Assembly: GCA_964419335.1 (NCBI GenBank) | Contig: CAYQOX010000023.1 | Span: 2,946 to 66,945, forward strand | Reading direction: 5' to 3' | Source of the DNA: an uncultured bacterium | GTDB taxonomy: Bacteria; Hinthialibacterota; Hinthialibacteria; Hinthialibacterales; Hinthialibacteraceae | DNA: 64,000 nucleotides | Part shown: one piece after another, positions 1 through 64,000 of the stretch | Position numbering within the stretch: position 1 is the stretch's first letter | Layout: each line of letters starts with the position of its first letter | Position numbers and translations under genes: made by a program | The notes under the pieces: model-generated | What the model was told of the DNA's origin: nothing | The model's database searches: none | Seen by the model: the letters and a program-made list of their open reading frames with translations, nothing else

Positions 1-136
1 GCAAACACAAAGGAAGGGTGATCTCTTTCTTCACCGCCTTGTTCGTCATAGCGATCAGAGCGAAATCGTGGTCGCCCGCTCACGCTGGTTTTCTTCATAG
101 GGGGCTGCTTATAGATAGAATCTCAGCCTCATTTAT

Positions 137-703
137 TCAGCCTATGGCCGCGTTTTTCCCCATCTCAAAAATACTAACCACGGCCGAGAGGATATCGCGT
201 TTGATCATCTCAGGTTGTTGTTCAGATTGACGAAGGAATTTAACGGTTTTAAAAGGTTTACCGCTTTTCACAAAGACGGTTTTCATTCCCAAATTCCATC
301 CCGCTTGCAGGCACTCCAAACGGTCGCAGAGAAAGTACGTATTCTTGGGTTCAAAACCGTGCTTGGCCGCAGCAATTTGCAATAACCCTGGCTTCGGATA
401 AGCACAGCGCTCCCAATCCGCATAAAGGCTGGGACATACCAGAATATCCTCGATCGCCCCACCGGCTTCGTGAATGATTTGCTTCATGGAATGATGAATA
501 TCATCCAGCGTACCCTGATCCATCATCTTATCCTGGAGGGGCTGCTGCTTGGTCACAATGATAGGTTTGTACCCGTTTTGCGCCATGGAATAAAACGCCT
601 CAGTCACAAAAGGCAGCATTACGAATTGCTCCCTGGTAACAACCGGCTGATCCTGCTGTACATTGATCACACCGTCGCGTTCAATCAGAATGTATTTCTC
701 CAT
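137..703 (-). CDS. HAD-IIIA family phosphatase, GmhB (D,D-heptose-1,7-bisphosphate phosphatase)/histidinol-phosphatase-like
   Basis: 188-aa ORF. Motif I region LIERDGVIN (cf. GmhB FLDRDGTIN), IIVTKQ (motif II), PKPGLL (motif III Lys), CDRLEC (motif IV). Start overlaps the recF stop by 23 nt. Confidence 0.7.
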   Translation of the reverse strand: MEKYILIERDGVINVQQDQPVVTREQFVMLPFVTEAFYSMAQNGYKPIIVTKQQPLQDKMMDQGTLDDIHHSMKQIIHEAGGAIEDILVCPSLYADWERCAYPKPGLLQIAAAKHGFEPKNTYFLCDRLECLQAGWNLGMKTVFVKSGKPFKTVKFLRQSEQQPEMIKRDILSAVVSIFEMGKNAAIG

Positions 704-1784
704 TGTTCACCTGAAATGTCCGGCTGGGTCGTAAATCCACACCGAGATATTCTCTTCCAGTAGCGGTTACGATGAGCTGCCCTTGCATATCAAGGGCCTC
801 CCAAAACCGCGCACGCCGTTTATTATCCATCTCATACACAACATCGTCAATTAAGAGTATCGGCCGGTCGCCCACTTTTTTGTAGGCAAATTTGGCTTCT
901 GCCAAGCGCAACGCCAGAGCCGCTGTGCGCTTCTGCCCCTGGGAACCAAATTGCGAAAGATTATGTCCTTCCAGTTGAAAAATAAGATCATCGCGATGCG
1001 GCCCAATTTGGGTTATTCCGCGTTCGCGTTCCGCAGCACGCGAATGTTCGAGCCTCTCTCGCATTTTTTTCTTTAACGATTCAGGATCATCTTCAACTCG
1101 GATGGAATAGGTGATATTCAAAGGGCCTTCCTGAGCAAGGAAGCCATAATCCTTCTCGACCAAAGGCGAAAGTTCACACAGCGTCTGATGACGTGTCAAC
1201 ATAATTTCTGCCGCCAGTTCTACGAAAGGCTCATCCCACGCGGCCAATTCCGGGGAGGCTGATTCACGCGGTTTGGCCTGTATATATTTCAATATCTGAT
1301 TGCGCTGCCGCAATACCCGCCGATATTTTTGTAAAAGTGGAATATAGGAACGATCAAGCTGAGCGATGGCCATATCTAAAAAGCGGCGGCGCTCTTGGGG
1401 GCTGCCGGCTACGATTTCTAAATCCTCCGGCGCAAACAAAACAGTACGCAAACATCCATAAAGATCACCGACCCGCTCGAGAGTATTCCCATTCACCTTA
1501 ATGACTTTACGCTGCTTTTCCAAACCGCACTCAATGCGAAGGCTCTCCCCATCCTGTTGCAAAACGTCACCACGCAAGTAGGCTGTTTCCTGATTCCAAC
1601 GAATGAGTTCATTCTCTTTACGTGTTCGATGTGAGGTGGAAGTTGAAAGATAGTGAATCGCTTCAATAAGACTTGTTTTACCTTGGGCATTGGCCCCCAA
1701 AAACAGCTGGATTCCGGAAGATAAATCAAGTTGAATCTCTGGAATCATCCGAAAATTTCGTACAAGCAATGATGTGATTTCCAT
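681..1784 (-). CDS. recF: DNA replication and repair protein RecF
   Basis: 367 aa. N-terminal LVRNFR...LFLGANAQGKTSLIEAI Walker A, C-terminal LLIDDV Walker B, SMC-like length and layout. Confidence 0.9.
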   Translation of the reverse strand: MEITSLLVRNFRMIPEIQLDLSSGIQLFLGANAQGKTSLIEAIHYLSTSTSHRTRKENELIRWNQETAYLRGDVLQQDGESLRIECGLEKQRKVIKVNGNTLERVGDLYGCLRTVLFAPEDLEIVAGSPQERRRFLDMAIAQLDRSYIPLLQKYRRVLRQRNQILKYIQAKPRESASPELAAWDEPFVELAAEIMLTRHQTLCELSPLVEKDYGFLAQEGPLNITYSIRVEDDPESLKKKMRERLEHSRAAERERGITQIGPHRDDLIFQLEGHNLSQFGSQGQKRTAALALRLAEAKFAYKKVGDRPILLIDDVVYEMDNKRRARFWEALDMQGQLIVTATGREYLGVDLRPSRTFQVNNGEIHSD

Positions 1785-1838
1785 AAACTCGTAGGTCCCT
1801 AGCCGAAACCTCTTCCGCAGTCATTCAAGATGCCAATC

Positions 1839-2339
1839 CTATGAGGCAAGCTTACGAAGTATTTTCGGTTGGAGCAGCCATTGCAATATCCCATTGCCGC
1901 GATCGGGTTTCTCCTCCACGCTGATGCAACAAATAGCCCCTTTTTTCATCTCGAAACCAGAACGCGCGGTCCCTGTCAATAAGATAGACGCCAAAGAGCT
2001 CATATCCGGTTCATGACCGACAAAAGCCAGACTGGATTCGAGTGCATGCTTCCCTGCTCGCTCGGCAATCATATCAAAATGCACACCCGGGGCTAAATCC
2101 TCAATCGTTTCCATCTTGGTCTTCTTAAATTCTTTGGCAACAATTTCGGCTGTCTCCCGCGCCCGAACATAGGGACTGGTATAAATTAAGTCAAGACGGT
2201 CGACGATGCGGTGAAATCCTTTTGCCGCCTTTTCCATCTTCTTTATTCCTTCTTCGGTCAACCATCGTTCTTCATCGCTTTTCACGTTTGGATCCATTCG
2301 ATCCACGGCAATCGCATGGCGAATAAAATAGAGTTCCAT
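1839..2339 (-). CDS. sixA: phosphohistidine phosphatase SixA (histidine phosphatase superfamily)
   Basis: 166 aa. N-terminal LYFIRHAIA (RHG-type catalytic motif), FVGHEP second His motif. Start lies 2 nt from the upstream stop. Confidence 0.8.
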   Translation of the reverse strand: MELYFIRHAIAVDRMDPNVKSDEERWLTEEGIKKMEKAAKGFHRIVDRLDLIYTSPYVRARETAEIVAKEFKKTKMETIEDLAPGVHFDMIAERAGKHALESSLAFVGHEPDMSSLASILLTGTARSGFEMKKGAICCISVEEKPDRGNGILQWLLQPKILRKLAS

Positions 2340-2340
2340 A

Positions 2341-3822
2341 CTAAGCCCTTCCTTCTAGTTTGGCTTTACGGGTGGCTTTCCGGGCTTCTCGTTCGGCTTT
2401 GATGCGTTCCATTTCCTGACGTTCTTCTTCCTCACGCTTTTTCTTCGCTTCTTCCAATTCAATCAAACGAGCAAACAACCCTCCGCCCTTTAACGTTTGC
2501 TTAACCTCATCACTAAAGGGGATATTATACCAAAAGAATTCCCTGAATTTTCTTTCCATTTTGGGTATGCGGCGTGATTCATAGGCGACCCAAAGGAAAT
2601 AGTTCTCTTGGAAATAGCCTTTCAAATCCTTCCGCTGCTCCTTGGTAGAAAATAAGCCCAACCATTTACCGGTTAATCCCTCCGACATCCAGTAATGCAT
2701 CGCGTCTTCTTTGGCGTATTCCCAACGCAGGTCGGACATTCCCATCAAAAGGGTTTTCATACTGGAACGGGGAGGAAACGCACAAATACAAATACGGGGT
2801 TTAGAGCGTCCTTTTTTACCCGGACTCCAAGGCTCCCAACATCCTGCACGTTGACCATATCCGGGGCAAATGATAAATAAAGGTGGCAAATAAACCTCTT
2901 CCCCCTTATATTTTTTTTGGAAGATTTGGCAATCACATTTTTCCACGTGCTTCACGGCTTTTTTTAACCAATCCCGATTCACGATTGGATTATCACGTCC
3001 CGGCGAACAGTACTCCTGCATTAAAATGGTTACTTCGTTGGCACGCGGTCCCACACACATGCGCTGCATTTGAGGTACGCTGGTTAGCTCATAGCGCAAG
3101 GCTTCCTCGCCCCGTGCATCTAGATTGGGTTTCGCCCCATCAAGCGCCATTTCATCGATGGTGCTAAATTTCAAGCGTCCACGGGCGATTTCCTCAAACC
3201 ATTCATCGATGAAATAAATCCCGCTATCTTCGGGCTGGCTCTTGTCTCTATAAAGCACCTCCCAAACATCCATGCGGTCTTTCATCAACTTATCATCCAA
3301 CATGCCATAACGCATAAACAATCGCTTTTCCCAGGGAAGGCCTTCCCCGAGTAAACGGAAAGCCATTTTGTTTGTCATTTTCCAATGCAGACGGGTTAAC
3401 GATTTAAGGGTGGGACGACGCTCCTCTTGTTCGCAATTTTCGAGTTTCTCCAACAGGTACTTTACTTCATCGGCTTCTTCTTCTCCCTCCAAAACCGCGC
3501 TCAAGAATTTCCCCGCTTCAAAATTCATGGAAGGCTTTGGGGGGAGTTGACCTTCTGGCATCTCGATGGGCTTTTTTGGAGTTTGATCTTCTTTGGATGA
3601 AGCAGCTTCGCTAGCCTGATTCGATTCACCACCCGAGGCTTGAATTTTTAGTTTCTTTTTGTTTGTGTTATAGGTTTTCCGCTCTTGCACTAATGTTGTA
3701 AGTTTATTACGCAGCTCGGCAATTTCTTCATCCCGCTTCTTGAGCATGACATGGTACTTTTTCACTTTTTGCTCAAGATTTTTAATATATTGAGTGATTT
3801 GCTCTTTCTTATTCTCGGTCAC
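2341..3822 (-). CDS. hypothetical protein, coiled-coil N- and C-termini, Cys-rich central domain
   Basis: 493-aa uninterrupted ORF. Lys/Glu-rich heptad-like ends. Central CDC...CPGYGQRAGCWEPW...CICAF cysteine cluster. No family recognised. Confidence 0.6.
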   Translation of the reverse strand: MTENKKEQITQYIKNLEQKVKKYHVMLKKRDEEIAELRNKLTTLVQERKTYNTNKKKLKIQASGGESNQASEAASSKEDQTPKKPIEMPEGQLPPKPSMNFEAGKFLSAVLEGEEEADEVKYLLEKLENCEQEERRPTLKSLTRLHWKMTNKMAFRLLGEGLPWEKRLFMRYGMLDDKLMKDRMDVWEVLYRDKSQPEDSGIYFIDEWFEEIARGRLKFSTIDEMALDGAKPNLDARGEEALRYELTSVPQMQRMCVGPRANEVTILMQEYCSPGRDNPIVNRDWLKKAVKHVEKCDCQIFQKKYKGEEVYLPPLFIICPGYGQRAGCWEPWSPGKKGRSKPRICICAFPPRSSMKTLLMGMSDLRWEYAKEDAMHYWMSEGLTGKWLGLFSTKEQRKDLKGYFQENYFLWVAYESRRIPKMERKFREFFWYNIPFSDEVKQTLKGGGLFARLIELEEAKKKREEEERQEMERIKAEREARKATRKAKLEGRA

Positions 3823-4064
3823 CTAGATTCACATCTCCCTATTTCATGGATAGTGGCTTTCATCGACGGGGAATCATGCTTTCCTATTCTCCTTTGGCGC
3901 AAAGAAAGATCCTATTGGAAGTATATATTGTAATGTAATATTGAGTAAATCAATATGCTGTAAAGAAATTCTCTTAAAAATGATCGATAGAATAAGAGGA
4001 TATAGGGAGAATGAATCAAACGGATGCGTGTCATCACGCTGGGCTTTCGCTTTGGCAATACGCT

Positions 4065-4769
4065 TCACACCACGGGTAAGGGTCGATATTCCTTAATCAT
4101 GTGGTTTAATTGGTGATAAGCAGCAACAGGATCGGGCTGATCAAAGATCGCGTGCCCCATGACGATCTCATCTGCACCCGCTTGGCGTACCAAACGAATG
4201 GTATCCACATTAACCCCTCCATCAACCTGAATCGCGTAATCCATTCCACATTCTTCACGCCGCTCCCTCAACCATTGAATCTTGGGCAAAACCTCAGGAA
4301 GAAGCGTCTGTCCTCCAAAACCAGGATGCACCGTCATAACCAAGACCAGATCCACTTGCTCCAAAAATATATCCACATCGTGCACATCCGTAGCGGGATT
4401 AAGGACAATCCCCGGCATTTTCCCGCGCCCCCGAATCATGCTCAAAACATCGCGGACATTCATTTTTGTTTCCACATGAATGGAAAGACTTCGAACACTA
4501 TCAAAATCAAACCACCGAATATGATCATCGGGATTATCGACCATCAGATGGACATCAAATTGGCTTTTTAAATAAGGTTGAATGCTCTCAATCAACAACG
4601 GCCCCATGGTGAGATTGGGGACAAAGTGCCCATCCATAACATCAAAGTGAAATAGATCTGCCCCAGCCTTTTCTAATTTAAGAAGCACTTCACCAAGGTT
4701 CATAAAAGGTGCAGATAACAACGACGGCAAGACTTTCGCTCGATCTTTCATTTTTACTGACAACACCAT
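4065..4769 (-). CDS. rpe: ribulose-phosphate 3-epimerase
   Basis: 234 aa. HFDVMDGHFVPN, MTVHPGFGGQ and VDGGVN motifs typical of Rpe. Confidence 0.93.
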   Translation of the reverse strand: MVLSVKMKDRAKVLPSLLSAPFMNLGEVLLKLEKAGADLFHFDVMDGHFVPNLTMGPLLIESIQPYLKSQFDVHLMVDNPDDHIRWFDFDSVRSLSIHVETKMNVRDVLSMIRGRGKMPGIVLNPATDVHDVDIFLEQVDLVLVMTVHPGFGGQTLLPEVLPKIQWLRERREECGMDYAIQVDGGVNVDTIRLVRQAGADEIVMGHAIFDQPDPVAAYHQLNHMIKEYRPLPVV

Positions 4770-4773
4770 TGTA

Positions 4774-5523
4774 CTAACGACTCGTTTTCTCCGCGCGCCA
4801 CAAGATCTCTTTCATTTCATGTACGGCACGTTCCATACCAACCATAACCGCATGAGATACTATACTATGCCCTGTATGAATCCAGTCAACCAAAGGGGAA
4901 GCGGCCAAAGCAAAAGTGTTACGATAATGCAAACCATGCCCCACATTACCTCGTAAACCTAAATTGTACGCATGTTGCAAAGCATTGATGACAATATCAA
5001 ACTCTTGCTTTTCCTCTTTCTTGTTCCGGGCGAGAGCATACGGTCCCGTATGAATTTCTACATACTGTGCGCCTAGTGAATGCGCGGCGGTAATTTCATC
5101 CTTCACTGCATCAATAAATATACTCACTACGATCCTAGCATCCAGCAATTTTTGAATATTTCCACGCAACTTGGATTCACGACCCACAACTTTTAACCCA
5201 CTCTCCGTCGTGCGTTCCTCACGTAACTCTGGAACCAAAGTACAAGCATGCGGCTGCACCTTCAGGGCTAAATCGACCATCTCATCCGTCAAGGCCATTT
5301 CCAGCGTCAGAGGAACTTGCAACACCTCTTTCAGCAACATCACATCACGATCTTGTATATGACGCCGATCTTCCCGGGGATGAACCGTAATTCCATCGGC
5401 GCCCCCCATCTGGGCCAACACCGCACCATCCACTGGATCCGGGTAGGAGGTATTCCTTGATTGCCTTAAGGTAGCAATATGATCAATATTTACAGAGAGT
5501 TTCACCATGAGCGGTTCTCCCAA
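4774..5523 (-). CDS. pdxJ: pyridoxine 5'-phosphate synthase
   Basis: 249 aa. LSVNIDHIATLR, GITVHPREDRRHI, VEIHTGPYA and GHGL motifs of PdxJ. Confidence 0.93.
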   Translation of the reverse strand: MGEPLMVKLSVNIDHIATLRQSRNTSYPDPVDGAVLAQMGGADGITVHPREDRRHIQDRDVMLLKEVLQVPLTLEMALTDEMVDLALKVQPHACTLVPELREERTTESGLKVVGRESKLRGNIQKLLDARIVVSIFIDAVKDEITAAHSLGAQYVEIHTGPYALARNKKEEKQEFDIVINALQHAYNLGLRGNVGHGLHYRNTFALAASPLVDWIHTGHSIVSHAVMVGMERAVHEMKEILWRAEKTSR

Positions 5524-5602
5524 TTAAACCAAAGTTCTTTTCGGTTGTTTTTACATTCATACAACCCGGTTATTTATGAGAAATCTATTTCTCTTCTCCA
5601 TA

Positions 5603-6361
5603 TTATTGCATTTTTATGGTAACCGTTACCCCGCGAATGTCATCACGCACAGGACGAACATCTCTCCCTTCTTCTTGTATAGGTAAAAAGAAAGGTGGAG
5701 TGTCTTCTTCGATTAAATTCAAATCCAACACCTCTGTCGATACAGATTCAATCCGGCTTAAAGCAGCCCGATCCCCCGTCATCACGATAGACGGGGGATC
5801 AACCACAATTTCATCTAATTCTTGATCATGCGTTAATACTCCCCGGCTGGGGACAATCACTTCCACATGTTTTTGCGCACGTAAGAGTGGAATGAGCACT
5901 TGATCCGTGTTGGTGACATCGACCTCAGGGGGCTCTTCTTCCAAATTCCAAGGTTTAATCACTAGCGTTATTTGACTTGGAGTTATGGATGCTTCCACAA
6001 CAGAAATTCGAAGCTGGTCACGCTCTTCTAGATTGGTTTGAAACATATCTTCCGTTAACAACAAATTCACCGGTTCATTCGGTTCTGGTAATTTAACTTT
6101 CGACAAATCAATACGAAAACGCGTTACCTCGGGGCGCAGTAATTCTAAAATATTCTTTGGACCATGGAGGGTAAGAGATACTTCGGGGGGAATCCACGAT
6201 TCGGGAAGATATAAATTGCGCGGCATATTTTCCACCATAACGGAAACATCGTTTAAGGTCAGTGGATTAATGCGTTCCTGCCCTTTAATCCATACTAACC
6301 CCACCGCCAATAACAAAGCAATTAATTTTAGTTCCAAATTATTGGTGAGCCATTTGATCAT
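5603..6361 (-). CDS. cdaR: YbbR-domain protein (CdaR-like regulator of diadenylate cyclase)
   Basis: 252 aa. N-terminal TM helix then beta-rich repeats. 4-nt overlap with the upstream cdaA, the conserved cdaA-cdaR synteny. Confidence 0.7.
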   Translation of the reverse strand: MIKWLTNNLELKLIALLLAVGLVWIKGQERINPLTLNDVSVMVENMPRNLYLPESWIPPEVSLTLHGPKNILELLRPEVTRFRIDLSKVKLPEPNEPVNLLLTEDMFQTNLEERDQLRISVVEASITPSQITLVIKPWNLEEEPPEVDVTNTDQVLIPLLRAQKHVEVIVPSRGVLTHDQELDEIVVDPPSIVMTGDRAALSRIESVSTEVLDLNLIEEDTPPFFLPIQEEGRDVRPVRDDIRGVTVTIKMQ

Positions 6362-7125
6362 GAAGCACTTCGTCCTTTACTTACAACGTTGGGAAGTACC
6401 CGTGGAAACTTATCTATATCAATCGCGCGTGTAATGGTCGCGTTAATCGCAAGCGAAACCGAGCCGGTTTCTTCCGAAATGATCACCACCACCGCATCGG
6501 TTTCCTCCGCCAATCCCAAGGCCGCCATGTGCCGAGTTCCATAGCGCGTATCGATTTTTTCCCGTTCGCTCAGAGGTAACAAACACGCAGCCGCCGCGAT
6601 ACGACCATCCCGGATAATCACCGCTCCATCATGAAGGGGAGTAAGAGGAGAAAAGATAGAAACCAACAACTCCGAGGAAACCTCAGAATCCATACTAACC
6701 CCGGTATCAATAAATCCCTGCAGACTGGTACTACGTTCGAAAACGATCAAGGCTCCTATATGCCGTTTCGCTAAGACTTCAACCGCTTGAATCACTTCAG
6801 AAAAAATGGGATCCTGAAGGTTTTTAGAACGCCGAAACAATCGGCTGCGGGTCATTTCTGACACCGCGCGGCGGAATTCTGGAGCGTACAAAATGACCAA
6901 CCCAATAAAACATGGCAACAAGAGAGAACTCAAAACCCAATACAAGGTAACCAGGTTGAAATATTTACAAACATAGGAGCAGATGATCAGCAGAATCATA
7001 AACTGAAACACCTGCATGGCCCGGGTTCCACGTACAGCCTTTAGAACAAGATATATCATCCACCATAAGATGAATATCTCAAGTAATGTGATTGTGGCAT
7101 CTTGCCCGAAGATTTTTATCCACAT
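6358..7125 (-). CDS. cdaA: diadenylate cyclase CdaA (DisA_N/DAC domain, 3 N-terminal TM helices)
   Basis: 255 aa. HDGAVII (DGA motif) and GTRHMAALGLAEETDAVVVIISEETGSVSLA (RHR-region, here RHM). Confidence 0.88.
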   Translation of the reverse strand: MWIKIFGQDATITLLEIFILWWMIYLVLKAVRGTRAMQVFQFMILLIICSYVCKYFNLVTLYWVLSSLLLPCFIGLVILYAPEFRRAVSEMTRSRLFRRSKNLQDPIFSEVIQAVEVLAKRHIGALIVFERSTSLQGFIDTGVSMDSEVSSELLVSIFSPLTPLHDGAVIIRDGRIAAAACLLPLSEREKIDTRYGTRHMAALGLAEETDAVVVIISEETGSVSLAINATITRAIDIDKFPRVLPNVVSKGRSAS

Positions 7126-7344
7126 GGAGCCGTTCTATCCTATGATCCAATCATCAATTATGATTAACACCTCAATACTCAACACGGAAACAAAAAGAAG
7201 ATGGCTTCACCGTTTATGGTGAAATGAAAAAATAATTCGAAATATCGGGCAAACCGAAAGAACCTATTTTATCAAAAGTTAATACTTCTTTCTTCTTATT
7301 TCGCTTTAAGAGAAATAAGTCGTATCTGGCACCAAAGCCTCTAT

Positions 7345-8214
7345 TTAGAAAATCGATTCTGTTTTAATTGCATCGACCACTCGTACTACATCTCGCATGG
7401 CAATAATATCGTGCACCCGTACGATATCAGCCCCTCTCAATACACTCGCGGCCACCGCCCCAGCACTCCCCATAAGCCTATTATGCGCTTCCCTACCTGT
7501 CACTTTTCCAATAAACGATTTGCGCGAAACCCCGACCAAAAGAGGAAACCCATACCAACGAATTTTGTCTAAATGTTGCAGAATAGATAAATTCTGTTCA
7601 GGTGTTTTGCCAAAGCCAATTCCAGGATCCAATACAATCTGCTCTTCCTTCACCCCTAAATTCAAAGCCAAATCAATCTGTCGTTCAAAATATTCGCGAA
7701 TTTCGGTCACAATATCAACGTAATTCGTCATTTCCTGCATAGTCTGGGGCGTCCCACGCATGTGCATCAACACATACCCCGCTTCCCATTCGGCACAAAG
7801 TTCTGCTAGCCGCGGATCCCGCTGCAACCCGCTGATATCATTCACGATCGAGGCACCTGCCTCTAAGGCCTGCTTTGCCACGTCATATTTTACAGTATCA
7901 ACAGAAATAACGATGGAAGATTCTGGAAAGACTTCCTCAATGACGGGAATCACACGGCGTAACTCTTCTTCTTCTGACACAGGCTCAGCCCCCGGACGAG
8001 AAGATTCGCCTCCAATGTCAAGAATATCTGCACCTTCGTCAATGATTTCATAGGCGCGATGAATTGCATCCTCAGTATCATAATAGGAAGCTCCATCGCT
8101 AAAAGAGTCGGGCGTTACATTCAAAACCCCCATGATGAGGGTTTTTTCACCGCAAATGAAAGAAGTATTACGGCATTTCCATCCCCGCTTCATAGTACCG
8201 CTCCCAATCATCAA
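7345..8214 (-). CDS. folP: dihydropteroate synthase
   Basis: 289 aa. IMGVLNVTPDSFSDG, DIGGESSRPG, NDISG and DPGIGFGK motifs. Confidence 0.9.
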   Translation of the reverse strand: MMIGSGTMKRGWKCRNTSFICGEKTLIMGVLNVTPDSFSDGASYYDTEDAIHRAYEIIDEGADILDIGGESSRPGAEPVSEEEELRRVIPVIEEVFPESSIVISVDTVKYDVAKQALEAGASIVNDISGLQRDPRLAELCAEWEAGYVLMHMRGTPQTMQEMTNYVDIVTEIREYFERQIDLALNLGVKEEQIVLDPGIGFGKTPEQNLSILQHLDKIRWYGFPLLVGVSRKSFIGKVTGREAHNRLMGSAGAVAASVLRGADIVRVHDIIAMRDVVRVVDAIKTESIF

Positions 8215-8380
8215 AAACTTTGAGCGTATGTTTCTTATTTATCAACACCATAGGAACAAGTAAATTATGGTAAGTGACATTCAGCGAGAGAACGTTGAAA
8301 AGAAGTGGATCCAACTTCCAACGACGTACAACCATTTACACCAAAAGGAAGATTAATGCGAAGTCCAGAACATAAAAATC

Positions 8381-10354
8381 CTAGGAAGAAGAAGGATTCT
8401 CCGGAGTATTTGCGGTCTCGGAGACTTTCGTTTCATCTTCCTGAGCAAGTTCTCCGGCAGGAGTTTCTTGTGAGGTTCCTTCCTCACTGGATGATAAAAC
8501 ACCATCCCCCTCCGCATCATTACGTTTGGCCTTGGTTTTTGAAATTAACTCTTTCACTTCATCCGCAGAAAGAACTTCGTGTTCTAACAAGGCTTGAGCC
8601 AAGCCGTCTAGGCAATCGCTATTCTCTTCCAAAATATTCTTCGCACGATGATAACATTCGTCTACAATCTGACGAACTTCCTTATCAATTTCGAAAGCGA
8701 TTTCTTCGCTGTACTCACGGTCTTTGTTGAGATCACGTCCTAAGAAAACTTGATTTTCATTCACCCCAAAGGTAAGAGGTCCCAGCTTATCGCTCATACC
8801 AAACTTACACACCATTTTATGAGCAATATCTGTAACATGCTCCAAATCATTTTGGGCACCCGTGGTCACATCGCCAAAGATAATATCTTCGGCTACACGC
8901 CCACCCAGCAGGGTCACCATCCGTGCCATCAACTCATTACGGGTGGTCAAGTAGCGGTCCTCTAAGGGGAGGTGCATGGTATAACCGAGAGCCCGCCCAC
9001 GGGGTAAAATAGAGACTTTATGCACGGGATCGATATCATCAAGATCGATGCTCACTAAGGCGTGTCCCGCTTCATGAAAGGCAACGATTTTCTTTTCTTT
9101 ATCCGTAATCGCACGGCTTTTCCGTTCAGGGCCCGCCGTAACTCGTTCGATGGCTTCTTCAAAATCTTCCATCTGAACACAATCTTTGTTTTTACGAGCA
9201 GCAAGCAGCGCCGCTTCATTCACAGTGTTATAGAGATCGGCTCCTGAAAATCCCGGTGTACGCCGCGCCAATATGTTCATGTCCACATCTTTATCTAGAA
9301 CGACATTCTTTGTATGGACTTTAAGAATCCCTTCGCGACCGTTCAAATCAGGAAGATCGATAATCACCTGGCGGTCAAAACGTCCTGGACGCAACAAGGC
9401 AGGATCGAGAACATCAGGCCGGTTGGTGGCCGCGATTAGAATCACTTCCTCATTCGTATTAAAACCATCCATCTCGACTAGCAACTGATTCAAAGTTTGT
9501 TCGCGTTCATCATGACCACCGCCAACCCCGGCAAACCGCTGACGGCCAACAGCATCTATTTCATCCATAAAGATAATGCATGGAGAGTGTTTTTTTCCTT
9601 GCTCAAATAAATCTCGCACCCGTGAAGCCCCGACGCCGACAAACATTTCCACAAAGTCGGAACCGCTGATGCTAAAGAAAGGTACGTTCGCTTCCCCCGC
9701 AACCGCCCGCGCGAGAAGAGTTTTGCCTGTCCCTGGAGGGCCATGCAGCAACACCCCATGCGGGATTTTCCCCCCCAGTTTTTGGAACTTATGAGGATCC
9801 TTAAGAAACTCGACCACTTCGTGCAGTTCTTCTTTGGCCTCATCACAGCCCGCCACATTGGAAAAGTATACTTTATCCTGGGTTTCGCTATTTAACCGAG
9901 CCCGACTTTTGCCAAAGGACATGGCCTTGCTTCCACCGACCTGCATTTGCCGCAAGATAAAAAACCAAATACCGATTATCAGCAAAATCGGCAACAGACT
10001 GGTCATAATGGTGAACATCCAGTTGCTGTCTGTTTGTCCCCGATAAACAAATCCTTCATTATTTTCATGGTATTCATCAATACGTTCCCACACCTTAGCG
10101 CTTAATTCCGCTGAAGAAATCGTCACTTCAAAGGGTTGCTTCTCCTCAGCCGATTGCCCTTTTTCTACCCGATAGCCGGTTATTTTGGTGGGATAAATTT
10201 CTGCTTCCAGCAAACGATAATTGCTCTTGCCTTCCAACGTATCCATGAATTCGCTCAGGTCAAATTTGGCCGGCTTCTCCGTTTGGATATTGAAAACGAC
10301 AAGAATGATGATAATGAGAAGAAGACTATATAAGATTACAGTTCGGTTAAACAA
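8381..10354 (-). CDS. ftsH: ATP-dependent zinc metalloprotease FtsH
   Basis: 657 aa. N-terminal TM pair, GPPGTGKT Walker A, IIFMDEID Walker B, SRH, HEAGHAL zinc site. Confidence 0.96.
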
Positions 10355-10512
10355 GATCCGCTTTCCTCTTGTGCAGCTAAAACGCTACGTTTAGTCAATT
10401 CAGAGAGTCTGAAAGGTATAGGGTGGATAACAGCACGCAATCGCCGTTTTTGTCCGCAGAGATCCGCTATATCGTATTTCATTTTTATGCTTCCTGCGGA
10501 ACTCATATAATA

Positions 10513-10543
10513 ATTATAGTAAATCATTTGTCAGTTCTGTCAA
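10513..10543 (-). promoter_or_regulatory. candidate sigma-70 promoter upstream of ftsH
   Basis: Minus strand reads TTGACA (10543-10538), 19-nt spacer, TATAAT (10518-10513). Both hexamers are perfect, the spacer is long, and it sits ~160 nt upstream of the ftsH ATG. Confidence 0.35.
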
Positions 10544-10603
10544 GCAAAGTACGGGCCGATTTGAAAGCATTTTACTTTTTCTTGTAAAGATTAGGCTTTT
10601 TTG

Positions 10604-12361
10604 TTATTTTTTTTCTTTGATATTAAGCCATAATTCCCCTTGAAATTGTGAACATTGATCTTGAATACGTTGTATTTCCGAAATCATTTGTTTTCGTCGT
10701 TCTTCATGGACAAACTCCCCTTCAAATATAATCTTACATCGACCCAGTTTATATAATTCTTTACACAACTCCATCCCTTCTATTTCTAGTGTACTTTCAC
10801 GATTCATCTCGGGTAAAGTAACTTGATTTAAATACGGAAGAATGGGATAAGCTGTCAAGTATTGTTGCTTGTAGCGCCTCAGTCGTGAAAATTCAACAAC
10901 ATAAATCGGCTTTTGATGAAAAGTCTGGTAATACATATGCATTCCACTCCGCGGTGAAGGCGTGTAAGGCAAGACGAGCACAGTCTCTGCATTGCCTGCG
11001 AATCGCTCGGAGTGGGGATCAAACTGGAAGACGGGTAGTGGCTTCCACCCAGTTTCTAAGAGAAAAATGGGAAGGAGAAATACAAGAAGGCCTATTTTCG
11101 TTCTCCTCCGTGAATACCAAGGCGAACGTTCCATTCCCATGATTCCCACCGCGATTAATGCCAGAAATCCTACATAAGAAAATCGAGCAAAAACGCGCAG
11201 CACAGTCAAAGCCGGAAGGCCCTCAAAAACAATCGCTGGAAGCACCAAAGGAAATCCCAAAATTGTTGGAAGATCCTCATTGACCTTCAACATGGGTCCC
11301 AGTGATAAGAGCAGAAAAACTACGGCGAGAAGAACCAAAGCCCGCCACTTCCAACAACATGTACGGCCTTTTAACCACCCCCAAAGAATAAAGAACCATG
11401 TTCCTACGAAGAGCACCATACCCGGATGAATAAAAAATTCTTTTTCCTTCGGTACATCGAACCATGGGATCCAGTGCACCAGCCAAGGAGGAAAAAAAAT
11501 AGACATAAGATCCATCGACCAATAGATTGAATACTTAAGGTCTACAGGATCAACATAGACTTCTTGAAAAGAAGAAGTACGGGAAGGAGAAAAATAAAAC
11601 CATACTAGAATCCCCATGGCGAAACAGGCGAGAGCACATTGGATCCCAAGGTTAAGAATCTTTTTTTTATCCCACCATTCCCAAGCCGAAAGGAAGAAAC
11701 GCACAAATGCATAAATTGCAACAAACAATCCGTAATACCAATCGGTCAATCCTGCTAGAAACCATATTAGAGTAAAATACACCCCATTACGCCAGCGCTG
11801 ATCGTCCATCCATTTTTCGAAAGCATAAAAGGCAAAAAACATCCAGGCGGTAGAAAAGAGATTAAGATGTTCAAGATGATTCCATCGGTAGGGACTAAAA
11901 GAAGCAATAATACCCAGTAATCCTGCACCAAAAAGCCTTAATCCCAGCGAACGTCCCCATAAGGCCGCTCCGACCCCTGTCAACCAAGTCCAAAGCAGAA
12001 ATAAAATATTGTAGGCCATCGAGGGACCCAAAAGCCATGTCATGGGAGACGCGATGATTCCATTCGCTACAGAAAGTGTATGATAGCGAAGGTCACATCC
12101 CCAGGGGTAAAAAATCATATCACTGTACAGGGGGGACTGTCCTTCTTGAAAAACCGAATAAAATACCCACCACAGATTCCACAAATTGGTTCCTTTATCT
12201 CCTACGGGATAATCACCTAGTTGCCCATTGAGGTTGCCAAGCAGTGAGGAACAAAGCACAATCGTGGCAAGGAAAAAGATTGCCATGAAAAAACGAGCCT
12301 CACTTCGCCCAATCCAATTGCAAACCAAAGCCGCTTTGCTTCTCAGCGGTTGTCTCTTCAT
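10604..12361 (-). CDS. polytopic membrane protein, GT-C-like (putative glycosyltransferase)
   Basis: ORF open to 12442. Many TM helices. N-terminal periplasmic loop DKGTNLWNLWWV...YPWG. Start at 12361 chosen for the GGAGAG Shine-Dalgarno 9 nt upstream; 12286 is an alternative. Confidence 0.6.
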   Translation of the reverse strand: MKRQPLRSKAALVCNWIGRSEARFFMAIFFLATIVLCSSLLGNLNGQLGDYPVGDKGTNLWNLWWVFYSVFQEGQSPLYSDMIFYPWGCDLRYHTLSVANGIIASPMTWLLGPSMAYNILFLLWTWLTGVGAALWGRSLGLRLFGAGLLGIIASFSPYRWNHLEHLNLFSTAWMFFAFYAFEKWMDDQRWRNGVYFTLIWFLAGLTDWYYGLFVAIYAFVRFFLSAWEWWDKKKILNLGIQCALACFAMGILVWFYFSPSRTSSFQEVYVDPVDLKYSIYWSMDLMSIFFPPWLVHWIPWFDVPKEKEFFIHPGMVLFVGTWFFILWGWLKGRTCCWKWRALVLLAVVFLLLSLGPMLKVNEDLPTILGFPLVLPAIVFEGLPALTVLRVFARFSYVGFLALIAVGIMGMERSPWYSRRRTKIGLLVFLLPIFLLETGWKPLPVFQFDPHSERFAGNAETVLVLPYTPSPRSGMHMYYQTFHQKPIYVVEFSRLRRYKQQYLTAYPILPYLNQVTLPEMNRESTLEIEGMELCKELYKLGRCKIIFEGEFVHEERRKQMISEIQRIQDQCSQFQGELWLNIKEKK

Positions 12362-14033
12362 TCTCTTTCTCTCCGCGATGCCAATGGGGCAAACCTGGGG
12401 AGATTCCCCTGAGTTAGCGGGTTCCGCTTGGGTATTAGGCATACCGCATCCGACCGGTTATCCCTTCTATATGCTTGCCGTCCATATGTTTCAATGCATC
12501 CCCATAGGTAGTGTAATCTTTCGAGCTCATTTATTCTCTGTATTCTGCTCAGCAGCAGCGTGCGCGATACTTTTTTTATGGCTGTATGAATCCCTCATTC
12601 GACAAGGATATGAACGAAAGACCGTTTTGTTTGCAGGATGTGTAAGTACGATCGCATTTGCGCTCACCTCTACCGTATGGTCGCAAAGCCTTATTGCCGA
12701 AGTCTATACGCTCTTCGCTCTCTTATTTCTTATGACCCTCTATTATTTCCATCGTTCCCTTGAAAATCCACAGAAATTTTTACCGGCTTTGTTTTTTCTC
12801 TTTGGGCTCCATATCATTCACCACCGTTTAGCCTTATTTTTAATCGTTTTGACCCTTTTGTTTCTTTTGCTTCATCAATCCCAAAAAATCAAATCACTCC
12901 TTCAATGTCCCTCTCCCGTACAATCCATAACCGCCAAACAATTCGTGCGTTATTTAAGTGCCCTTTTCCCTCCCCTGCTCTTTTGGCTTTATTTTCCTCT
13001 GCGCGCGCGCGTAGATCCACCAATAAACTGGTTTAATCCTGACTCCCTCAGCCGAGCCATGGAGTTAATTAACGGTGGACAATTCAGCCGCATTTTGCAG
13101 GAAGGCCTTGGTCGCGCGTTATCCAATTTATCCTTCTTGCAGGTTATCTCAGCCTATAGCATCCCTCTTTTGCTTTATGGACCGGCGGCGATCATGATTG
13201 TGTATGGCTTATATACACTAGCACGACGACAACGGGGGATGGCGCTCTACCTTGTATTGCTTTACGGAATCTATCAAAGTTTCTATATGGTCTATATCAC
13301 CGGCGATCGTCATGTGTTTCTTTTACCCGCTTTAATTCTACTTGTTTACCCCTTGGCCTTGGGCATGGCATCGATCATTAAAATTATGTTCTCGTTCCAA
13401 ATGAATACACGGCAGCAATGGCTAACTCGTATTATTCTCGCGGCAGTGTGCATTACGCCTTTATGGATTGATTATCAAGAACCTACTGCACAAGGACGAG
13501 GAATATATCCCTTGACGATTTCCTCCCTCATTGATCGTTATCGCTACCGCTGGGACTCTTCCGCACAACAATACGCTCAAGAAATCTGGAAACACGCGAA
13601 ATCCGGAGAGATTATACTCACCGGCTTGTGGGAACCCACTGCCGATAATGAATATTTTCCGCTCCTCTACCAAAAACATGTTGAACAACGCGGCCAAAAC
13701 AACATTATTATTGGAGCAGGATTTTTGATGTATGATTGGTATCGAGAGCAAATCAACACAGAATTGAAACATCCGTTAGAATTACGTGGCGATCGTATGA
13801 TGCCTACCCGCGAGGCTTGGCTGGAGAATGTGTGGCAAACGATCATCATGCCAAATTTGGAAACTACTTCCATTCTGGTCACAACCCAGCGCCTTCCCCC
13901 CTCATGGTATTCACGTACAAAGGTGGAAGAAGTGGGACCGATCCAGATCGATACCCGATACATCCCCCGTGATTATCGGATGTACACTCCCAGCGGTTTT
14001 TTATATAGAATAAGCCAACGCCCAATAGAATAA
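12285..14033 (+). CDS. DUF2723/TMEM260-like GT-C membrane protein (putative protein O-mannosyltransferase family)
   Basis: TM helix followed by WGDSPELAGSAWVLGIPHPTGYPFY, the signature N-terminal loop of DUF2723. ORF open from 12228. ATG 12285 has AAGGA upstream. Confidence 0.72.
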   Translation: MKKRASLRPIQLQTKAALLLSGCLFILFLSAMPMGQTWGDSPELAGSAWVLGIPHPTGYPFYMLAVHMFQCIPIGSVIFRAHLFSVFCSAAACAILFLWLYESLIRQGYERKTVLFAGCVSTIAFALTSTVWSQSLIAEVYTLFALLFLMTLYYFHRSLENPQKFLPALFFLFGLHIIHHRLALFLIVLTLLFLLLHQSQKIKSLLQCPSPVQSITAKQFVRYLSALFPPLLFWLYFPLRARVDPPINWFNPDSLSRAMELINGGQFSRILQEGLGRALSNLSFLQVISAYSIPLLLYGPAAIMIVYGLYTLARRQRGMALYLVLLYGIYQSFYMVYITGDRHVFLLPALILLVYPLALGMASIIKIMFSFQMNTRQQWLTRIILAAVCITPLWIDYQEPTAQGRGIYPLTISSLIDRYRYRWDSSAQQYAQEIWKHAKSGEIILTGLWEPTADNEYFPLLYQKHVEQRGQNNIIIGAGFLMYDWYREQINTELKHPLELRGDRMMPTREAWLENVWQTIIMPNLETTSILVTTQRLPPSWYSRTKVEEVGPIQIDTRYIPRDYRMYTPSGFLYRISQRPIE

Positions 14034-14042
14034 GGATGGTTG

Positions 14043-15839
14043 ATGACACAAGAAATTAATTACGCCTCATGGGAAAAAGGATTCAGCGTTTTAATCCTGC
14101 TCATTACCCCTGTCTTGATCTCCACCCAAACCGTGGATTCCTACTTGCTACCCAAGTATTTTTGGCTGGCGGGCCTCCTTTTGCTTTGGTGGCTCTTGAT
14201 TGCCGTTGATCCAAAAAGCACACGCTATAAACCATCGAATTTAGACTATCCCTTAGCCGCCTTATTTCTTGTATCATTAGTCTCGATCCTCCTTCACTAT
14301 CGAACTTTTATTCAGTTTCGTGCCTTATCACATTTGCTCATGTTTCTTCTTCTTTTTTATAGTTTTCGCCGCATGTGGCAATGGATATCGGTACGAGTCA
14401 TGGTTTATGTCATTACGATTCCCGCCCTGATTATTTCTCTATACGCCCATTTGCAAGACTATGGGGTCGACTTCGCCCAATTGAGCGGGGGGAAAGGCGA
14501 CTGGCGTTTTGGCATCGTAGCCACATTAGGGAATCCCAATTTTCTCGCCGGATATCTTGCGATCGTGCTGCCCGTGATCATTGCATATACCTTGCGTAAG
14601 ATAACAAAAACTACTTGGAAAACACACATTGCAACTGGATTTTTCTTACTGTGTATTCTCTCCATAACCACTTGCATCACTGTAACTTTCAGCGTAGGCG
14701 CGGCTACCGGGTTACTCGGTGCGGGTGTAATCGGGTTGATTACCACTTTGCGCATCGATAAAAAAGTTCAAATGGCTTGGGGAAGGCTGTTTTTAGTGCT
14801 TTTCGTCATCATCAGCAGTCTCGCCTGGTATCTTTTGGATAATCCCTACAACAGCCATAGGCAATCACTCTACGTCGAAGCGAAACAATCCCCTGCTTGG
14901 TATTCCGGGATAGGAGCCAGGAAATTTAATTGGAAAACCACCCGCCTCATGATCAACGAGAGACCTCTTACAGGGATTGGCTTCGGAAATTATCTAACCG
15001 TTCACGAACACTATCAGGGTATGAATTACGAAATCCAAAACCATGCGCACGACCGCTCTTGGGTAGTCCCCGTAGACCAACCGCACTTCCAAATACTAGA
15101 AACCGCCGCCGAAGTGGGTCCCTTCGGGGTTTTCATTTTATTTTGGTTGTTACTTGCTTGGCAACGCATCACATATCGCCAACTAAAAGCAACTCATGAC
15201 GAAGTTTGGATGAGCTGGGGCGCTTATCTAGGGATATGGGTAGCAGGGATCCATTCACTTTCCAGTTTTCCCTTTCATCTACCGGTTAGCTCATTGATGG
15301 TCGTTTGCCTCGCTTCTTATTTTGTCTCTTACAAAAAAACACACCGTGTCATCAAACGAAAATCGATACGATGGTTCAAAATCGCTCTGCTGATTCCACT
15401 TCTCCTTATTGCCGTCGACCATTACCGACAATACTATGGCAGCGTTCACCTGCGCTTGGGATACGAACATCGAGGTATGGATGCCCTTCCCTTCCTCACC
15501 CGCGCGAAGCAATATGACCCATACAATCCCTCGATTCATCATGCGCTAGGCTCACAATATGCCAACCAAGGTTGGCATGCAAAAGCGAAAGAATCGCTAA
15601 GGCGTTCGATTGAGTTGCAGGAAGATTTGGATGCCCATGAACTTTTAGTGGAAATTCATCTTCGACAAAAGAACCTCACAAAAGCAATCCAAGCGAAAAA
15701 GCGGGTGGTAGAACTCAATCCCGTTTATCCCGGCCATCACCGAGATCTCGCGGAACTATTGCGTAAAGCAGAACGTGAAGAGGAAGCCATTAAGCATGAA
15801 CAACGCGCTGAAGCTCTGGAATCTCAGTTGCAAGATTGA
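14043..15839 (+). CDS. O-antigen ligase (Wzy_C) family protein with C-terminal TPR repeats
   Basis: About 12 TM helices. PHFQILETAAEVGPFG matches the Wzy_C H..(L)E.G..G loop. C-terminal ~130 aa are TPR-like. AAGGA SD before ATG 14043. Confidence 0.8.
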   Translation: MTQEINYASWEKGFSVLILLITPVLISTQTVDSYLLPKYFWLAGLLLLWWLLIAVDPKSTRYKPSNLDYPLAALFLVSLVSILLHYRTFIQFRALSHLLMFLLLFYSFRRMWQWISVRVMVYVITIPALIISLYAHLQDYGVDFAQLSGGKGDWRFGIVATLGNPNFLAGYLAIVLPVIIAYTLRKITKTTWKTHIATGFFLLCILSITTCITVTFSVGAATGLLGAGVIGLITTLRIDKKVQMAWGRLFLVLFVIISSLAWYLLDNPYNSHRQSLYVEAKQSPAWYSGIGARKFNWKTTRLMINERPLTGIGFGNYLTVHEHYQGMNYEIQNHAHDRSWVVPVDQPHFQILETAAEVGPFGVFILFWLLLAWQRITYRQLKATHDEVWMSWGAYLGIWVAGIHSLSSFPFHLPVSSLMVVCLASYFVSYKKTHRVIKRKSIRWFKIALLIPLLLIAVDHYRQYYGSVHLRLGYEHRGMDALPFLTRAKQYDPYNPSIHHALGSQYANQGWHAKAKESLRRSIELQEDLDAHELLVEIHLRQKNLTKAIQAKKRVVELNPVYPGHHRDLAELLRKAEREEEAIKHEQRAEALESQLQD

Positions 15840-16039
15840 AATCGATTTCATTGCCATTCTTTAATGAAAATGATAATCTTTTCATAAATGATGCTCTGGG
15901 ATTCTCCTGAGGAAGTGATATCTTTGACACCCATTTTTTATTGTCATTACAAGGTAGATCACTTCGAACTACACCTTCGGTATTATGGTTTGAAAAAACA
16001 CGTGTTATACAAAAGATTGTAAAGCAGGGAGTGAATTCA

Positions 16040-17356
16040 ATGGACATAAAACTCGCTTATGGAAAAGAAGGACTCATAGCCCAAGTGCCTGACGAGAATC
16101 TCGCAGGGATTGTACGTATGAATCAAGCCCAAGCGCTGCCTGACCCTGAGAAGAACGTTTGGGATGCCATCGCCAATCCGATCGAATCCCAACCTTTATC
16201 CGCAATTGCCGAGGGACGTTCATCGGCCGTGATCGTAATATCAGATATAACCCGTCCAGTGCCCAATAAACTAATCCTGCCACCCCTGTTGCAAACCCTC
16301 GAAAAAGCAGGGATCCCACGTAACAAAATCACGATTCTTATTGCCACTGGGATTCATCGCCCCAACCTGGGCGATGAATTGATTGAACTCGTAGGACAAC
16401 CTATCGCTGAGAACTACCACATTGTCAATCATTATTCTGAAGATCCCGAGGCAACGGAGTATTTAGGCACCACCGATTCTGGCATCCCGGTTTATATTAA
16501 TAAACATTATCTCCAAGCGGATCTCAAAATACTCACTGGCCTGGTAGAACTTCACCTGATGGCGGGGTTTTCGGGAGGACGCAAAGCCATCCTGCCGGGC
16601 ATCTCAGCGTTGGAAACCATGAAGTTCATGCATGGCTACCGCATGATTCAACAAGATGAAACTTGCAACGGACGGTTGAAAAACAATCCATTGCATGAAG
16701 GTGCCGTGGAAGTCGCACGTCAAGTCGGCGTTGATTTCATCCTCAATGTGACTCTGGATGAAGAACGCAATGTAACCGGGGTTTTTGCTGGTGATCTTGA
16801 AGCCGCTCACGAACAAGCTTGCGGCTTAATTAAACGCTGTGCCATGGTTCAAATCGAAGAACCTGTCGATATTGTCCTTACCACCGGCAGCGGCTATCCC
16901 CTTGATAACACCCTTTATCAATCCATCAAGGGCCTGGTAGGTTGCCTCAATGTAGTCAAAGAAGGGGGCACCGTCATCCTTGCCGCCAAAAACGCTGAAG
17001 GCGCCGGGAGTAAGGAATTTATCGACCTTTTACGCCGCCTGGAAGACCCTATGGACTTCTACGAAATCACGATGGGGCCAAATTATGTGGCCAAAGATCA
17101 ATGGATGATTCAAGAAATGGTCAACGCTTTCCATCGGTGTAACATGCTTTACCGCTGTGATGGGATCAGCGAGGAAGACCTACGCGATTTTCTTATTACA
17201 CCGATCCCCACAATAGAAGATGGAATTCAACAAGCCTTAAAGCAACATGGAGCCAATGCCAAGATTTTAGTCATTCCGGAAGGCCCTTACGTCATTCCTC
17301 ATTTACCTTACCGGGTAAAAGGCATTTATTCTTGGCAAACATCAGAAGCAACTTGA
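16040..17356 (+). CDS. larA: nickel-pincer-dependent lactate racemase family protein (LarA homolog)
   Basis: ITRPVPN, ATGIHRP and AGFSGGRKAILPG (cofactor-tethering Lys context). AGGGAG SD before ATG 16040. ORF open from 15941. Confidence 0.82.
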   Translation: MDIKLAYGKEGLIAQVPDENLAGIVRMNQAQALPDPEKNVWDAIANPIESQPLSAIAEGRSSAVIVISDITRPVPNKLILPPLLQTLEKAGIPRNKITILIATGIHRPNLGDELIELVGQPIAENYHIVNHYSEDPEATEYLGTTDSGIPVYINKHYLQADLKILTGLVELHLMAGFSGGRKAILPGISALETMKFMHGYRMIQQDETCNGRLKNNPLHEGAVEVARQVGVDFILNVTLDEERNVTGVFAGDLEAAHEQACGLIKRCAMVQIEEPVDIVLTTGSGYPLDNTLYQSIKGLVGCLNVVKEGGTVILAAKNAEGAGSKEFIDLLRRLEDPMDFYEITMGPNYVAKDQWMIQEMVNAFHRCNMLYRCDGISEEDLRDFLITPIPTIEDGIQQALKQHGANAKILVIPEGPYVIPHLPYRVKGIYSWQTSEAT

Positions 17357-17386
17357 TTACCGCGGCTTATTCAAGGGGACAGCCTT

Positions 17387-20300
17387 ATGCCTTGGGTTCG
17401 GCTTTTCTTTATTCTTTTAGTTCTCCCCTGGTATGTTTTATTTGAAGCTGAATGTGATCCATGGTCTCAGGGGTGGAGTTTGAAGGCTTGCCAAGACGAA
17501 GATTGGCAACTCATACAAGGGCAAGGCAACCTCTCGCTCAAGAACAATCGCCTCAATGCATTTTTGATATCCGACAGCACCGCACAATGGAGACTTACCA
17601 CGGAGCCTATTTGGGTCTACCGCTATTCACAGCTGAAAATGCGTTATCGTACACGTGGTTTGGAAAAAAGTGACGAACCGCTCTTACGATTGCAAATTCA
17701 GCCGGTTGGCCCTTGGAATTCACGCCTTCATGACCGACCGCCCGCCGCCTATCACACGATTCAACCCGCAACCCATCATACCCAGGATGATACGATTCAT
17801 GAAATCGAGGTTTCTCTGGAAGATTTCCCGTATCCTTGCCTCGATCAAATCATCCTCACCGTACACAGCGGTCCAGGAATCGGCATTCTAGAAATTCTCG
17901 ACCTTTCCTTTCACATACCCGAGCAAAAACCGCGTCCCTTGTTTCCATTTAATCAAATCGAAAACGTCGATTTCGCCCGTTATCAAACGCTCCCCTTGGA
18001 TAAAACAACGGAGGATCATAGCCTTGTCGCAGAGATTCCATTCCAAACAGCTGCAACCTCCGCTTATCAAATTACCTCAATGAGTCAGCGAGATCACCTT
18101 GCTTTTGAAGTCAATGATTCATCATGCAGTGAAATCTACCTGCTCATGACCTCGCAACTTGTGGGGAATGACAAACCGTTTGAATTTCACGAGCGTGAAA
18201 ATATCAATAATCCCGATCAGTGTGTTATAACGAAAACATATGCCGACGGTAGTATAGACAAATCCTTCCCTTATCACATTGAAAAAGAAAAGTACCAGAT
18301 TGAATCCGGCGAACTCGCCGTTTATCAAATTCCCGTGAATCAAGAGAAGGAACTACGTTCTATCCAAGTTGAAGAGAAGATGTCGTATGGGCAAATTTTG
18401 GTTGCCGGGGTCACCATAAATCGTGGAACCAAAATGATTGATCCTTCCTTGCCGACGCTGCCTGCGAGCCTCTCTTGTCCTTCTATTGAAGAATCAACCT
18501 CTCCACCGGAGCTCAAAATTGAAAACAATAAACACTTTGTAATCGAGAATACTTTCTATCGGGTAGAACTCGATACAGAACCTGGAGTAGCGATCCAATC
18601 CCTACGTCATAAAGTGGGTGATATAGAACTATTGGAAGAAGCCGTGCCGGCTTTCTCTCTCGTCAGCGGTTTAGAGAAAACATCCTCCCTGGATTGGGTC
18701 GCGAGCGATTATAGAATGATCCAGCGCGGAGTAAAATTTTCCCTTCATCCACGCGATGAAGAATACCCTTTACGCGCCTCTCTTTCGATTCAAGCCACTA
18801 CGGGGGATGAATTGCATTGGCAGTTGCAGATTCAAAATACCGGTTATACCCCCCACACCTTTCGTCTCCTTTTTCCTGATTTGCGTCGGCTTCGTCTGAA
18901 TAACCAAGCGAGTAATGATGTGTATCTCTATCCACAACACCCCGCAATTTGGGGGACAAAACCGATTCGCTTGGATGAGGATTATTCTGGCACTTTCCCT
19001 TTACGCTTCTTCGATCTTTATTCTCCCGAACACACCCTTGGGTTCGCACTACACACATTTGGAGAGCCACTTCTCCCCCAACGGTATCGCTATAAAAAAC
19101 GAGAAGGGGGGTCCTGGCTGGGCATAGAATACGGCGCCTCCCATCCTATTACCCTTAATTCAAAAAAAGAATTCCATTCTCCCCCTACGGTTCTTCAATT
19201 CCATAGCGGAGATTGGCACGTCCCCTTTCAAACTCACAAAAAAACCATTCCACAGGATAAAGAATTCCCTGCTTCATTTCTATCCACTTTTCTCGTCTAT
19301 CAGGATTATCTTTATGGTGGAACCGGTCTAATCCATCAAGAAAACAAAAAATATGATTTTCAGCCGATATTTCAATCTACTCCAAAGCATTTCGGTGGCT
19401 TGGACTTCTTTCATCTTGCTGGCTGGGCTTATTCACCCGAACTTGGTTTTTACGGAAACTACACTTCTCATCCCAAACAGGATTTAAACGAGCTCGAAAT
19501 CCCGATAGCACTTTCATATGAAGGGTATTTGGCGGATTCTCGAATTCCCTTAATCAAAGACAATGCAGAAAACTGGGCGATTCACGACGAACATGGAGAA
19601 ATGAAATCATGGCCTGATAGCCACGAAATTTTTATGGATCCAAATCAATCAGAATGGCGGGATTATCTTGTTCACTCCATCTTACAATCTGCAAGTCAAG
19701 CCCATGCCCATGCGGTGCTGCTTAATCATATAGGTTGGGCAGATCAACAATACACCTCGTATCGGGACAACCAAGTTCTTTCCGCTTTACAGGGTGAGCA
19801 TGCTCTACTTCAGGAACTGAGTCAACAAGCGAAGGAACAAACTCATCCACCCGCGATTCTGACGGAACATCCCCCCAATGAGCAAACCGCCCAATTTATT
19901 CATGGAAGCTTAGATACATCCTTTCATCGCCCCAGTTATCCTTATGTCCTTCCTATAAACTTGGTTCGTTTTGCTTTTCCCCATCAAAAAATCTTTACCT
20001 ATCCCCATCCGGGTTTACTGCCACGATCCATACCCGCGATACAGGCTAAACTGGCGTTCTTTTATGGCCAGGGATTATGGCTCAAAGGCCAAGCGCAATC
20101 CTGGTACAGCCGCGAGTTTCGTGAGTTCACGCAACAGGTTTACTCGAGATGGCATGCATACGCAGACTTTTTCACCTCAACAAAGGTGAAACCTTTTATA
20201 CCTACGCTTCAACCGGGTCTTTATGCGAATGCTTTCTTCAGCAAAAATGAAAGGATCATCACATTGTTTAACTCCTCCCCCCATACACTCTCAGGGAAAT

Positions 20301-20455
20301 TGCTTTTCTCCGAAAACACCGCAACCGCCAAAAATGTATGGAACCTCAAAGCATGGGAAACAGTGTCAGAGAATAATGGAATAGCGATATTCGGTACTTT
20401 ACATCCTTATGAGGTAGGATGTATTCTGATAAGAACGGAAAGTGAAGGAAATTAA
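17387..20455 (+). CDS. large secreted hypothetical protein (1,022 aa)
   Basis: Uninterrupted ORF with an N-terminal hydrophobic signal-like segment (LFFILLVLPWYVLFEA). No recognisable catalytic motif. Confidence 0.7.
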   Translation: MPWVRLFFILLVLPWYVLFEAECDPWSQGWSLKACQDEDWQLIQGQGNLSLKNNRLNAFLISDSTAQWRLTTEPIWVYRYSQLKMRYRTRGLEKSDEPLLRLQIQPVGPWNSRLHDRPPAAYHTIQPATHHTQDDTIHEIEVSLEDFPYPCLDQIILTVHSGPGIGILEILDLSFHIPEQKPRPLFPFNQIENVDFARYQTLPLDKTTEDHSLVAEIPFQTAATSAYQITSMSQRDHLAFEVNDSSCSEIYLLMTSQLVGNDKPFEFHERENINNPDQCVITKTYADGSIDKSFPYHIEKEKYQIESGELAVYQIPVNQEKELRSIQVEEKMSYGQILVAGVTINRGTKMIDPSLPTLPASLSCPSIEESTSPPELKIENNKHFVIENTFYRVELDTEPGVAIQSLRHKVGDIELLEEAVPAFSLVSGLEKTSSLDWVASDYRMIQRGVKFSLHPRDEEYPLRASLSIQATTGDELHWQLQIQNTGYTPHTFRLLFPDLRRLRLNNQASNDVYLYPQHPAIWGTKPIRLDEDYSGTFPLRFFDLYSPEHTLGFALHTFGEPLLPQRYRYKKREGGSWLGIEYGASHPITLNSKKEFHSPPTVLQFHSGDWHVPFQTHKKTIPQDKEFPASFLSTFLVYQDYLYGGTGLIHQENKKYDFQPIFQSTPKHFGGLDFFHLAGWAYSPELGFYGNYTSHPKQDLNELEIPIALSYEGYLADSRIPLIKDNAENWAIHDEHGEMKSWPDSHEIFMDPNQSEWRDYLVHSILQSASQAHAHAVLLNHIGWADQQYTSYRDNQVLSALQGEHALLQELSQQAKEQTHPPAILTEHPPNEQTAQFIHGSLDTSFHRPSYPYVLPINLVRFAFPHQKIFTYPHPGLLPRSIPAIQAKLAFFYGQGLWLKGQAQSWYSREFREFTQQVYSRWHAYADFFTSTKVKPFIPTLQPGLYANAFFSKNERIITLFNSSPHTLSGKLLFSENTATAKNVWNLKAWETVSENNGIAIFGTLHPYEVGCILIRTESEGN

Positions 20456-20610
20456 TTTTAAAGAGAGGTAAAGTCCAGATTTTTCCTTCCGATAATGAAA
20501 GACGTATTCAATTTGTTGATTCCGTGTGTAACTCATTCGTGGGGGGGTGAAGCGGATGAATGATGGGTTGAGGTATTGAACCACCAATTATAACGTTGAG
20601 GTGCGTTACA

Positions 20611-20928
20611 ATGCCTAATGAGAAGGAAACCAGGAGTTGTTGCATCATTTGTGGGAGACCGTCTACTACTGTGGTTTGTATGCGCTGTTATTTTAATTAT
20701 GATTATCGTACATACAACAACCATAAGTTAGAACAATCTTTCAAGTCCTTTTCTTCTGAAGCACAACCTTCAGAACCAAAAGATGATTCCTTCCTTGCTG
20801 AATGGGAAAAAGAATTCGAACATATGCAACATGACAACGAACTAGATGATATTGAGGTGTACAAAGAAGAACCTGAAAAAGAGGAAAGCTGGTTTGCTCG
20901 TTTTCCCCGGTTCTTCGACCGATCTTGA
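20611..20928 (+). CDS. small zinc-ribbon protein with acidic C-terminal tail
   Basis: CCIICG...CMRC (CxxC-N8-CxxC) at the N-terminus. Glu/Asp-rich tail. GAGGTG SD 7 nt before ATG 20611. Confidence 0.5.
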   Translation: MPNEKETRSCCIICGRPSTTVVCMRCYFNYDYRTYNNHKLEQSFKSFSSEAQPSEPKDDSFLAEWEKEFEHMQHDNELDDIEVYKEEPEKEESWFARFPRFFDRS

Positions 20929-20975
20929 GAATTAATACGTTAGCATTTTTTTCGTACGTGGTTATCTCCAAACGC

Positions 20976-21003
20976 AAAGCACAACCCTATAGAGTTGTGC
21001 TTT
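20976..21003 (+). terminator. hairpin between convergent genes (terminator-like)
   Basis: AAAGCACAAC-cctataga-GTTGTGCTTT, a 10-bp stem 48 nt after the stop of the zinc-ribbon gene. The U-tract is limited to the 3 T inside the stem end. Confidence 0.4.
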
Positions 21004-21215
21004 GTGCGTTGTACGGGTGGTAATGACTTCATCCTAAATCATCTTAGCATCTTCTACCCAAATTATAGTTTATTCCATCCAATGTGAGCAATTCACTATT
21101 ATTTCTATCAAAAATATTTTTCATATATATGTTTAGGCGCCAAGAGAAATCTCGAAAACTCATTCCCCTTGGCGCCTTTATCGTTCTACCAAGAACGTAC
21201 TATGCTAACCGTTAT

Positions 21216-22565
21216 CTATCTTCTAGAAATCTTAGGATACTCCCACGGATCGCGATATTTGCGTACCAATTGTTGATTGGCTTCGCTATCCAATCGCCAA
21301 TCATTCTTCTGAGAATCCCAACGCACCGCCAGTTGCTTTTGCGGATCCCATCGCACAGAACGCCCAATCTTCAAGGATAACATTCCAAGCAAACTCATCA
21401 GTGTCGCCCGGTAACCGATCTCAATATCACAAACCGGCATTTTATCATTTTTAATGCAATCCAACAGGTTGCTCCACAACCCCTTGATATTTTCTGAGTC
21501 ACCTGTGTACTGATTATCGAAGACAGCGTCTTCATGGATGATCTCATTACCTTTACCACGCGGATAAAAGGTCCAACCATCCCGCCAGCCGAGATAGAAA
21601 ATCCCCTCGGTGCCATAGAAATTCACACCGACGTTGCTTTCTCCCGGTTTCATGGGGGCACAGAGACGGTGTTCCCAATAACAGGTAAACGTATCAAACT
21701 CATAAGTTGCGATCTGGGTATCCGGCGCATCGGTCATATCTGTTTTCACATGACGCCCACCGGTGGAATAAACGGTTTTGGGGTATTCTTCTTCTGTCCA
21801 CCATAATATTTGATCCAGCCAGTGAATTCCCCAATCCCCCAAAGTCCCATTCGCATAATCCAAAAACTGGCGGAATCCTTTGGGATGAAGTCTAGGATTA
21901 TAAGGACGATAAGGCGCGGGACCACACCACATATCCCAATCCAGACCTTCAGGAATGGGTTCATTGGCTACCGCTTCACCAGATCCTCCTCCATAAATAA
22001 CGAAGGCTTTTACATTGGAAACCTTTCCTAGTTTCCCACTCTTCAAGAATTCCATCGCAGATTTATTGTGCACACCCACCCGGCGATGAGTTCCTATTTG
22101 CACTTTTCGATCCGCTTCCCGTGCTGCCTGGACCATGGCTAAGCCTTCCTCAATCGTATGACAAATAGGTTTCTCCACATACACATGCGCCCCGGATTGC
22201 ACCGCCTCAATGGTGGGCAAGGCATGCCAATGATCGGGAGTCGCCACGATCACAATCTCGGGCTTTTCTTTTTTCAACATTTCGCGATAATCCATGTAAT
22301 GCTTGGGGTTATCGCTGGAATATTCTTTCACGATCTCATCGGCCTTCGTTAATTGACGCTGGTCAACATCGCATAGAGCCACGATCGTACATTCTCCTGA
22401 TAACATCGCATAGGTACAAATATTCATCCCCCACCAACCGGCACCAATAACGGCGGTTTTGTACTTCTTCCCCTGAGCCCGAACATGGACGGCAGGCATG
22501 GACAGGGCGGAACTTGCAATCGCAGCGGATTTCAAAAATGAACGACGTTTGATCGAACGAACCAT
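21216..22565 (-). CDS. Gfo/Idh/MocA family oxidoreductase with twin-arginine signal
   Basis: MVRSIKRRSFLKSAAIASSA TAT motif. GAGWWG Rossmann motif. EKP catalytic-region motif. GGAGGA SD 6 nt before ATG 22565. ORF open to 22607. Confidence 0.88.
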   Translation of the reverse strand: MVRSIKRRSFLKSAAIASSALSMPAVHVRAQGKKYKTAVIGAGWWGMNICTYAMLSGECTIVALCDVDQRQLTKADEIVKEYSSDNPKHYMDYREMLKKEKPEIVIVATPDHWHALPTIEAVQSGAHVYVEKPICHTIEEGLAMVQAAREADRKVQIGTHRRVGVHNKSAMEFLKSGKLGKVSNVKAFVIYGGGSGEAVANEPIPEGLDWDMWCGPAPYRPYNPRLHPKGFRQFLDYANGTLGDWGIHWLDQILWWTEEEYPKTVYSTGGRHVKTDMTDAPDTQIATYEFDTFTCYWEHRLCAPMKPGESNVGVNFYGTEGIFYLGWRDGWTFYPRGKGNEIIHEDAVFDNQYTGDSENIKGLWSNLLDCIKNDKMPVCDIEIGYRATLMSLLGMLSLKIGRSVRWDPQKQLAVRWDSQKNDWRLDSEANQQLVRKYRDPWEYPKISRR

Positions 22566-22882
22566 ATCTGTTCCTCCATTCTTTAATAACCTTGAATCGG
22601 CTTTCATTATTATCGCGTTAGATTCACTTCTTTTCTACGGGATTCTTGGGATTCTGTCTAGGAGTACAGTAAGGCAAATAAAGCGAATAACCAAGAAAAA
22701 ACGTGGGGGGGCACTTCGAATTCACTTCCAGAAAAACAAATGTGATTCATATGGTGTCCTCTATATTCCCATTTTTTCATAAAATAAGTAAAATGAGTTT
22801 ATCTATCCTTTTCAACCAAAAAGCACCTTCATCTAAAGTACTTACCCTTATTTAGAAGTGCCAGTTGTGTTGTCGGTGAACC

Positions 22883-23995
22883 ATGATGAAAATACCTCGC
22901 AGCAATCGTAGAAATGTTTTCGAATATTATGCGATTACCACAGATGTGAAATTGTCCTCTTTCCTTGCTACGATGCATAACATAAGTCAAAGCGGAGCTC
23001 TACTAAAAGTATTTGGCGAATTACTTATTGAAGAACACATTTATGCATGTCCAATCAAAGACGAAGAAACGGATGATCTCCCCACCCCTGATAAAATTGT
23101 CCACCATCCCCATGTTATAAGCGGAACCGTGGTACGCAAAGAAGGCATGGATAGTTATGGCATCCAATTTGAACATCCCACACACGAGGGAACCCCAGCC
23201 AGTTACCAAAAAACAACTTCCTCACGGTCAACAAGTTGGGAAAGTGAAGAAAATGGGTATACCATAACCTTACGCTTAAACAATACCCCGGATCTTTCTA
23301 CTCTTATCCGCTTTCGCGATACCCTAAGAGAGCAATCACATCATTTTCTTCACATGCTTCTAGATTTCTCTCACTCAGGAAAATTGCCTACGATGGGATA
23401 TGCGATTTTGGGTGAAATGCTGGAAGATCTTGCCGAAGCCAACTATCGAATAGCCTTGGTTAATGAAAACGCATTTGGGAATACGTTTCTTAAGAAATTT
23501 CAATACTCAAACCAAATCCACTTTTTTGATCAGGAAGAAGAAGCCCAAAAATACTTAAATCAACACGCCCTCAAAGCAGTCATCATTGATGATGAAGAAA
23601 CCACATTGCAATTGATCAACGCTTATCTCCAAAAACGAGGTTTCCAAGTTTTTTCTTTTAAAGATGCTGAACAAGCTCTTCCCCAATTAGAGAAACATCA
23701 ACCCGATATCATTCTCATGGACATTCATCTCCCCGGGATGAATGGTTTACAGGCTACAAACGAAATTCGCAACAATCACCAACTCCAACATATCCCCGTA
23801 ATCATACTCACAGGAGAATCACACCGGCAAATGGTTTCAGAAAGCATCCGTCTGCAGGTCAATGACTATTTACTTAAGCCGCTTGATTCGCACAACCTCA
23901 TGCATAAAATCATTTCGGTATTAAAACAAAACGAGAATTCCGAGAATTCCGAGAATCGAACCTTAGAAGACCGTCCATTTTTTAATTCCCATTGA
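22883..23995 (+). CDS. three-domain signalling protein: PilZ - STAS (anti-sigma-antagonist-like) - response-regulator receiver
   Basis: PilZ motifs RSNRR (RxxxR) and NISQSG (NxSxxG) 22 aa apart. Central ITLRLNN...LLDFSHSGKLPTMGYAILGEM...ALVNENA is STAS-like. C-terminal VIIDDEE...ILMDIHLPGMNG...DYLLKP is a canonical REC. Confidence 0.85.
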   Translation: MMKIPRSNRRNVFEYYAITTDVKLSSFLATMHNISQSGALLKVFGELLIEEHIYACPIKDEETDDLPTPDKIVHHPHVISGTVVRKEGMDSYGIQFEHPTHEGTPASYQKTTSSRSTSWESEENGYTITLRLNNTPDLSTLIRFRDTLREQSHHFLHMLLDFSHSGKLPTMGYAILGEMLEDLAEANYRIALVNENAFGNTFLKKFQYSNQIHFFDQEEEAQKYLNQHALKAVIIDDEETTLQLINAYLQKRGFQVFSFKDAEQALPQLEKHQPDIILMDIHLPGMNGLQATNEIRNNHQLQHIPVIILTGESHRQMVSESIRLQVNDYLLKPLDSHNLMHKIISVLKQNENSENSENRTLEDRPFFNSH

Positions 23996-24122
23996 TATAA
24001 GCCAGATAGAACCCGTATCCGAGATTGCCCTGCCTTCGCTAGGCATGTATCCTGTCCATAGACAATCATACAAAATGGATATACTTGTTTCCCAAATCGT
24101 CATTCATTGTTGGATGGGAATT

Positions 24123-27100
24123 ATGAACCAACCTTATAAAGCCATACAAAACATTGGAATCGATACCAAAGATTTCAAGCGTCGATTGAAATTTCTTGAT
24201 TTGCAGGAAGATGACCTACAACGCATTCGTCAACTTCGCATCCCTCTGCAAAAGATTATCCCTGAATTAATTGACACTTTCATCTACCATCTTCTCTCTT
24301 ATAAAGAGACCCAGGGATTTATTACCAACACGGAAACGTTGAATCGCATAAAAAAAAGCCTTCACTATTATTTCCTTACCCTGTTTTCGGGAGAATATGA
24401 TGATGAGTATCTTAACCACCGTATCAGCGTAGGATTAGCTCACGAGTTCATCGGTGTTAAACCCAGTCTCTACATTGCGGCCTACAATAAAATCATCTCA
24501 CTTGTTACCCAATATGTTATTACCCATTACCAAGAAAATCCCTTAGAGGCAAAGGCTGCGGTTCAATCACTCCAAAAAGTTTTTTCCCTCGATATGCAAT
24601 TGGCAATCGATACCTATAACCAAGCCAATAAGCATACTCTTTTGATCATGAAAGAGTTTGCTGAACATATCAATGAAAACATTCCCTCGGCATTGGTCGT
24701 ACTGAACGAAAACAAAAAGATTATCTCGAGCAATTCTGCTTTCCTTGACCTACTCTTTCAAATTCTTCCGAATCTTCCTAGCCACTACAACCAGTCCAAC
24801 TTAACCGGTGAAAACATCGATACCTTTTTTCCGGATCCAGTCATTTCATCCAACATTGAAAAGATGATCCAAAAAGGCCACACCCAAGATAAATTTTATA
24901 CCACCTTTCAGCAAGAAAATAAGCCCATCTATTTTTTGGTTTCCATGACCAAAATGATGCATGGACAACAATACAGCAATGAAATCCTCGTGGTAATGGA
25001 AAACATCACCGATTTACGGAAAGCCGAACAACAAATTAAAGAACAAAAAGAACTTCTGGAAAATACAATTAAATCCTTAACCCATCCCTTCTTTGTTATC
25101 GATGCGAAAGATCATTCGATCAAAATTGCCAATCCCGCCGCTGGAGGAAACAATCCAGAAGGTCTTCAACCTTGTTACTTGCTGTCCCACGATCACAATA
25201 TGCTCGGGCAAGACCCTGAGATGCTAAGTCCCATTGAACAAATTCGAAAAACAAAAACCCCCATAGAAACAGATCACATTCATTTTAATCAAGAAGGACG
25301 CCCCCGTTATTACGAAGTCCATGGATACCCGATTTTCGATGATCAGAACGAAGTGCAAATGATCATCGAATACTCGCTGGATATCACCGAACGCAAAATG
25401 GCAGAGGATGCACTCCGTGAAAGCGAAGCCAAAATGCGCTCTATCCTGCGCACTGCGGTGGACGGAATTCTGACCTTCAGTGATGATGGCATCATTGAAA
25501 CTGTAAACCCGGCGGCGGAATCGATGTTCGGCTACACCCAAGATGAAATTCTGGGAGAGAATATCGAACGTATTATGCCTTCGATTGCTTTTATGCGCCA
25601 TAAAGAATTATGCATGGTCGCCCGCGATCCTTATCAAAAATTTGGTTTCAGCACCGAGGGACTTGCTTGGCGTAAAGAGGGGACCTTCTTCTGTATGGAA
25701 ACCACCATCGGCGAAATGCCATTCGGTGACCATATTATATATACTGGAGTCATTCGAGATATCACGCAACATAAAAAATCGGAAGAAGAATTAATTAGGG
25801 CAAAAATCGCTTCCGAAGCCGCAAATAAAGCTAAGAGCGAATTTCTTGCAAATGTGAGTCATGAAATTCGCACCCCCTTAAATGGCATCATCGGTTTAAC
25901 CGATTTGCTCTTCCAAACTCAACTCAATACCGAACAGCATCATTACTTGGAACTGGTGAAGCAATCTTCTGAATCACTCCTGACCATCCTCAACGACATC
26001 TTAGATTTCTCCAAAATTGAAGCCGGCAAGTTGGAGTTCCACCCTATTGAGTTCAACTTCATCGATATGATCTTTGAAACCGCGAATGGGTTATCCATGC
26101 AAGCACACCAAAAAAACCTTGAACTCCATGTGATGCTGGATCCTCAACTCCCACTGTATGTCGTTGGCGACCCGGGACGGTTACGCCAAATCATGATCAA
26201 CCTCGTTGGGAATTCGATCAAATTTACTCAAGAAGGGGAAATCCTATTGCGCGTTGAACTTGATTCTCAAAGGAACTCCGAGGCAACTCTTTTGTTCTCA
26301 ATCTGCGATACAGGTATGGGTATTACACAAGAAAAACAAAATCTGATTTTCAACGCGTTTGAACAAGCGGATACATCAACCACTCGCCAATTCGGCGGCA
26401 CAGGATTAGGCTTGGCGATTTGCTCACAATTGGTGCAACTCATGGATGGGACAATTTGGGTAGAAAGTCCCTGGAAAGAGCGGCCGGCTTCTGCCTCCGG
26501 CGGCTTGGGGAGTAAATTCCAATTTAGCATACACTTGAAATCCCCTCATCGGAATACTCTGCAAACCTCCTATTCTGTACCTGAAAATTTGAAACCTATT
26601 TCGCTTCTCGTAATAACCCAAAGCCCGACCCTACGCATGCTATTACAATCTCAGTTTAACGAATGGGGAATCCATTCCGAGTTTGTCGATGGAAAAGAAG
26701 CGGCCCTAAGCCGGCTCAAACCCACTAATCAGGAGAAACAAGCCTTCTCCGCCGTGCTGATTGATCATCATATACCCAACCTGGATGGATTTACCCTCTT
26801 AGAAGCAATGAAATCTCATGAGAGATTCGAAGAGCTTCCAATGATTCTTTTGAGCAATAATTTAGAAAAACGAACAGCCGAGTTTCTTGGTCATTATGAT
26901 TATTGTTCGATTTTAATAAAACCGTTCAATCCCTATGAGCTCCTCGATCATATCCGTCATATGGGTCTTATCGATCAGCCTTTCGACACCCCACATTGGC
27001 CCCCTACGAGAGAGATTGAACCTGAGCCGGAAACACGTTATCACATTCTCATCGTCGAGGATAATGAAATTAATCTTACCTTAATTCGCCAAATCTTAGA

Positions 27101-27815
27101 GAAACGGGGTCATACTTATCGCCTTGCCCACAATGGAGAAGAAGCCCTCGAATGCATTCGTACAGAACCCTTTGATCTAGTCCTCATGGACATTCAAATG
27201 CCCATCATGGATGGAATTACAACAACCCAAAAAATCCGAGAGATAGAAAAAGAGACGAGAACTCACCTCCCAATCGTAGCCATGACCGCCTACGCCATGA
27301 AAGGAGATCAAGAACGTTGCCTAGAAGCAGGGATGGATGATTATATTCAAAAACCAATCCGAGCTGATCTCATACTAAAAACAATCCACAATTTACTCGA
27401 ACGAATTTCTCATGATGAAAACGAAGTGGCCCCCAGCACAACAAGAAAACAGATTTTGAACTCCAAGGAACTTTTGGATCGGGTGGAATATGATTACAAG
27501 TTATTGCAACAAATCAGTGACCTGTTTTTCGAACAATACCCACACCTTATGCAAGAGATCGAGAAAGGAATACTTAACAAGAAGTGCAAGGAGCTTCACT
27601 ACGCAGCTCATACCCTCAAAGGTTTATTGAGCAACTTTTCCGCAGAAGTCGCTTTCGAGATAGCGGCCGAATTAGATGAGTATGCAAAAAGAGAAGATTT
27701 CCCAAAAGCAGGAACTACAGTAGAAATTCTCAAGAAAGAAATACAAAACCTTATTCCTGAGCTTACAAAGATGTTGAAGACCTTAAAAGACAAAAAAGAT
27801 TGTAGTTCAGAATAA
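24123..27815 (+). CDS. hybrid sensor histidine kinase: globin-coupled sensor - PAS - PAS - HisKA/HATPase - pseudo-REC - REC - HPt
   Basis: N-terminal protoglobin-like domain (FIYHLL distal Tyr region; GLAHEFIGVKPSLYIAAY aligns with HemAT IHVKIGLEPKWY proximal His). H-box SHEIRTPLNG. N/G boxes. REC HILIVEDNE...LMDIQMPIMDG...KP. HPt AAHTLKG. ORF open from 24045. Confidence 0.9.
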   Translation: MNQPYKAIQNIGIDTKDFKRRLKFLDLQEDDLQRIRQLRIPLQKIIPELIDTFIYHLLSYKETQGFITNTETLNRIKKSLHYYFLTLFSGEYDDEYLNHRISVGLAHEFIGVKPSLYIAAYNKIISLVTQYVITHYQENPLEAKAAVQSLQKVFSLDMQLAIDTYNQANKHTLLIMKEFAEHINENIPSALVVLNENKKIISSNSAFLDLLFQILPNLPSHYNQSNLTGENIDTFFPDPVISSNIEKMIQKGHTQDKFYTTFQQENKPIYFLVSMTKMMHGQQYSNEILVVMENITDLRKAEQQIKEQKELLENTIKSLTHPFFVIDAKDHSIKIANPAAGGNNPEGLQPCYLLSHDHNMLGQDPEMLSPIEQIRKTKTPIETDHIHFNQEGRPRYYEVHGYPIFDDQNEVQMIIEYSLDITERKMAEDALRESEAKMRSILRTAVDGILTFSDDGIIETVNPAAESMFGYTQDEILGENIERIMPSIAFMRHKELCMVARDPYQKFGFSTEGLAWRKEGTFFCMETTIGEMPFGDHIIYTGVIRDITQHKKSEEELIRAKIASEAANKAKSEFLANVSHEIRTPLNGIIGLTDLLFQTQLNTEQHHYLELVKQSSESLLTILNDILDFSKIEAGKLEFHPIEFNFIDMIFETANGLSMQAHQKNLELHVMLDPQLPLYVVGDPGRLRQIMINLVGNSIKFTQEGEILLRVELDSQRNSEATLLFSICDTGMGITQEKQNLIFNAFEQADTSTTRQFGGTGLGLAICSQLVQLMDGTIWVESPWKERPASASGGLGSKFQFSIHLKSPHRNTLQTSYSVPENLKPISLLVITQSPTLRMLLQSQFNEWGIHSEFVDGKEAALSRLKPTNQEKQAFSAVLIDHHIPNLDGFTLLEAMKSHERFEELPMILLSNNLEKRTAEFLGHYDYCSILIKPFNPYELLDHIRHMGLIDQPFDTPHWPPTREIEPEPETRYHILIVEDNEINLTLIRQILEKRGHTYRLAHNGEEALECIRTEPFDLVLMDIQMPIMDGITTTQKIREIEKETRTHLPIVAMTAYAMKGDQERCLEAGMDDYIQKPIRADLILKTIHNLLERISHDENEVAPSTTRKQILNSKELLDRVEYDYKLLQQISDLFFEQYPHLMQEIEKGILNKKCKELHYAAHTLKGLLSNFSAEVAFEIAAELDEYAKREDFPKAGTTVEILKKEIQNLIPELTKMLKTLKDKKDCSSE

Positions 27816-27844
27816 CGTGGGCAGAAGCATCGCCTCTGCCCACG
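27816..27844. terminator. GC-rich hairpin shared by convergent kinase and flagellin genes
   Basis: CGTGGGCAGA-agcatcgcc-TCTGCCCACG, a perfect 10-bp stem lying exactly between the two stop codons. No long U-tract on either side. Confidence 0.5.
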
Positions 27845-27860
27845 CGTTCCAACTCTTCTC

Positions 27861-30443
27861 CTAGCCGAGAAGCTGCAAGAATGTCTGGCTCTGGAAGTTG
27901 GCTTGGGCTAAAACAGAAGTTCCCGCCTGTAACAAGACTTGATTGAGTGTAAACTTCGAGGTTTCTTCAGCAATGTCAGCATCCCGAATCCGAGATTCAG
28001 ACGCCGTTAAGTTTTCCGAAGCCACACTCAAACTCGATACAGTAGATTCTAACCGGTTCGTAGCCGCACCGAGAATCGAACGAGTACGGTTCACCTGATC
28101 CAAGGCTTCATCCACGATTTTTATCGCCTCATTCGCGCCTTCTAAGGACGTCACATCAATATCCTGAACCGTTCTACCACTATTTCGGCCAAAACCGAGG
28201 TTATCCGCTTTTAAATCACCTATAGAAAACTGGATGTTTTGATCACTGAACGCCCCAATTTGAAAGTTAAGTCCAGTATTTACAGTTGAAATTACGGTTG
28301 TGATGCCTGTATCTTCTGCGGTACCACTGGAAGTTACATTAACAAACGAATCAAAGTCCACTGTAACAAAATTCGCTGTCTTACTACTCGTACTGGGCGT
28401 AAAGAACACCACATCCTGCTCACCGGGTGAAAAGGTGACCCCAGCACCTCCGTTTAATGTACCGACATATTCGTTGGGTACATTCTCGAATTTGTCATTA
28501 CCACTCGTAAATCCACTACCTACCCGTAAAGTAACCTGAGGCGTAGGCACCCCTTCGATCGTGGATTCCTGTCCTTTAAGGGTGATCACGTCACCTGCTT
28601 CGGCTCGAACTTCTTCCCCTCCATCGATTTGGAAAGTGGCCTGTTCGGCATATCCTTCCTGAGTTAGTTCTGCATCATCTTGTAAGGTGAAATATTCCGT
28701 TGGAGTTGAGGAATCACTATTTTGGAAGGTGAGCGTGAAATTCATTTTTGAATCAGAACGCCCTACATCATCAATAAGTTGGAGTGCCCCTCCGGGTGTA
28801 TACGTGAAGATCGCATCATCGAAGCGTGTTTGGTCACCATTCGTAGCCGTACCTGACTCATAATTCCGCGTACGGAAATTCAGTTCCTGAATCAAACCGG
28901 AAATCGTGGCAAACTTAAAGTCGTTAAAACTTGTATCTACCTCCTGCAACTCAGTGTCATCATCAGGATTGACGTAAGTGAAGCGTCCTTCAAAGGTACT
29001 CCCGTCCGCGTTCGTTCCTGTCAGTACAATCATATCATCATCGCGAAGGGTCTGTCCGCCTGTGTAATTACTTCCCACAAAAGAGCCGTTCAACACGACC
29101 GTATTAGAAGCATTTGTCGCACCTAAAGTGGTGGAACGATCCAACCGTGTTCCATTACCATCCAGAAACGCGATCGTACTGGTAACCTTCCGTTGTTGGG
29201 CCTCTTGCACATCTTTCACGGTGATGTTGAATTGTCCTTCTTGAAATGTTGAACCGGTGATCGCTGTTACTGCATTCCCTACTTGGCCACCTCCGGAAAG
29301 CGCCGAATCCGCTCCGATCGCTCCGGAGCGTGTTACACCATTGGCGTTGGTTACGAGATCGCCACTCCGGAACAAAGATAGATTGATGTTGGATTGATTG
29401 ATATGATTCCCTTCGCCGATCATTAACAAACGCCCCCGGTTATCTCCCGTTTCACTCGCCAGGGTAACGGTAGTACGATAAGCCGTGGGTACACTGCCTG
29501 TGGTATTCACTCCAAACAGGTTCTTTTCGGCTTCATCGATCGCCCGATTAACCGCCGCCACAACATCGGGGGGATTGGTTGAGGAGGCACCGGCTGATGT
29601 CCCAATGGTCGTGCTATCACCGATGGTTAATGATCCGGTAAACTTGGTCACTCCATCCGCCAATACGCCTTCAAAGACAAGCACGTCATCTCCTGCTCCC
29701 GAAACCGATACTCCATTAAAGAAGAAGTCATCACCAGAAACATCGGACCCGGTAGTTAGAGCATTTCCGCCAAACGAACGCTGATCTGTAAAAGCGGCTA
29801 AAGAAACAGCTACATCGGTTTGATTACTGATCCCTGTATTGACGATCTGCTGTCCCCCGGCTTGATCACCAGCCACTACTTGAGCATGCCCAATTTGGTT
29901 GAGTCGGATATTTAAAAAAGCCGTCCCGCTGTCCAGCGAGCTAGCCACAGGAGAGGCATCAATATCAAAACCGTAATCAGGTTGACCTTCTTTAAACTCC
30001 GATTTAATGGAGAAATCTCCATTCAGTAAATGGTTACTGCCAAACAAAGTGGTATTGGCGATTCGAGTGATTTCGTCAATACTCTGAAACACTTCGTCCT
30101 GAATGGCAGAACGCGCTTTGAAATCATTGGTCCCGGTGTTGGCCGCTTGCAGTGATAATTGACGGATACGGTTTAAACGGTTGGTGGTTTCTTCCAACGA
30201 TCCTTCGGCAACGTTAATCAAGTTAATACCATCTTGAGCGTTCGTAACCGCTTGATTCAATCCCTGCGTCTGTGAGCGTAAGCGGTTTGCCACACTAAAT
30301 CCCGCTGCGTCATCCGCCGCTCGGTTGATACGCAAACCAGAGGAGAGGCGTTCGATGGCTTTCTCTAAATTGCCACCGATTTGGCTCATGTTTCTCTGGG
30401 TTGTGATTGCAGATATATTTGTATTAATACGAGTGATTCCCAT
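27861..30443 (-). CDS. fliC: flagellin with very large (~600 aa) central hypervariable region
   Basis: 860 aa. N-terminal D0/D1 (INTNISAI...LSSGLRINRAADDAAG...AQDGINLINVAEG). C-terminal D1/D0 (LGAATNRLES...ESRIRDADIAEE...LLQAGTSVLAQAN). AAGGAGGA SD 5 nt before the ATG. Confidence 0.94.
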   Translation of the reverse strand: MGITRINTNISAITTQRNMSQIGGNLEKAIERLSSGLRINRAADDAAGFSVANRLRSQTQGLNQAVTNAQDGINLINVAEGSLEETTNRLNRIRQLSLQAANTGTNDFKARSAIQDEVFQSIDEITRIANTTLFGSNHLLNGDFSIKSEFKEGQPDYGFDIDASPVASSLDSGTAFLNIRLNQIGHAQVVAGDQAGGQQIVNTGISNQTDVAVSLAAFTDQRSFGGNALTTGSDVSGDDFFFNGVSVSGAGDDVLVFEGVLADGVTKFTGSLTIGDSTTIGTSAGASSTNPPDVVAAVNRAIDEAEKNLFGVNTTGSVPTAYRTTVTLASETGDNRGRLLMIGEGNHINQSNINLSLFRSGDLVTNANGVTRSGAIGADSALSGGGQVGNAVTAITGSTFQEGQFNITVKDVQEAQQRKVTSTIAFLDGNGTRLDRSTTLGATNASNTVVLNGSFVGSNYTGGQTLRDDDMIVLTGTNADGSTFEGRFTYVNPDDDTELQEVDTSFNDFKFATISGLIQELNFRTRNYESGTATNGDQTRFDDAIFTYTPGGALQLIDDVGRSDSKMNFTLTFQNSDSSTPTEYFTLQDDAELTQEGYAEQATFQIDGGEEVRAEAGDVITLKGQESTIEGVPTPQVTLRVGSGFTSGNDKFENVPNEYVGTLNGGAGVTFSPGEQDVVFFTPSTSSKTANFVTVDFDSFVNVTSSGTAEDTGITTVISTVNTGLNFQIGAFSDQNIQFSIGDLKADNLGFGRNSGRTVQDIDVTSLEGANEAIKIVDEALDQVNRTRSILGAATNRLESTVSSLSVASENLTASESRIRDADIAEETSKFTLNQVLLQAGTSVLAQANFQSQTFLQLLG

Positions 30444-30448
30444 GATTT

Positions 30449-30491
30449 TCCTCCTTGAGGGGATTCACGCATAGCATCCCATGCATGCGTG
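30449..30491 (-). promoter_or_regulatory. flagellin 5' leader: hairpin presenting GGA in its apical loop plus GGA-containing SD (CsrA-type dual site architecture)
   Basis: mRNA sense is CACGCAU-GCAU-GGG-AUGC-U-AUGCGUG (30491-30466), then 9 nt, then AAGGAGGA (30456-30449). This resembles the two CsrA sites of B. subtilis hag. Confidence 0.35.
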
Positions 30492-30666
30492 TTCAGTGCA
30501 CATCTTTCCTCTCATCTCCCGAATGGGAATCGCTCAACCTTTTACCCCCACGACCGCATGCGGAGGCAAACTGTTGAATCGATTCTTCGAGAGTATCGAT
30601 TCTTATTAGCCAATGTTTTTGGAAGGAAAAATCAGGGAGGAAAATCCCCCTCTCTTACTTACTCCG

Positions 30667-30710
30667 TTGCAAGGTTTCCGAGGCCTTTTTCATGACGGGT
30701 GAAGTGGTTT
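30667..30710. repeat. conserved core element, copy 1 (44 nt)
   Basis: TTGCAAGGTTTCCGAGGCCTTTTTCATGACGGGTGAAGTGGTTT, identical to copy 2 at 30894-30937. Followed by T5. Confidence 0.9.
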
Positions 30711-30782
30711 TTCCCTTCCAGTCATTCGATAGAGATCTATCACCTCCTTTATAAAAATTTCATAAAGAATCGTACATTAAAC

Positions 30783-30810
30783 TTAAGTTTTTCAAGCGAT
30801 TTGCCGAAGA
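30783..30810 (+). promoter_or_regulatory. sigma-28 (FliA)-type promoter C
   Basis: TTAAGTTT-N12-GCCGAAGA versus consensus TAAAGTTT-N11-GCCGATAA (13/16). Confidence 0.45.
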
Positions 30811-30816
30811 TTAGGG

Positions 30817-30950
30817 ACAGATATGATATGACAGAGAAAACCCTGCACATTCTCTTGTCATCCTGGGTTAGATCGCTTTTCACCCCTCATAAATTGCAAG
30901 GTTTCCGAGGCCTTTTTCATGACGGGTGAAGTGGTTTAACCTTTTTTTTT
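30817..30950 (+). ncRNA. candidate sigma-28-dependent small RNA (module 2), about 134 nt, ends inferred
   Basis: Starts ~7 nt after promoter C. 10-bp SL1 at 30829-30860, conserved UCCUGGGUUA, long hairpin UUCACCC/GGGUGAA containing the core repeat, T9 run at 30942-30950. Confidence 0.4.
30861..30950. repeat. conserved element, copy 2 (extended ~90 nt)
   Basis: TCCTGGGTTAGATCGCTTTTCACCCCTC...core...T9. Aligns along its length with 31255-31345. Confidence 0.9.
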
Positions 30951-31030
30951 ATCCGCCCACGAGACTCAAAGCAAACGCCTAATTCATTTTTTATTTACCC
31001 AAAAAAAAATTTTGGCGTGTTCGTATATTA

Positions 31031-31057
31031 TTTTCGGCAGATTAAAGAAAACCTTAA
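31031..31057 (-). promoter_or_regulatory. sigma-28 (FliA)-type promoter D, oriented toward the flagellin gene
   Basis: Minus strand reads TTAAGGTT-N11-GCCGAAAA (13/16). Paralogous to promoter A (shared ATCTGCCGA). Confidence 0.45.
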
Positions 31058-31127
31058 ATAAAATTTTTCTTGACTTTTTCTGTTGGAAGAAAAGTTAATA
31101 TAAAATCAATCTTCGAGAGATAAACAA

Positions 31128-31160
31128 TAAAAAACCGTATCCCCTCGCACGGGATACGGT
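31128..31160 (-). terminator. intrinsic terminator (minus strand)
   Basis: Minus strand reads CCGTATCCC-gtgcgag-GGGATACGG followed by TTTTTTATT. Perfect 9-bp GC-rich stem. Confidence 0.7.
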
Positions 31161-31178
31161 GTAATTTGATCTTTCAAC

Positions 31179-31205
31179 TCAAGTTTGGCTCAAAATTGCC
31201 GATAA
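31179..31205 (+). promoter_or_regulatory. sigma-28 (FliA)-type promoter B
   Basis: TCAAGTTT-N11-GCCGATAA (15/16 to consensus). Confidence 0.55.
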
Positions 31206-31211
31206 ATAAGA

Positions 31212-31345
31212 ACATAGAACAAGGGTAAAACAAACCCTGTACGTTCTTTTGATTTCCTGGGTTAAATTGCTTTTCACCCCTCTCAATTGCAAGGTTTCCG
31301 AGGCCTTTTCACAAGACGGGTGAAGTGGTTTGACCCTCTTTTTTT
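31212..31345 (+). ncRNA. candidate sigma-28-dependent small RNA (module 3), about 134 nt, ends inferred
   Basis: Starts ~7 nt after promoter B. SL1 at 31216-31247, conserved UCCUGGGUUA, long hairpin with the core repeat, GGGUGAA-GUGG-UUGACCC hairpin plus T7 run at 31339-31345. Confidence 0.42.
31255..31345. repeat. conserved element, copy 3 (extended ~90 nt)
   Basis: TCCTGGGTTAAATTGCTTTTCACCCCTC...core (31287-31331, a few substitutions/indels versus copies 1/2)...T7. Confidence 0.9.
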
Positions 31346-31432
31346 AACCCATTCAACCAAGAACCTCTCAGAGTTCTCACCCTTCGCACCTGAAGGATTC
31401 AAGAATGAGTATTTCTCCTTCTTCGTCTTTTA

Positions 31433-31459
31433 CTATCGGCAGATAAACCCGAAACTTTA
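31433..31459 (-). promoter_or_regulatory. sigma-28 (FliA)-type promoter A
   Basis: Minus strand reads TAAAGTTT-N11-GCCGATAG (15/16, perfect -35 element). Confidence 0.6.
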
Positions 31460-31543
31460 GAAGAATTTGTATTTTTTTCCTTAACCTTTTAATCTGCCTG
31501 ATTTAATTAAATTTATAAATGACCTATTTCCTCAAAAAAAATC

Positions 31544-32395
31544 TCATCCTAAAAATTCAATAAATTTGCGAGTAATTTCCCCCTCTTTTACCTTACAAAT
31601 AAAATATCCCTTTTCCTCACTTCCATCATGATTTCCTCGACTATAAGAGAGGCAACGGTTGGTGGTGAGTGGAATCTCATTCCACCGCTTCAATGTAAAT
31701 CCATGAAAATGCCCGCTATAAATCGCTTTCACATTACAATCCACCAATAAGTTTAAAACTTCATCGGCATTTTTAGGCCGCATCGGTGTCTCTTCACCCA
31801 TGGGAAAATGAGTAAAAACAATCATAGGCTTTTTAGAATCATTCTCATCAATTGTCTTTCTTAACCATTTCAGGCTATCTTCTTGAATTTGAGTATCTTT
31901 ATAACGGGGACCATCACATGAATCCAATCCCAATAGAGTCCACCCCTTCACGTGCTTTACATAATTCCGAGAGTTGGGAAAAATCTCTTCGTACACCCCG
32001 CACGACTCTCCATCAAAGTCATGGTTCCCCGGGACCACGTAAACAGGACATGGCATAGCCTCCATAATTTCACGAAATGGTTTTAGTTCATGTTCTTTTC
32101 CATCGGTAGCGAGATCCCCAGCGACAAGGCAAAAATCCAGTTTCTCGTGGCGTGATTTGATCCATTTCACCGCCTTTGTTAAATATTCCCCACAACGTTC
32201 ATCGCGATAATGGGTATCATTGATAATGACATACTGTAGATCATCCCCTTTTTCGTCAAAAGCCTGCGCTGCGATTGCACCCGGCCATAATCCGGCTGCG
32301 AGAACCCCATGCAATCCATTGCGCAAAAATTCACGACGTGACTTGCCAGCAGAGAGTATGCGCTTCTTGTATTCCTTCATTAATAAACCTTTCAA
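31544..32395 (-). CDS. calcineurin-like metallophosphoesterase with twin-arginine signal
   Basis: 283 aa. SRREFLRNGL...AQA TAT signal. DTHY, GDLATDG, GNHD and GHFH metallophosphoesterase motifs. Confidence 0.85.
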   Translation of the reverse strand: MKGLLMKEYKKRILSAGKSRREFLRNGLHGVLAAGLWPGAIAAQAFDEKGDDLQYVIINDTHYRDERCGEYLTKAVKWIKSRHEKLDFCLVAGDLATDGKEHELKPFREIMEAMPCPVYVVPGNHDFDGESCGVYEEIFPNSRNYVKHVKGWTLLGLDSCDGPRYKDTQIQEDSLKWLRKTIDENDSKKPMIVFTHFPMGEETPMRPKNADEVLNLLVDCNVKAIYSGHFHGFTLKRWNEIPLTTNRCLSYSRGNHDGSEEKGYFICKVKEGEITRKFIEFLG

Positions 32396-32469
32396 TTTGT
32401 TTTTATCAGATTTACAACTTAAAACTTAATCTACAATAGTAAAACAACGAGCATTCGAATCCAGGCTGA

Positions 32470-33135
32470 TCAACGGTTGATTCCACCCCCGCTTCGCATA
32501 AAAATATCGCCGATGCTATTCAATCCATTGGAAGCATCATAAGGAATCCCCCGATTTCCACTCTCTGATCCGGCATAACCATCCGGTCCTAAACCGACCA
32601 AAGCATATTCGCCTCGCTGCATAGGTCGAATTCCAATGACTTCACAAAAGGGGAGTTCAAGAGCCGCGATATTCATATTATTGTTGTTTGATCCTGTACC
32701 TGGAATATTAGGATCAAAATCCGCATACGTGTAGGTATCGGTGGGACTACCAAATCCTACATCGGTGATATCCATATGTTTTCCTATAAAAGGATCAATA
32801 GGAACTGAACTTAAATAAGGAACTGGGCTGGTTAGCACCGCGAGATAATCGGTTTTTTTGCGGATACCTTCGGGAAAATTTCCCACATCGTTAAACACAT
32901 TTTTTAAGATATCCCGCCCTTCTTGAGTATCATCATCCCATCCATCAAGGGGGAGATAACCTGTATCCATGCGCAATTGTTCCACTGCCTGTAAGATCGT
33001 GCGCATATCGGATTGACATCGCGCCAGTTTTGCCCGTACTTGAGCATTTAAAAAGTTGGGTACTGCGATGGCCGCCAAAATCCCAATAATCGCTACTACG
33101 ATTAATAATTCGATCAAGGTAAAACCTTTTCTCAT
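32470..33135 (-). CDS. orphan prepilin-type (type II secretion/type IV pilin-like) protein
   Basis: MRKGFTLIELLIVVAIIGILAAIAVPNF, a class III signal peptide with G/F cleavage site and Glu+5. 221 aa. Confidence 0.85.
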   Translation of the reverse strand: MRKGFTLIELLIVVAIIGILAAIAVPNFLNAQVRAKLARCQSDMRTILQAVEQLRMDTGYLPLDGWDDDTQEGRDILKNVFNDVGNFPEGIRKKTDYLAVLTSPVPYLSSVPIDPFIGKHMDITDVGFGSPTDTYTYADFDPNIPGTGSNNNNMNIAALELPFCEVIGIRPMQRGEYALVGLGPDGYAGSESGNRGIPYDASNGLNSIGDIFMRSGGGINR

Positions 33136-33479
33136 GATCGTCTCCCCAATTCAAAAGATTGATATGATTTTCCCATAAAATTTATATCAATGTCAATTAA
33201 AAACCAATAAAATCTTGAGCCTTGTTATAGGTTTTCATTTGCATGAAGATTTGTCGATCTTGGAATATTTTAGCGGATAGATAAACCATTCTTTAATTCC
33301 TTGATAGGATGAAGAATTCCAAGTAAAATACTTCTCTTGTTTGGTTTGTTTGGTAGAACCAACCAAATATTTCTTCTCGGCAACCGTTTGTTTCCATATA
33401 GACTAGCCAACGGCTTGCCCTATACATTTTATATAAGACCAAAAAATCTCATTCTAAACTTTATTAAGTCAGGGGCAAA

Positions 33480-36347
33480 ATGGACTATCGCGAAACACTT
33501 CACCTTCCAAAAACCAATTTTCCCATGCGAGCCAATCTAGCCAAACGCGAACCGAATTTCGTGGAGAAATGGAATGAACCTAATATTTACCACAAAATTC
33601 GGGAATTACGTCAAGGTAATCCTCTTTTTGTTCTTCATGATGGCCCCCCCTATGCCAACGGTGGGATCCATTTGGGCACAGGATTGAACAAAATCTTAAA
33701 AGATATGGTGGTCAAATCAAAAATCTTGCTTGGGTACAACATCCACTATCGCCCCGGGTGGGATTGCCATGGGCTTCCCATTGAACTGAATGTAACCCAA
33801 GAGATGAATAAAGGGAAAAATCAAAGTCCTACCGAAAAATTAGAAGCGCTTGAGTTACGAAAAAAATGCACTGAATACGCCCTATCCTTTGTGGAAAAAC
33901 ACCGCATCAGCTTTAAACGACTGGGAATCATTGGCGAATGGGAACGTCCCTACCTGACTCTAAATCCTAAATATGAAGCCGAAGAGTTAAGACAGTTTGC
34001 CCATTTTGTCAAAAAAGGCTATGTTTATCAGGGATTAAAGCCCGTTTATTGGGACAGTTATTTACAAACCGCATTGGCTGAGGCCGAAGTCGAATACGAT
34101 GAGCATACCTCAAGTTCGATCTTTGTTCGCTTTCCAGTACGAGAAGAATCACTCGAAAGAATAAAAAAGAATGTTGAAGAGTTAGAGAAAAACAAAAATG
34201 TCAACATAATCATTTGGACAACCACACCCTGGACGCTGCCCGCGAATCGTGCTGTATGCCTGCATCCCAATTATATGTATACGTTCATTCCATTAGAGAA
34301 TGAATATGTATTAGTTGCGAAAGATTTGGTATCCCGATTTCTAGAAGAAACCGGTTTACAGGCGACAGGCAAACCGATTGGCACCTTTACCGGGCAGGAA
34401 CTCGTCAACATGGAAGTGGTGTTGAAACCTCCCTTTTCTGACGATAGCGTGCCCTTGATCTGCGGAACCCATGTCACCTTGGAACAAGGGACCGGGGCTG
34501 TTCATACCGCACCCGGCCATGGTCATGAAGACTATTTAATTGGGCTGGAATATAACCTGGAAGTCTTCTCCCCCGTGGATGAAGCGGGAAAATTCACAGA
34601 ACAATCCCCGGTTTGCCAAAGCATGCATGTCGAAGATGCTAATGATGTCATTTTAGAGAAATTACAAGAAAACCATCTTCTTGTTCATCATGAAAAATAC
34701 ACACACTCTTATCCCCATTGTTGGCGCAGCAAGAAACCAATTATCTTCCGTGCAACCCAGCAATGGTTCATTTCACTGGAACAAGACAATTTACGCGAAA
34801 CCTTGCTGCAAGAAATCGACAATGTGAAATGGATTCCATCCTGGGGGCGACAACGTATTCGCGGCATGGTGGAAAACCGGCAGGAATGGTGCATCTCACG
34901 CCAGCGTACCTGGGGGGTACCCATCCCTGCGATCTATATCCAAGGCCAAGAAAAAGCCATCATTGACGCTGAGTTTATTTACGAAGTCGCGGATATCGTA
35001 GAAAAAGAAGGAAGCGATTTTTGGTTTCGAGCTTTGCAAAACAAAAATGAATTAAAACGAGTTAAAAGACTGAATGATATTCTCCCTGAAGGCACCAACC
35101 TTGAGGATATCACTTTGGAGCCGGATATCCTTGACGTTTGGTTCGATTCAGGGGTCAGCCATCATGCGGTGATGGCCAATGATGAAGAACTCTACCCCGT
35201 CGACATGTATTTAGAAGGCAGTGATCAGCATCGCGGCTGGTTCCAATCCTCTCTGGTGACCGCCGTGGGTGCGGGGTATGGAACGCCTTATCAATCCGTA
35301 TTGACTCACGGTTTTACCGTTGACGAAAAAGGAAGAAAATTATCCAAAAGTTTAGGCAATTTTGTCCTACTCGATGACCTTTTGAAAACCACAGGGGCCG
35401 ATATTATCCGCCTCTGGGTGGCGGCTGAAGATTTTCGTGGCGATGTTACCTATTCGAATGAAATTCTTAAACGAATTACAGAATCGTATCGTCGTATACG
35501 AAATACAGCCCGCTTTCTCTTGGGTAACTTGAACAAGTATGAACCAAGTGAATGGATTAAGGTTGATGAACGTCTTTCCTTGGATCGATGGATCATGTAC
35601 CGATGGTATGAATGCAAAAAACGAATTATCGAATCGTATGAACGTTATGATTTTCACCGCATTTTCTACGATTTAAATAATTTCTGCAGCGTAGATTTGA
35701 GCGCGATCTATTTAGATATTATTAAAGACCGGCTTTACTGTTCCTCCACCCATAGTCTGGAACGGAAATCAGCCCAATCGACCTTAGCCGATATCGTCGT
35801 GGAATTAACCGCATGCAGTGCTCCTATCTTGTCCTTTACCAGCGAAGAGATTTGGACTCTTTTGCATGAAATGAACTTAGTCCAAGAAGAAAGTGTTTTC
35901 TACTTCGCTTTGGATAAAAAGGTCCCTCCCGTGGACAAAGACCTTATGCACCAATGGGAAAAACGCTTTCTTCTCCGGGGTGAAGTGATTCGTTCCATCG
36001 AAACCGCCCGTAAAGAAGGCGTGATCGGACATCCCCTCGATTGTTGCGTCCTTCTCGAAACTTCAAACGAAGAGTGGAAACAAACCATTCAGGATATGCT
36101 CCATGAATCCCTCGGCAATGATTTGACCAGTGTGTGTATTGTTTCCCAAGCCCATTTAGGTACGGTGGAGACTGACAATCAATACAAAAGCACAGTGATT
36201 CCTGGACTCACCATTGGAGTCCAAAAAGCCCTAGGAGAAAAATGTCCCCGCTGCTGGCATTATCATGAAAAAGTCAACACGGATGGCTTCGAAGTGTGTC
36301 CAAGGTGTAAAGATGTGCTGGAGAAGGACCAGCACGTAACCACTTAA
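33480..36347 (+). CDS. ileS: isoleucine--tRNA ligase (type 1, C-terminal zinc finger)
   Basis: 955 aa. PPYANGGIHLGT (HIGH region), WDCHGLPIE, KLSKS (KMSKS), C-terminal CPRCW...CPRC. Confidence 0.96.
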   Translation: MDYRETLHLPKTNFPMRANLAKREPNFVEKWNEPNIYHKIRELRQGNPLFVLHDGPPYANGGIHLGTGLNKILKDMVVKSKILLGYNIHYRPGWDCHGLPIELNVTQEMNKGKNQSPTEKLEALELRKKCTEYALSFVEKHRISFKRLGIIGEWERPYLTLNPKYEAEELRQFAHFVKKGYVYQGLKPVYWDSYLQTALAEAEVEYDEHTSSSIFVRFPVREESLERIKKNVEELEKNKNVNIIIWTTTPWTLPANRAVCLHPNYMYTFIPLENEYVLVAKDLVSRFLEETGLQATGKPIGTFTGQELVNMEVVLKPPFSDDSVPLICGTHVTLEQGTGAVHTAPGHGHEDYLIGLEYNLEVFSPVDEAGKFTEQSPVCQSMHVEDANDVILEKLQENHLLVHHEKYTHSYPHCWRSKKPIIFRATQQWFISLEQDNLRETLLQEIDNVKWIPSWGRQRIRGMVENRQEWCISRQRTWGVPIPAIYIQGQEKAIIDAEFIYEVADIVEKEGSDFWFRALQNKNELKRVKRLNDILPEGTNLEDITLEPDILDVWFDSGVSHHAVMANDEELYPVDMYLEGSDQHRGWFQSSLVTAVGAGYGTPYQSVLTHGFTVDEKGRKLSKSLGNFVLLDDLLKTTGADIIRLWVAAEDFRGDVTYSNEILKRITESYRRIRNTARFLLGNLNKYEPSEWIKVDERLSLDRWIMYRWYECKKRIIESYERYDFHRIFYDLNNFCSVDLSAIYLDIIKDRLYCSSTHSLERKSAQSTLADIVVELTACSAPILSFTSEEIWTLLHEMNLVQEESVFYFALDKKVPPVDKDLMHQWEKRFLLRGEVIRSIETARKEGVIGHPLDCCVLLETSNEEWKQTIQDMLHESLGNDLTSVCIVSQAHLGTVETDNQYKSTVIPGLTIGVQKALGEKCPRCWHYHEKVNTDGFEVCPRCKDVLEKDQHVTT

Positions 36348-36380
36348 GTTCTATTCTTAATGAAAAAAGAAAAGAAACAG

Positions 36381-36417
36381 AAGGGATATGGGAACAACTC
36401 CAATCCCTTTTGTTTTA
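36381..36417 (+). terminator. terminator-like hairpin after ileS
   Basis: AAGGGAT-(15 nt)-ATCCCTT followed by TTGTTTTATT, 34 nt after the ileS stop. Confidence 0.45.
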
Positions 36418-36498
36418 TTACAACACTGAAAACAACTCAACAAACCTATTCTTCAGGGCTATAATTCCTCTAAAAAAGCGAAGGAAAAATTATTCATT

Positions 36499-37080
36499 AT
36501 GAATAAAAAGCGATTTTCAAACCGTCAAGCGTTCCTGTGGATTACAGGAATCGCCTTGTCTGTTTTAAGCTTGGATATCTTAACAAAACGATGGGCTGTA
36601 AAAGTCTTAAAATACGAACATCCGATTGAGATCATTCCTAATTTCTTCCGCTTTGCGTATGGTGAAAACACCGGAATTGCTTTTGGCTTAATGCAAGATC
36701 AGGGATATTTATTGCATATCCTAACTCCCATCGCATTCATTGTTTTAATCGTTATCATTTACCAACAATTTGCAGCCAATTTTATGGATCGATGGTTCAT
36801 CGCGATTTTCGGTTTATTAATCGGTGGAGCCTTAGGCAATATCCTTAATCGCCTCTATAGTGGCTATGTTATCGATTTTATCGATTTCTATAATCTCTTC
36901 GGATACCATTGGCCTACGTTTAATATCGCGGATTCAGCGCTAACCATAGGCGAGGTTCTCCTATTCGGTAAAATCTTTTTTGGAGAATGGAAAAGAGTCG
37001 AGAAAGAACACATTACAGAGGAAAAAGAATCGTCCTCTTCCGTTGTCGAGGAATCCACTCATGTATCCCACACTGATTGA
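36499..37080 (+). CDS. lspA: lipoprotein signal peptidase II
   Basis: 193 aa. 4 TM helices. NTGIAFG and FNIADSA catalytic Asp motifs. Confidence 0.9.
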   Translation: MNKKRFSNRQAFLWITGIALSVLSLDILTKRWAVKVLKYEHPIEIIPNFFRFAYGENTGIAFGLMQDQGYLLHILTPIAFIVLIVIIYQQFAANFMDRWFIAIFGLLIGGALGNILNRLYSGYVIDFIDFYNLFGYHWPTFNIADSALTIGEVLLFGKIFFGEWKRVEKEHITEEKESSSSVVEESTHVSHTD

Positions 37081-37912
37081 AATCAACGGTTTCCAAATCA
37101 CCACCTATGGCTTTCTTATCGCTTGTGCCTTCGCCACTCTGTGGCTTTTGTCAATGCGGCGCGGAGTGAAACTCGGCTATCGAGAAGAATTCATCCAAAA
37201 CATTTTAATGATCACCGTGATCTGCGCTTTTCTCTTCGCCCGATTGTTACATATAATCGTGGATTGGGAATTTTATCTTAAGTACCCTTGGAAGATACTC
37301 TTTTCCCGGGAAGGTTTTATTTTTTTGGGCGGCTTTGTAGGTGCAGTAATTTGTATCTCCATTTACACTAAAAAACAAGGCTATTCAATTAACGGAGTCT
37401 CTGACTTATTCGCTCCCTATTTGGCACTGGCACAAGGAATTGGCCGTATTGGATGCACCCTATTTGGATGTTGTTACGGCAAAGTGTGCGGACCGGAATA
37501 CGGGGTACAATTTCCTCATGGCTCCCCCGCGTTTTACGAACACCTCTATCATGGTTTAATCTCCCAATCGGCGAAAGCCTCGTTGCCCGTTTATCCTACC
37601 CAAATATATCATTCTCTGTTCAACTTCGCCCATTTTGGAATTCTCCTTTGGATACGATCTAAGCAGACCTTTCGAGGGCAATTAGCCATGTGCTATTTAA
37701 TGATTTATGGCGTGGGACGTTTCGTGATTGAATTTTATCGGGGAGATCCCCGAGGTGAATACGGCCCTTTTTCGACCTCCCAAGTGATCAGCTTCACCAT
37801 GTTTCTCTGTGGAAGCATTGGGTATTGGATCCTCAAGCGAAAACAATTTCCCCCAGAAACCATCCAACCCACGCTCCCTGAGGCCTCCAACCCTCAGGAG
37901 ATAAAACAATGA
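37061..37912 (+). CDS. lgt: prolipoprotein diacylglyceryl transferase
   Basis: Starts MYPTLIEINGFQITTYGF. GRIGC and YRGDPRG Lgt motifs. ORF open from 36980 but ATG 37061 matches the family N-terminus (20-nt overlap with lspA). Confidence 0.88.
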   Translation: MYPTLIEINGFQITTYGFLIACAFATLWLLSMRRGVKLGYREEFIQNILMITVICAFLFARLLHIIVDWEFYLKYPWKILFSREGFIFLGGFVGAVICISIYTKKQGYSINGVSDLFAPYLALAQGIGRIGCTLFGCCYGKVCGPEYGVQFPHGSPAFYEHLYHGLISQSAKASLPVYPTQIYHSLFNFAHFGILLWIRSKQTFRGQLAMCYLMIYGVGRFVIEFYRGDPRGEYGPFSTSQVISFTMFLCGSIGYWILKRKQFPPETIQPTLPEASNPQEIKQ

Positions 37913-39573
37913 TCTCCACTGAAACCACCTCACGACCAAGAGACCGGCTCACTCTCTATCTCACTTTAAGCCTTGTGGTATTCATCGCCTATCTAGGTTT
38001 ACGCTCCCACACCTTCCTTGGCTATCTTGTGCACGATGATGGTCTTTTCTTATATGCAGGACAGGCTTGGGCGGGTGGAGAAGTCCCTTACCGCGACTTC
38101 TGGGATCATAAACCACCGGGGATATTCTTCTTTCATTCTCTGCCCTTACGTTTATTTCCTTTTTCTTTATGGGCGGTCAAACTTCATCTGCTATTGTGGT
38201 TAACCGCCTGCGCTGTATTATTGTATGCTTTATTACGGCGTTTCTTTCACCGCAGCGCTTCTTTCCTTGGGATTGCATTTTTCATCCTCTATACCAGTTA
38301 CTTTTATACGATTCGCTCCGGAGGTCTCACGGAAGAATGTGCCCTCTTCTGGGTCATTCTCAGTTATTGGTTAATAACGCGGCCAAAAGGAAAACTTTGG
38401 CGCAACGCGCTTTACTCAGGAATCGCACTAGGGTTGGCGATACAATTTCGACAAACCTACGTCTTTGAATCGCTCTTTCCCATAGGTGGGTTGGGGTATT
38501 CCATGTTACGTAAGCAGATTTTCTGGAGAACCGGCAGCGGTGCGATTGTAACTTTTTGCCTTGGGATGATCCTTCCTGAAATCATCATCTCATCCTATTT
38601 CCTGCTGCAAGGCTGCTGGTGGTCCTATCTCGAAGCGAGCTACTTATCCAATTTCTCCTATGTCGGTGAACGTCCAGATCATACTTGGAATGAAATTTAT
38701 TCCATTTTCAAGGAATCCATTTTCTCCACCGGTCCTTATCTATATACGCCTTTGCTCGCTTTCATCGCCATGATTTGGCAGCGTCAAGAAGTGCGTTGGT
38801 TGCTCCTTCCATTACTGCTTGTTTTTGTCGGGGATCTCTTTTCCATCACTCTGAGTGGGGAATACTACAGTCATTATTTTGTTCAAGGAGCAGTCACTTT
38901 CGCCTTTTTGCTAACGTTTTTCTTTGATGGGATTGAACAGAGAATAAAGCAAATCAAGGCATTGAACTATAAGAATCTCCTTTTTTCATTGGCCACCTTG
39001 ATTCTCGCAATTATGACATTGTATCCCGCATACACCGGCTTGCGTAATTATATTTCGGACTATCGATTCATCCTTGAGGAAGTCAGTACAAAAGAGCGGA
39101 TGTACGCGATGCAACAAAGCGTCGCCGAAGCTGCACAGCAGATCACCTCGCCCGAAGATCGCATTTTACTCTTGGGACAACGCCCTAACTCCGTCTATTT
39201 CTTCGCAAAACGCTATGCAGGCTCACGCTATTATCATTACTCCCCAATATGGAAACCCAAACTGCGCAAGGCTCTTAAGGACTGGCAAAAAGAAGAATTT
39301 ATGCAGGATTTACGAGAGTACAAGCCATCCTTACTTCTGGTCGATCTCCGTGCCCGCGACTTACGAGAATTGGCAGAACTCAACCCGGATGAACGCAGCC
39401 GCTTGGATTTTTTACCCGGCTTTCGTGAGTATATAATCGAACATTATGTGCCCTTTGAAGAAGCCATCGAGAGAGCCCCTGAGGATTGGTTTTGGTATGG
39501 CTACCGATTGATTTTTCTTATCCGCAAAGATCACACCGATGAAATGAAAAAACGCTTTCTATCCTCCAACTAA
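37909..39573 (+). CDS. GT-C fold glycosyltransferase (ArnT/PMT, GT39/GT83-like)
   Basis: 554 aa. DDGLFLYAGQAW...PYRDFWDHKPPGIFF first-loop motif, then >10 TM helices and a C-terminal soluble domain. 4-nt overlap with lgt. Confidence 0.75.
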   Translation: MISTETTSRPRDRLTLYLTLSLVVFIAYLGLRSHTFLGYLVHDDGLFLYAGQAWAGGEVPYRDFWDHKPPGIFFFHSLPLRLFPFSLWAVKLHLLLWLTACAVLLYALLRRFFHRSASFLGIAFFILYTSYFYTIRSGGLTEECALFWVILSYWLITRPKGKLWRNALYSGIALGLAIQFRQTYVFESLFPIGGLGYSMLRKQIFWRTGSGAIVTFCLGMILPEIIISSYFLLQGCWWSYLEASYLSNFSYVGERPDHTWNEIYSIFKESIFSTGPYLYTPLLAFIAMIWQRQEVRWLLLPLLLVFVGDLFSITLSGEYYSHYFVQGAVTFAFLLTFFFDGIEQRIKQIKALNYKNLLFSLATLILAIMTLYPAYTGLRNYISDYRFILEEVSTKERMYAMQQSVAEAAQQITSPEDRILLLGQRPNSVYFFAKRYAGSRYYHYSPIWKPKLRKALKDWQKEEFMQDLREYKPSLLLVDLRARDLRELAELNPDERSRLDFLPGFREYIIEHYVPFEEAIERAPEDWFWYGYRLIFLIRKDHTDEMKKRFLSSN

Positions 39574-39581
39574 TGGCTTTT

Positions 39582-39893
39582 CTACATTGTCGAACGACGA
39601 AAAACGCCCATCGGTTTTTGTCGTTGCATTGAGGGCTTATTTCTACGAAGCGCCGATTTGCGTATACCACGGCCGCGAATAAAGGCTGTTAATTTCTTCT
39701 TTTTCACGTACCATTCCAGGATCGCCACTGTGTTTTCATCGACAATGCGGCATACCGGTTTGGGTACAAAAATAAAATGATCCGGATTATCCAGATTAGG
39801 GCCCTCTGCATCGGTATAAAAACATATGTGATAATAGCGAGTCACTTCTTCTTCAAATATACCGTTAAGGATAATTTCTGATTTGTTTTGCAT
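39582..39893 (-). CDS. hypothetical small protein with basic C-terminal tail
   Basis: 103-aa ORF in an otherwise empty interval. No family recognised. Confidence 0.45.
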   Translation of the reverse strand: MQNKSEIILNGIFEEEVTRYYHICFYTDAEGPNLDNPDHFIFVPKPVCRIVDENTVAILEWYVKKKKLTAFIRGRGIRKSALRRNKPSMQRQKPMGVFRRSTM

Positions 39894-39941
39894 AGACCCC
39901 CCTGTCTCATTACTCCCAAGTTGTTACGCCGATATTTTTAT

Positions 39942-40700
39942 CTAACCTTTTTGGATGACGGCCATATTATGGCCGACTCCCGCGCCATCCCGACGGTAGG
40001 AAAAAAATCGGTGGTCTTTATAGGTACTTTCAGATGATATCTCAATCCAGTGGGATTTTACACCCATTTTTTCCAATTGATAAGCATTAATTCTTTTGAG
40101 ATCAAGAGTCCGGGTTTGAGGCAAAAAAGCCTCGCCAATATGCCCCCACTTGCGATAAAAAGGGCTCCAAACCTCTTCCCCAATTTCAAAGGTTTCACCG
40201 CAAATTCCCGGTCCAATCCAAACCAAAAGTTCCTCTGGATCCACCGTAAATTCTTCCACCATACGATGTACCGCCGCAGATGCAATCCCCTTCAAAGTTC
40301 CCCTCCATCCGGCATGAACAATGCCAATACATTGACCGGTTCTATGGGCGATGAATATCGGGAGACAATCAGCCACCAGAATCGCGAGAGGAATATGAGA
40401 ACAATCCGTGATAAGTGCATCGCCCTCACCGAGCTGTCCTTTCCCATTGCGGCGGCTTTCCTTAAATAAAGAGAAAGTCACTTTCCATATCCGCGTCCCA
40501 TGGACTTGATACACATGGGTTAAGTCTTGACTGTTTATCCCAATTTGTGAACACGCGGTTTGTCGTGCACGCTGCACCTCTCGATACTCACCTTGATTAA
40601 AACTAAAATTATCCAACGAAGAGCCCGTAGTCCCTGGGCCAAAAAAACCATGACGTATTGAAGTCACTTTTTTCAATAGATTGGATTGAATTAATTCCAT
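39942..40700 (-). CDS. pgeF: peptidoglycan editing factor PgeF (YfiH/DUF152, laccase-domain protein)
   Basis: IRHGFF, VADCLPIF, HAGWRGT and YSYRRDG motifs. GGTGGA SD before ATG 40700. ORF open to 40727. Confidence 0.86.
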   Translation of the reverse strand: MELIQSNLLKKVTSIRHGFFGPGTTGSSLDNFSFNQGEYREVQRARQTACSQIGINSQDLTHVYQVHGTRIWKVTFSLFKESRRNGKGQLGEGDALITDCSHIPLAILVADCLPIFIAHRTGQCIGIVHAGWRGTLKGIASAAVHRMVEEFTVDPEELLVWIGPGICGETFEIGEEVWSPFYRKWGHIGEAFLPQTRTLDLKRINAYQLEKMGVKSHWIEISSESTYKDHRFFSYRRDGAGVGHNMAVIQKG

Positions 40701-41093
40701 CGTATCTATTCCACCAAATGCGTTCATTGATACAATTGTATTCTCGTTCGCATCCAGGGAAAATGGACGGGATTATTTCTTGGATAACGAACTCCATGAA
40801 TCAATCGTATTTAAGATACAAGGCCTTTACGATTCAAATAAATAGAGGATGCTTGTAGATCAAGTATAATCAAGAAACCTAAGACTAACTTACCCAACGT
40901 TTCAGACGTTCCTCATTGTTTGGCTATCGTTTTTTTCGTACTTTTAGCCTTCTAAGTAATAACAAAGGTTGATGGAGCCTCCTCGACTAGGGTAAATTTA
41001 TTTTGTGCTCAGGTAGCGCTCTCATAAATAGAATTTAACGTTATAATGAAACGATTCTCACAATCTTAATATAGACGAACAAGTAAAAAACCT

Positions 41094-42230
41094 ATGAGAT
41101 CAAAACCAATTCGACCCATTCTCAACATACTTTGGATATTCTTTTTTTCGGTAGGGTTCCTCGTGCTTCAATCTTGTAACGATCCCGAACCCCAAGTAGA
41201 AACTCTTGATATTGAGCCTTTGGTTGAACAAAAAAAGTATGATGAAGCGATATCCACTTTAAAAAAAGCCTTGACCGAATTTCCTAAAAACACCGATCTG
41301 TTGTACAATCTCGCTGCCGTAGAACACATGCGTAGAAATATCAATGAAGCCTTACGCATTACCCAAAGAGCTTTGAACTATGCACCCAATGAAGATAACC
41401 TTCTCTTGCTGGCTTCCGAATTACATCTTGAGAATGGCCATGTTGAAGAAAGCCTGCAGTTTTTTAATCGTCTCAATGAACAGACACAACAAACCGCACG
41501 CGGGCAATGGTTATACGGTATTCTTCATTCCCATTTACGCCATTGGCAACAGGCTGAAGGGTGTTTTCGTGCAGCCATCTCTTTAGATGAATCCTCCAGC
41601 GCAGCGAAAGCCGCATTGGCTTTAAGCTTAATTCGGCAAAATCGCATCGATGAAGCCAAAGAAATTCTTCAAAACTTGGAAGATCAGGATCAACAATCAA
41701 GCGAAACCCTTCATCAAATGGCGGAATGTTATTTGCTTTTGGGGAATGCAGAAAAAGCGAAATCATTGGCGCAACAATTAGTGGAAGAACGTCCCAATGA
41801 TGCCCAGGTTTGGTCGCTGATGGGAAGAACTGAGATGATTCTGTTAAACTTTGGTGAATCAGAAAGCGCCTTTACTCGTGCGATTGCGGCGCCAAACTCC
41901 ATCCCCTGGCATAAGGTGCAATATGCAGAAATGCTTTTTGCGGCGCAACGTGAAGATGAAGCCTTGGCTCAAGCCTTGGAAGTGGAAGAAAAACTTTCCC
42001 AAAATGACATTCAAATCCACAATCCAACACTTTACAACCTGTTAGCGACCCTCTATGCCCGGAAAGGACAAATTTTACTGGCACGCAAATTCTTGAATCA
42101 ATCTCTTTTGATCGATACCAACCAACCAAAAGTACAACAGTTGATTCAGCAGATCAACCAAGCCGAAGAAGGAAATCTTCCAGAACAAACACCTCCCATG
42201 GATATTCCTTCAGCGACCGAAGAACCCTAA
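41094..42230 (+). CDS. TPR-repeat lipoprotein
   Basis: 378 aa. Signal peptide ending in lipobox LVLQSC. Repeated 34-aa TPR-like units throughout. Confidence 0.78.
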   Translation: MRSKPIRPILNILWIFFFSVGFLVLQSCNDPEPQVETLDIEPLVEQKKYDEAISTLKKALTEFPKNTDLLYNLAAVEHMRRNINEALRITQRALNYAPNEDNLLLLASELHLENGHVEESLQFFNRLNEQTQQTARGQWLYGILHSHLRHWQQAEGCFRAAISLDESSSAAKAALALSLIRQNRIDEAKEILQNLEDQDQQSSETLHQMAECYLLLGNAEKAKSLAQQLVEERPNDAQVWSLMGRTEMILLNFGESESAFTRAIAAPNSIPWHKVQYAEMLFAAQREDEALAQALEVEEKLSQNDIQIHNPTLYNLLATLYARKGQILLARKFLNQSLLIDTNQPKVQQLIQQINQAEEGNLPEQTPPMDIPSATEEP

Positions 42231-42255
42231 GTATTTTTAGAATCAGGTTTGATTC

Positions 42256-42771
42256 ATGGAAGAGAAACACATCTTAATCCAACGGGAAGATCTTACTCAA
42301 CGCATTCACCAACTCGCTCGGGAAATTAACCAAAGTTATACGCATGAAGAGGTGATCTTGGTCACTGTCTTAAAAGGGGGTGTCGTGTTTCTTGTGGATT
42401 TAATGAAAGAACTGCAAATGGATCTCGAACTCGCCTTTCTCTATCTATCCAGCTATGCCGGAGAAAAAAAACCCATCAGCAAAGTTCGTGAATATTCTTT
42501 ACCCTTCCCTTCCTTAAAGGATCGTCATGTTTTGCTTATCGAAGACATATTGGATACGGGGGCGAGTTTTTCCTACGCATGGAAACGATGTCAGGAACAG
42601 GTCCCTCGTTCTCTCAAATCTTGTGTTCTACTTGTGAAAGACCGGGATCGAGAAGTGGAAGTCCCTCCGATTGATTACTGCGGCTTTCATATTCCCAATG
42701 TATTTGTTGTAGGCTACGGGTTGGATTACCAAGAGAAATACAGAAACTTACCTTATATCGCTACCATGTAA
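42256..42771 (+). CDS. hpt: hypoxanthine phosphoribosyltransferase
   Basis: 171 aa. VLLIEDILDTG PRPP-binding motif. VVGYGLDY C-terminal motif. Confidence 0.9.
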   Translation: MEEKHILIQREDLTQRIHQLAREINQSYTHEEVILVTVLKGGVVFLVDLMKELQMDLELAFLYLSSYAGEKKPISKVREYSLPFPSLKDRHVLLIEDILDTGASFSYAWKRCQEQVPRSLKSCVLLVKDRDREVEVPPIDYCGFHIPNVFVVGYGLDYQEKYRNLPYIATM

Positions 42772-42786
42772 GAATGGAATGCATAG

Positions 42787-43260
42787 TTACCCCACGGTGG
42801 GATGGTTTTTTAACCAATGAAGAAAATAATCCGAGACAGGATGATGAGAGGCGGCGCGGATCAACTGCCGAATATCCTTTGCAGAAGGTAACAGCCCCCG
42901 AGAGGTAACATCCGGCCATCCCGCATAAGTGAAAGCCAGAATACGCTTTCCACTTGCGTTGTATAGTTTTACTTGTTTTCGATAATAACGTAAAGAAGAA
43001 ACCTCATAGAGTTCATCCAGTTTCTCCAAATCGCTTTCATCCATCGTATACAAAACCCCTTCTACTTGAGAGTTTGCCGATGGCATAATATTGGGTAAAC
43101 CTTGCCGTTCCATCCGCATCAGTTCATCACGCATTACATTGAATACTAATTGATAGCCCTTCAGGATGGCGGATTCGGTCGCATAGATGTTTATATGATG
43201 ACCGCGTAATTCCTCCGAATCCATGTGATGGTTATAGGCAAAATAATAGACCTTCTCCAT
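42787..43260 (-). CDS. gamma-glutamylcyclotransferase (AIG2/GGACT-like) family protein
   Basis: Starts MEKVYYFAYNHHMDSEEL (cf. YFAYGSNM motif), then conserved E in VEGVLY. The longer ORF to 43302 needs a TTG start without an SD. Confidence 0.7.
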   Translation of the reverse strand: MEKVYYFAYNHHMDSEELRGHHINIYATESAILKGYQLVFNVMRDELMRMERQGLPNIMPSANSQVEGVLYTMDESDLEKLDELYEVSSLRYYRKQVKLYNASGKRILAFTYAGWPDVTSRGLLPSAKDIRQLIRAASHHPVSDYFLHWLKNHPTVG

Positions 43261-43323
43261 ACCCAACCCTTTCTTTCGAACGGTGGAAGCTTTCCCAAGC
43301 AAGAAAACGATTTTTTATCGAGA

Positions 43324-45459
43324 TTAAAATGAGTCGTCGTTCGAGTAGGTGCGAATAACTCCTTCTTCTTGATTCGTACGACGGTTTGTTTGGTTAGAGT
43401 TCGAAGAACGCCCGCTATTATTTACGCGTTCACGCAGGCTCTTTGATTCCATCATCCCGGGTTGCATATTATGGGAAGTTGCGTTGGCAGAAACACCTTC
43501 ATCTTCCAGACGCTCCAAAGCTCTTTCGATGGCTTCCCGTTCGTGTTCTTCCTCGTCACTCCAATCCAAGAGGGCATCATCCACTTGGGTTTCAGCGAAC
43601 CCCGTCGCCCCACGTTCTTGTAATTCTCTCACTCGTTCAACATTGTCCACCATGGCAAACTCGTAAGGATCATCAATATTAACAATACGTGGCGTAATAA
43701 ATACAAGCAATTTTTGTTTGCTGCTGGAATCACTTCGGTTTTTAAATAGATTGCCAACGACAGGAATACTACTAAGAATAGGAACCCCAGAGTGGCTTTT
43801 ATTCATTGTCCGGTTTATAATGCCACCCAAGACAACAGTTCTTCCACTTTTTACCGTCGCTTGCGTGTTGATAAAAGAGCCATCAACCGCTAATCCCTCT
43901 CCGAGATTCGAAAGCTGAACCCGACGGCTGCGGGTATCTTCCATCCCAATGAACATTTCAATATATCCCGATTCTGATGAGTACACTTCCAAATCGATCT
44001 TCGTACCCACATCCCGGAATTGCTGGGTAAAATAATCCCCAGAACTATAACCACTCCCGTAATATCCCTGCTGCCGGGTGGCAAAAGGTTCTTGTGAACC
44101 AAGGACGAAAGAACCAATCCCACCATCTTGCACCAACAAGCGAGGACTCGCAATAATCTCGGCCACTTTCTTTTCTACCATCGCCTCGACTTGGAGCCGA
44201 TAGTTTCCTTCACGCACATCCAGAAGAGTTAAACCACTACCGGATGTCGATAAGAAAGGATTAAAAGAAAAGAAAGTAGTGGCACTACCAGTATTCGGGG
44301 CGGCAGGATTGCCGCCTTCACCGATATCGCTGCCAAAATCAGCGGAAGTTCCTAAAGAGAAAGATTTATCGTTATTGATTTGCACAATATCGGCTTCGAT
44401 CCAAATTTGTTGCGTAGGTATATCGATTTGCTTGATTAATTGAACGGCCTGTTCCACAACCGAAGGAATATCCCAAATAATGATACGGTTCGTCCGTGGA
44501 TCAAAATCCAAATAACCATATTCCGTAAGAAACCCTTCGATCAAAGGGAGAACATCCTCGGGCAGTGCGAAAGAAAGGGGAATAATAGCCGGTTCGATCG
44601 CCCGATCCAACTGCTCAATAATGGCCTGGGCACGATCCAAACGTTCAGGAGTATCGGTAATAATGATCTGGTTATTACGATAATCAATAAAAAGTTCCCC
44701 TTCAACCGTATTAACAACCCCCATCAATTGATCGGCGATTTCCTGGGCATTGGCATAACGAATACGAAAAACCCGCGTTTGCGTTTCCACATCCAACCGT
44801 TGAAGCATTTGCCTCATGTCTTCAATGACTTCGGGAATATCTTCTACAATAAGTTGCCCCGTATCGTAGTCGGTAATAAGACGCCCATCAGAACTGAGCA
44901 AATTTTCAAAAGCGGCTTGGACCTCTTCTATATTCTTGTAAACCGGACGAAAAGTATAACGCATCAAATCAACTGGAACCGCTTTTTCTTGAGCGATGGT
45001 TTGTGCATCCCCCACCCGGATCACTCCACTCTCAAGCACCATATAATCCAACCCATTGGAAGGAAGGACGGTTTCTAATACCTCGCGAAGGGTTGGCCGT
45101 TCCAAACTAAAAGTCACCTTTTGGTTAATTCCACTATCCGTGATAATCTCAACCCCGGCTTGTTGCCCTACAAATTGAAGAATTTGAGTCAAATCATTAT
45201 TACGGGCAGCGACAGTTCCCGGAATGGTCGCATCCAGATTGGGACCTCGTCCACGACCTGTTTGTGCGGCTTCGGCTTCAGCCTCTTGCTGGGAGTCACC
45301 TTCTTGTTGAGGTTGAGCCCCTTGCTGTGGGGCTTCTTGTTGATTGGCATTGGCGGGTGTTGGGCGAGGTAAATTTTGTTGTTGAGCGAAACAAACTCCA
45401 GTCCCAATCGCGATATACAGTAGTAAATATACAGATAGTCTTGATATTGAATGATTCAC
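43324..45459 (-). CDS. gspD: secretin (GspD/PilQ family)
   Basis: 711 aa. Signal peptide, Gln/Glu-rich linker, N0-N3-like repeats. C-terminal secretin domain (VVLGGII...GVPILSSIPVVGNLF...LLVFITPRIV). Confidence 0.9.
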   Translation of the reverse strand: MNHSISRLSVYLLLYIAIGTGVCFAQQQNLPRPTPANANQQEAPQQGAQPQQEGDSQQEAEAEAAQTGRGRGPNLDATIPGTVAARNNDLTQILQFVGQQAGVEIITDSGINQKVTFSLERPTLREVLETVLPSNGLDYMVLESGVIRVGDAQTIAQEKAVPVDLMRYTFRPVYKNIEEVQAAFENLLSSDGRLITDYDTGQLIVEDIPEVIEDMRQMLQRLDVETQTRVFRIRYANAQEIADQLMGVVNTVEGELFIDYRNNQIIITDTPERLDRAQAIIEQLDRAIEPAIIPLSFALPEDVLPLIEGFLTEYGYLDFDPRTNRIIIWDIPSVVEQAVQLIKQIDIPTQQIWIEADIVQINNDKSFSLGTSADFGSDIGEGGNPAAPNTGSATTFFSFNPFLSTSGSGLTLLDVREGNYRLQVEAMVEKKVAEIIASPRLLVQDGGIGSFVLGSQEPFATRQQGYYGSGYSSGDYFTQQFRDVGTKIDLEVYSSESGYIEMFIGMEDTRSRRVQLSNLGEGLAVDGSFINTQATVKSGRTVVLGGIINRTMNKSHSGVPILSSIPVVGNLFKNRSDSSSKQKLLVFITPRIVNIDDPYEFAMVDNVERVRELQERGATGFAETQVDDALLDWSDEEEHEREAIERALERLEDEGVSANATSHNMQPGMMESKSLRERVNNSGRSSNSNQTNRRTNQEEGVIRTYSNDDSF

Positions 45460-45514
45460 GCGAAACCATCCCCCTTCTCAATTAGGCCTTGATGAAATGA
45501 TAAAATTGCTTATG

Positions 45515-46045
45515 TCATTGAACCATCGTGGTTATATACCCTGTGGTCCCGCTAGCGACATGTTGAATCTTAACTCGTTGATCGTCAAAACCCTTTGACT
45601 CAACAGAAAGAATCTTGAAATCCCCATTCACGGGATCTGAACAAACTTCACCGACTTTTTTCGTAAAATCTTCATTCTTATGATTACGTAATATCACCAT
45701 ATTCCCCATCGCCATAACAATCTTCCAATTTTTCCCTGGAACCACCGGCGTGGGCGTTGGTTCGGGTTTAGGAGTCGGAGTCGGTTTAGCTTTCCATTTC
45801 GCAAGCGCAACAAAGGCCTTGGTTTTACTAAACGTCAAGTTGTTTTCCCGCTGATCGATGATGGCTTCTTCATTCCGTTGCTCGATCACATCATCAGGAT
45901 TCACAACTTGATTTTGATATTTGGCAGTCGGATCATAATCGCGATTATTCATATAATCCCGAATTTGAAATGCCAAAACCACAGAAGAACCAATGAGTGT
46001 AAGCAATAGAATCGTATACGTTAGAATGATTTGATTCTGTTTCAT
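45515..46045 (-). CDS. GspC/PilP-like inner-membrane-anchored protein
   Basis: 176 aa. N-terminal TM helix, Pro/Thr-rich linker (KPTPTPKPEPTPTP), small C-terminal beta domain. Position immediately upstream of the secretin. Confidence 0.5.
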   Translation of the reverse strand: MKQNQIILTYTILLLTLIGSSVVLAFQIRDYMNNRDYDPTAKYQNQVVNPDDVIEQRNEEAIIDQRENNLTFSKTKAFVALAKWKAKPTPTPKPEPTPTPVVPGKNWKIVMAMGNMVILRNHKNEDFTKKVGEVCSDPVNGDFKILSVESKGFDDQRVKIQHVASGTTGYITTMVQ

Positions 46046-46656
46046 GATGTTTCCCTATCCTCGGGAGCCTCTCCTTCACGATATTCAATCAAACGGGATA
46101 TGTGCATATCGACCATCAACAAACTGGTATCAGCATTAGGATTATTTCCCACATTCCGGCGATTCATCCCCATGCTGCCGTTATCATGCATTTGGTTGTC
46201 AATACGAAGAAAATCGACTTCCATGACTTTCGATTTTCTTTCAATGGAATACAGAAGTTGACCCAGCTGTAATGGAGTGCACTCAATATCATCAATTTGG
46301 TAAGTGATGATTTTAAAGTCATCTTCAGTTTGATGCTGCTTGGGTTGAATTCGTTGTCCTTTAATCCCTGTTTTTTCAAAGATTTCAGACAATGTTTGTC
46401 GAATCGCAATTTCCTGCTGAGTATCACTCCCAGGGAGTTTTAATTCTTCTTCCATTTCATCAAATTTGGCTTTGATTTCGATGGCTTCACTTTGGACATC
46501 AAGTAGTTGTTCGATTTTATCCGACGTATCGGTCAAATCATCGTTAAGGACCAACCAGGTTTCACCCAAGCTACGATAAGCATAGATGCCACCAAAACCA
46601 AGAGCAAGCAACAGTGTAATAACAAATAAATATTTTTCACTTTTGGTTTTAAACAT
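46042..46656 (-). CDS. GspM/PilO-like protein
   Basis: 204 aa. Single N-terminal TM helix, coiled-coil, ferredoxin-like C-terminus. Position after the PilM/N-like gene. 4-nt overlap downstream. Confidence 0.55.
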   Translation of the reverse strand: MFKTKSEKYLFVITLLLALGFGGIYAYRSLGETWLVLNDDLTDTSDKIEQLLDVQSEAIEIKAKFDEMEEELKLPGSDTQQEIAIRQTLSEIFEKTGIKGQRIQPKQHQTEDDFKIITYQIDDIECTPLQLGQLLYSIERKSKVMEVDFLRIDNQMHDNGSMGMNRRNVGNNPNADTSLLMVDMHISRLIEYREGEAPEDRETS

Positions 46657-46672
46657 TATGAACCTCTATTTC

Positions 46673-48325
46673 TTAACGTCGTGATCTTTTATCTTCCCAG
46701 TCCAAACGACAAGTCATGTTAAATTCAAGCACCTCTTTTTTTGAAGCCGAACCAAGCTCCAATTCCTTCGAATTGGTGTTATGCGTAATTCGAATCGAAT
46801 CACCCAGGGCAGAACCCAACTCGTCTAAAAGCGCGAGAAAAGCATCCTCATTGGGTACTTGACCATTGATTTCCAACGATTGCCGTTTGGTAAAAGTAAT
46901 ATTGCTGATATAAACTTCCCGTCCTTGAAATAAGTTCATTATATTACGAAGAATAACAAGAACGGATTGATCCTTATCGAGATACTCATCGACGTTATTA
47001 ATCTTGGAGCGCATGGTGTTGAGCGCATTGGTATCCTGCGCAAGATCGTTATAAAACACACGCATTTTCGAAGACTCTTTGTATTTTTGGTGCCAAGCAA
47101 GAAATCCCGCTCCCGCCAACAATGTAAAGATAAGAAAAACAAACAAGGCTATGTTTTTACGAAAAGTCGAACGCTGCCGAGCCTCTCGGTTTTGTACAAA
47201 TTCATCTGGCAACAAGTTGACACCATTCTCGGGCTTATCCAACCCCCGCAAAGCCAATCCCACAGGCGTGGACATCTCGGTCCCCTTGTATTGATCGCTG
47301 GCCGGGAGTTCACCATTAAGCGGTGTTTCTATGGTGGCATTGGTTTTAATACGCAGATTCATTCCTCGGGGCGGCCCCGCCGGGAAATACCCTGCCCCCC
47401 CGCAAAGGATCATGCGATTGATCTTTAATCCTTCATGCTCGCTGCCAAACGCGCTTACCGAACGCAGTAATTCCATGCTGAGATGATCTACCCATTGGGA
47501 AAAATGCTCCTGCTCATGGGGATGTAAAGCTCCCGAAGCCGTTATCCTTCCTTGTAAATCGTTCCAACTTTTAGCCCCATTAAAACCTTTTAAGAGGCGA
47601 TTTTCGTTGACTGGCAAACTTCGGCTAAATAAGATCACCCCTTGATGAAGAATTCCCAGTTTTACGCTAGAGCGCCCAAAATCTGCAATTGCCACGGTCT
47701 CTTCAGGCGGAATCATCCGTTCATAAGCGGCACATGCAGAGAAGATATCCACATCAATGGTTTCTACCTCGATATTGAGTTCATTGCACATGTCCATGTA
47801 GGGTTTAATTTCACGCCGAAGTACACACACCATCATGATGCGGGATTCATGATCACTAATCCGTTCAATAACCTTAAAGGAAATGACTAAATCCTCCATA
47901 GGAAAAGGCACATGACGCTCTACATCAAAAAGAAGCATTTCTCTTAATTCCTCGATATCGGAGGACGGCAAAGTCAAATAACGAATGGTAACCAAATCCC
48001 GGGGAAAACCTAAAACCACTCGACCTTCGAGTTTGCCATGCGTTTTGACCGCTTCTTTTAAAGCCTCTTTTTGACGGTTAAGTTTTTCTTCGGGATACTC
48101 GGCACCCTCGGGGTCAGAAAGGGGCACAACCGTAACTTTCCGAATATCAATATTATTCAAATCATCCCCCGCCATCGTGATAATCTTCACAGAGAATGAG
48201 CCAATATCAATACCCGTTGAAAAGCGTTTTCCCCGCCCCAATTTTTTCTGCTGGTTTTGGGTGGTTTTCGCTTGCGTTTTTGGGGATGCGGTCGTTCTTT
48301 GTCGTTGTCTTCTCGCGCGTGCCAT
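46673..48325 (-). CDS. gspL: GspL-like assembly protein (PilM actin-like ATPase domain fused to PilN-like TM/periplasmic domain)
   Basis: 550 aa. GIDIGSFSVKIITM and ILCGGAGY actin-fold motifs, a TM helix near aa 400, PilN-like C-terminus. Confidence 0.78.
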   Translation of the reverse strand: MARARRQRQRTTASPKTQAKTTQNQQKKLGRGKRFSTGIDIGSFSVKIITMAGDDLNNIDIRKVTVVPLSDPEGAEYPEEKLNRQKEALKEAVKTHGKLEGRVVLGFPRDLVTIRYLTLPSSDIEELREMLLFDVERHVPFPMEDLVISFKVIERISDHESRIMMVCVLRREIKPYMDMCNELNIEVETIDVDIFSACAAYERMIPPEETVAIADFGRSSVKLGILHQGVILFSRSLPVNENRLLKGFNGAKSWNDLQGRITASGALHPHEQEHFSQWVDHLSMELLRSVSAFGSEHEGLKINRMILCGGAGYFPAGPPRGMNLRIKTNATIETPLNGELPASDQYKGTEMSTPVGLALRGLDKPENGVNLLPDEFVQNREARQRSTFRKNIALFVFLIFTLLAGAGFLAWHQKYKESSKMRVFYNDLAQDTNALNTMRSKINNVDEYLDKDQSVLVILRNIMNLFQGREVYISNITFTKRQSLEINGQVPNEDAFLALLDELGSALGDSIRITHNTNSKELELGSASKKEVLEFNMTCRLDWEDKRSRR

Positions 48326-48393
48326 AGTTATCTTAAATCCTAATTGTTTTTAACTCTCAAAACCAAAATCCAATGCCAGCGATGTAAAAAGTT

Positions 48394-49686
48394 CTAACTT
48401 AACTTCTCAATCTGTTCTCGAACATTATAAAGCGGTTCAATAAAGCGTATATGAGCTCTTGATTGCTGTAAGTCGCTCAATTCAAACGTATCCACCCCGA
48501 AAACAGGAAGACGATCCCACGGGATGTAAGTCCTCGCCACGATAGCGCGATACCCTTTTTGAATCCCTTCATATTCCGCCATACATGTCACAGTGAATTT
48601 ATTGGAAGAGATGGAAGCATAACTTTCGGTCAAAAATTTCATAATATCTTCTGTAAAACCATTGACCTCGGTAAAGTGCATATCATCCATGTCCGAATTA
48701 TCAATGGTTTTCAATACATGATCATCCGCCGTATAAATAATCCCATCGCGTCCATCGCGATAATCCGCCCATTCCAACGCTAAACTTTCGGCACTATCGC
48801 CTAATGTGGGATAAAGAATCGCTTCGAAGACCTCGGGTTTAACTGTGTTTAAATTAATGCGATTTGTATACACCGTGAGAAAATTCGCCAACCCAAGATA
48901 TTCTCCTTTTCGCAAATGACGCCGTCCAAATCGCCCCCGTGATTGTTGTTCGTTCGGATCGATCGTGCCAAAAACAATTTCAGGCGTCATCCCCGGAATC
49001 AACAGGAGCTCATCCACGGTTTCAAGAGGTGCGTTTTTAATCATCACTTCCGGGATTTCCACCTCGTTGCGAGATCGGCGTTGGCGAGGATTATAATACG
49101 CCACCTCATCACTTCCATCACGGCCAAAACTGCTCTCACCGGTATCCGTCACCACCGAATCACGATCCCGCCAATCAATCAAGGCTCCCGCTAAATGCAT
49201 GGCCTCATCTTCTTCCACTCCCGTGAGTTCAATAAGGCGGGCAATTTGCTCGATATTGGTTTTCATATTATTAATGGGGAATTTGGCGGACTCATCTTCT
49301 ACAGTTACATAATAATAGCCAACCTTCTCTCCCGCCTCATAGAAGGGAAAATCAATATACAAATTATCGTTATCGACTTCGCCTTCAGCCCACGCTTCAT
49401 TCCCACCGTCATAGGAGAAGACATCATCCTCTTTAAACGAAAATACAGTTGAAAACCGATCTTCTCCACTATCTTTTATTTTATCTTCTTGCAATAAGAT
49501 CACCGCTTGACGTAACCCCACTTTGGCGAGTTCTTCGACCACCGTAACATCCCGTTGAAAACCAACCATTTTTATCTCCATACGCACTTGCTTGACATAA
49601 GACAGGGCAACGATGGACAAAACTACAATCACCCATAAGGTAATAACGAGCACAATCCCTTGCTGGTTTTCTTTTATGTTTCTCAT
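48394..49686 (-). CDS. gspK: minor pseudopilin GspK-like
   Basis: Starts MRNIKENQQGIVLVITLWVIVVLSIVAL (GspK-type non-cleaved hydrophobic N-terminus). ATG is 1 nt after the gspJ stop (TAAcATG). ORF open to 49836. Confidence 0.75.
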   Translation of the reverse strand: MRNIKENQQGIVLVITLWVIVVLSIVALSYVKQVRMEIKMVGFQRDVTVVEELAKVGLRQAVILLQEDKIKDSGEDRFSTVFSFKEDDVFSYDGGNEAWAEGEVDNDNLYIDFPFYEAGEKVGYYYVTVEDESAKFPINNMKTNIEQIARLIELTGVEEDEAMHLAGALIDWRDRDSVVTDTGESSFGRDGSDEVAYYNPRQRRSRNEVEIPEVMIKNAPLETVDELLLIPGMTPEIVFGTIDPNEQQSRGRFGRRHLRKGEYLGLANFLTVYTNRINLNTVKPEVFEAILYPTLGDSAESLALEWADYRDGRDGIIYTADDHVLKTIDNSDMDDMHFTEVNGFTEDIMKFLTESYASISSNKFTVTCMAEYEGIQKGYRAIVARTYIPWDRLPVFGVDTFELSDLQQSRAHIRFIEPLYNVREQIEKLS

Positions 49687-49687
49687 G

Positions 49688-50737
49688 TTATTGGCTCCTT
49701 TGGAGTTGCGGTAATGGATTACCTGGATTCCGAGGAGCAGCCCGTTGTCCTGCAGGCGCTGGGGCAGCCGAACCGGTTTCACGGGGAGGAGCACCCTCAT
49801 TGGGCTGCCGTACGCTTCCTCCATCTCCCCGCTCAAAAAATTCAGGCCCCCTTTGCTGATTTCCTGCGGGAATATCAGAAGCCGTGGTCAATATTTCGCC
49901 GTTCTCTAATTCCAGCGTAATTTGCACAATCGCTGGTAATCCAATCTCCCGCAGACGAACATCTTTGTGAGGATCAAAGTTGGGACTTTGTGGAGAGATT
50001 AGATTTTCCGATATGATTTTTTGTGAATCCCAAGAAGATTGCCACCGCTCTCCGCGTGAATAGCGAAAAGAAATCGAGTCAATTCCCTCCGCGATAACAT
50101 GACGACGCTCAAGCCGCCCGTAACTGCCAATAAACTCCGTCAAGGGCATAGGTTCTTCAGGAGAGACCTCGCGATAACGGATGGGCTGTCCTTGATCAGA
50201 AATCACAGTCCCGGCTAGATTGGTATCAAATAAAGAGGCAAAGAACCAAGAAGCCTGTTTGACAGATAACAAAGAACGAAGGATATCCAAGACTAAACGA
50301 CCATCCTCCACATGAAGACGGCATTCCTGCAAATCGAAAGGTGGATTCAATCCCATCTGATATTTCTTACGCACAAACAAAACCGAATTTTTTTTGCCAC
50401 GAAAACGAATGGCACCGGGATCATGTTCTCGAATCATTTCTCTTTGAGATTCTTCGAGAATAAAGTGCATTTGATCTGGATCGTAAAACTCGATGGAATC
50501 CTCGGGTCGCCAAAAAGCATCCGCCGCCAAGGCAAATCGTAGTTCCTCAGAGACTTGACGTAACCCAATACGTCCATTTTGATAAAGTTCCATCGCGCGT
50601 TGTCCACGTTCGAAAGCATCCATGCCTGCCTGCATAGCCGCAAACACGCTGCCAAGCACCAAAGCCAAGATGGTCATACCCAAGAGCATCTCGACTAAAG
50701 TAAATCCTTGTTTAAACGAGCGGATTTCACGCATCAT
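49688..50737 (-). CDS. gspJ: minor pseudopilin GspJ-like
   Basis: FKQGFTLVEMLLGMTILALV prepilin signal. 349 aa. Pro/Gly/Arg-rich C-terminal tail. Confidence 0.7.
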   Translation of the reverse strand: MMREIRSFKQGFTLVEMLLGMTILALVLGSVFAAMQAGMDAFERGQRAMELYQNGRIGLRQVSEELRFALAADAFWRPEDSIEFYDPDQMHFILEESQREMIREHDPGAIRFRGKKNSVLFVRKKYQMGLNPPFDLQECRLHVEDGRLVLDILRSLLSVKQASWFFASLFDTNLAGTVISDQGQPIRYREVSPEEPMPLTEFIGSYGRLERRHVIAEGIDSISFRYSRGERWQSSWDSQKIISENLISPQSPNFDPHKDVRLREIGLPAIVQITLELENGEILTTASDIPAGNQQRGPEFFERGDGGSVRQPNEGAPPRETGSAAPAPAGQRAAPRNPGNPLPQLQRSQ

Positions 50738-51312
50738 CGTCGGCCTCGTCTGGATCGGCTTCCTTGTTGACGACTATTTCCCCGGCGTCCGGGTTGGGTA
50801 CCAAAAACAAGATCTTCATTATAACTGCCCATAGGAACTAAGGTTTTCAACTTAAAACTATCGGATCGATTATTATAAGAACGATAGCGTCGGCCTCGTC
50901 CTCGTTGCTCCTCTCCCCAAATTGTCCATACTTCTATAATGTACGCTTTGCGCCGAGGGTCGGCTTCTACGGTAGCGACCCAATTAAAATTCGGCTCTCC
51001 CATAGGCCTATAATTTCCACGAAATTCACCTGTTGAGGCTTCCTCCCGCATTTGCCCATGATAACTTAATTCGAATTCATGCAGTTTCGCTTGCGTAAGA
51101 TAAACAGCCTTTGTCGTCTGATGAACCATTTTAGAAGCATTCATCGAATTCATAATGGACCTCATCAAGACAGTCCCCGCGATAGCCAAGATTGTCATGG
51201 ACATGAGCACTTCAAGCATGACAAAGGCACTCAAGGTGCAGCGCCCCTTTCGTGTAAAGGGAAAAGACCAAAGTATGCTTCTTGTATCACTATCGGAACG
51301 ATGGACTTTCAT
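50734..51312 (-). CDS. gspI: minor pseudopilin GspI-like (atypical leader)
   Basis: SAFVMLEVLMSMTILAIAG hydrophobic pilin helix with Glu+5 but Ala at -1 and a ~29-aa leader. Operon position between gspH and gspJ. Confidence 0.6.
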   Translation of the reverse strand: MKVHRSDSDTRSILWSFPFTRKGRCTLSAFVMLEVLMSMTILAIAGTVLMRSIMNSMNASKMVHQTTKAVYLTQAKLHEFELSYHGQMREEASTGEFRGNYRPMGEPNFNWVATVEADPRRKAYIIEVWTIWGEEQRGRGRRYRSYNNRSDSFKLKTLVPMGSYNEDLVFGTQPGRRGNSRQQGSRSRRGRR

Positions 51313-51931
51313 AATAGCCTCGATAGAAGTCGGACCCCTCTTCTTCGGTCTGGCCTGTCATATTCTCAACTCGCCCGGTGGTGGGAACAATCTTGATGAA
51401 GATTCTTCGCTCGTCCTCTTCTTTTTTGGCCAAACGAAGAATCGTGAAATAAGCGGCATCGGCGGAGCCCTCAGGATAAAACGTAAACTCCCCTTCTCCT
51501 CTTCGAATTTCGTTATCTTCAGCGACTTTGTAAACAAACTCAAAAATGTAGCCCTTGGGCAAGGAAGAATGTATTTCCTTGACCTCATTCACACGACGCC
51601 TTCTGTTACTTGAAGATGCCCGCGGATGACGTCGCGGATGACGCCGGCGTGAACGGTAATGCCGGCGTTCTTTAGGCTCTTCCACAGGAACCCAGTACGT
51701 TTGCTCCTCTACATCCACATAGAGGCGTATAGGGATTCTCTCCATAACAGCCCGTTGCTGCGCATAGCGGATAGCCCCTATGAAGTCCGATGCCGCTTGG
51801 CGCATTTCAGAGCGTTCGTAAATTTGCGTAAAACTGGGGAGACCAATAACCGTAATCAAAGCCAGCAGCAATACGACAAGACTGAGCTCGATTAAAGTAA
51901 ATCCCCCCTGCTTTTCTCGAAACGCATGCAT
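51290..51931 (-). CDS. gspH: minor pseudopilin GspH-like with Arg-rich insertion
   Basis: MHAFREKQGGFTLIELSLVVLLLALI prepilin signal. GAGGA SD before ATG 51931. ORF open to 51997. Confidence 0.7.
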   Translation of the reverse strand: MHAFREKQGGFTLIELSLVVLLLALITVIGLPSFTQIYERSEMRQAASDFIGAIRYAQQRAVMERIPIRLYVDVEEQTYWVPVEEPKERRHYRSRRRHPRRHPRASSSNRRRRVNEVKEIHSSLPKGYIFEFVYKVAEDNEIRRGEGEFTFYPEGSADAAYFTILRLAKKEEDERRIFIKIVPTTGRVENMTGQTEEEGSDFYRGYYESPSFR

Positions 51932-51981
51932 AAATACTCGATTCCTCGTTCTTTCGAGTTTGTCTCTCGCGCGATCGCTTC

Positions 51982-52398
51982 TTATTCTTCGTCCCAATTA
52001 CCGATATCGTCCTCGGTTCCTTCTTGCCCATCAGGACCGACAGAATAAAGATCATACTCAATACCACGGGTACCGGGATACTGATAACGGTATTCATTTC
52101 CCCATGGATCCTTAATGATCTTGCGAGTCAAGAAGGGCTTTGTCCAACCTTCAACACCGGGATCCTCGACCAATGCCTGTAGCCCCTGTTCTGTGGTTGG
52201 ATAACCGCCAATCGTAAGATCATACATACCCAGAGCCGTACTCAAGGTAGCGATATCGTTACGGGCACGAGTCTTTTTGGCTTCATCTGCACGACCACTA
52301 AAGTTCACCAAAACGGCACCCGCTAAAATCCCAATAATCGTTACAACCAAGAGCAATTCGACGAGTGTAAATGCTTTTTCGTTGTTTCTGGATTGCAT
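51982..52398 (-). CDS. gspG: major pseudopilin GspG
   Basis: 138 aa. NEKAFTLVELLLVVTIIGILAG, then DPWGNEYRY and GPDGQEGTEDDI (GspG calcium-loop region). Confidence 0.9.
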   Translation of the reverse strand: MQSRNNEKAFTLVELLLVVTIIGILAGAVLVNFSGRADEAKKTRARNDIATLSTALGMYDLTIGGYPTTEQGLQALVEDPGVEGWTKPFLTRKIIKDPWGNEYRYQYPGTRGIEYDLYSVGPDGQEGTEDDIGNWDEE

Positions 52399-52462
52399 GA
52401 GGCAACCTCCTTTACGTTGTTATGTTAGGATCGTGTTACCGATCTTTCATTAAAATATTATA

Positions 52463-53674
52463 TTACATCCCCTGACTAATCGTAAAAATTGGCATAATCA
52501 TGGCAAAAACAATAAATCCAACGATGAGCGCCATAAAGACTATCATCACCGGCTCGATAATCGTCGTCAGGGCTTTAATCACGCGTTCAGTTTCCGTTTC
52601 AAATGTATCGGCCACCCGTTGCAAGGTTGTTTCTAGGTTTCCCGTTTCTTCACCGACAGATACCATATTCACCGCGACCGGTGGAAAGATTTCCGAGGCT
52701 TCCATACGATCGGAAAGTTTCGCCCCTTCTTTTATATAGTCAGCAAACAATTCGACTTCCTTCTTTAACACCCGGTTAATTACGACTTTTTCGGTGATTG
52801 ACAATGCCTTTAAAATAGTCACACCGTTAGCGAGAAGGGTTCCCAATGTACGAGAAAACTTGGCAATCTCACGTTTTTGAATCAAATCTCCAATCAGAGG
52901 AAGCGATAATTTAAATTTATCAAACTGCATGCCTCCGGCTTCTGTTTTAATATATCGAAAGAACGAAAACCCGAAAAAAATCAAACCAATAAGGAATACC
53001 CACCAATATCCCGACACCAATTCACTCACCATCATTAACATTTGAGTCGAAAGAGGGAGTTCAACATCGGATTCTTCAAACATCACCATGAAATTGGGAA
53101 CAACGACTGTAAACAAGATAATAATAACAAAGATGCAAACCACGACCATAAAACCGGGATAAGTCAACGAGGAGATAATTTTGCTCCGGGTTTCTTGTTC
53201 ATTTTCTAAAAAACCGGCTAGACGTTCCATAACCGCATCCAACATCCCACCCACTTCTCCCGCATGCACCATGCTGCAATAGAGTTTATTGAAGATGCGG
53301 GGATGCTTGGCCAAGGCATCTGACAAAGCCGTTCCTCCAGAAACTTCTGAATTGACGTTTCTAATCACTTCAGCCAATCGCGGATTAGCCGTTTGCTGAC
53401 TGATAACATCCATGCAGCGAACTAAGGGTAATCCCGCGCGAAGCAAATCGCTCAATTGGCGGCTGAAGGTCGTCACATCTTTCCCCGTCACCCGGCGAAT
53501 CGAATTGAAAGAAACCTCAGCATTCAAGCCTTTTCCGCCGCCCATTTCTTTCACAGAGATGGGAAAGACCTGCATTTTTTGAAGCTTGTTAATCACCAAA
53601 CGTTGATTATCCGCTTCAAGTTCTCCTTCAATCACTTCTCCCGATAACTTTTTGGCTTTGTACTGAAATTTCAT
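52463..53674 (-). CDS. gspF: type II secretion/type IV pilus platform protein GspF/PilC
   Basis: 403 aa. Two T2SSF repeats, 3 TM helices. EEGAKLSD/AGEVGG-type motifs. Confidence 0.92.
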   Translation of the reverse strand: MKFQYKAKKLSGEVIEGELEADNQRLVINKLQKMQVFPISVKEMGGGKGLNAEVSFNSIRRVTGKDVTTFSRQLSDLLRAGLPLVRCMDVISQQTANPRLAEVIRNVNSEVSGGTALSDALAKHPRIFNKLYCSMVHAGEVGGMLDAVMERLAGFLENEQETRSKIISSLTYPGFMVVVCIFVIIILFTVVVPNFMVMFEESDVELPLSTQMLMMVSELVSGYWWVFLIGLIFFGFSFFRYIKTEAGGMQFDKFKLSLPLIGDLIQKREIAKFSRTLGTLLANGVTILKALSITEKVVINRVLKKEVELFADYIKEGAKLSDRMEASEIFPPVAVNMVSVGEETGNLETTLQRVADTFETETERVIKALTTIIEPVMIVFMALIVGFIVFAMIMPIFTISQGM

Positions 53675-53684
53675 CGTTTGCCTT

Positions 53685-55388
53685 TTACCACTCCTGAGTT
53701 ACTCGAATCAATTCTTCTACTGTAGATTCGCCCTTTTGCACCTTCTCTAAGGCACACATCCGCAAGGTTCTCATTCCATCGGTTAACGCTTGCTGTTTAA
53801 TTCGACTCGCCGCCACCCGTTGCACTGTCAGTTCGCGTAGTTCCTCATTCATATCCATAATTTCATAAATCGCAGTCCGTCCACGGTACCCAAGGAACTT
53901 ACATTCTTCACAACCGCGGCCGCGATAATATTTCATCCCTTCATATTCAGGCCCCGTCAGCCCAAGGCCTTTAAGAATATCATGCTCTGGTTCATATTCT
54001 TCTTTGCAATAAGGACAGATTCGACGCATCAAGCGCTGTGCCACTACGCCAATAATGGAAGAAGAGACAAGATAGGGCTCTACCCCCATATCAATCAAAC
54101 GGGTAATGGCTCCAGGCGCGTCGTTGGTGTGGAGCGTCGTAAAAACCAAGTGCCCCGTCAGTGCGGATTGGATCGCGATTTCAGCGGTTTCATGGTCACG
54201 GGTTTCTCCGACGAGAATAATATCCGGGTCCTGACGCAAGAAAGACCGTAACACATTGGCGAACTTCAATCCAATCTTGGTATTCACTTGAACCTGCACA
54301 ATCCCATGCAAATGGTATTCAATCGGCTCTTCGATAGTGAGAATCTTGACATCCATCTTGTTCAACTGAGACAAGGTAGCATACAGGGTCGTGGTTTTCC
54401 CACTGCCCGTGGGCCCCGTAACAAGAATAATCCCGTGCGGTTTATTAATAATATTTTTGAATCTACTCAAAGAATATTCATCGAAACCCAGTTTTGGTAA
54501 TTCGAAGATCGTATCCCCACGGTTGAGAATACGAATCACAATACTCTCTCCATAAGGGGTGGGTACCGTGGAAACACGAAGGTCAAACTCCATATTCCCA
54601 CTTTTAATATTGATACGCCCGTCCTGGGGCAAACGCCGCTCAGCGATATTCATATCAGCCATGATTTTAATACGGGAAATCACCGCAGCCTGATAACGAC
54701 GGATGTTGGGAGGAATCGCGGCTTCATACAGCAAACCGTCAATACGATAACGAATGCGGAGTTCATCCTCAAAAGGTTCGAAGTGAATATCGGTCGCCCG
54801 GTCATTGACGGCTTCGGTCATGATCTGGTTCACAAATCGGATAATGGAAGCATCTTCGCTGAGTTCCTCAATATTATCTTTTTCGAGAATTTCCTCTTCC
54901 TCTTCACCATCATCTTCCATCATCCCTTCAACCGTATCCGCTCCGATCCCGTAATATTGCTTGATCGCATTTTTTATATCATCACTGGGTGCGAGTAGAG
55001 GCTCTACATCGCATTTCAGCAATAGCCGCAAATCATCGAGAGCATGAAAATTCAAGGGATCGGCCGTGGCAATACGAAGAGTATCGCCTTGACGTTCAAT
55101 CGGTAAGATGTTATATCGATGCACAAAACGTATCGGAATTTGACGCAATATTTCCGGAGTAAGTTTTCTTCCCGCCACATCAACGGTTTCTACGCCCAAA
55201 TGATGCGATAGAGTTTCCAGGATATGATCCTCGGGAACAATATCATTTTCAACGAGAATCGTATCCAGATTTTTCCCTGTTTTCTCTTGCATCGCCACCG
55301 CACGATTCAGCTCATCCGAATCGACCAGCTGTAATGAACGTAGTAATTCGCCGTATCGTTTTCCAAGAGTCCCTGGCGCTTGCTTCAT
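53685..55388 (-). CDS. gspE: type II secretion ATPase GspE (with MshEN-like N-terminal domain)
   Basis: 567 aa. GPTGSGKTT Walker A, Asp box, ILVGETRD Walker B, His box LTGHLVFTTLHTN, tetracysteine CPYC...CEEC. Confidence 0.94.
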   Translation of the reverse strand: MKQAPGTLGKRYGELLRSLQLVDSDELNRAVAMQEKTGKNLDTILVENDIVPEDHILETLSHHLGVETVDVAGRKLTPEILRQIPIRFVHRYNILPIERQGDTLRIATADPLNFHALDDLRLLLKCDVEPLLAPSDDIKNAIKQYYGIGADTVEGMMEDDGEEEEEILEKDNIEELSEDASIIRFVNQIMTEAVNDRATDIHFEPFEDELRIRYRIDGLLYEAAIPPNIRRYQAAVISRIKIMADMNIAERRLPQDGRINIKSGNMEFDLRVSTVPTPYGESIVIRILNRGDTIFELPKLGFDEYSLSRFKNIINKPHGIILVTGPTGSGKTTTLYATLSQLNKMDVKILTIEEPIEYHLHGIVQVQVNTKIGLKFANVLRSFLRQDPDIILVGETRDHETAEIAIQSALTGHLVFTTLHTNDAPGAITRLIDMGVEPYLVSSSIIGVVAQRLMRRICPYCKEEYEPEHDILKGLGLTGPEYEGMKYYRGRGCEECKFLGYRGRTAIYEIMDMNEELRELTVQRVAASRIKQQALTDGMRTLRMCALEKVQKGESTVEELIRVTQEW

Positions 55389-55415
55389 TCTTCTTCCACC
55401 TTCTTTTTTCGGTGA

Positions 55416-55444
55416 ATGATATTTCTTTTATGAATATCTAGCAA
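55416..55444 (-). promoter_or_regulatory. candidate sigma-70 promoter of the gsp operon
   Basis: Minus strand reads TTGCTA-N17-TATCAT, ~25 nt upstream of the AAGGTGGA SD and gspE ATG. Confidence 0.3.
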
Positions 55445-55885
55445 ATAGATTGCCAATTAAGATCGCTCTCACCTTTTACTTTTTAAGTAAAGTTATATCA
55501 GATAGTTATAAAAATATAAAAAGGATCGATTCTTTTACTCGATCACGAGAAATACCTGACTAAAATCGTGTTTTTACGATGGCGCTCGGATTTTTACGAT
55601 TGGGACCCAAACTTAAAAAAGAGCCATACTCGCTGCGATGAGTATACACCTTGACCTCCCCACCACAACGAATGACTCTTCCAATCCCTATGATAACCCT
55701 ATGGGCAAAAATGTGAATTGATTTTTTTTTGCGAGAAATACACGTGGAAAATATTAGTAAAAATAAAATAATACATGCCCCATCAAAACCCAATAAAGCG
55801 CATTCGATGACTAAGGGGAAAAAGATAATAGCGGTTTGTGAGGCGCTTGTCACTCATTCTGAATGGGAAGATGATGCGTAACCTC

Positions 55886-57835
55886 TCACCCCACTTCTTC
55901 GATCGACTCCACCATTTTCTCCCATTGGGTATAGAGTTTTTCTTTATTCTTGAGGAGGGTTTTATAGCGTTTGTTCACTTTGGACATTTCATTGGGAGAA
56001 CGAATCAATTCACCCGAGGCTAACTTGGCCTCAATCTCTTCGATCTCCGCTTCCATCTCATGAATCTGCTTTTCAATGGCTTCGCATTTTTTCTCTTGCT
56101 CACGTCGGAGCCGGTTTATGCGATTACGCTCTTCTGCCTCACGGCGCTTTTGTTCTTTACGATCATTGCGCTTATTATTAGATTCTTCGGAGGTTTCTTC
56201 CGGAGATCCGATATCCTCTTGTTGGGCTTCTTGATACTGTTTCGCATACTGATAATCGGAGAATGTCCCTTTATAGATACGTAAATATCCACGATCCATC
56301 TCCCACACCTGGTTGGATAGCCGTTCGACAAAAAAGCGATCGTGAGAAACATAGATGATCGTCCCAGCGAATTGCTTCAGCGCATCTTCCAATATTTCCA
56401 CAGTGGAAATATCTAAGTGATTGAGGGGTTCGTCCATAATCAACACATTGATAGGACGGATTAACAACTTTGCCAAGGCAAGCCGGCTTTTTTCTCCTCC
56501 GCTGCATACCGCGACTTTCTTGAAGACATCATCTCCCCGAAAGAGAAACGCACCCAGCATATCCCGAAGCCGAGATTGCATTTCAGGGGGCGCGACATTG
56601 GAAAGTTCATCGATCAAGGAATTGGGAGAATCCTGCAACTCCGCATGGTGCTGCGAGAAAAACGCCGGGGAAACATTGTACCCCCATTTGACTTCACCCT
56701 CGGTCGGTTCCATCTCATGAGCCATAAGCGAAAGCAAGGTGCTCTTCCCTGCTCCGTTGGCTCCCCAGACCGCGATCCGATCACCGCGAAATACGGTGGC
56801 ATTGAGTTTATGTAAAGCCCGCACCGGACCATAACAATGCCCCACCTCTTTGAGCCAAAACACTTCTTTTCCGCTGCGCGGCACTTCCGGCATCGGAATC
56901 GCAACCGTACTGCTATCACTTTCAATTTCAATACGCTCCATTTTTTCCAAACGTTTAATTCGGGATTGGGCTTGGGAAGCCTTCGTATTTTTCGCACGAA
57001 AACGTTCGATAAACGATTCTAAATGGGCTATTTCACGGTCTTGGTTCTTTTTTTGGGCAAGCAGTTGTTGCCGCAATTCCTCTTTTTTGACCTTGTATGC
57101 GGAATAATTACCTTTGAACAAGCGAAATTTCCCCATGTCAATTTCTGCGATCTCGGTCGTTAGACGATCAAGGAAATAACGATCGTGACTGACAATCACT
57201 AGACCCGCTTCGCTGTTCATCAAATATTGCTCAAACCAAGCCAGGGACTCAGGATCCAAATGGTTCGTCGGTTCGTCGAGCAGAAGAATATCGGGCTTTT
57301 CAAGCAAGAGCTTCGCTAAAAGCACCCGCATGCGCCAGCCCCCGCTGAATTCAGCCACCGGCCGTTCCCAATCCTCATGAGAAAATCCCAAGCCGGTCAT
57401 AATTTTCTTTGCTTCCGACTCGCGGCTGTATCCCCCCCCGTGGCGGAATTTTTCTTCCAATACACCATAACGTTTCACCTCACGCTCGTACTTGGGATCC
57501 TCGGTAGAAGTCGATTCGATTACCCTCATGGCTTGGCGCATTTGATCTTCCATATGATTTAACGAATCAAAAGCCTGCCATAACACATCACAAACCCGCT
57601 CGCGCGGCAATTCAGTACTATCCTGCGGGAGATAGCCAATCTTCAAATTTTTAGCGATCTCGCGCTCTCCCTCTTCGAGCGTATATTCCCCCACAATCAC
57701 ACGCAGCAAGGAGGTTTTCCCAGAGCCGTTAGGTCCAACCAAACCGATACGGTCTCCCATATCGATGCGCCAAGACAACTCTGAAAATAATAAATTACCA
57801 CCGACTCGAAGTTGAGCATTTTGTAAGACAATCAT
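55886..57835 (-). CDS. ABC-F family ATPase (two ABC domains, C-terminal coiled coil; Uup/EttA-like)
   Basis: 649 aa. Two Walker A motifs (GPNGSGKTS, GANGAGKST) and two LSGG signatures (FSGGWRMR, CSGGEKSR). No TM domain. Confidence 0.92.
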   Translation of the reverse strand: MIVLQNAQLRVGGNLLFSELSWRIDMGDRIGLVGPNGSGKTSLLRVIVGEYTLEEGEREIAKNLKIGYLPQDSTELPRERVCDVLWQAFDSLNHMEDQMRQAMRVIESTSTEDPKYEREVKRYGVLEEKFRHGGGYSRESEAKKIMTGLGFSHEDWERPVAEFSGGWRMRVLLAKLLLEKPDILLLDEPTNHLDPESLAWFEQYLMNSEAGLVIVSHDRYFLDRLTTEIAEIDMGKFRLFKGNYSAYKVKKEELRQQLLAQKKNQDREIAHLESFIERFRAKNTKASQAQSRIKRLEKMERIEIESDSSTVAIPMPEVPRSGKEVFWLKEVGHCYGPVRALHKLNATVFRGDRIAVWGANGAGKSTLLSLMAHEMEPTEGEVKWGYNVSPAFFSQHHAELQDSPNSLIDELSNVAPPEMQSRLRDMLGAFLFRGDDVFKKVAVCSGGEKSRLALAKLLIRPINVLIMDEPLNHLDISTVEILEDALKQFAGTIIYVSHDRFFVERLSNQVWEMDRGYLRIYKGTFSDYQYAKQYQEAQQEDIGSPEETSEESNNKRNDRKEQKRREAEERNRINRLRREQEKKCEAIEKQIHEMEAEIEEIEAKLASGELIRSPNEMSKVNKRYKTLLKNKEKLYTQWEKMVESIEEVG

Positions 57836-57922
57836 AAAACCAACCGTGTTAATTGAATGGAGTTAAAGAAAGTATAACGGCTAATGAGAGTATTGCCAAA
57901 ATTCACTTTGTGATATCTGCTC

Positions 57923-59098
57923 TTACTTTTGTGATGCCGTCTTTATTGAAACCTCTTGGTAGAGTGAATCGATCTCCTCCATTAGGCGTTGAGAAGAAAA
58001 CTTGCGTATCGTTTCATCCTGAGCGTTTTTCCCCATGGTTTTGGTCTTTTCAGGATCCGCGACGGCTTTGATAATCCCATCTGCGACAGAATCAGGATTT
58101 TCCTTTTCTACAATGTATCCGTTTTTCCCTTCTTCAATAAGTTCGGGAACCCCACCTACCTCAGTAGCCACCACCGCCTTCCCTGAGGCAAGTGACTCAA
58201 TGACCGTCACCGGCAATCCTTCATTGCCGGAGGTTAGGACCGTAAGATCAAATGCCGCATACACGCGCTCGGGATCATTACGAAATCCACAGAAAATACA
58301 GCAATGAGCAATATTTAACCGCTGCGCGAGTTGCTCCAACGATTCGCGTAACTCGCCATCGCCCACAATAACAAAGTAAGTTTCGGGGTATTCACGCAGT
58401 ACTTTGGGAACGGCCTGAAATAACACTTCATGCCGCTTTATAGGAACTAAACGCGCCACGATCCCGACCACAAAAGCCTCTTGGGGGATCTCATATTGCT
58501 GACGTACGATTTGACGCACTTCTTCCTCATCGGGAAGCCGAAACTTTTCCAGCTCTAATCCGAGATAAATCGTTCGCAACGATTCATCAGTGCCTATATT
58601 ATACCGTAAGAGATCCTGACGGCAGCACTCACTCACTGTGATCACCCGGGAACAGCGCCGGGCAAGAAAACGTTCGATCGAGCGAAAAAACGAATTTTTC
58701 CAGGAACTAAAATACCCATGCAACACATGCCCATGAAAAGTGTGTATGATCACCGGCACCCCAGCCAACCAAGCCGCCAAACGCCCCACAGTCCCTGCCT
58801 TCGCCGTATGGGTATGAACAATATCCGGCTTCTCACGCCGTATTAGCCAATACAATTTCCATAAAGTGATAAGATCCCGCAAAGGATGCAATTCCCTTCC
58901 CAGGCTAGGAACCATGAGCGGTTCCACCCCTTTTTCCCGGGCGAGGGATAGCATATTCCCCTCTTTTGGACCTTCTTTGCCAGTAACAAGAATTGATTCA
59001 TAACGCTCAGAATTGAGCATGGATGTGAGCAAAATGACATGAATCGCCGGCCCGCCTATATTGAGGCGGGCAATCATCCGCATAACTTTCTTTTTCAT
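57923..59098 (-). CDS. glycosyltransferase family 4 (GT-B fold)
   Basis: 391 aa. N-terminal GGPAIHV. C-terminal E(x7)E-type region SGNEGLPVTVIESLASGKAVVAT. Confidence 0.87.
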   Translation of the reverse strand: MKKKVMRMIARLNIGGPAIHVILLTSMLNSERYESILVTGKEGPKEGNMLSLAREKGVEPLMVPSLGRELHPLRDLITLWKLYWLIRREKPDIVHTHTAKAGTVGRLAAWLAGVPVIIHTFHGHVLHGYFSSWKNSFFRSIERFLARRCSRVITVSECCRQDLLRYNIGTDESLRTIYLGLELEKFRLPDEEEVRQIVRQQYEIPQEAFVVGIVARLVPIKRHEVLFQAVPKVLREYPETYFVIVGDGELRESLEQLAQRLNIAHCCIFCGFRNDPERVYAAFDLTVLTSGNEGLPVTVIESLASGKAVVATEVGGVPELIEEGKNGYIVEKENPDSVADGIIKAVADPEKTKTMGKNAQDETIRKFSSQRLMEEIDSLYQEVSIKTASQK

Positions 59099-59244
59099 TG
59101 TCTTGTCCTGGATGAATTCAAGGTTTAAAAACAGTCTTCATTATAGTGAGAAAGCGACAAGGACAAATAGGTAGAAAGTTTGAATTATTTTTATGGTATG
59201 AATTATACAAAATGTTGCGAAAAAATCTTCATAAAAATGAGCGA

Positions 59245-60288
59245 TTAATAGTACCCTTGTTTTTTCTTCTGATGATAAAGGGCTTTGGCATACGCTTGTA
59301 AGTCGCTCACGATATCGTATTCGTCCACAATTTCTTTCCCCACAATTTCTTCAATAATATCCTCCATCGTCACCAGCCCTTTAAAGACCCCATATTCATC
59401 TACCACGGCATAAATCGGATCACGGGTTTCTATCATGGTTACAAAAAGTTTATCCAACGAAGTGGTTTCGGGAACGATTTTAATAGGACGCATTAGTTCG
59501 GAAACCCTCAACTCTTCTTCCCCTTGTAACATAGAACGAAATACATCGCGCTGATGGATATAGCCCTTAACCACATCGGGATTTTCTTTTTCATGCAACG
59601 GAATTCTGGTTTGGTTCCACTCTAAAACGGAATCTTTGATATCCTTCAAACAGGTATCTTCTGAAAGAACAAACACCACCGGCCGCGGGGTTAAAACTTT
59701 CGAAACCGATACCCGATCAAGCAGGATAATATTACGGATCACGGAACTTTCCAGGGTATCCAATACTCCCTCTCTTCCGCCAATTTTGGCAAGAGAAAGG
59801 ATTTCTTGAACCGAAACACTTGCATCGTTGGAAACATTTTTGATCAAGTTCGATACCCAGTTAGTCGTAACGATCATGGGATAAAACATTCTGATCATCC
59901 AGGCTAAAGGCTGAGAAATCAAAAGCGAGGCGGAGCGATAAAAGACAGCCCCTAATTGTTTAGGAATAATTTCACTGAAATAGAGAATCAGCAAAGTAAA
60001 AATTAAAGAAAACCACAAGAGCATTTGCTCTCCATAGATCTTATCTACCAAGGCCCCTGAGACAGCCGCACCTACCGTATGGGAAATGGTGTTAAGAATA
60101 AGGATGGCAGAGATGGGAGAACTCACATCACGCTTAAAATTCAAGAGGAGCTTTCCCATACGTTTGCCTTGATCCGCCATCGACTGAGCATAACTTAACG
60201 GGGCGGTAAGCAAAGCCGCTTCCATTAATGAACACAAAAAGGAAATGCCGAGCGAGAGAACAATAACCGTAATTAATAGAGTTACCAT
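59245..60288 (-). CDS. CNNM/DUF21 transmembrane domain protein with CBS pair (CorB/TlyC-like)
   Basis: 347 aa. 4 TM helices (DUF21) then two CBS motifs. No CorC_HlyC C-terminal domain evident. Confidence 0.82.
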   Translation of the reverse strand: MVTLLITVIVLSLGISFLCSLMEAALLTAPLSYAQSMADQGKRMGKLLLNFKRDVSSPISAILILNTISHTVGAAVSGALVDKIYGEQMLLWFSLIFTLLILYFSEIIPKQLGAVFYRSASLLISQPLAWMIRMFYPMIVTTNWVSNLIKNVSNDASVSVQEILSLAKIGGREGVLDTLESSVIRNIILLDRVSVSKVLTPRPVVFVLSEDTCLKDIKDSVLEWNQTRIPLHEKENPDVVKGYIHQRDVFRSMLQGEEELRVSELMRPIKIVPETTSLDKLFVTMIETRDPIYAVVDEYGVFKGLVTMEDIIEEIVGKEIVDEYDIVSDLQAYAKALYHQKKKQGYY

Positions 60289-60396
60289 GATAATATATTT
60301 TTAGCATCCGATGTTTTAAGGATGAAATCCCATTCCGCTAAAATTTTTAATAGAATGCACCCCACTCTTTGAACACCAATAAAAAATAATAAGATA

Positions 60397-62106
60397 CTAC
60401 CGCGGCCACACACGCGGCCACGCCGTGGGGATGCCTTGATTACGTAGCCAGGATTGAAAGTCTCGTAAGCGTTTTTCGGTATTTCGAATCCCACGTGGCG
60501 TCTCTTTTTGCTTTATCGCTTGGGCAACCAACATCCCTGCCGCTTCTCCTATATTCCATTCCACCGGATGCAAACGATAACAACCATTGGTGATATGAGT
60601 TACGCCAAGATTTTTACATACCGGGATGAGGTTTTCCATACGCTGTGGAATGAACGCCCCCAAGGGGATTTGAAAAGGGAGGCAACTAATGTCGATGTAA
60701 TTATCTCCCCCGGTGCTTGGATGAAGATCGATACGATAACTGCCAATGCCTACCGAATCGGAAAAGGATTCGGCCTGCACTTCTTCTTTGCTCTTTCCAG
60801 TGATTTCCATTCGAGCCTCTGTCCCCACATGATGCTCTACCACCGTAAACTCAGCCCGAATCCGGCGAGATTCCCGAATATAGGGGAACTTAGCCAATCC
60901 ATGACGAGTCCCTAATAAATCACCACGCAAACGTAAGCCCGGCCAACCGGTTCCCCCGTCTTCACGAGGCGCCTCGGTCTGCATCCAATAAAGCAACGAG
61001 TAGCTTAATTGCATGGCACGATCCAGATTGCGCTGATACTCCTCTTCCGACACTTCGCACAAATTGCCCAGCATAAAATCATTCTGCGGCCAATTGACAA
61101 GAGTAATATCGCTTGGATAAAAACCTTCCGCAAAATGCTTCTTATAGGCGATCCGTCGATAGCGCCAAAAACCTCCATATTCATTTTGGCTCTCGCGAAT
61201 GGGATCACAATACAAAGTACGCGGCTCCAGAGTAACCGGGTGGGAATAAGTCCAATCAAGTAGTTTTCCCGGCCATTCCGGTTCTACATCCGGCACATAA
61301 GAACGCCAAAAATCATAGTCCCGAGGCTTCTCAATGGTATGGTCTTCATCAGGCATATAATCCATGGCAAAACACCACGTGAAGGCCTGCATGTTATGAG
61401 GCTGGGCTTCCGATGGGGCATGCTTCTCTTCTGTTTCTTTTTGCGATTCAAAACCTGTCACATACTCAGTGCCCGTCAAAGGAAGCAACTCACCCATTTC
61501 TGTCGCATCAAAAAAGTAGGGCGCTCTTAAAACAAGCGCCTCCCCTTCCTGCGAATGCACTAACACCGATTTGACCCGATCGCCATCGACTTCGGCCGCC
61601 GAGGCTGCATGATTCAGCAAAAGAATGCATTGACGATTGCTGATATAAGGAGCCAATTCGTTCTGCAACACCGCCAAGGATATTCGCGGTTCATGGCACA
61701 AACGTGATACCGACCCCTGACCGGGGTTTAATTCTTCATTGTGCCGAGCTTCAGGAGTGAGGGGATAATGGCGCCGATAATACTCACGGACTTTATTGCG
61801 AAAAGAAAGATAACTTTTCGTCCCGCCAAAGGTTTCAATCCAAGGATTCTCATCTGGCGGCACTCCTTGTTGAGTCAACTGCCCGCCAATCCAGTCGGTG
61901 GGCTCAGTCATAATGACCGACAACCCATTCCGCAGTGCAGCTAAAGCCGCCGCGCATCCACCAACCCCTGCTCCAATAATCACAAGATCAGCCTGGAGTT
62001 CATCTCCAAATCCTCCAGCGTCGGCTTCTTTCAATGAAGAATTAAAAAGGACTCCTCCCAAAAGGGCTCCCGTAGAAGCTGTCGATAAGAAAGTTCGTCG
62101 ATCCAT
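60397..62106 (-). CDS. FAD-dependent oxidoreductase with twin-arginine signal
   Basis: 569 aa. MDRRTFLSTAS TAT motif. LVIIGAGVGGCAAALAA dinucleotide-binding motif. Confidence 0.85.
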   Translation of the reverse strand: MDRRTFLSTASTGALLGGVLFNSSLKEADAGGFGDELQADLVIIGAGVGGCAAALAALRNGLSVIMTEPTDWIGGQLTQQGVPPDENPWIETFGGTKSYLSFRNKVREYYRRHYPLTPEARHNEELNPGQGSVSRLCHEPRISLAVLQNELAPYISNRQCILLLNHAASAAEVDGDRVKSVLVHSQEGEALVLRAPYFFDATEMGELLPLTGTEYVTGFESQKETEEKHAPSEAQPHNMQAFTWCFAMDYMPDEDHTIEKPRDYDFWRSYVPDVEPEWPGKLLDWTYSHPVTLEPRTLYCDPIRESQNEYGGFWRYRRIAYKKHFAEGFYPSDITLVNWPQNDFMLGNLCEVSEEEYQRNLDRAMQLSYSLLYWMQTEAPREDGGTGWPGLRLRGDLLGTRHGLAKFPYIRESRRIRAEFTVVEHHVGTEARMEITGKSKEEVQAESFSDSVGIGSYRIDLHPSTGGDNYIDISCLPFQIPLGAFIPQRMENLIPVCKNLGVTHITNGCYRLHPVEWNIGEAAGMLVAQAIKQKETPRGIRNTEKRLRDFQSWLRNQGIPTAWPRVWPR

Positions 62107-62150
62107 ATTTCCCTCTCTCTATGTGTTCATACATAATTAACATAATTTGA

Positions 62151-63380
62151 TTATTCGGGACGTAATTTCCATTGCGTTTTTTGTATATCAAAAGTAATCC
62201 CCCAGCGCACTTCCAACGGATCGAAAGGATCGGAGGAATAACGGCGCGCCATAAAAGCCTCTAAAAGAAGTGTCGACTCAACCGCTGGGTATTCTTGATC
62301 CACCCGGATAGCATAGCGCTCCAATTCTTTCTCAAAGAACGCTCGAGAAATTCCATAGCCCCCAAACATAAGCCAAAGTCGATCTAAAAACTCATGCAAT
62401 TCCTGATCCATGCTGGATGTTGTATATTGGTTAACCAGGGAGGAAGATGGTTGTTTGGCTTTCAACCGATGTAAGGTATGACGAGCGTGTTCGAGAGCAT
62501 TGACCCGTTGGACAAAGAAATCAATCAATTCGCGTGCTTTCTGTTCAACAATCCGAGTTTTATCAAACGGCTCTTCATGGAGTTGTTCATAAGCAAGCCG
62601 GTTGAGATACTTCCCAATTTTGTTGCGAAAAGGAAATTCTGGATCATATTGCTCGCGAGAGTACCACGGCATTTCTTTTTCAGGTAAATACACCCACTCT
62701 CCATCGACTTCCACGGGTGTTTTCCAATAAACGACTCCGCTGTGGTGAGTTTCAATATCCGGCCCATAAAGATGAACACCATTATTATGATTAACTTGAA
62801 TAATCCTTCTTCCCGGCATAAAAGATTCAAAATAAGCAATAGGAACAACCGTATCTTTGCGAATTCGCGCAATGGTAACTACGTGTGCGGCCACCAAATC
62901 TTCATAGATCATAACCCCGGGGCACAGGGATTCCGGAGTGATCGCAATCGGATAGGTGTCATAATGAAGTGTCCGAGTGCTAACTACGTCGCGAAATAAG
63001 TCGCCCATAAACTCTTGAAAGCGCTCGTCCCTTTCCCATTGCCTGTGTGAAGGCAAATGATCCCAGTCAGTCGAAAAATGTCCGTACTTTTTTCCATCTT
63101 TATCATGGGCAAGAAAAGGAAGACCCTCTTTGCGTGCATAAATCGCCCTAAAAGCATAGGCAAGATCGGCACAATCGGCTTTTTTCCTTAGAGGAACAAT
63201 TAAATCTTCATGGACTTCATTCTCTATCCAACGCGTGTAAGCGTGTTCCTCCCGAAGAGACCATTCTTTTTCCACGATCCACACATCCCCATAAGAGGGA
63301 GACCCAACTAGACCAACATGAACAACCAAGAGTAACCCCATCAACAAAAAACCATTAACTCTCATCATCGAATTCAACAT
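62151..63380 (-). CDS. secreted hypothetical protein (two-domain; paralog of the next gene)
   Basis: 409 aa. Signal peptide. N-terminal domain with a conserved-looking Cys (ADCADLAYAFRAIYA) and His (AAHVVTIA). C-terminal domain ends RWGITFDIQKTQWKL. Confidence 0.65.
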   Translation of the reverse strand: MLNSMMRVNGFLLMGLLLVVHVGLVGSPSYGDVWIVEKEWSLREEHAYTRWIENEVHEDLIVPLRKKADCADLAYAFRAIYARKEGLPFLAHDKDGKKYGHFSTDWDHLPSHRQWERDERFQEFMGDLFRDVVSTRTLHYDTYPIAITPESLCPGVMIYEDLVAAHVVTIARIRKDTVVPIAYFESFMPGRRIIQVNHNNGVHLYGPDIETHHSGVVYWKTPVEVDGEWVYLPEKEMPWYSREQYDPEFPFRNKIGKYLNRLAYEQLHEEPFDKTRIVEQKARELIDFFVQRVNALEHARHTLHRLKAKQPSSSLVNQYTTSSMDQELHEFLDRLWLMFGGYGISRAFFEKELERYAIRVDQEYPAVESTLLLEAFMARRYSSDPFDPLEVRWGITFDIQKTQWKLRPE

Positions 63381-64000
63381 AATTCTCGTGCATAATGGGT
63401 TTGCTTGTTACCATATCATAACGCGGTAATAAATCTTCAATCGTATGCTCTTTATTAAAAATCCACTGTTTTTTCTCTTGATCCCACTGCATTCCCCAGC
63501 GTTTTTCGACACGCGCATAAGCATCCGAATGAATCCAACGATTATCCACCGTAATAAACAAATAGTATAAGTTCACATCAGGGAGAGAGGGAGAGATAGA
63601 GATAAAAATACTCTGCATCGCTTGAAACAATCGCCGTCGGGGAATCTCATATTCGTTGACCGCATGCCAAATCTGACGAATGAGTTTAAATAAACGGTCA
63701 TCCCGCGATTCTGTGTTATATTCATAATCAAAGCCATCAGACTGGAAATCTTCGGGGTTCTTTTCCAAAATGGATTGGGCTTCACGCACAATCTGGGCCC
63801 GATACTCAACCTCTTCCTCAAAGATAGTAACCAATTCTTGAATATAATCCGATAGGCTCATCCGCTCTGCTTTTGAAGCACTTTTGGCGATTTGATTTAA
63901 AGGCTTACTTAAAGACTGCCGATAGGGATAATCTTCCTCATAAAGTTCCAAGGAATAATACGGCATTTCCTCGTCGGCCACCTGGGTCCAACGGCCATTC
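63355..64000 (-). CDS. hypothetical protein, paralog of 62151-63380 (5' end outside the window)
   Basis: Reading frame open to the window edge. MPYYSLELY...RWGMQWDQEKKQWIF parallels MPWYSREQY...RWGITFDIQKTQWKL in the neighbour. Confidence 0.6.
   Translation of the reverse strand, partial: NGRWTQVADEEMPYYSLELYEEDYPYRQSLSKPLNQIAKSASKAERMSLSDYIQELVTIFEEEVEYRAQIVREAQSILEKNPEDFQSDGFDYEYNTESRDDRLFKLIRQIWHAVNEYEIPRRRLFQAMQSIFISISPSLPDVNLYYLFITVDNRWIHSDAYARVEKRWGMQWDQEKKQWIFNKEHTIEDLLPRYDMVTSKPIMHENYVEFDDES

Follow-up and report, generated by a model that had tools for sequence, protein, structure and literature searches.

The orphan flagellin locus and its repeat copies

The window analysed here, a 64-kb stretch of DNA from an uncultured bacterium of the Hinthialibacterota, contains a flagellin gene on its minus strand. 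Upstream of this gene lie three plus-strand copies of a repeat, surrounded by sigma-28-type promoters and terminator signals. The features are listed below; matches to the covariance model (CM) are given in bits.

27861-30443, minus strand: flagellin gene, 860 aa, the presumed target (Pfam Flagellin_N 2.3e-36, Flagellin_C 2.9e-24)
30444-30649, minus strand: conserved proximal flagellin leader, with landmarks at matching ATG distances in 7-8 of 8 genomes
30650-30717, plus strand: truncated copy 1, hairpin tip and 3' arm only (CM match 40.3 bits)
30783-30810, plus strand: sigma-28-type promoter of sRNA copy 2, TTAAGTTT-N12-GCCGAAGA (motif scan 13/16; predicted start ~30818)
30818-30952, plus strand: predicted sRNA copy 2, 135 nt (CM match 83.3 bits at 30860-30952)
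31031-31057, minus strand: flagellin-sense sigma-28-type promoter, TTAAGGTT-N11-GCCGAAAA (motif scan 13-14/16)
31124-31160, minus strand: strong intrinsic terminator, 10-bp stem and T-run (terminator scan)
31179-31205, plus strand: sigma-28-type promoter of sRNA copy 3, TCAAGTTT-N11-GCCGATAA (motif scan 15/16; predicted start ~31213)
31213-31346, plus strand: predicted sRNA copy 3, 134 nt (CM match 86.6 bits at 31254-31346)
31433-31459, minus strand: second flagellin-sense sigma-28-type promoter, TAAAGTTT-N11-GCCGATAG (15/16, 0 expected by chance)

The three repeat copies, proposed on a first reading of the sequence, are real. The 23-mer TTGCAAGGTTTCCGAGGCCTTTT occurs on the plus strand at 30667, 30894 and 31287 and at no other site in the 64 kb; it was matched in 0 of 100 dinucleotide shuffles, so that none is expected by chance. 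A repeat search grouped the copies as a family of three 51-nt members with ungapped identities of 100, 94 and 67%, and a 113-nt repeat relates 30838-30950 to 31232-31344 at 75% identity. Copies 1 and 2 are identical over their first 44 nt (30667-30710 in copy 1, with the invariant tip at 30673-30685). Copy 1 has neither a promoter nor a proper terminator. Copies 2 and 3 are complete plus-strand units, in which a promoter, a variable 5' hairpin, a hairpin of ~78 nt and a U-tract are predicted in this order. The window holds no CM matches beyond copies 1-3, and a mobile or REP-like element was ruled out because the copies are restricted to a single locus.

Promoters were scored against the sigma-28 consensus TAAAGTTT-N11-GCCGATAA. 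Only three sites in the 64-kb window reach 14/16 or more, all of them at this locus. The promoters of copies 2 and 3 follow the pattern T[C/T]AAGTTT-N11/12-GCCGA[T/A][A/G]A and are of the type found in front of a sigma-28 (FliA)-dependent sRNA, FliA dependence being predicted from the motif. With the start placed 8 nt past the -10 element, the RNAs would be 135 and 134 nt long, close to the ~134 nt first suggested.

On the minus strand, the flagellin-sense promoter reaches 14/16 in the N10 register TAAGGTTT (31056-31031). From the predicted start at ~31023, the flagellin mRNA would have a leader of ~580 nt running antisense through sRNA copy 2 and copy 1. The sRNA would be antisense to this leader because its gene sits between the flagellin-sense promoter and the flagellin gene; at copy 1, the flagellin-sense RNA matches sRNA copy 2 as a perfect complement over 44 nt. 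The transcript predicted from the 31459 promoter runs antisense through sRNA copy 3 and would be ended after ~290 nt by the 31124-31160 terminator, ahead of the flagellin promoter. No gene lies on the plus strand downstream of the terminators, and the next genes (31544-32395 and 32470-33135) are on the minus strand.

The proximal leader contains a CCUCC-rich anti-SD-like tract (30632-30646), a hairpin with the loop CAUGCGGUCGU (~30535-30570), a GCAUGGGAUGC hairpin (30474-30484), the flagellin SD CAAGGAGGA (30450-30458) and an inverted repeat, I3, that is 93% complementary. Some 40 nt ahead of the ATG it also presents a hairpin with GGA in the loop, together with a AAGGAGGA SD. The truncated copy is flanked by an SD-like GGAGGUGA box and the CCUCC anti-SD-like tract, ~240 nt before the start codon. 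A conserved proximal flagellin promoter was not seen on reading the sequences. The terminator scan of the window returned an attenuator-type, terminator-like hairpin with a U-run at 30651-30634; antisense-driven attenuation at this site was rejected, since hairpin and U-run do not look conserved in relatives when judged by eye.

Structure and strand of the predicted RNAs

The predicted sRNA copy 2 is built from a 5' hairpin (~30828-30861), a long hairpin (30865-30942) carrying the tip GGTTTCCGAGGCC (30900-30912), and a U-run of nine T (30942-30950). Copy 3 consists of a weaker 5' hairpin, a long hairpin (31259-31336) with its tip at 31293-31305, and a U-run of seven T (31339-31345). The copy 2 RNA folds with -42.9 kcal/mol (z = -4.95) and the copy 3 RNA (31213-31346) with -41.0 kcal/mol; a slightly longer copy 3 stretch (31208-31348) gives -41.9 kcal/mol (z = -2.85). 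The tip GGUUUCCGAGGCC forms a 5-bp stem, including two U·G pairs, with a CCG triloop. Of the original prediction, the U-runs, both 5' hairpins and the pairing of UUCACCC with GGGUGAA are all present. Its reading of UCCUGGGUUA as unpaired is wrong, because GGGUUAGAUCGCU pairs with AGUGGUUUAACCU, which gives the long hairpin its outer 13-14 bp. In these models the long hairpin doubles as the predicted intrinsic terminator: it reaches the U-run and is therefore a terminator, not the terminator's competitor it had been taken for.

Conservation of the fold is specific to the plus strand. In the predicted structures of all 11 full copies from eight genomes, described below, the long hairpin is directly followed by a U-rich tract. 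Hairpin MFE ranges from -23.7 to -33.4 kcal/mol on the plus strand versus -7.7 to -26.6 kcal/mol on the reverse, the plus-strand fold being the more stable in 10 of the 11. Consensus pairs are standard in 90.9% of cells on the plus strand versus 73.0% on the reverse, and G·U pairs account for 54 of 285 plus-strand cells (19%), which strongly bears out an earlier argument for this strand from G·U pairs. Likewise, CM scores at the same sites are 72-94 bits on the plus strand versus 15-24 on the reverse, and sliding the partners by 1 leaves 58% of cells paired versus 90.9% in register. Compensatory double changes are found at six pairs (11 cells), and the observed covariation score was reached by 0 of 500 shuffles, in a set of eight lineages whose CM alignment is fitted to the model and in which much of the support comes from wobble or one-sided change.

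Searches of the whole window against Rfam 15 gave no match at gathering thresholds. With E values up to 10, the region 30300-31700 yielded only unrelated sub-threshold matches, the best of which (trpB motif, 23.4 bits; threshold 59) sits on the 31160 terminator. A CsrA/RsmA-sequestering sRNA of the CsrB/RsmY type, for which multiple ANGGA loops are required, was rejected, as GGA is absent from the plus strand of the three sRNAs examined (w2, w3 and L008f). A small protein gene or type I toxin-antitoxin system was also rejected: no conserved short ORF with an RBS was found on either strand. The longest ORFs are 33 aa in copy 2, 24 aa in copy 3 (in another frame) and 15 aa in L008; in L011f1 at least one strand lacks ORFs with a start codon, and spacer lengths between copies vary by non-multiples of 3. 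Coding potential is rejected for either strand.

Layout in related lineages

The same layout is present in seven related Hinthialibacterota-like metagenomic lineages (L008, L011, L013, L014, L015, L018 and L019), which together with the window make eight genomes. The relatives were obtained by flagellin-homologue look-ups, except L011, the only contig found by a metagenome pattern scan. Exact look-ups of the window's own flagellin and IleRS gave no record. A contig scan with AGGTTTCCGAGGCC-N6-16-GGGTGAA gave only seven chance matches in unrelated taxa; the pattern is too narrow, because the relatives carry GGGTC or GGGGA. The eight genomes contain 11 full and 8 truncated copies, all upstream of and antisense to an orthologous orphan flagellin. 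The flagellins of these lineages are only 62-75% identical, and the 5' domains and flanks of the copies have diverged freely between lineages. The 13-mer GGTTTCCGAGGCC at the hairpin tip is invariant in full and truncated copies alike.

The plus-strand promoter, T[C/T]AAG[T/A]TT-N11-G[C/T]CGATAA, stands at a constant distance from the hairpin in 10 of the 11 full copies; the L011 copy at the canonical position has no recognisable promoter. With these predicted signals kept in relatives and no conserved ORF, the original proposal of non-coding plus-strand RNAs with their own promoters and terminators stands. In all eight genomes, a sigma-28-type promoter in flagellin sense lies distal to the full copy (in the relatives at L008 3903, L011 745, L013 3366, L014 3322, L015 1394, L018 1739 and L019 1855), and from it the ~580-nt flagellin leader opposite the sRNA is predicted in the window, an antisense arrangement that had been anticipated. 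Promoter-bearing copies outside the leader are present in the window and in L011, where the counterpart of the 31459 promoter (1577-1551) scores 16/16. The same sigma-28-type motif precedes fliD in L010 and L020. No CM matches were found in L010 and L012, flagellin loci of the flaG/fliD/fliS filament-cluster type, or in L020, which shares its assembly with L013 and comprises four flagellin genes clustered with flaG-fliD-fliS. ORFs of 85 aa and 65-73 aa that flank the flagellin in relatives, tried as CsrA/FliW, gave no Pfam matches.

A single truncated copy precedes the flagellin ATG by 236-271 nt in each of the eight genomes. Its variable spacer and 3' arm are in every case best matched by a full copy of the same genome; in L011 this is the promoter-bearing f1 and not the promoterless copy at the cis position. 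By this comparison, the truncated leader copy co-evolves with the full copy, a pattern that gene conversion could also cause. The complementarity to the target thus appears to have been kept by selection, with gene conversion as an alternative cause. Further copies and covariation in relatives, which had been set as a test of the first reading, were found in seven other lineages.

Proposed control of the orphan flagellin and comparison with known systems

These observations point to a new family of ~110-135-nt sRNAs with sigma-28-type promoters, lying antisense in the ~580-nt and thus unusually long leader of an orphan flagellin and tuning that flagellin, a reading to which we assign a probability of roughly 55%. 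Flagellin synthesis is probably controlled here by a new antisense regulator and not by a terminator/antiterminator switch. Sigma-28 (FliA)-type promoters would transcribe the sRNAs opposite the orphan flagellin, from inside its leader. Each sRNA would comprise a variable 5' domain and then one long, near-continuous hairpin with the invariant tip. It may pair with the leader at two sites, namely the perfectly complementary region of its own gene, where pairing is perfect by construction, and the truncated copy. Such pairing would alter leader folding and/or make dsRNA for RNase III, and its outcome would be tuned translation or stability of one flagellin paralog. With one sigma factor driving both regulator and target, a feed-forward limiter or threshold would result. 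An additional unit in the window, consisting of the 31459 promoter, the antisense of copy 3 and the 31160 terminator, may yield a complementary RNA that titrates the sRNAs. If the sRNAs are expressed, regulation would concern a single orphan 860-aa flagellin instead of the main cluster, which points to paralog-specific control of filament composition. The 13-nt tip is invariant although complementary pairs could co-vary, which hints at a further partner, either a protein or other targets.

In folds of the proximal leader, masking the sRNA target caused no consistent change in SD accessibility, which went from 0.14 to 0.17 in the window and down in only three of eight genomes. Modelled pairing of the sRNA to the translation initiation region or the proximal leader showed no own-versus-foreign specificity. 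A co-variation between anti-SD and SD that was convincing by eye was discarded as unsupported, own and foreign duplexes having -15.7 versus -15.0 kcal/mol.

A more elaborate scheme is a three-RNA, single-sigma circuit, in which sigma-28 drives the flagellin mRNA with its two sites, the antisense sRNAs and a separately terminated anti-sRNA (31459 to 31134, here and in L011); mutual titration would set a sharp threshold or delay for one orphan paralog among at least five, and the tip would be recognised by a dedicated factor. The anti-sRNA transcript is predicted to be fully complementary to one sRNA. We regard the complete circuit as speculative and rather unlikely.

The flagellin-sense leader alone might instead be functional, with the repeats serving as cis hairpins (protein sites or alternative A/B/A' pairings) and the plus strand not meaningfully expressed. 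Every copy is located inside or just upstream of a leader set by conserved sense promoters, the 13-mer varies in neither the full nor the truncated copies, as expected of a protein site, and in the sense RNA either of two near-identical segments could serve as pairing partner for the complement of the full copy's 5' arm, which would explain the co-evolution. However, the sense strand mismatches 27% of the consensus pairs versus 9% on the plus strand, and two U·G pairs of the invariant tip stem turn into C·A there, which prevents this stem from forming. Such a reading would also leave unexplained why a plus-strand promoter is conserved at a constant distance and why each full copy is followed by a U-tract, and we consider a purely leader-based function improbable.

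Action mainly in trans, with the invariant tip as a seed and the leader copy and the 31459-to-31134 transcript as sponges or decoys, is suggested by the 13-mer, which stays invariant while the arms around it co-vary, as is usual for a seed with several targets, and by the extra promoter-bearing copies outside the leader in the window and L011. The complement of the tip is nevertheless unmatched elsewhere in the window or in the 22-kb main filament cluster L020, whose sole near-match to the tip (≤2 mismatches, at 19817) lies on the strand of the genes examined there and is therefore no pairing target. The tip is moreover enclosed in a stem of 5-7 bp that leaves a loop of 3 nt, and would therefore be a poor seed. 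Predominant trans action thus seems doubtful.

It is very unlikely that the copies are CsrA-binding hairpins with GGA in the loop on the sense strand, through which the leader and the 31459 transcript would titrate CsrA. The sense tip does read AAGG-CCUCGGAAA-CCUU, placing GGA within a 9-nt loop, and flagellin leaders are classic CsrA targets (PMC4894983). Yet CUCGGA, present once per copy on the sense strand, misfits the (C/A)A(A/T)GGA or ANGGA motif, a far better candidate site pair (GCAYNGGAUGC and the SD) adjoins the start codon, and the plus-strand-specific structure and signals would go unexplained. Functionless leftovers of tandem duplication, homogenised by gene conversion, would account for copies that stand in tandem and are alike within each genome; this is hardly credible, given that layout, 13-mer, promoter, U-tract and helix are kept while the flagellins themselves have diverged, and that 5' domains and flanks diverged freely and compensatory changes are present. 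The riboregulator first proposed, in which a long antiterminator hairpin and a short 3' terminator hairpin with the U-run exclude each other, is scarcely tenable: a GGGU...ACCC self-complementarity in its favour does occur in the 3' arm of copies 2 and 3 and several relatives, but the long hairpin, including the supposedly unpaired GGGUUA, reaches the U-tract, the 3'-only hairpin has -2.4 to -9.0 versus -23.7 to -33.4 kcal/mol and loses its pairs in L013, L015 and L019, and no plus-strand ORF lies downstream to attenuate.

If expressed, the antisense sRNAs would give the candidate phylum Hinthialibacterota (previously OLB16, and at one time assigned to Omnitrophota) its first described riboregulator. 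They would also show clearly how a flagellin can be controlled by an antisense RNA lying in its target's own long leader under a shared sigma factor. With the covariance model and the alignment of eight genomes, the family can be searched for elsewhere, and the predicted RNA ends allow a direct test in metatranscriptomes or a heterologous host.

The candidate sRNA family is itself new; the kind of regulator is already known. In the flagellar excludon of Listeria monocytogenes, a long antisense RNA (Anti0677/mogR) is also an mRNA. The locus described here resembles it in the predicted antisense transcription over a flagellar locus from a convergent promoter, whereas the Listeria RNA is long and doubles as an mRNA and is not a terminated sRNA of ~130 nt with a conserved structure. 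Countertranscripts are short structured antisense RNAs with a promoter inside the leader of the controlled gene and a terminator of their own, and the target leader carries the complementary hairpin. Those in plasmid rep mRNA leaders include RNAII of pMV158 (PMC4485353) and the pT181-type antisense attenuators (PMC3753616). The predicted sRNAs are similarly structured antisense RNAs that arise inside the target leader and have their own terminator hairpin; they differ in being chromosomal and flagellar, in their sigma-28-type promoter and in the second, truncated target copy in the leader, and the attenuator-type terminator that follows the target site in the window (30651-30634) does not look conserved in relatives by eye.

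The CsrA-FliW-flagellin partner switch operates on flagellin 5' UTRs, those of Bacillus subtilis hag and Campylobacter jejuni flaA, the flaA leader being 45 nt (PMC4894983). Post-transcriptional control located in the leader would be common to both systems, and the proximal GGA-loop hairpin with its SD resembles the two-site arrangement. CsrA-FliW, however, involves short leaders and a protein regulator, while here the repeat lies 240-500 nt upstream with plus-strand RNA signatures.

In C. jejuni, FlmR (CJnc170) is FliA-dependent and known only through the effect of its overexpression on flagellar length and motility, and the direct targets of FlmE (CJnc230) are trans-encoded, namely the mRNA of a flagella-interaction regulator and FlgM mRNA (PMC11187230). 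CjNC1 and CjNC4 are sigma-28-dependent paralogues (PMC4626219). FliA-type promoters and sometimes paralogous copies are shared with these sRNAs, which fine-tune filament assembly. FlmR and FlmE, in contrast, are not described as antisense in a flagellin leader, and they belong to another phylum and have unrelated sequences.

In E. coli, the sigma-28-dependent sRNAs named UhpU, MotR, FliX and FlgO adjust flagellin level and the number of flagella (Melamed et al. 2023, PMC10578931), MotR and FliX pairing within coding sequences (PMC10578931). As predicted here, one sigma factor serves late flagellar genes and riboregulators alike. There is no sequence or Rfam similarity to these four sRNAs, and whereas the E. 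coli sRNAs are UTR-derived and trans-acting, those predicted here are stand-alone antisense genes in the leader of their target, with tens of nucleotides of complementarity.

Plus-strand RNAs predicted from the repeated element

The three copies of the original prediction are present, with the 23-mer TTGCAAGGTTTCCGAGGCCTTTT at 30667, 30894 and 31287; the 23-mer is absent from the rest of the window and had 0 matches in 100 shuffles. Copies 1 and 2 are identical over 44 nt, and copies 2 and 3 have a 113-nt repeat in common (75% identity). All three sit in an intergenic stretch of 1.1 kb, flanked on each side by a minus-strand gene. Searches of Rfam returned no family at gathering thresholds and nothing relevant at relaxed thresholds.

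Genes and predicted signals of the intergenic stretch (window positions)
27861–30443, minus: flagellin gene, 860 aa, Flagellin_N and Flagellin_C domains
30783–30810, plus: predicted sigma-28-type promoter of copy 2, TTAAGTTT-N12-GCCGAAGA
31057–31031, minus: predicted sigma-28-type promoter, TTAAGGTT-N11-GCCGAAAA, from the motif scan
31160–31134, minus: strong terminator, from the terminator scan
31179–31205, plus: predicted sigma-28-type promoter of copy 3, TCAAGTTT-N11-GCCGATAA
31459–31433, minus: predicted sigma-28-type promoter, TAAAGTTT-N11-GCCGATAG, 0 expected by chance
31544–32395, minus: metallophosphoesterase gene

The plus-strand folds of copies 2 and 3 each consist of a 5' hairpin and, after it, a single long hairpin (30820–30952, −42.9 kcal/mol, z = −4.95; 31208–31348, −41.9 kcal/mol, z = −2.85). 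The segment UCCUGGGUUA, originally taken to be unpaired, actually forms the 5' strand of the outer stem, in which GGGUUAGAUCGCU pairs with AGUGGUUUAACCU, so that the U-run abuts the long hairpin. In the modelled fold the long hairpin of both copies is itself the predicted intrinsic terminator, and the proposed terminator/antiterminator alternative pairing found no support on testing.

The flagellar sigma-28 consensus is TAAAGTTT-N11-GCCGATAA, and the motif scan placed a close match, a predicted promoter, upstream of each full copy. With the start set 8 nt past the −10 element, the predicted RNAs are 135 nt (copy 2, −42.9 kcal/mol) and 134 nt (copy 3, −41.0 kcal/mol) long, in agreement with the ∼134 nt proposed. 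Copy 1 comprises the hairpin tip and 3' arm only, without a promoter, and when folded alone does not exceed shuffled sequence in stability (z = +0.47). A sigma-28-type promoter lies at a constant distance in 10 of 11 full copies from eight genomes, and predicted RNA lengths across full copies are 110–135 nt. No conserved ORF was found in the sRNAs, and GGA does not occur on the plus strand of the three examined (copies 2 and 3 and the full copy of locus L008).

Elsewhere around the flagellin gene, 31488–31507 and 31027–31046 form an inverted repeat (80%), in which a portion of the promoter region of flagellin (TTTAATCTGCC...) recurs on the other strand, its CGA core lost; the repeat is probably a remnant left by the duplication from which the copy-3 unit arose. 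Adjoining flagellin on the plus strand is a gene for a 1256-aa hybrid histidine kinase (24045–27815) with a protoglobin sensor, PAS domains, two receiver domains and Hpt, preceded by a PilZ/STAS/receiver protein gene (22883–23995). This may serve as an input for gas or redox sensing.

Conservation in related flagellin loci

The nearest flagellins belong to uncultured bacteria that carry the label Candidatus Hinthialibacter or 'Omnitrophota'; Hinthialibacterota (OLB16), predicted to be flagellated, were earlier classed in Omnitrophota. Loci of relatives were obtained via flagellin homologues plus one metagenome pattern scan. Further copies in relatives, named beforehand as a test, were found in seven lineages (L008/L009, L011, L013, L014, L015–L017, L018 and L019). 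In all seven a single truncated copy lies on the flagellin-proximal side, with one or more full copies farther out; every copy is antisense to flagellin. GGTTTCCGAGGCC is invariant in 19/19 copies, while the flagellins are just 62–75% identical. In L011, the full copy located canonically within the leader (551–634) has many compensatory changes (GGAUUGAAUGGCUC / GAGCCGUUAAAUCC), a displaced U-tract, no recognisable sigma-28-type promoter and no 5' domain; two promoter-bearing copies lie further upstream.

The element is absent from L010 and L012, two flagellin loci with clusters of the flaG/fliD/fliS type, and from L020, in the same assembly as L013, which argues that it is specific to one orphan flagellin paralog. 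The main filament cluster of L020 (1–16800) contains four tandem flagellin genes (855–874 aa), a methyltransferase, flaG, fliD and fliS; counting the orphan, this lineage therefore has no fewer than five giant flagellin paralogs, of which the orphan alone bears the element.

The element-less leaders of L010 (∼4830–4890) and L012 (∼3495–3545) contain a GCGGGTGCGA(A)G motif in two copies, in antisense orientation, faintly like GACGGGTGAAG of the element's 3' arm, and a distal sigma-28-type promoter ∼400–450 nt upstream. Just upstream of the L008 flagellin locus, at 3250–3605, a perfect sigma-28 consensus (16/16) precedes an 85-aa Ser/Asn/Gly-rich ORF with no match in Pfam.

A covariance model was built on the 11 full copies. 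These same sequences score 72–94 bits, the eight truncated copies 24–40 bits and the reverse strand of the sites just 15–24 bits; no other site in the window or loci scored. Standard pairs occupy 90.9% of cells in the model alignment versus 58% with partners slid by one column. Double changes occur in six pairs (11 cells), and 0/500 shuffles matched the observed covariation score, bearing out the covariation expected. On the reverse strand the same consensus pairs are standard in 73.0% of cells, because 54/285 cells are G·U, among them two U·G pairs of the tip stem that never vary. Single-sequence folds agree with this strand bias (plus, −23.7 to −33.4 kcal/mol; reverse, −7.7 to −26.6), the plus strand being more stable in 10/11 full copies.

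The flagellin leader and its proposed pairing with the RNAs

Two of the predicted promoters are directed toward flagellin; apart from these and the copy-3 promoter, no site in the 64 kb reaches 14/16. A transcript from 31459 would run antisense through copy 3 and end at the terminator at 31160–31134. Another from 31057 would pass through copies 2 and 1 into flagellin, with a leader of ∼580 nt. On the distal side of the full copy, 8/8 genomes have a predicted sense sigma-28-type promoter, and landmarks of the leader are spaced similarly from the ATG.

Leader landmarks (positions counted from the flagellin ATG; eight genomes)
−452 to −507: full-copy tip
−299 to −353: GGAGGUG box (7/8 genomes)
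−236 to −271: truncated-copy tip
−174 to −231: CCUCC-like tract
−109 to −124: hairpin loop CAUGCGGUCGU(G) (8/8 genomes; window ∼30535–30570, minus)
−39 to −46: GCAYNGGAUGC (7/8 genomes; window 30474–30484, minus)
Window 30450–30458, minus: SD CAAGGAGGA, between the GCAYNGGAUGC hairpin and the ATG

The hairpin at ∼30535–30570 is conserved, its loop in sequence, and the hairpin GCAUGGGAUGC lies ∼40 nt ahead of the ATG on the flagellin-sense RNA, upstream of the SD. A 15-nt inverted repeat (93%) joins 30632–30646 and 30444–30458; the leader segment GAUUUUCCUCCCUGA is complementary to the SD region (−20.6 kcal/mol), and CCUCC-like tracts occupy the equivalent position in relatives. Own-versus-foreign specificity of this CCUCC/SD pairing was not significant (the anti-SD/SD pairing is not genome-specific). 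A TCACCTCCTT box (30741–30750), on the sense strand a perfect SD-like AAGGAGGUGA, sits between the truncated copy and the predicted sRNA promoter. Reading by eye past the GGAGGUG box in the window, L008, L011 and L013 revealed no suitably spaced start codon; the box may be a decoy partner of the CCUCC tract.

In 8/8 genomes the sequence most like the truncated copy, compared across the variable spacer and the 3' arm, is a full copy from that same genome; for L011 this is f1, which bears a promoter, and not the copy that occupies the cis position and lacks one. Such co-evolution is predicted by selection for sRNA–leader pairing, and gene conversion could be an alternative source. The observations comprise sequence signals, strand-specific conserved structure, a conserved layout and a co-evolving second site. 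On the pairing reading, the sRNAs and the flagellin leader would both be sigma-28-driven and would base-pair at the cis site, where complementarity is perfect, and the truncated copy would offer a second site; pairing would alter leader folding and/or make RNase III substrates. Masking the target in leader folds produced no consistent change at the SD, and no co-evolving sRNA pairing with the initiation region was found.

Relation to known systems

The proximal leader, with its GCAUGGGAUGC hairpin and SD, resembles the two-site CsrA arrangement of flagellin leaders (PMC4894983), whereas the repeated element does not match the CsrA motif. By function, the element comes closest to the sigma-28-dependent sRNAs of E. 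coli (PMC10578931) and FlmR/FlmE of C. jejuni (PMC11187230); by architecture, to countertranscripts that plasmids encode in rep leaders (PMC4485353, PMC3753616). It represents a new candidate RNA family of an already known regulatory kind.

Follow-up and report, generated by a model that had tools for sequence, protein, structure and literature searches.

On balance, our comparative analysis suggests that the long untranslated leader region preceding the flagellin gene of an uncultured Hinthialibacterota-like bacterium holds two genes of an undescribed family of antisense sRNAs, ~130 nt long, that would be placed under sigma-28 in a feed-forward arrangement and would pair with two sites of the leader. 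The architecture is kept in 13 related genomes, which argues for a real RNA family, and the antisense RNA probably tunes flagellin production. Throughout, the window denotes the whole stretch of DNA that was analysed, 64,000 nucleotides in length. A preliminary description of this DNA had pointed out four sigma-28 boxes in two convergent pairs and had read them as a duplicated cassette driving an excludon-like circuit. The boxes stand, and so do a conserved convergent pair, box D as the flagellin promoter and a plus-strand RNA, while the excludon reading does not fit and the duplicated cassette is not the conserved state.

Sigma-28-type promoters and the flagellin leader

The flagellin gene and the predicted promoters upstream of it, with matches to the sigma-28 consensus, are as follows:

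27861-30443, minus strand: giant flagellin gene from the ORF list, 860 aa, Flagellin_N and Flagellin_C with a large middle domain
31459 to 31433, minus strand: box A, sigma-28-type promoter, TAAAGTTT-N11-GCCGATAG, 15/16
31179-31205, plus strand: box B, predicted sigma-28-type promoter of sRNA-B, TCAAGTTT-N11-GCCGATAA, 15/16
30783-30810, plus strand: box C, predicted sigma-28-type promoter of sRNA-C, TTAAGTTT-N12-GCCGAAGA, 13/16
31057 to 31031, minus strand: box D, predicted sigma-28-type promoter of the flagellin mRNA, TTAAGGTT-N11-GCCGAAAA, 13/16

The protein belongs to a stand-alone 'MGITRIN...TAQRN' orthologue group, with homologues (52-75% identity, 830-883 aa) in MAGs labelled Omnitrophota or Hinthialibacter. 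All four boxes were recovered at the positions and with the match counts first reported for them, and all have the features of the sigma-28 class: a TAAA(GTTT) -35 element and a GCCGATAA -10 element, the two octamers being 11-12 nt apart. The facing pairs, described as ~230 bp apart, have their -10 boxes separated by 221 nt (C/D) and 228 nt (B/A). The N11 pattern with at most three mismatches has six matches in the 64-kb window against 0.95 expected, a number reached in none of 100 shuffles; three of the six fall within 430 nt, and boxes A and B are the best consensus matches of the window (one mismatch each). For the N12 pattern there are three matches against 1.02 expected, and box C alone is not significant. 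It is credible only because its position is homologous to that of box B and of the antisense promoters of relatives, found in 12 other lineages. A fifth sigma-28-like box at 32403-32429 is devoid of the CGA core and is not conserved, and it was not counted. When 19 of the ORFs of the 64-kb window were scanned against Pfam, no fliA was found among them; csrA and fliW were also sought within the window and were not found there.

The view that box D faces the flagellin gene across a leader of ~580 nt is borne out, as all relatives share both the sense boxes and the initial transcript AUGACGACAACGG. Box D is thus supported as the flagellin promoter, with a predicted start near 31023 and a leader of ~580-590 nt; in the eight relatives measured the leader is 605-674 nt long. 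Sense boxes precede every orthologous flagellin, and similar boxes are present before fliD (L003, L023) and paralogous flagellins (L003, L021). Several elements of the leader can be delimited, all on the minus strand:

30444-30458: Shine-Dalgarno (SD) region UCAAGGAGGAAAAUC before the AUG, of which CTCAAGGAGGA is invariant in eight leaders
30523-30535: segment GAGCGAUUCCCAU, predicted to pair with the start-codon region AUGGGAAUCACUC (30431-30443); inverted repeat I5
30533-30578: conserved hairpin with the near-invariant loop CAUGCGGUCGU, from the RNAalifold consensus, with several compensatory pairs
30632-30646: CU-rich anti-SD-like segment GAUUUUCCUCCCUGA, which may also form a small hairpin with the preceding GAGGGGGA
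30739-30749: SD-like AAGGAGGUGAU, 11 nt and perfect, followed by no start codon (STAB-SD-like)

The SD region is complementary to the segment at 30632-30646 (inverted repeat I3, 93%), and most relatives have CU-rich stretches after the proximal core described below. Pairing of the GAUUCCC/GGGAAUC type at the start-codon region is kept in eight leaders, with changes from C-G to U-G on the sense strand. The SD-like AAGGAGGUGAU occurs once in the 64-kb window and is retained at the same position in 10 of 11 related leaders.

A search for the cassette in relatives, as proposed in the preliminary description, showed that up to 13 other lineages have the convergent pair in front of their orthologous flagellin locus. 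The common order is a sense sigma-28 promoter, an antisense RNA gene under a separate sigma-28 promoter, the SD-like AAGGAGGTGAT, a proximal copy of part of the RNA gene and the flagellin gene (lineages L001/L008, L004/L022, L005, L009, L011, L012, L013, L020, L024, L025, L026, L027 and L028, the L013 locus being cut by a contig end). SURF_12 and Ca. Hinthialibacter antarcticus are among the metagenome lineages with this architecture. Promoter boxes are kept on both strands, and the spacers and flanks vary. These comparisons support the convergent sigma-28-type pair as a conserved and selected feature of the orthologous flagellin leader. At every locus the sRNA gene lies between the sense promoter and the AUG, that is, in a cis-antisense position. 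A scan of 185,579 species genomes returned the element at one locus per genome, and it was not found at the paralogous flagellin loci L003, L021 and L023. A protein-based scan of metagenomes gave five loci: L020 carries the element, and the other four are paralogues or too short.

The predicted antisense RNA and its two leader sites

The following features make up the predicted antisense system:

30818-30950, plus strand: sRNA-C, predicted, ~133 nt, MFE -42.9 kcal/mol, z = -4.05, covariance model (CM) score 108.5 bits
31213-31345, plus strand: sRNA-B, predicted, ~133 nt, a paralogue of sRNA-C, MFE -41.0 kcal/mol, z = -3.27, CM score 113.9 bits
30667-30717, minus strand: proximal core, duplicating the 3' half of the sRNA gene but lacking a promoter
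31134-31160, minus strand: intrinsic terminator with a 10-bp stem (six G-C pairs) followed by UUUUUUAUUG, predicted to end the box-A sense transcript

In sRNA-C, a variable 5' stem-loop is followed by a long terminator hairpin, whose apical hairpin AAGGUUUCCGAGGCCUU is invariant, and by a U-run; the variable 5' part of the gene spans ~46 nt. Both plus-strand units close with a hairpin and a T-run (30941-30950 and 31338-31345), a feature overlooked earlier, and so the RNAs would be ~130 nt long and terminated rather than run-through. All sRNA copies measure 133-141 nt between the -10 box and the U-run. The earlier claim of fully overlapping antisense transcripts is not supported, since a short RNA with its own terminator would end ~70 nt short of the opposing start. 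The comparison with an excludon fails likewise, as the plus-strand units end after ~130 nt and no plus-strand gene follows. An excludon is a long antisense RNA that runs across a divergent neighbour and doubles as an mRNA for the next operon; the Listeria example comes from the flagellar mogR locus. In both cases a flagellar locus would be transcribed in antisense, but the RNA predicted in the window is ~130 nt long, terminated and non-coding.

Evidence for a structured RNA comes from its substitution pattern. The consensus sRNA hairpin has 22 pairs, for which 93.8% of the cells are paired across 14 sequences and seven pairs show double changes; none of 500 shuffles gave as high a covariation score, and shifting the register lowered the pairing to at most 60%. 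The structure belongs to the antisense strand: 227 of 241 cells pair (94%) on the plus strand as opposed to 170 of 241 (71%) on the flagellin-sense strand, substitutions yield 61 G-U against 4 A-C combinations, and the CM gives 53-120 bits for the antisense and no more than 30 bits for the sense strand. Module copies are followed by ~7.6 T per 9 nt and proximal copies by ~4.5, a comparison in which the window copies were put in the wrong class, yet are consistent with the trend. The terminator hairpin is unusually long and imperfect, and a simple terminator scan did not call it. In other words, the unit combines a predicted promoter of its own, a covarying structure and a stem with a U-run, as an independent sRNA gene would, which supports the view that the plus-strand boxes drive a structured antisense RNA.

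Other roles for the conserved segment were also considered. In agreement with the earlier statement that the modules have no ORF in common, the two ORFs of the window that run across the core (30699-30929 and 31287-31460) lack colinearity, and linker indels of 1-5 nt between lineages break the frames; with no frame conserved, a small protein was rejected. A reading of the hairpins as terminators for a plus-strand gene was discarded too, as no such gene ends at the locus. A search of the whole window against Rfam 15 gave no match at gathering thresholds, and in a permissive search the best score was 23 bits against a threshold of 59, corresponding solely to the terminator at 31134-31160.

The two modules are indeed paralogous, as proposed, with 113 nt at 75% identity, 394 nt apart. 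In addition, there is a third copy of the 45-nt core, the proximal core adjoining the flagellin gene, which the preliminary description had overlooked together with the minus-strand terminator (31160 to 31134) between module A/B and promoter D. Given this terminator, box A is predicted to yield a sense RNA of ~295 nt that has no ORF, is a full complement of sRNA-B and stops at 31134. The modules clearly arose through tandem duplication of leader segments. The duplicated cassette, however, is not the conserved state: two complete modules occur solely in the genome of the window, whereas relatives have one pair and the promoter-less proximal copy. A dispersed repeat or MITE was rejected, because all three copies in the window are at this place and species genomes carry one locus each.

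The proximal copy lies ~215-230 nt further along the mRNA than the sRNA gene. Its core offers, in the flagellin mRNA, a mismatch-free complement of 44 nt to sRNA-C and complementarity over 23 + 17 nt to sRNA-B, and there is a weak CM match at 30600-30717. In nine of 10 genomes the best match of the module core, among 11 proximal cores, is the proximal core of its own genome, and lineage-specific substitutions are common to the module and proximal copies. The proximal copy thus co-evolves with the sRNA gene, which implies that the sRNA keeps its complementarity to the mRNA at two sites: at the cis site complementarity is automatic, and at the proximal site (~45 nt) it appears to be maintained. 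Concerted evolution of direct repeats 220 nt apart could also result from gene conversion instead of selection for pairing.

Proposed mechanism and alternative explanations

If the antisense RNA is made as predicted, the flagellar sigma factor would switch on the flagellin mRNA and its antisense RNA jointly, forming an incoherent feed-forward loop. The apical loop of the sRNA might form a kissing contact with its complement, the loop at the proximal (and cis) site, from which pairing could extend over 45 bp or more. The resulting duplex would either be cleaved by a double-strand RNase or remodel the leader; in both cases the mRNA, with its start region otherwise sequestered, might change in stability or translation. 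Collisions of polymerases from promoters ~220 bp apart could contribute extra interference, and module A/B may supply a second dose of sRNA as well as a terminated sense decoy that titrates the sRNAs. When the sRNA footprints were masked in 11 folded leaders, the accessibility of the SD or the AUG did not change consistently, and therefore the direction of regulation is a guess; we think it more probable that flagellin output is damped on balance than that it is activated. RNAduplex searches with the variable 5' third of the sRNA revealed no site in the leader and start region that is common to the genomes. One might go further and see in the locus a self-contained flagellin timing device not known elsewhere, in which the antisense RNA acts through two kissing hairpins and the copy number of the module, which grows or shrinks by tandem duplication, sets the threshold; the window would then represent a three-copy state with a terminated sense 'sponge', and L005 a flagellin-less circuit with a function in trans. 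We regard this extension as speculative and somewhat doubtful.

Alternatively, the conserved hairpin might act on the sense strand. The hairpin AAGG-CCUCGGAAA-CCUU, present twice in the mRNA with a GGA loop, and the AAGGAGG motifs would then bind a flagellin-specific translational regulator, with CsrA/FliW as a model, and the antisense transcripts would be secondary or would solely mask the hairpin sites. Such binding would fit the 17-nt apical hairpin, which is identical in ~25 copies from 14 lineages; invariance beyond base-pairing needs hints at a protein partner or another target. It would also fit the GGA in the invariant sense loop and in AAGGAGGA at the SD, as well as the second AAGGAGGUGAU upstream. 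In C. jejuni, flagellin leaders are under established CsrA control via GGA hairpins (PMC4894983). However, the enclosing helix is maintained solely on the antisense strand, as the excess of G-U over A-C indicates, and both the U-run and the antisense promoter are conserved just where an antisense gene requires them. Moreover, the loop UCGGAAA differs from the usual A(N)GGA context, and the two hairpins are ~220 nt apart, which is far for one CsrA dimer. We consider a protein-binding leader of this kind unlikely. Pure transcriptional interference, in which convergent polymerases that meet in the 220-bp overlap collide or block one another and the RNA itself is functionless, would be in line with the distance of 221-228 bp between the facing promoters, similar in relatives, and with V. 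cholerae, where the cis-antisense MtlS and its target mtlA are reported to influence each other's transcription (PMC6597380). Yet interference needs neither a covarying hairpin nor a constant RNA length or a terminator, and it leaves unexplained the co-evolving proximal copy, which is outside the overlap; we think it improbable that interference is all there is.

The same low probability applies to an activating role, whereby sRNA-directed cleavage trims the 5' part of the leader and a 30S subunit at AAGGAGGUGAU protects the mRNA, raising output. The model for it is cry3A, whose primary transcript (-558) is trimmed to -129 and protected by a STAB-SD-bound 30S (PMC4113751). A conserved 11-nt SD-like site with no ORF, which in the mRNA comes just after the cis duplex and before the proximal site, speaks for this role, as does its exposure by proximal-site masking in three of 11 modelled leaders. 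In the other eight the masking had no effect, and cleavage at the proximal duplex would delete the SD-like site, which precedes this duplex in the mRNA. The role would further presuppose a 5'-3' exonuclease (RNase J) in the clade. Finally, the modules might be non-functional relics, decaying remains left by tandem duplication and deletion of flagellin genes with their leaders, the plus-strand boxes being due to chance. This alternative, raised for the minus-strand units in the preliminary description, has some substance as to the origin by tandem duplication, and the weak full-length CM match of the proximal copy, the L005 leader retained with no flagellin ORF and the tandem flagellin paralogues of relatives all agree with it. 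As an account of the present state it is scarcely credible: 14 lineages, with flagellins only 58-75% identical and with diverged spacers, retain both promoter boxes, the RNA length, the helix with its compensatory changes and the U-run, the divergence of the flanks excludes very recent copying among loci, and boxes A and B match the consensus better than anything else in the window. A functional antisense sRNA thus remains the reading we prefer.

Significance and relation to known systems

To our knowledge, sigma-28-dependent sRNA control of flagellin has been described in only a few cultured proteobacteria and Campylobacter, with sRNAs that are trans-acting or UTR-derived, and Hinthialibacterota/OLB16 is a candidate phylum that has no cultured member. 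Here, comparative genomics alone delimits in this phylum a complete predicted RNA circuit absent from Rfam. It comprises an extended flagellin leader and, within it, an antisense sRNA gene that would respond to the same sigma factor, a co-evolving second target, a STAB-SD-like site and a sequestered start region. With ~700 nt the system is compact and could be moved to a model host together with its own sigma-28, where it would be usable for studies of same-sigma sense/antisense feed-forward and of convergent-promoter interference.

The flagellar sRNAs reported in 2023 (PMC10578931) depend on sigma-28, as predicted here, and feed back on flagellin level and flagella number, some lowering and some raising output. 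They are, however, UTR-derived, Hfq-dependent and trans-acting through short seeds; none is a stand-alone antisense gene in a flagellin leader, and they have no sequence or structure likeness to the window RNA, which has no Rfam match. CjNC1/CjNC4 and FlmR (CJnc170) of C. jejuni are likewise paralogous sRNAs driven by sigma-28, with predicted pairing to the 5' UTRs of flagellar mRNAs, and they damp filament assembly (PMC4626219, PMC11187230). They are encoded away from their targets, which are sigma-54 class genes, whereas the sRNA gene of the window is inside the flagellin leader. In position, there is a parallel with V. cholerae MtlS, a convergent RNA of ~120 nt within the 5' UTR of its target mtlA with extensive complementarity to it; proximity matters for this regulation (PMC4615234, PMC6597380). 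MtlS covers the ribosome-binding site, and its expression is reciprocal to that of mtlA, whereas here both promoters are of the sigma-28 type, the AUG is 250-450 nt downstream of the predicted duplex and there is a second, co-evolving target copy. Another parallel concerns the SD-like site: the STAB-SD of B. thuringiensis cry3A (PMC4113751) also lies deep in a leader of ~560-590 nt, has no start codon and is complementary to the 3' end of 16S rRNA, but it comes from a different phylum, and in the window the counterpart is known from its sequence feature alone. For module A/B, with its terminated sense RNA and sRNA-B, the best analogue is the cis-encoded pair CJnc190/CJnc180 of C. jejuni, in which one RNA antagonises the other and the duplex is processed by RNase III (PMC8687705). 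That pair has no tie to sigma-28 or to the architecture of a flagellin leader, and a similar function of the A transcript is putative. Module A/B also illustrates that tandem duplication can expand regulatory RNA modules.

Promoter boxes and core copies in the window

The flagellin gene (27861-30443, minus strand, 860 aa) stands alone amid housekeeping genes, and a Pfam scan of 19 window ORFs found no further flagellar gene and no fliA. The preliminary description had placed four sigma-28 (FliA) boxes upstream of it as two convergent pairs, A/B and C/D, all of which are present in the sequence precisely as described:

Box A, 31459->31433, minus strand, TAAAGTTT-N11-GCCGATAG
Box B, 31179-31205, plus strand, TCAAGTTT-N11-GCCGATAA
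Box C, 30783-30810, plus strand, TTAAGTTT-N12-GCCGAAGA
Box D, 31057->31031, minus strand, TTAAGGTT-N11-GCCGAAAA

A search of the 64-kb window with the sigma-28 consensus (N11, up to three mismatches) gave 6 matches against 0.95 expected, a number reached in 0 of 100 shuffles, and boxes A, B and D are three of the six. Box C alone is unremarkable, as it requires N12 spacing (3 matches versus 1.02 expected). No sigma-70-like promoter was found in 30300-31700. One further sigma-28-like match (32403-32429, minus strand, TTAAGTTT-N11-TCTGATAA) lies directly upstream of a metallophosphoesterase ORF start at 32395; it has three mismatches, lacks the CGA core and is probably due to chance.

The modules A/B and C/D, claimed to be paralogous, indeed share 75% identity over 113 nt at an offset of 394 nt. 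The block conserved in both comprises the plus-strand promoter, the ~125 nt after it and a T-run, and the stretch from the T-run to the minus-strand promoter is poorly conserved. Among the features that had been missed are a 45-nt core (plus strand, GCAAGGTTTCCGAGGCC...GACGGGTGAAGTGGTTT) with three copies in the window (at 30669, 30896 and 31289), of which the one at 30669, the proximal core, adjoins the flagellin gene, and a strong intrinsic terminator on the minus strand (31160->31134) that separates module A/B from promoter D.

Related lineages and the predicted antisense RNA

Flagellins of 830-883 aa, encoded in MAGs that carry the labels Omnitrophota, 'bacterium' or Ca. Hinthialibacter antarcticus, make up the family of the window protein. 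SURF_12 and H. antarcticus fall within candidate phylum Hinthialibacterota (=OLB16), reported to encode flagella (PMC9324843). Scanning one genome per species (185,579 species) with the pattern CCCGTC-N3-16-AGGCCTCGGAAACCT returned seven real loci, every one in a MAG of this group, and six chance matches with no flanking similarity. Five of the seven carry two copies ~215-230 nt apart; at L012 divergence of one copy left a single match, and L013 is truncated where its contig ends. Flagellin homologues led, without use of the element, to the contigs L022, L024, L025, L026, L027 and L028, and a metagenome scan added L020; element-bearing lineages, window included, number 14.

Wherever the flagellin N-terminus reads 'MG/A-I-T/N-R-I...TAQRN', the locus order is identical: sense sigma-28 promoter, 150-210 nt, core, ~95 nt, antisense sigma-28 promoter, AAGGAGGTGAT, second (proximal) core, ~245 nt, ATG. 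Looked for near the flagellin genes of relatives, as the preliminary description had proposed, the convergent pair is found in the same order at orthologous loci. Its duplication, which that description also noted, is present in the window, but among the compared lineages the second module, A/B, is confined to this genome. In the window 588 nt separate the sense -10 box from the ATG, and in eight relatives that were measured the gap is 605-674 nt, in agreement with the earlier view of box D as a flagellin promoter with a ~580-nt leader. Both promoters keep their boxes across relatives: on the antisense side the spacer and first transcribed bases vary, and on the sense side the spacer varies and a conserved transcript start, AUGACGACAACGG, follows.

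The stretch that begins after the antisense -10 box and runs to the end of the T-run is 133-141 nt long in the 10 complete units that the first alignment contained. The unit alignment folds as a variable 5' part (~46 nt) followed by one long hairpin (helix P1/P2) abutting the U-run, with an invariant apical hairpin, AAGGUUUCCGAGGCCUU. Across 14 sequences, 93.8% of cells in this hairpin pair, 7 of 22 pairs have changed on both sides and 0 of 500 shuffles scored as high in covariation; sliding the register by one column lowers pairing to ~60%. The signal belongs to the antisense strand. Read on the window plus strand, the helix holds 61 G-U versus 4 A-C, 227/241 cells pair versus 170/241 on the flagellin-sense strand, and the covariance model scores 53-120 bits versus at most 30 bits. 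The T-run follows module copies and not proximal ones (~7.6 vs ~4.5 T in 9 nt), and on the sense strand an A-run precedes the hairpin, so that termination is expected in one direction only.

Since conserved boxes, a covarying antisense-strand hairpin, constant length and a T-run are hallmarks of an sRNA gene, we take boxes B and C to be the promoters for a pair of paralogous predicted sRNAs, sRNA-B (31213-31345) and sRNA-C (30818-30950), and D as the flagellin promoter. An excludon-like sense/antisense circuit had been suggested instead. We reject it because the predicted antisense RNA is short (133-141-nt unit) and ends at its own hairpin and U-run, as a terminated, structured sRNA would.

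The element is absent from paralogous flagellins with an 'MSISRIV' N-terminus, three of which stand in a row beside flaG-fliD-fliS, without it, in L023 (same MAG as L009). L023 (138-10625), L003 and L021 encode several giant flagellin paralogues (830-880 aa) whose leaders lack the sRNA module; in L023 a methyltransferase gene lies between the first two tandem flagellins and flaG-fliD-fliS comes after the third. L005, a 2.6-kb MAG contig, has at 600-1300 both promoters (sense and antisense), the sRNA module, the proximal core and a hairpin like those of the leader, and no flagellin ORF; the unit ends at a terminator (~1232-1262). This terminator faces a convergent gene of the AIRS family, which in L024 and L028 comes after flagellin. 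In L005 the RNA circuit may have outlived its flagellin. In L001 (3348-3605) an 85-aa Ser/Gly-rich ORF that matches nothing in Pfam lies directly upstream of the flagellin leader. A perfect TAAAGTTT-N11-GCCGATAA (L008 3250-3276) precedes it and a strong terminator comes after it. Its product is an uncharacterised late-flagellar small protein; an FlgM-like role is our guess.

The proximal core and the rest of the leader

As the proximal core is oriented like the sRNA gene, its copy in the flagellin mRNA is complementary to the sRNA apical hairpin and 3' arm, over 44 nt without mismatch for sRNA-C and 23 + 17 nt for sRNA-B. It lacks the 5' arm, U-run and promoter, and a weak full-length covariance-model match betrays its origin as a duplicated module. 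The core linker and arm vary between genomes, with lineage-specific changes common to both copies within a genome: GACGAG (L024), GACGGAC (L025, L027), CCGCCTG (L028) and TTCGGCC (L026). In 9 of 10 genomes (11 proximal cores compared) the module core is best matched by its own genome's proximal core, often better than by any orthologous module. Whether selection or gene conversion drives this apparent concerted change, the predicted sRNA would be able to pair with the flagellin mRNA at a further site, in a duplex of 45 bp or more, for which the complementary apical loops (UUUCCGAGG versus CCUCGGAAA) would be the obvious nucleation point. Judged from these comparisons, the proximal copy appears to be a maintained target of the predicted sRNA.

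Between the two sRNA-complementary sites lies an SD-like 11-mer (30739-30749, minus strand, AAGGAGGUGAU), a perfect complement of the canonical 16S rRNA 3' tail. No start codon or ORF follows this sole copy in 64 kb, and 10 of 11 relatives keep it at the equivalent place in their leaders. It is similar to STAB-SD, the stabiliser described for cry3A in PMC4113751, and may be a site of that kind or one for ribosome standby. Downstream (30533-30578, minus strand) is a covarying hairpin whose stem has compensatory changes in 8 lineages and whose 11-nt loop, CAUGCGGUCGU, is nearly invariant; it matches no known family. The segment GAGCGAUUCCCAU (30523-30535, minus strand) has its complement, AUGGGAAUCACUC (30431-30443), at the start and first codons of flagellin: GAUUCCC matches GGGAAUC of codons 2-3, a pairing kept in relatives through sense-strand G-U changes, which suggests start-site sequestration. 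Given also another covarying hairpin directly before the flagellin SD and, in the window, a CU-rich segment complementary to the SD, the start region seems to be sequestered and the leader to have the makings of a region for translational control.

Possible regulation and neighbouring genes

Sequence and comparison show a pair of sigma-28-type promoters that face each other, a predicted antisense RNA that is structured and terminated, and two complementary sites. Sigma-28 activity would start flagellin mRNA and sRNA together, an incoherent feed-forward loop in which the sRNA would pair in cis and at the proximal site, and the long duplexes would be cut by a double-strand RNase or the leader refolded. 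Polymerase collision over ~220 bp, of the kind that PMC6597380 reports for MtlS/mtlA, could add interference. We favour damping or delay of flagellin synthesis as the net effect; the main variant has the sRNA acting positively, by a kind of processing that involves the STAB-SD-like site, and thermodynamic modelling of the leader did not decide between damping and activation. Flagellin is modulated by sigma-28-dependent sRNAs in E. coli (PMC10578931) and in C. jejuni (PMC4626219, PMC11187230), and MtlS (PMC4615234) is a known case of a cis-antisense sRNA in a 5' UTR. What is new is the RNA family itself, the phylum, the apparent control of the two strands of a flagellin leader by one sigma factor type, the second site that co-evolves with the sRNA gene and the tandem expansion.

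Module A/B adds another sRNA gene, whose promoter is near consensus, and a predicted ~295-nt sense RNA ending at 31134. This RNA might titrate the sRNAs, a role for which CJnc180/CJnc190 (PMC8687705) is the analogue. As it lies between the metallophosphoesterase stop codon (31544) and the sole terminator on that strand, it may also belong to the 3' UTR of that gene. At 31488-31507 (plus strand), TTTAATCTGCCTGATTTAAT is an inverted, degenerate copy of the promoter D spacer and -10 part (31027-31046; 80% complementary) and may be debris of the duplication that made module A/B. At the other end of the flagellin gene, genes for a PilZ-STAS-receiver protein and a 1256-aa hybrid histidine kinase (22883-27815, plus strand) converge on it with only 45 nt between stop codons; in L025 and L027 a PAS/HisKA kinase gene lies downstream of flagellin on the opposite strand.
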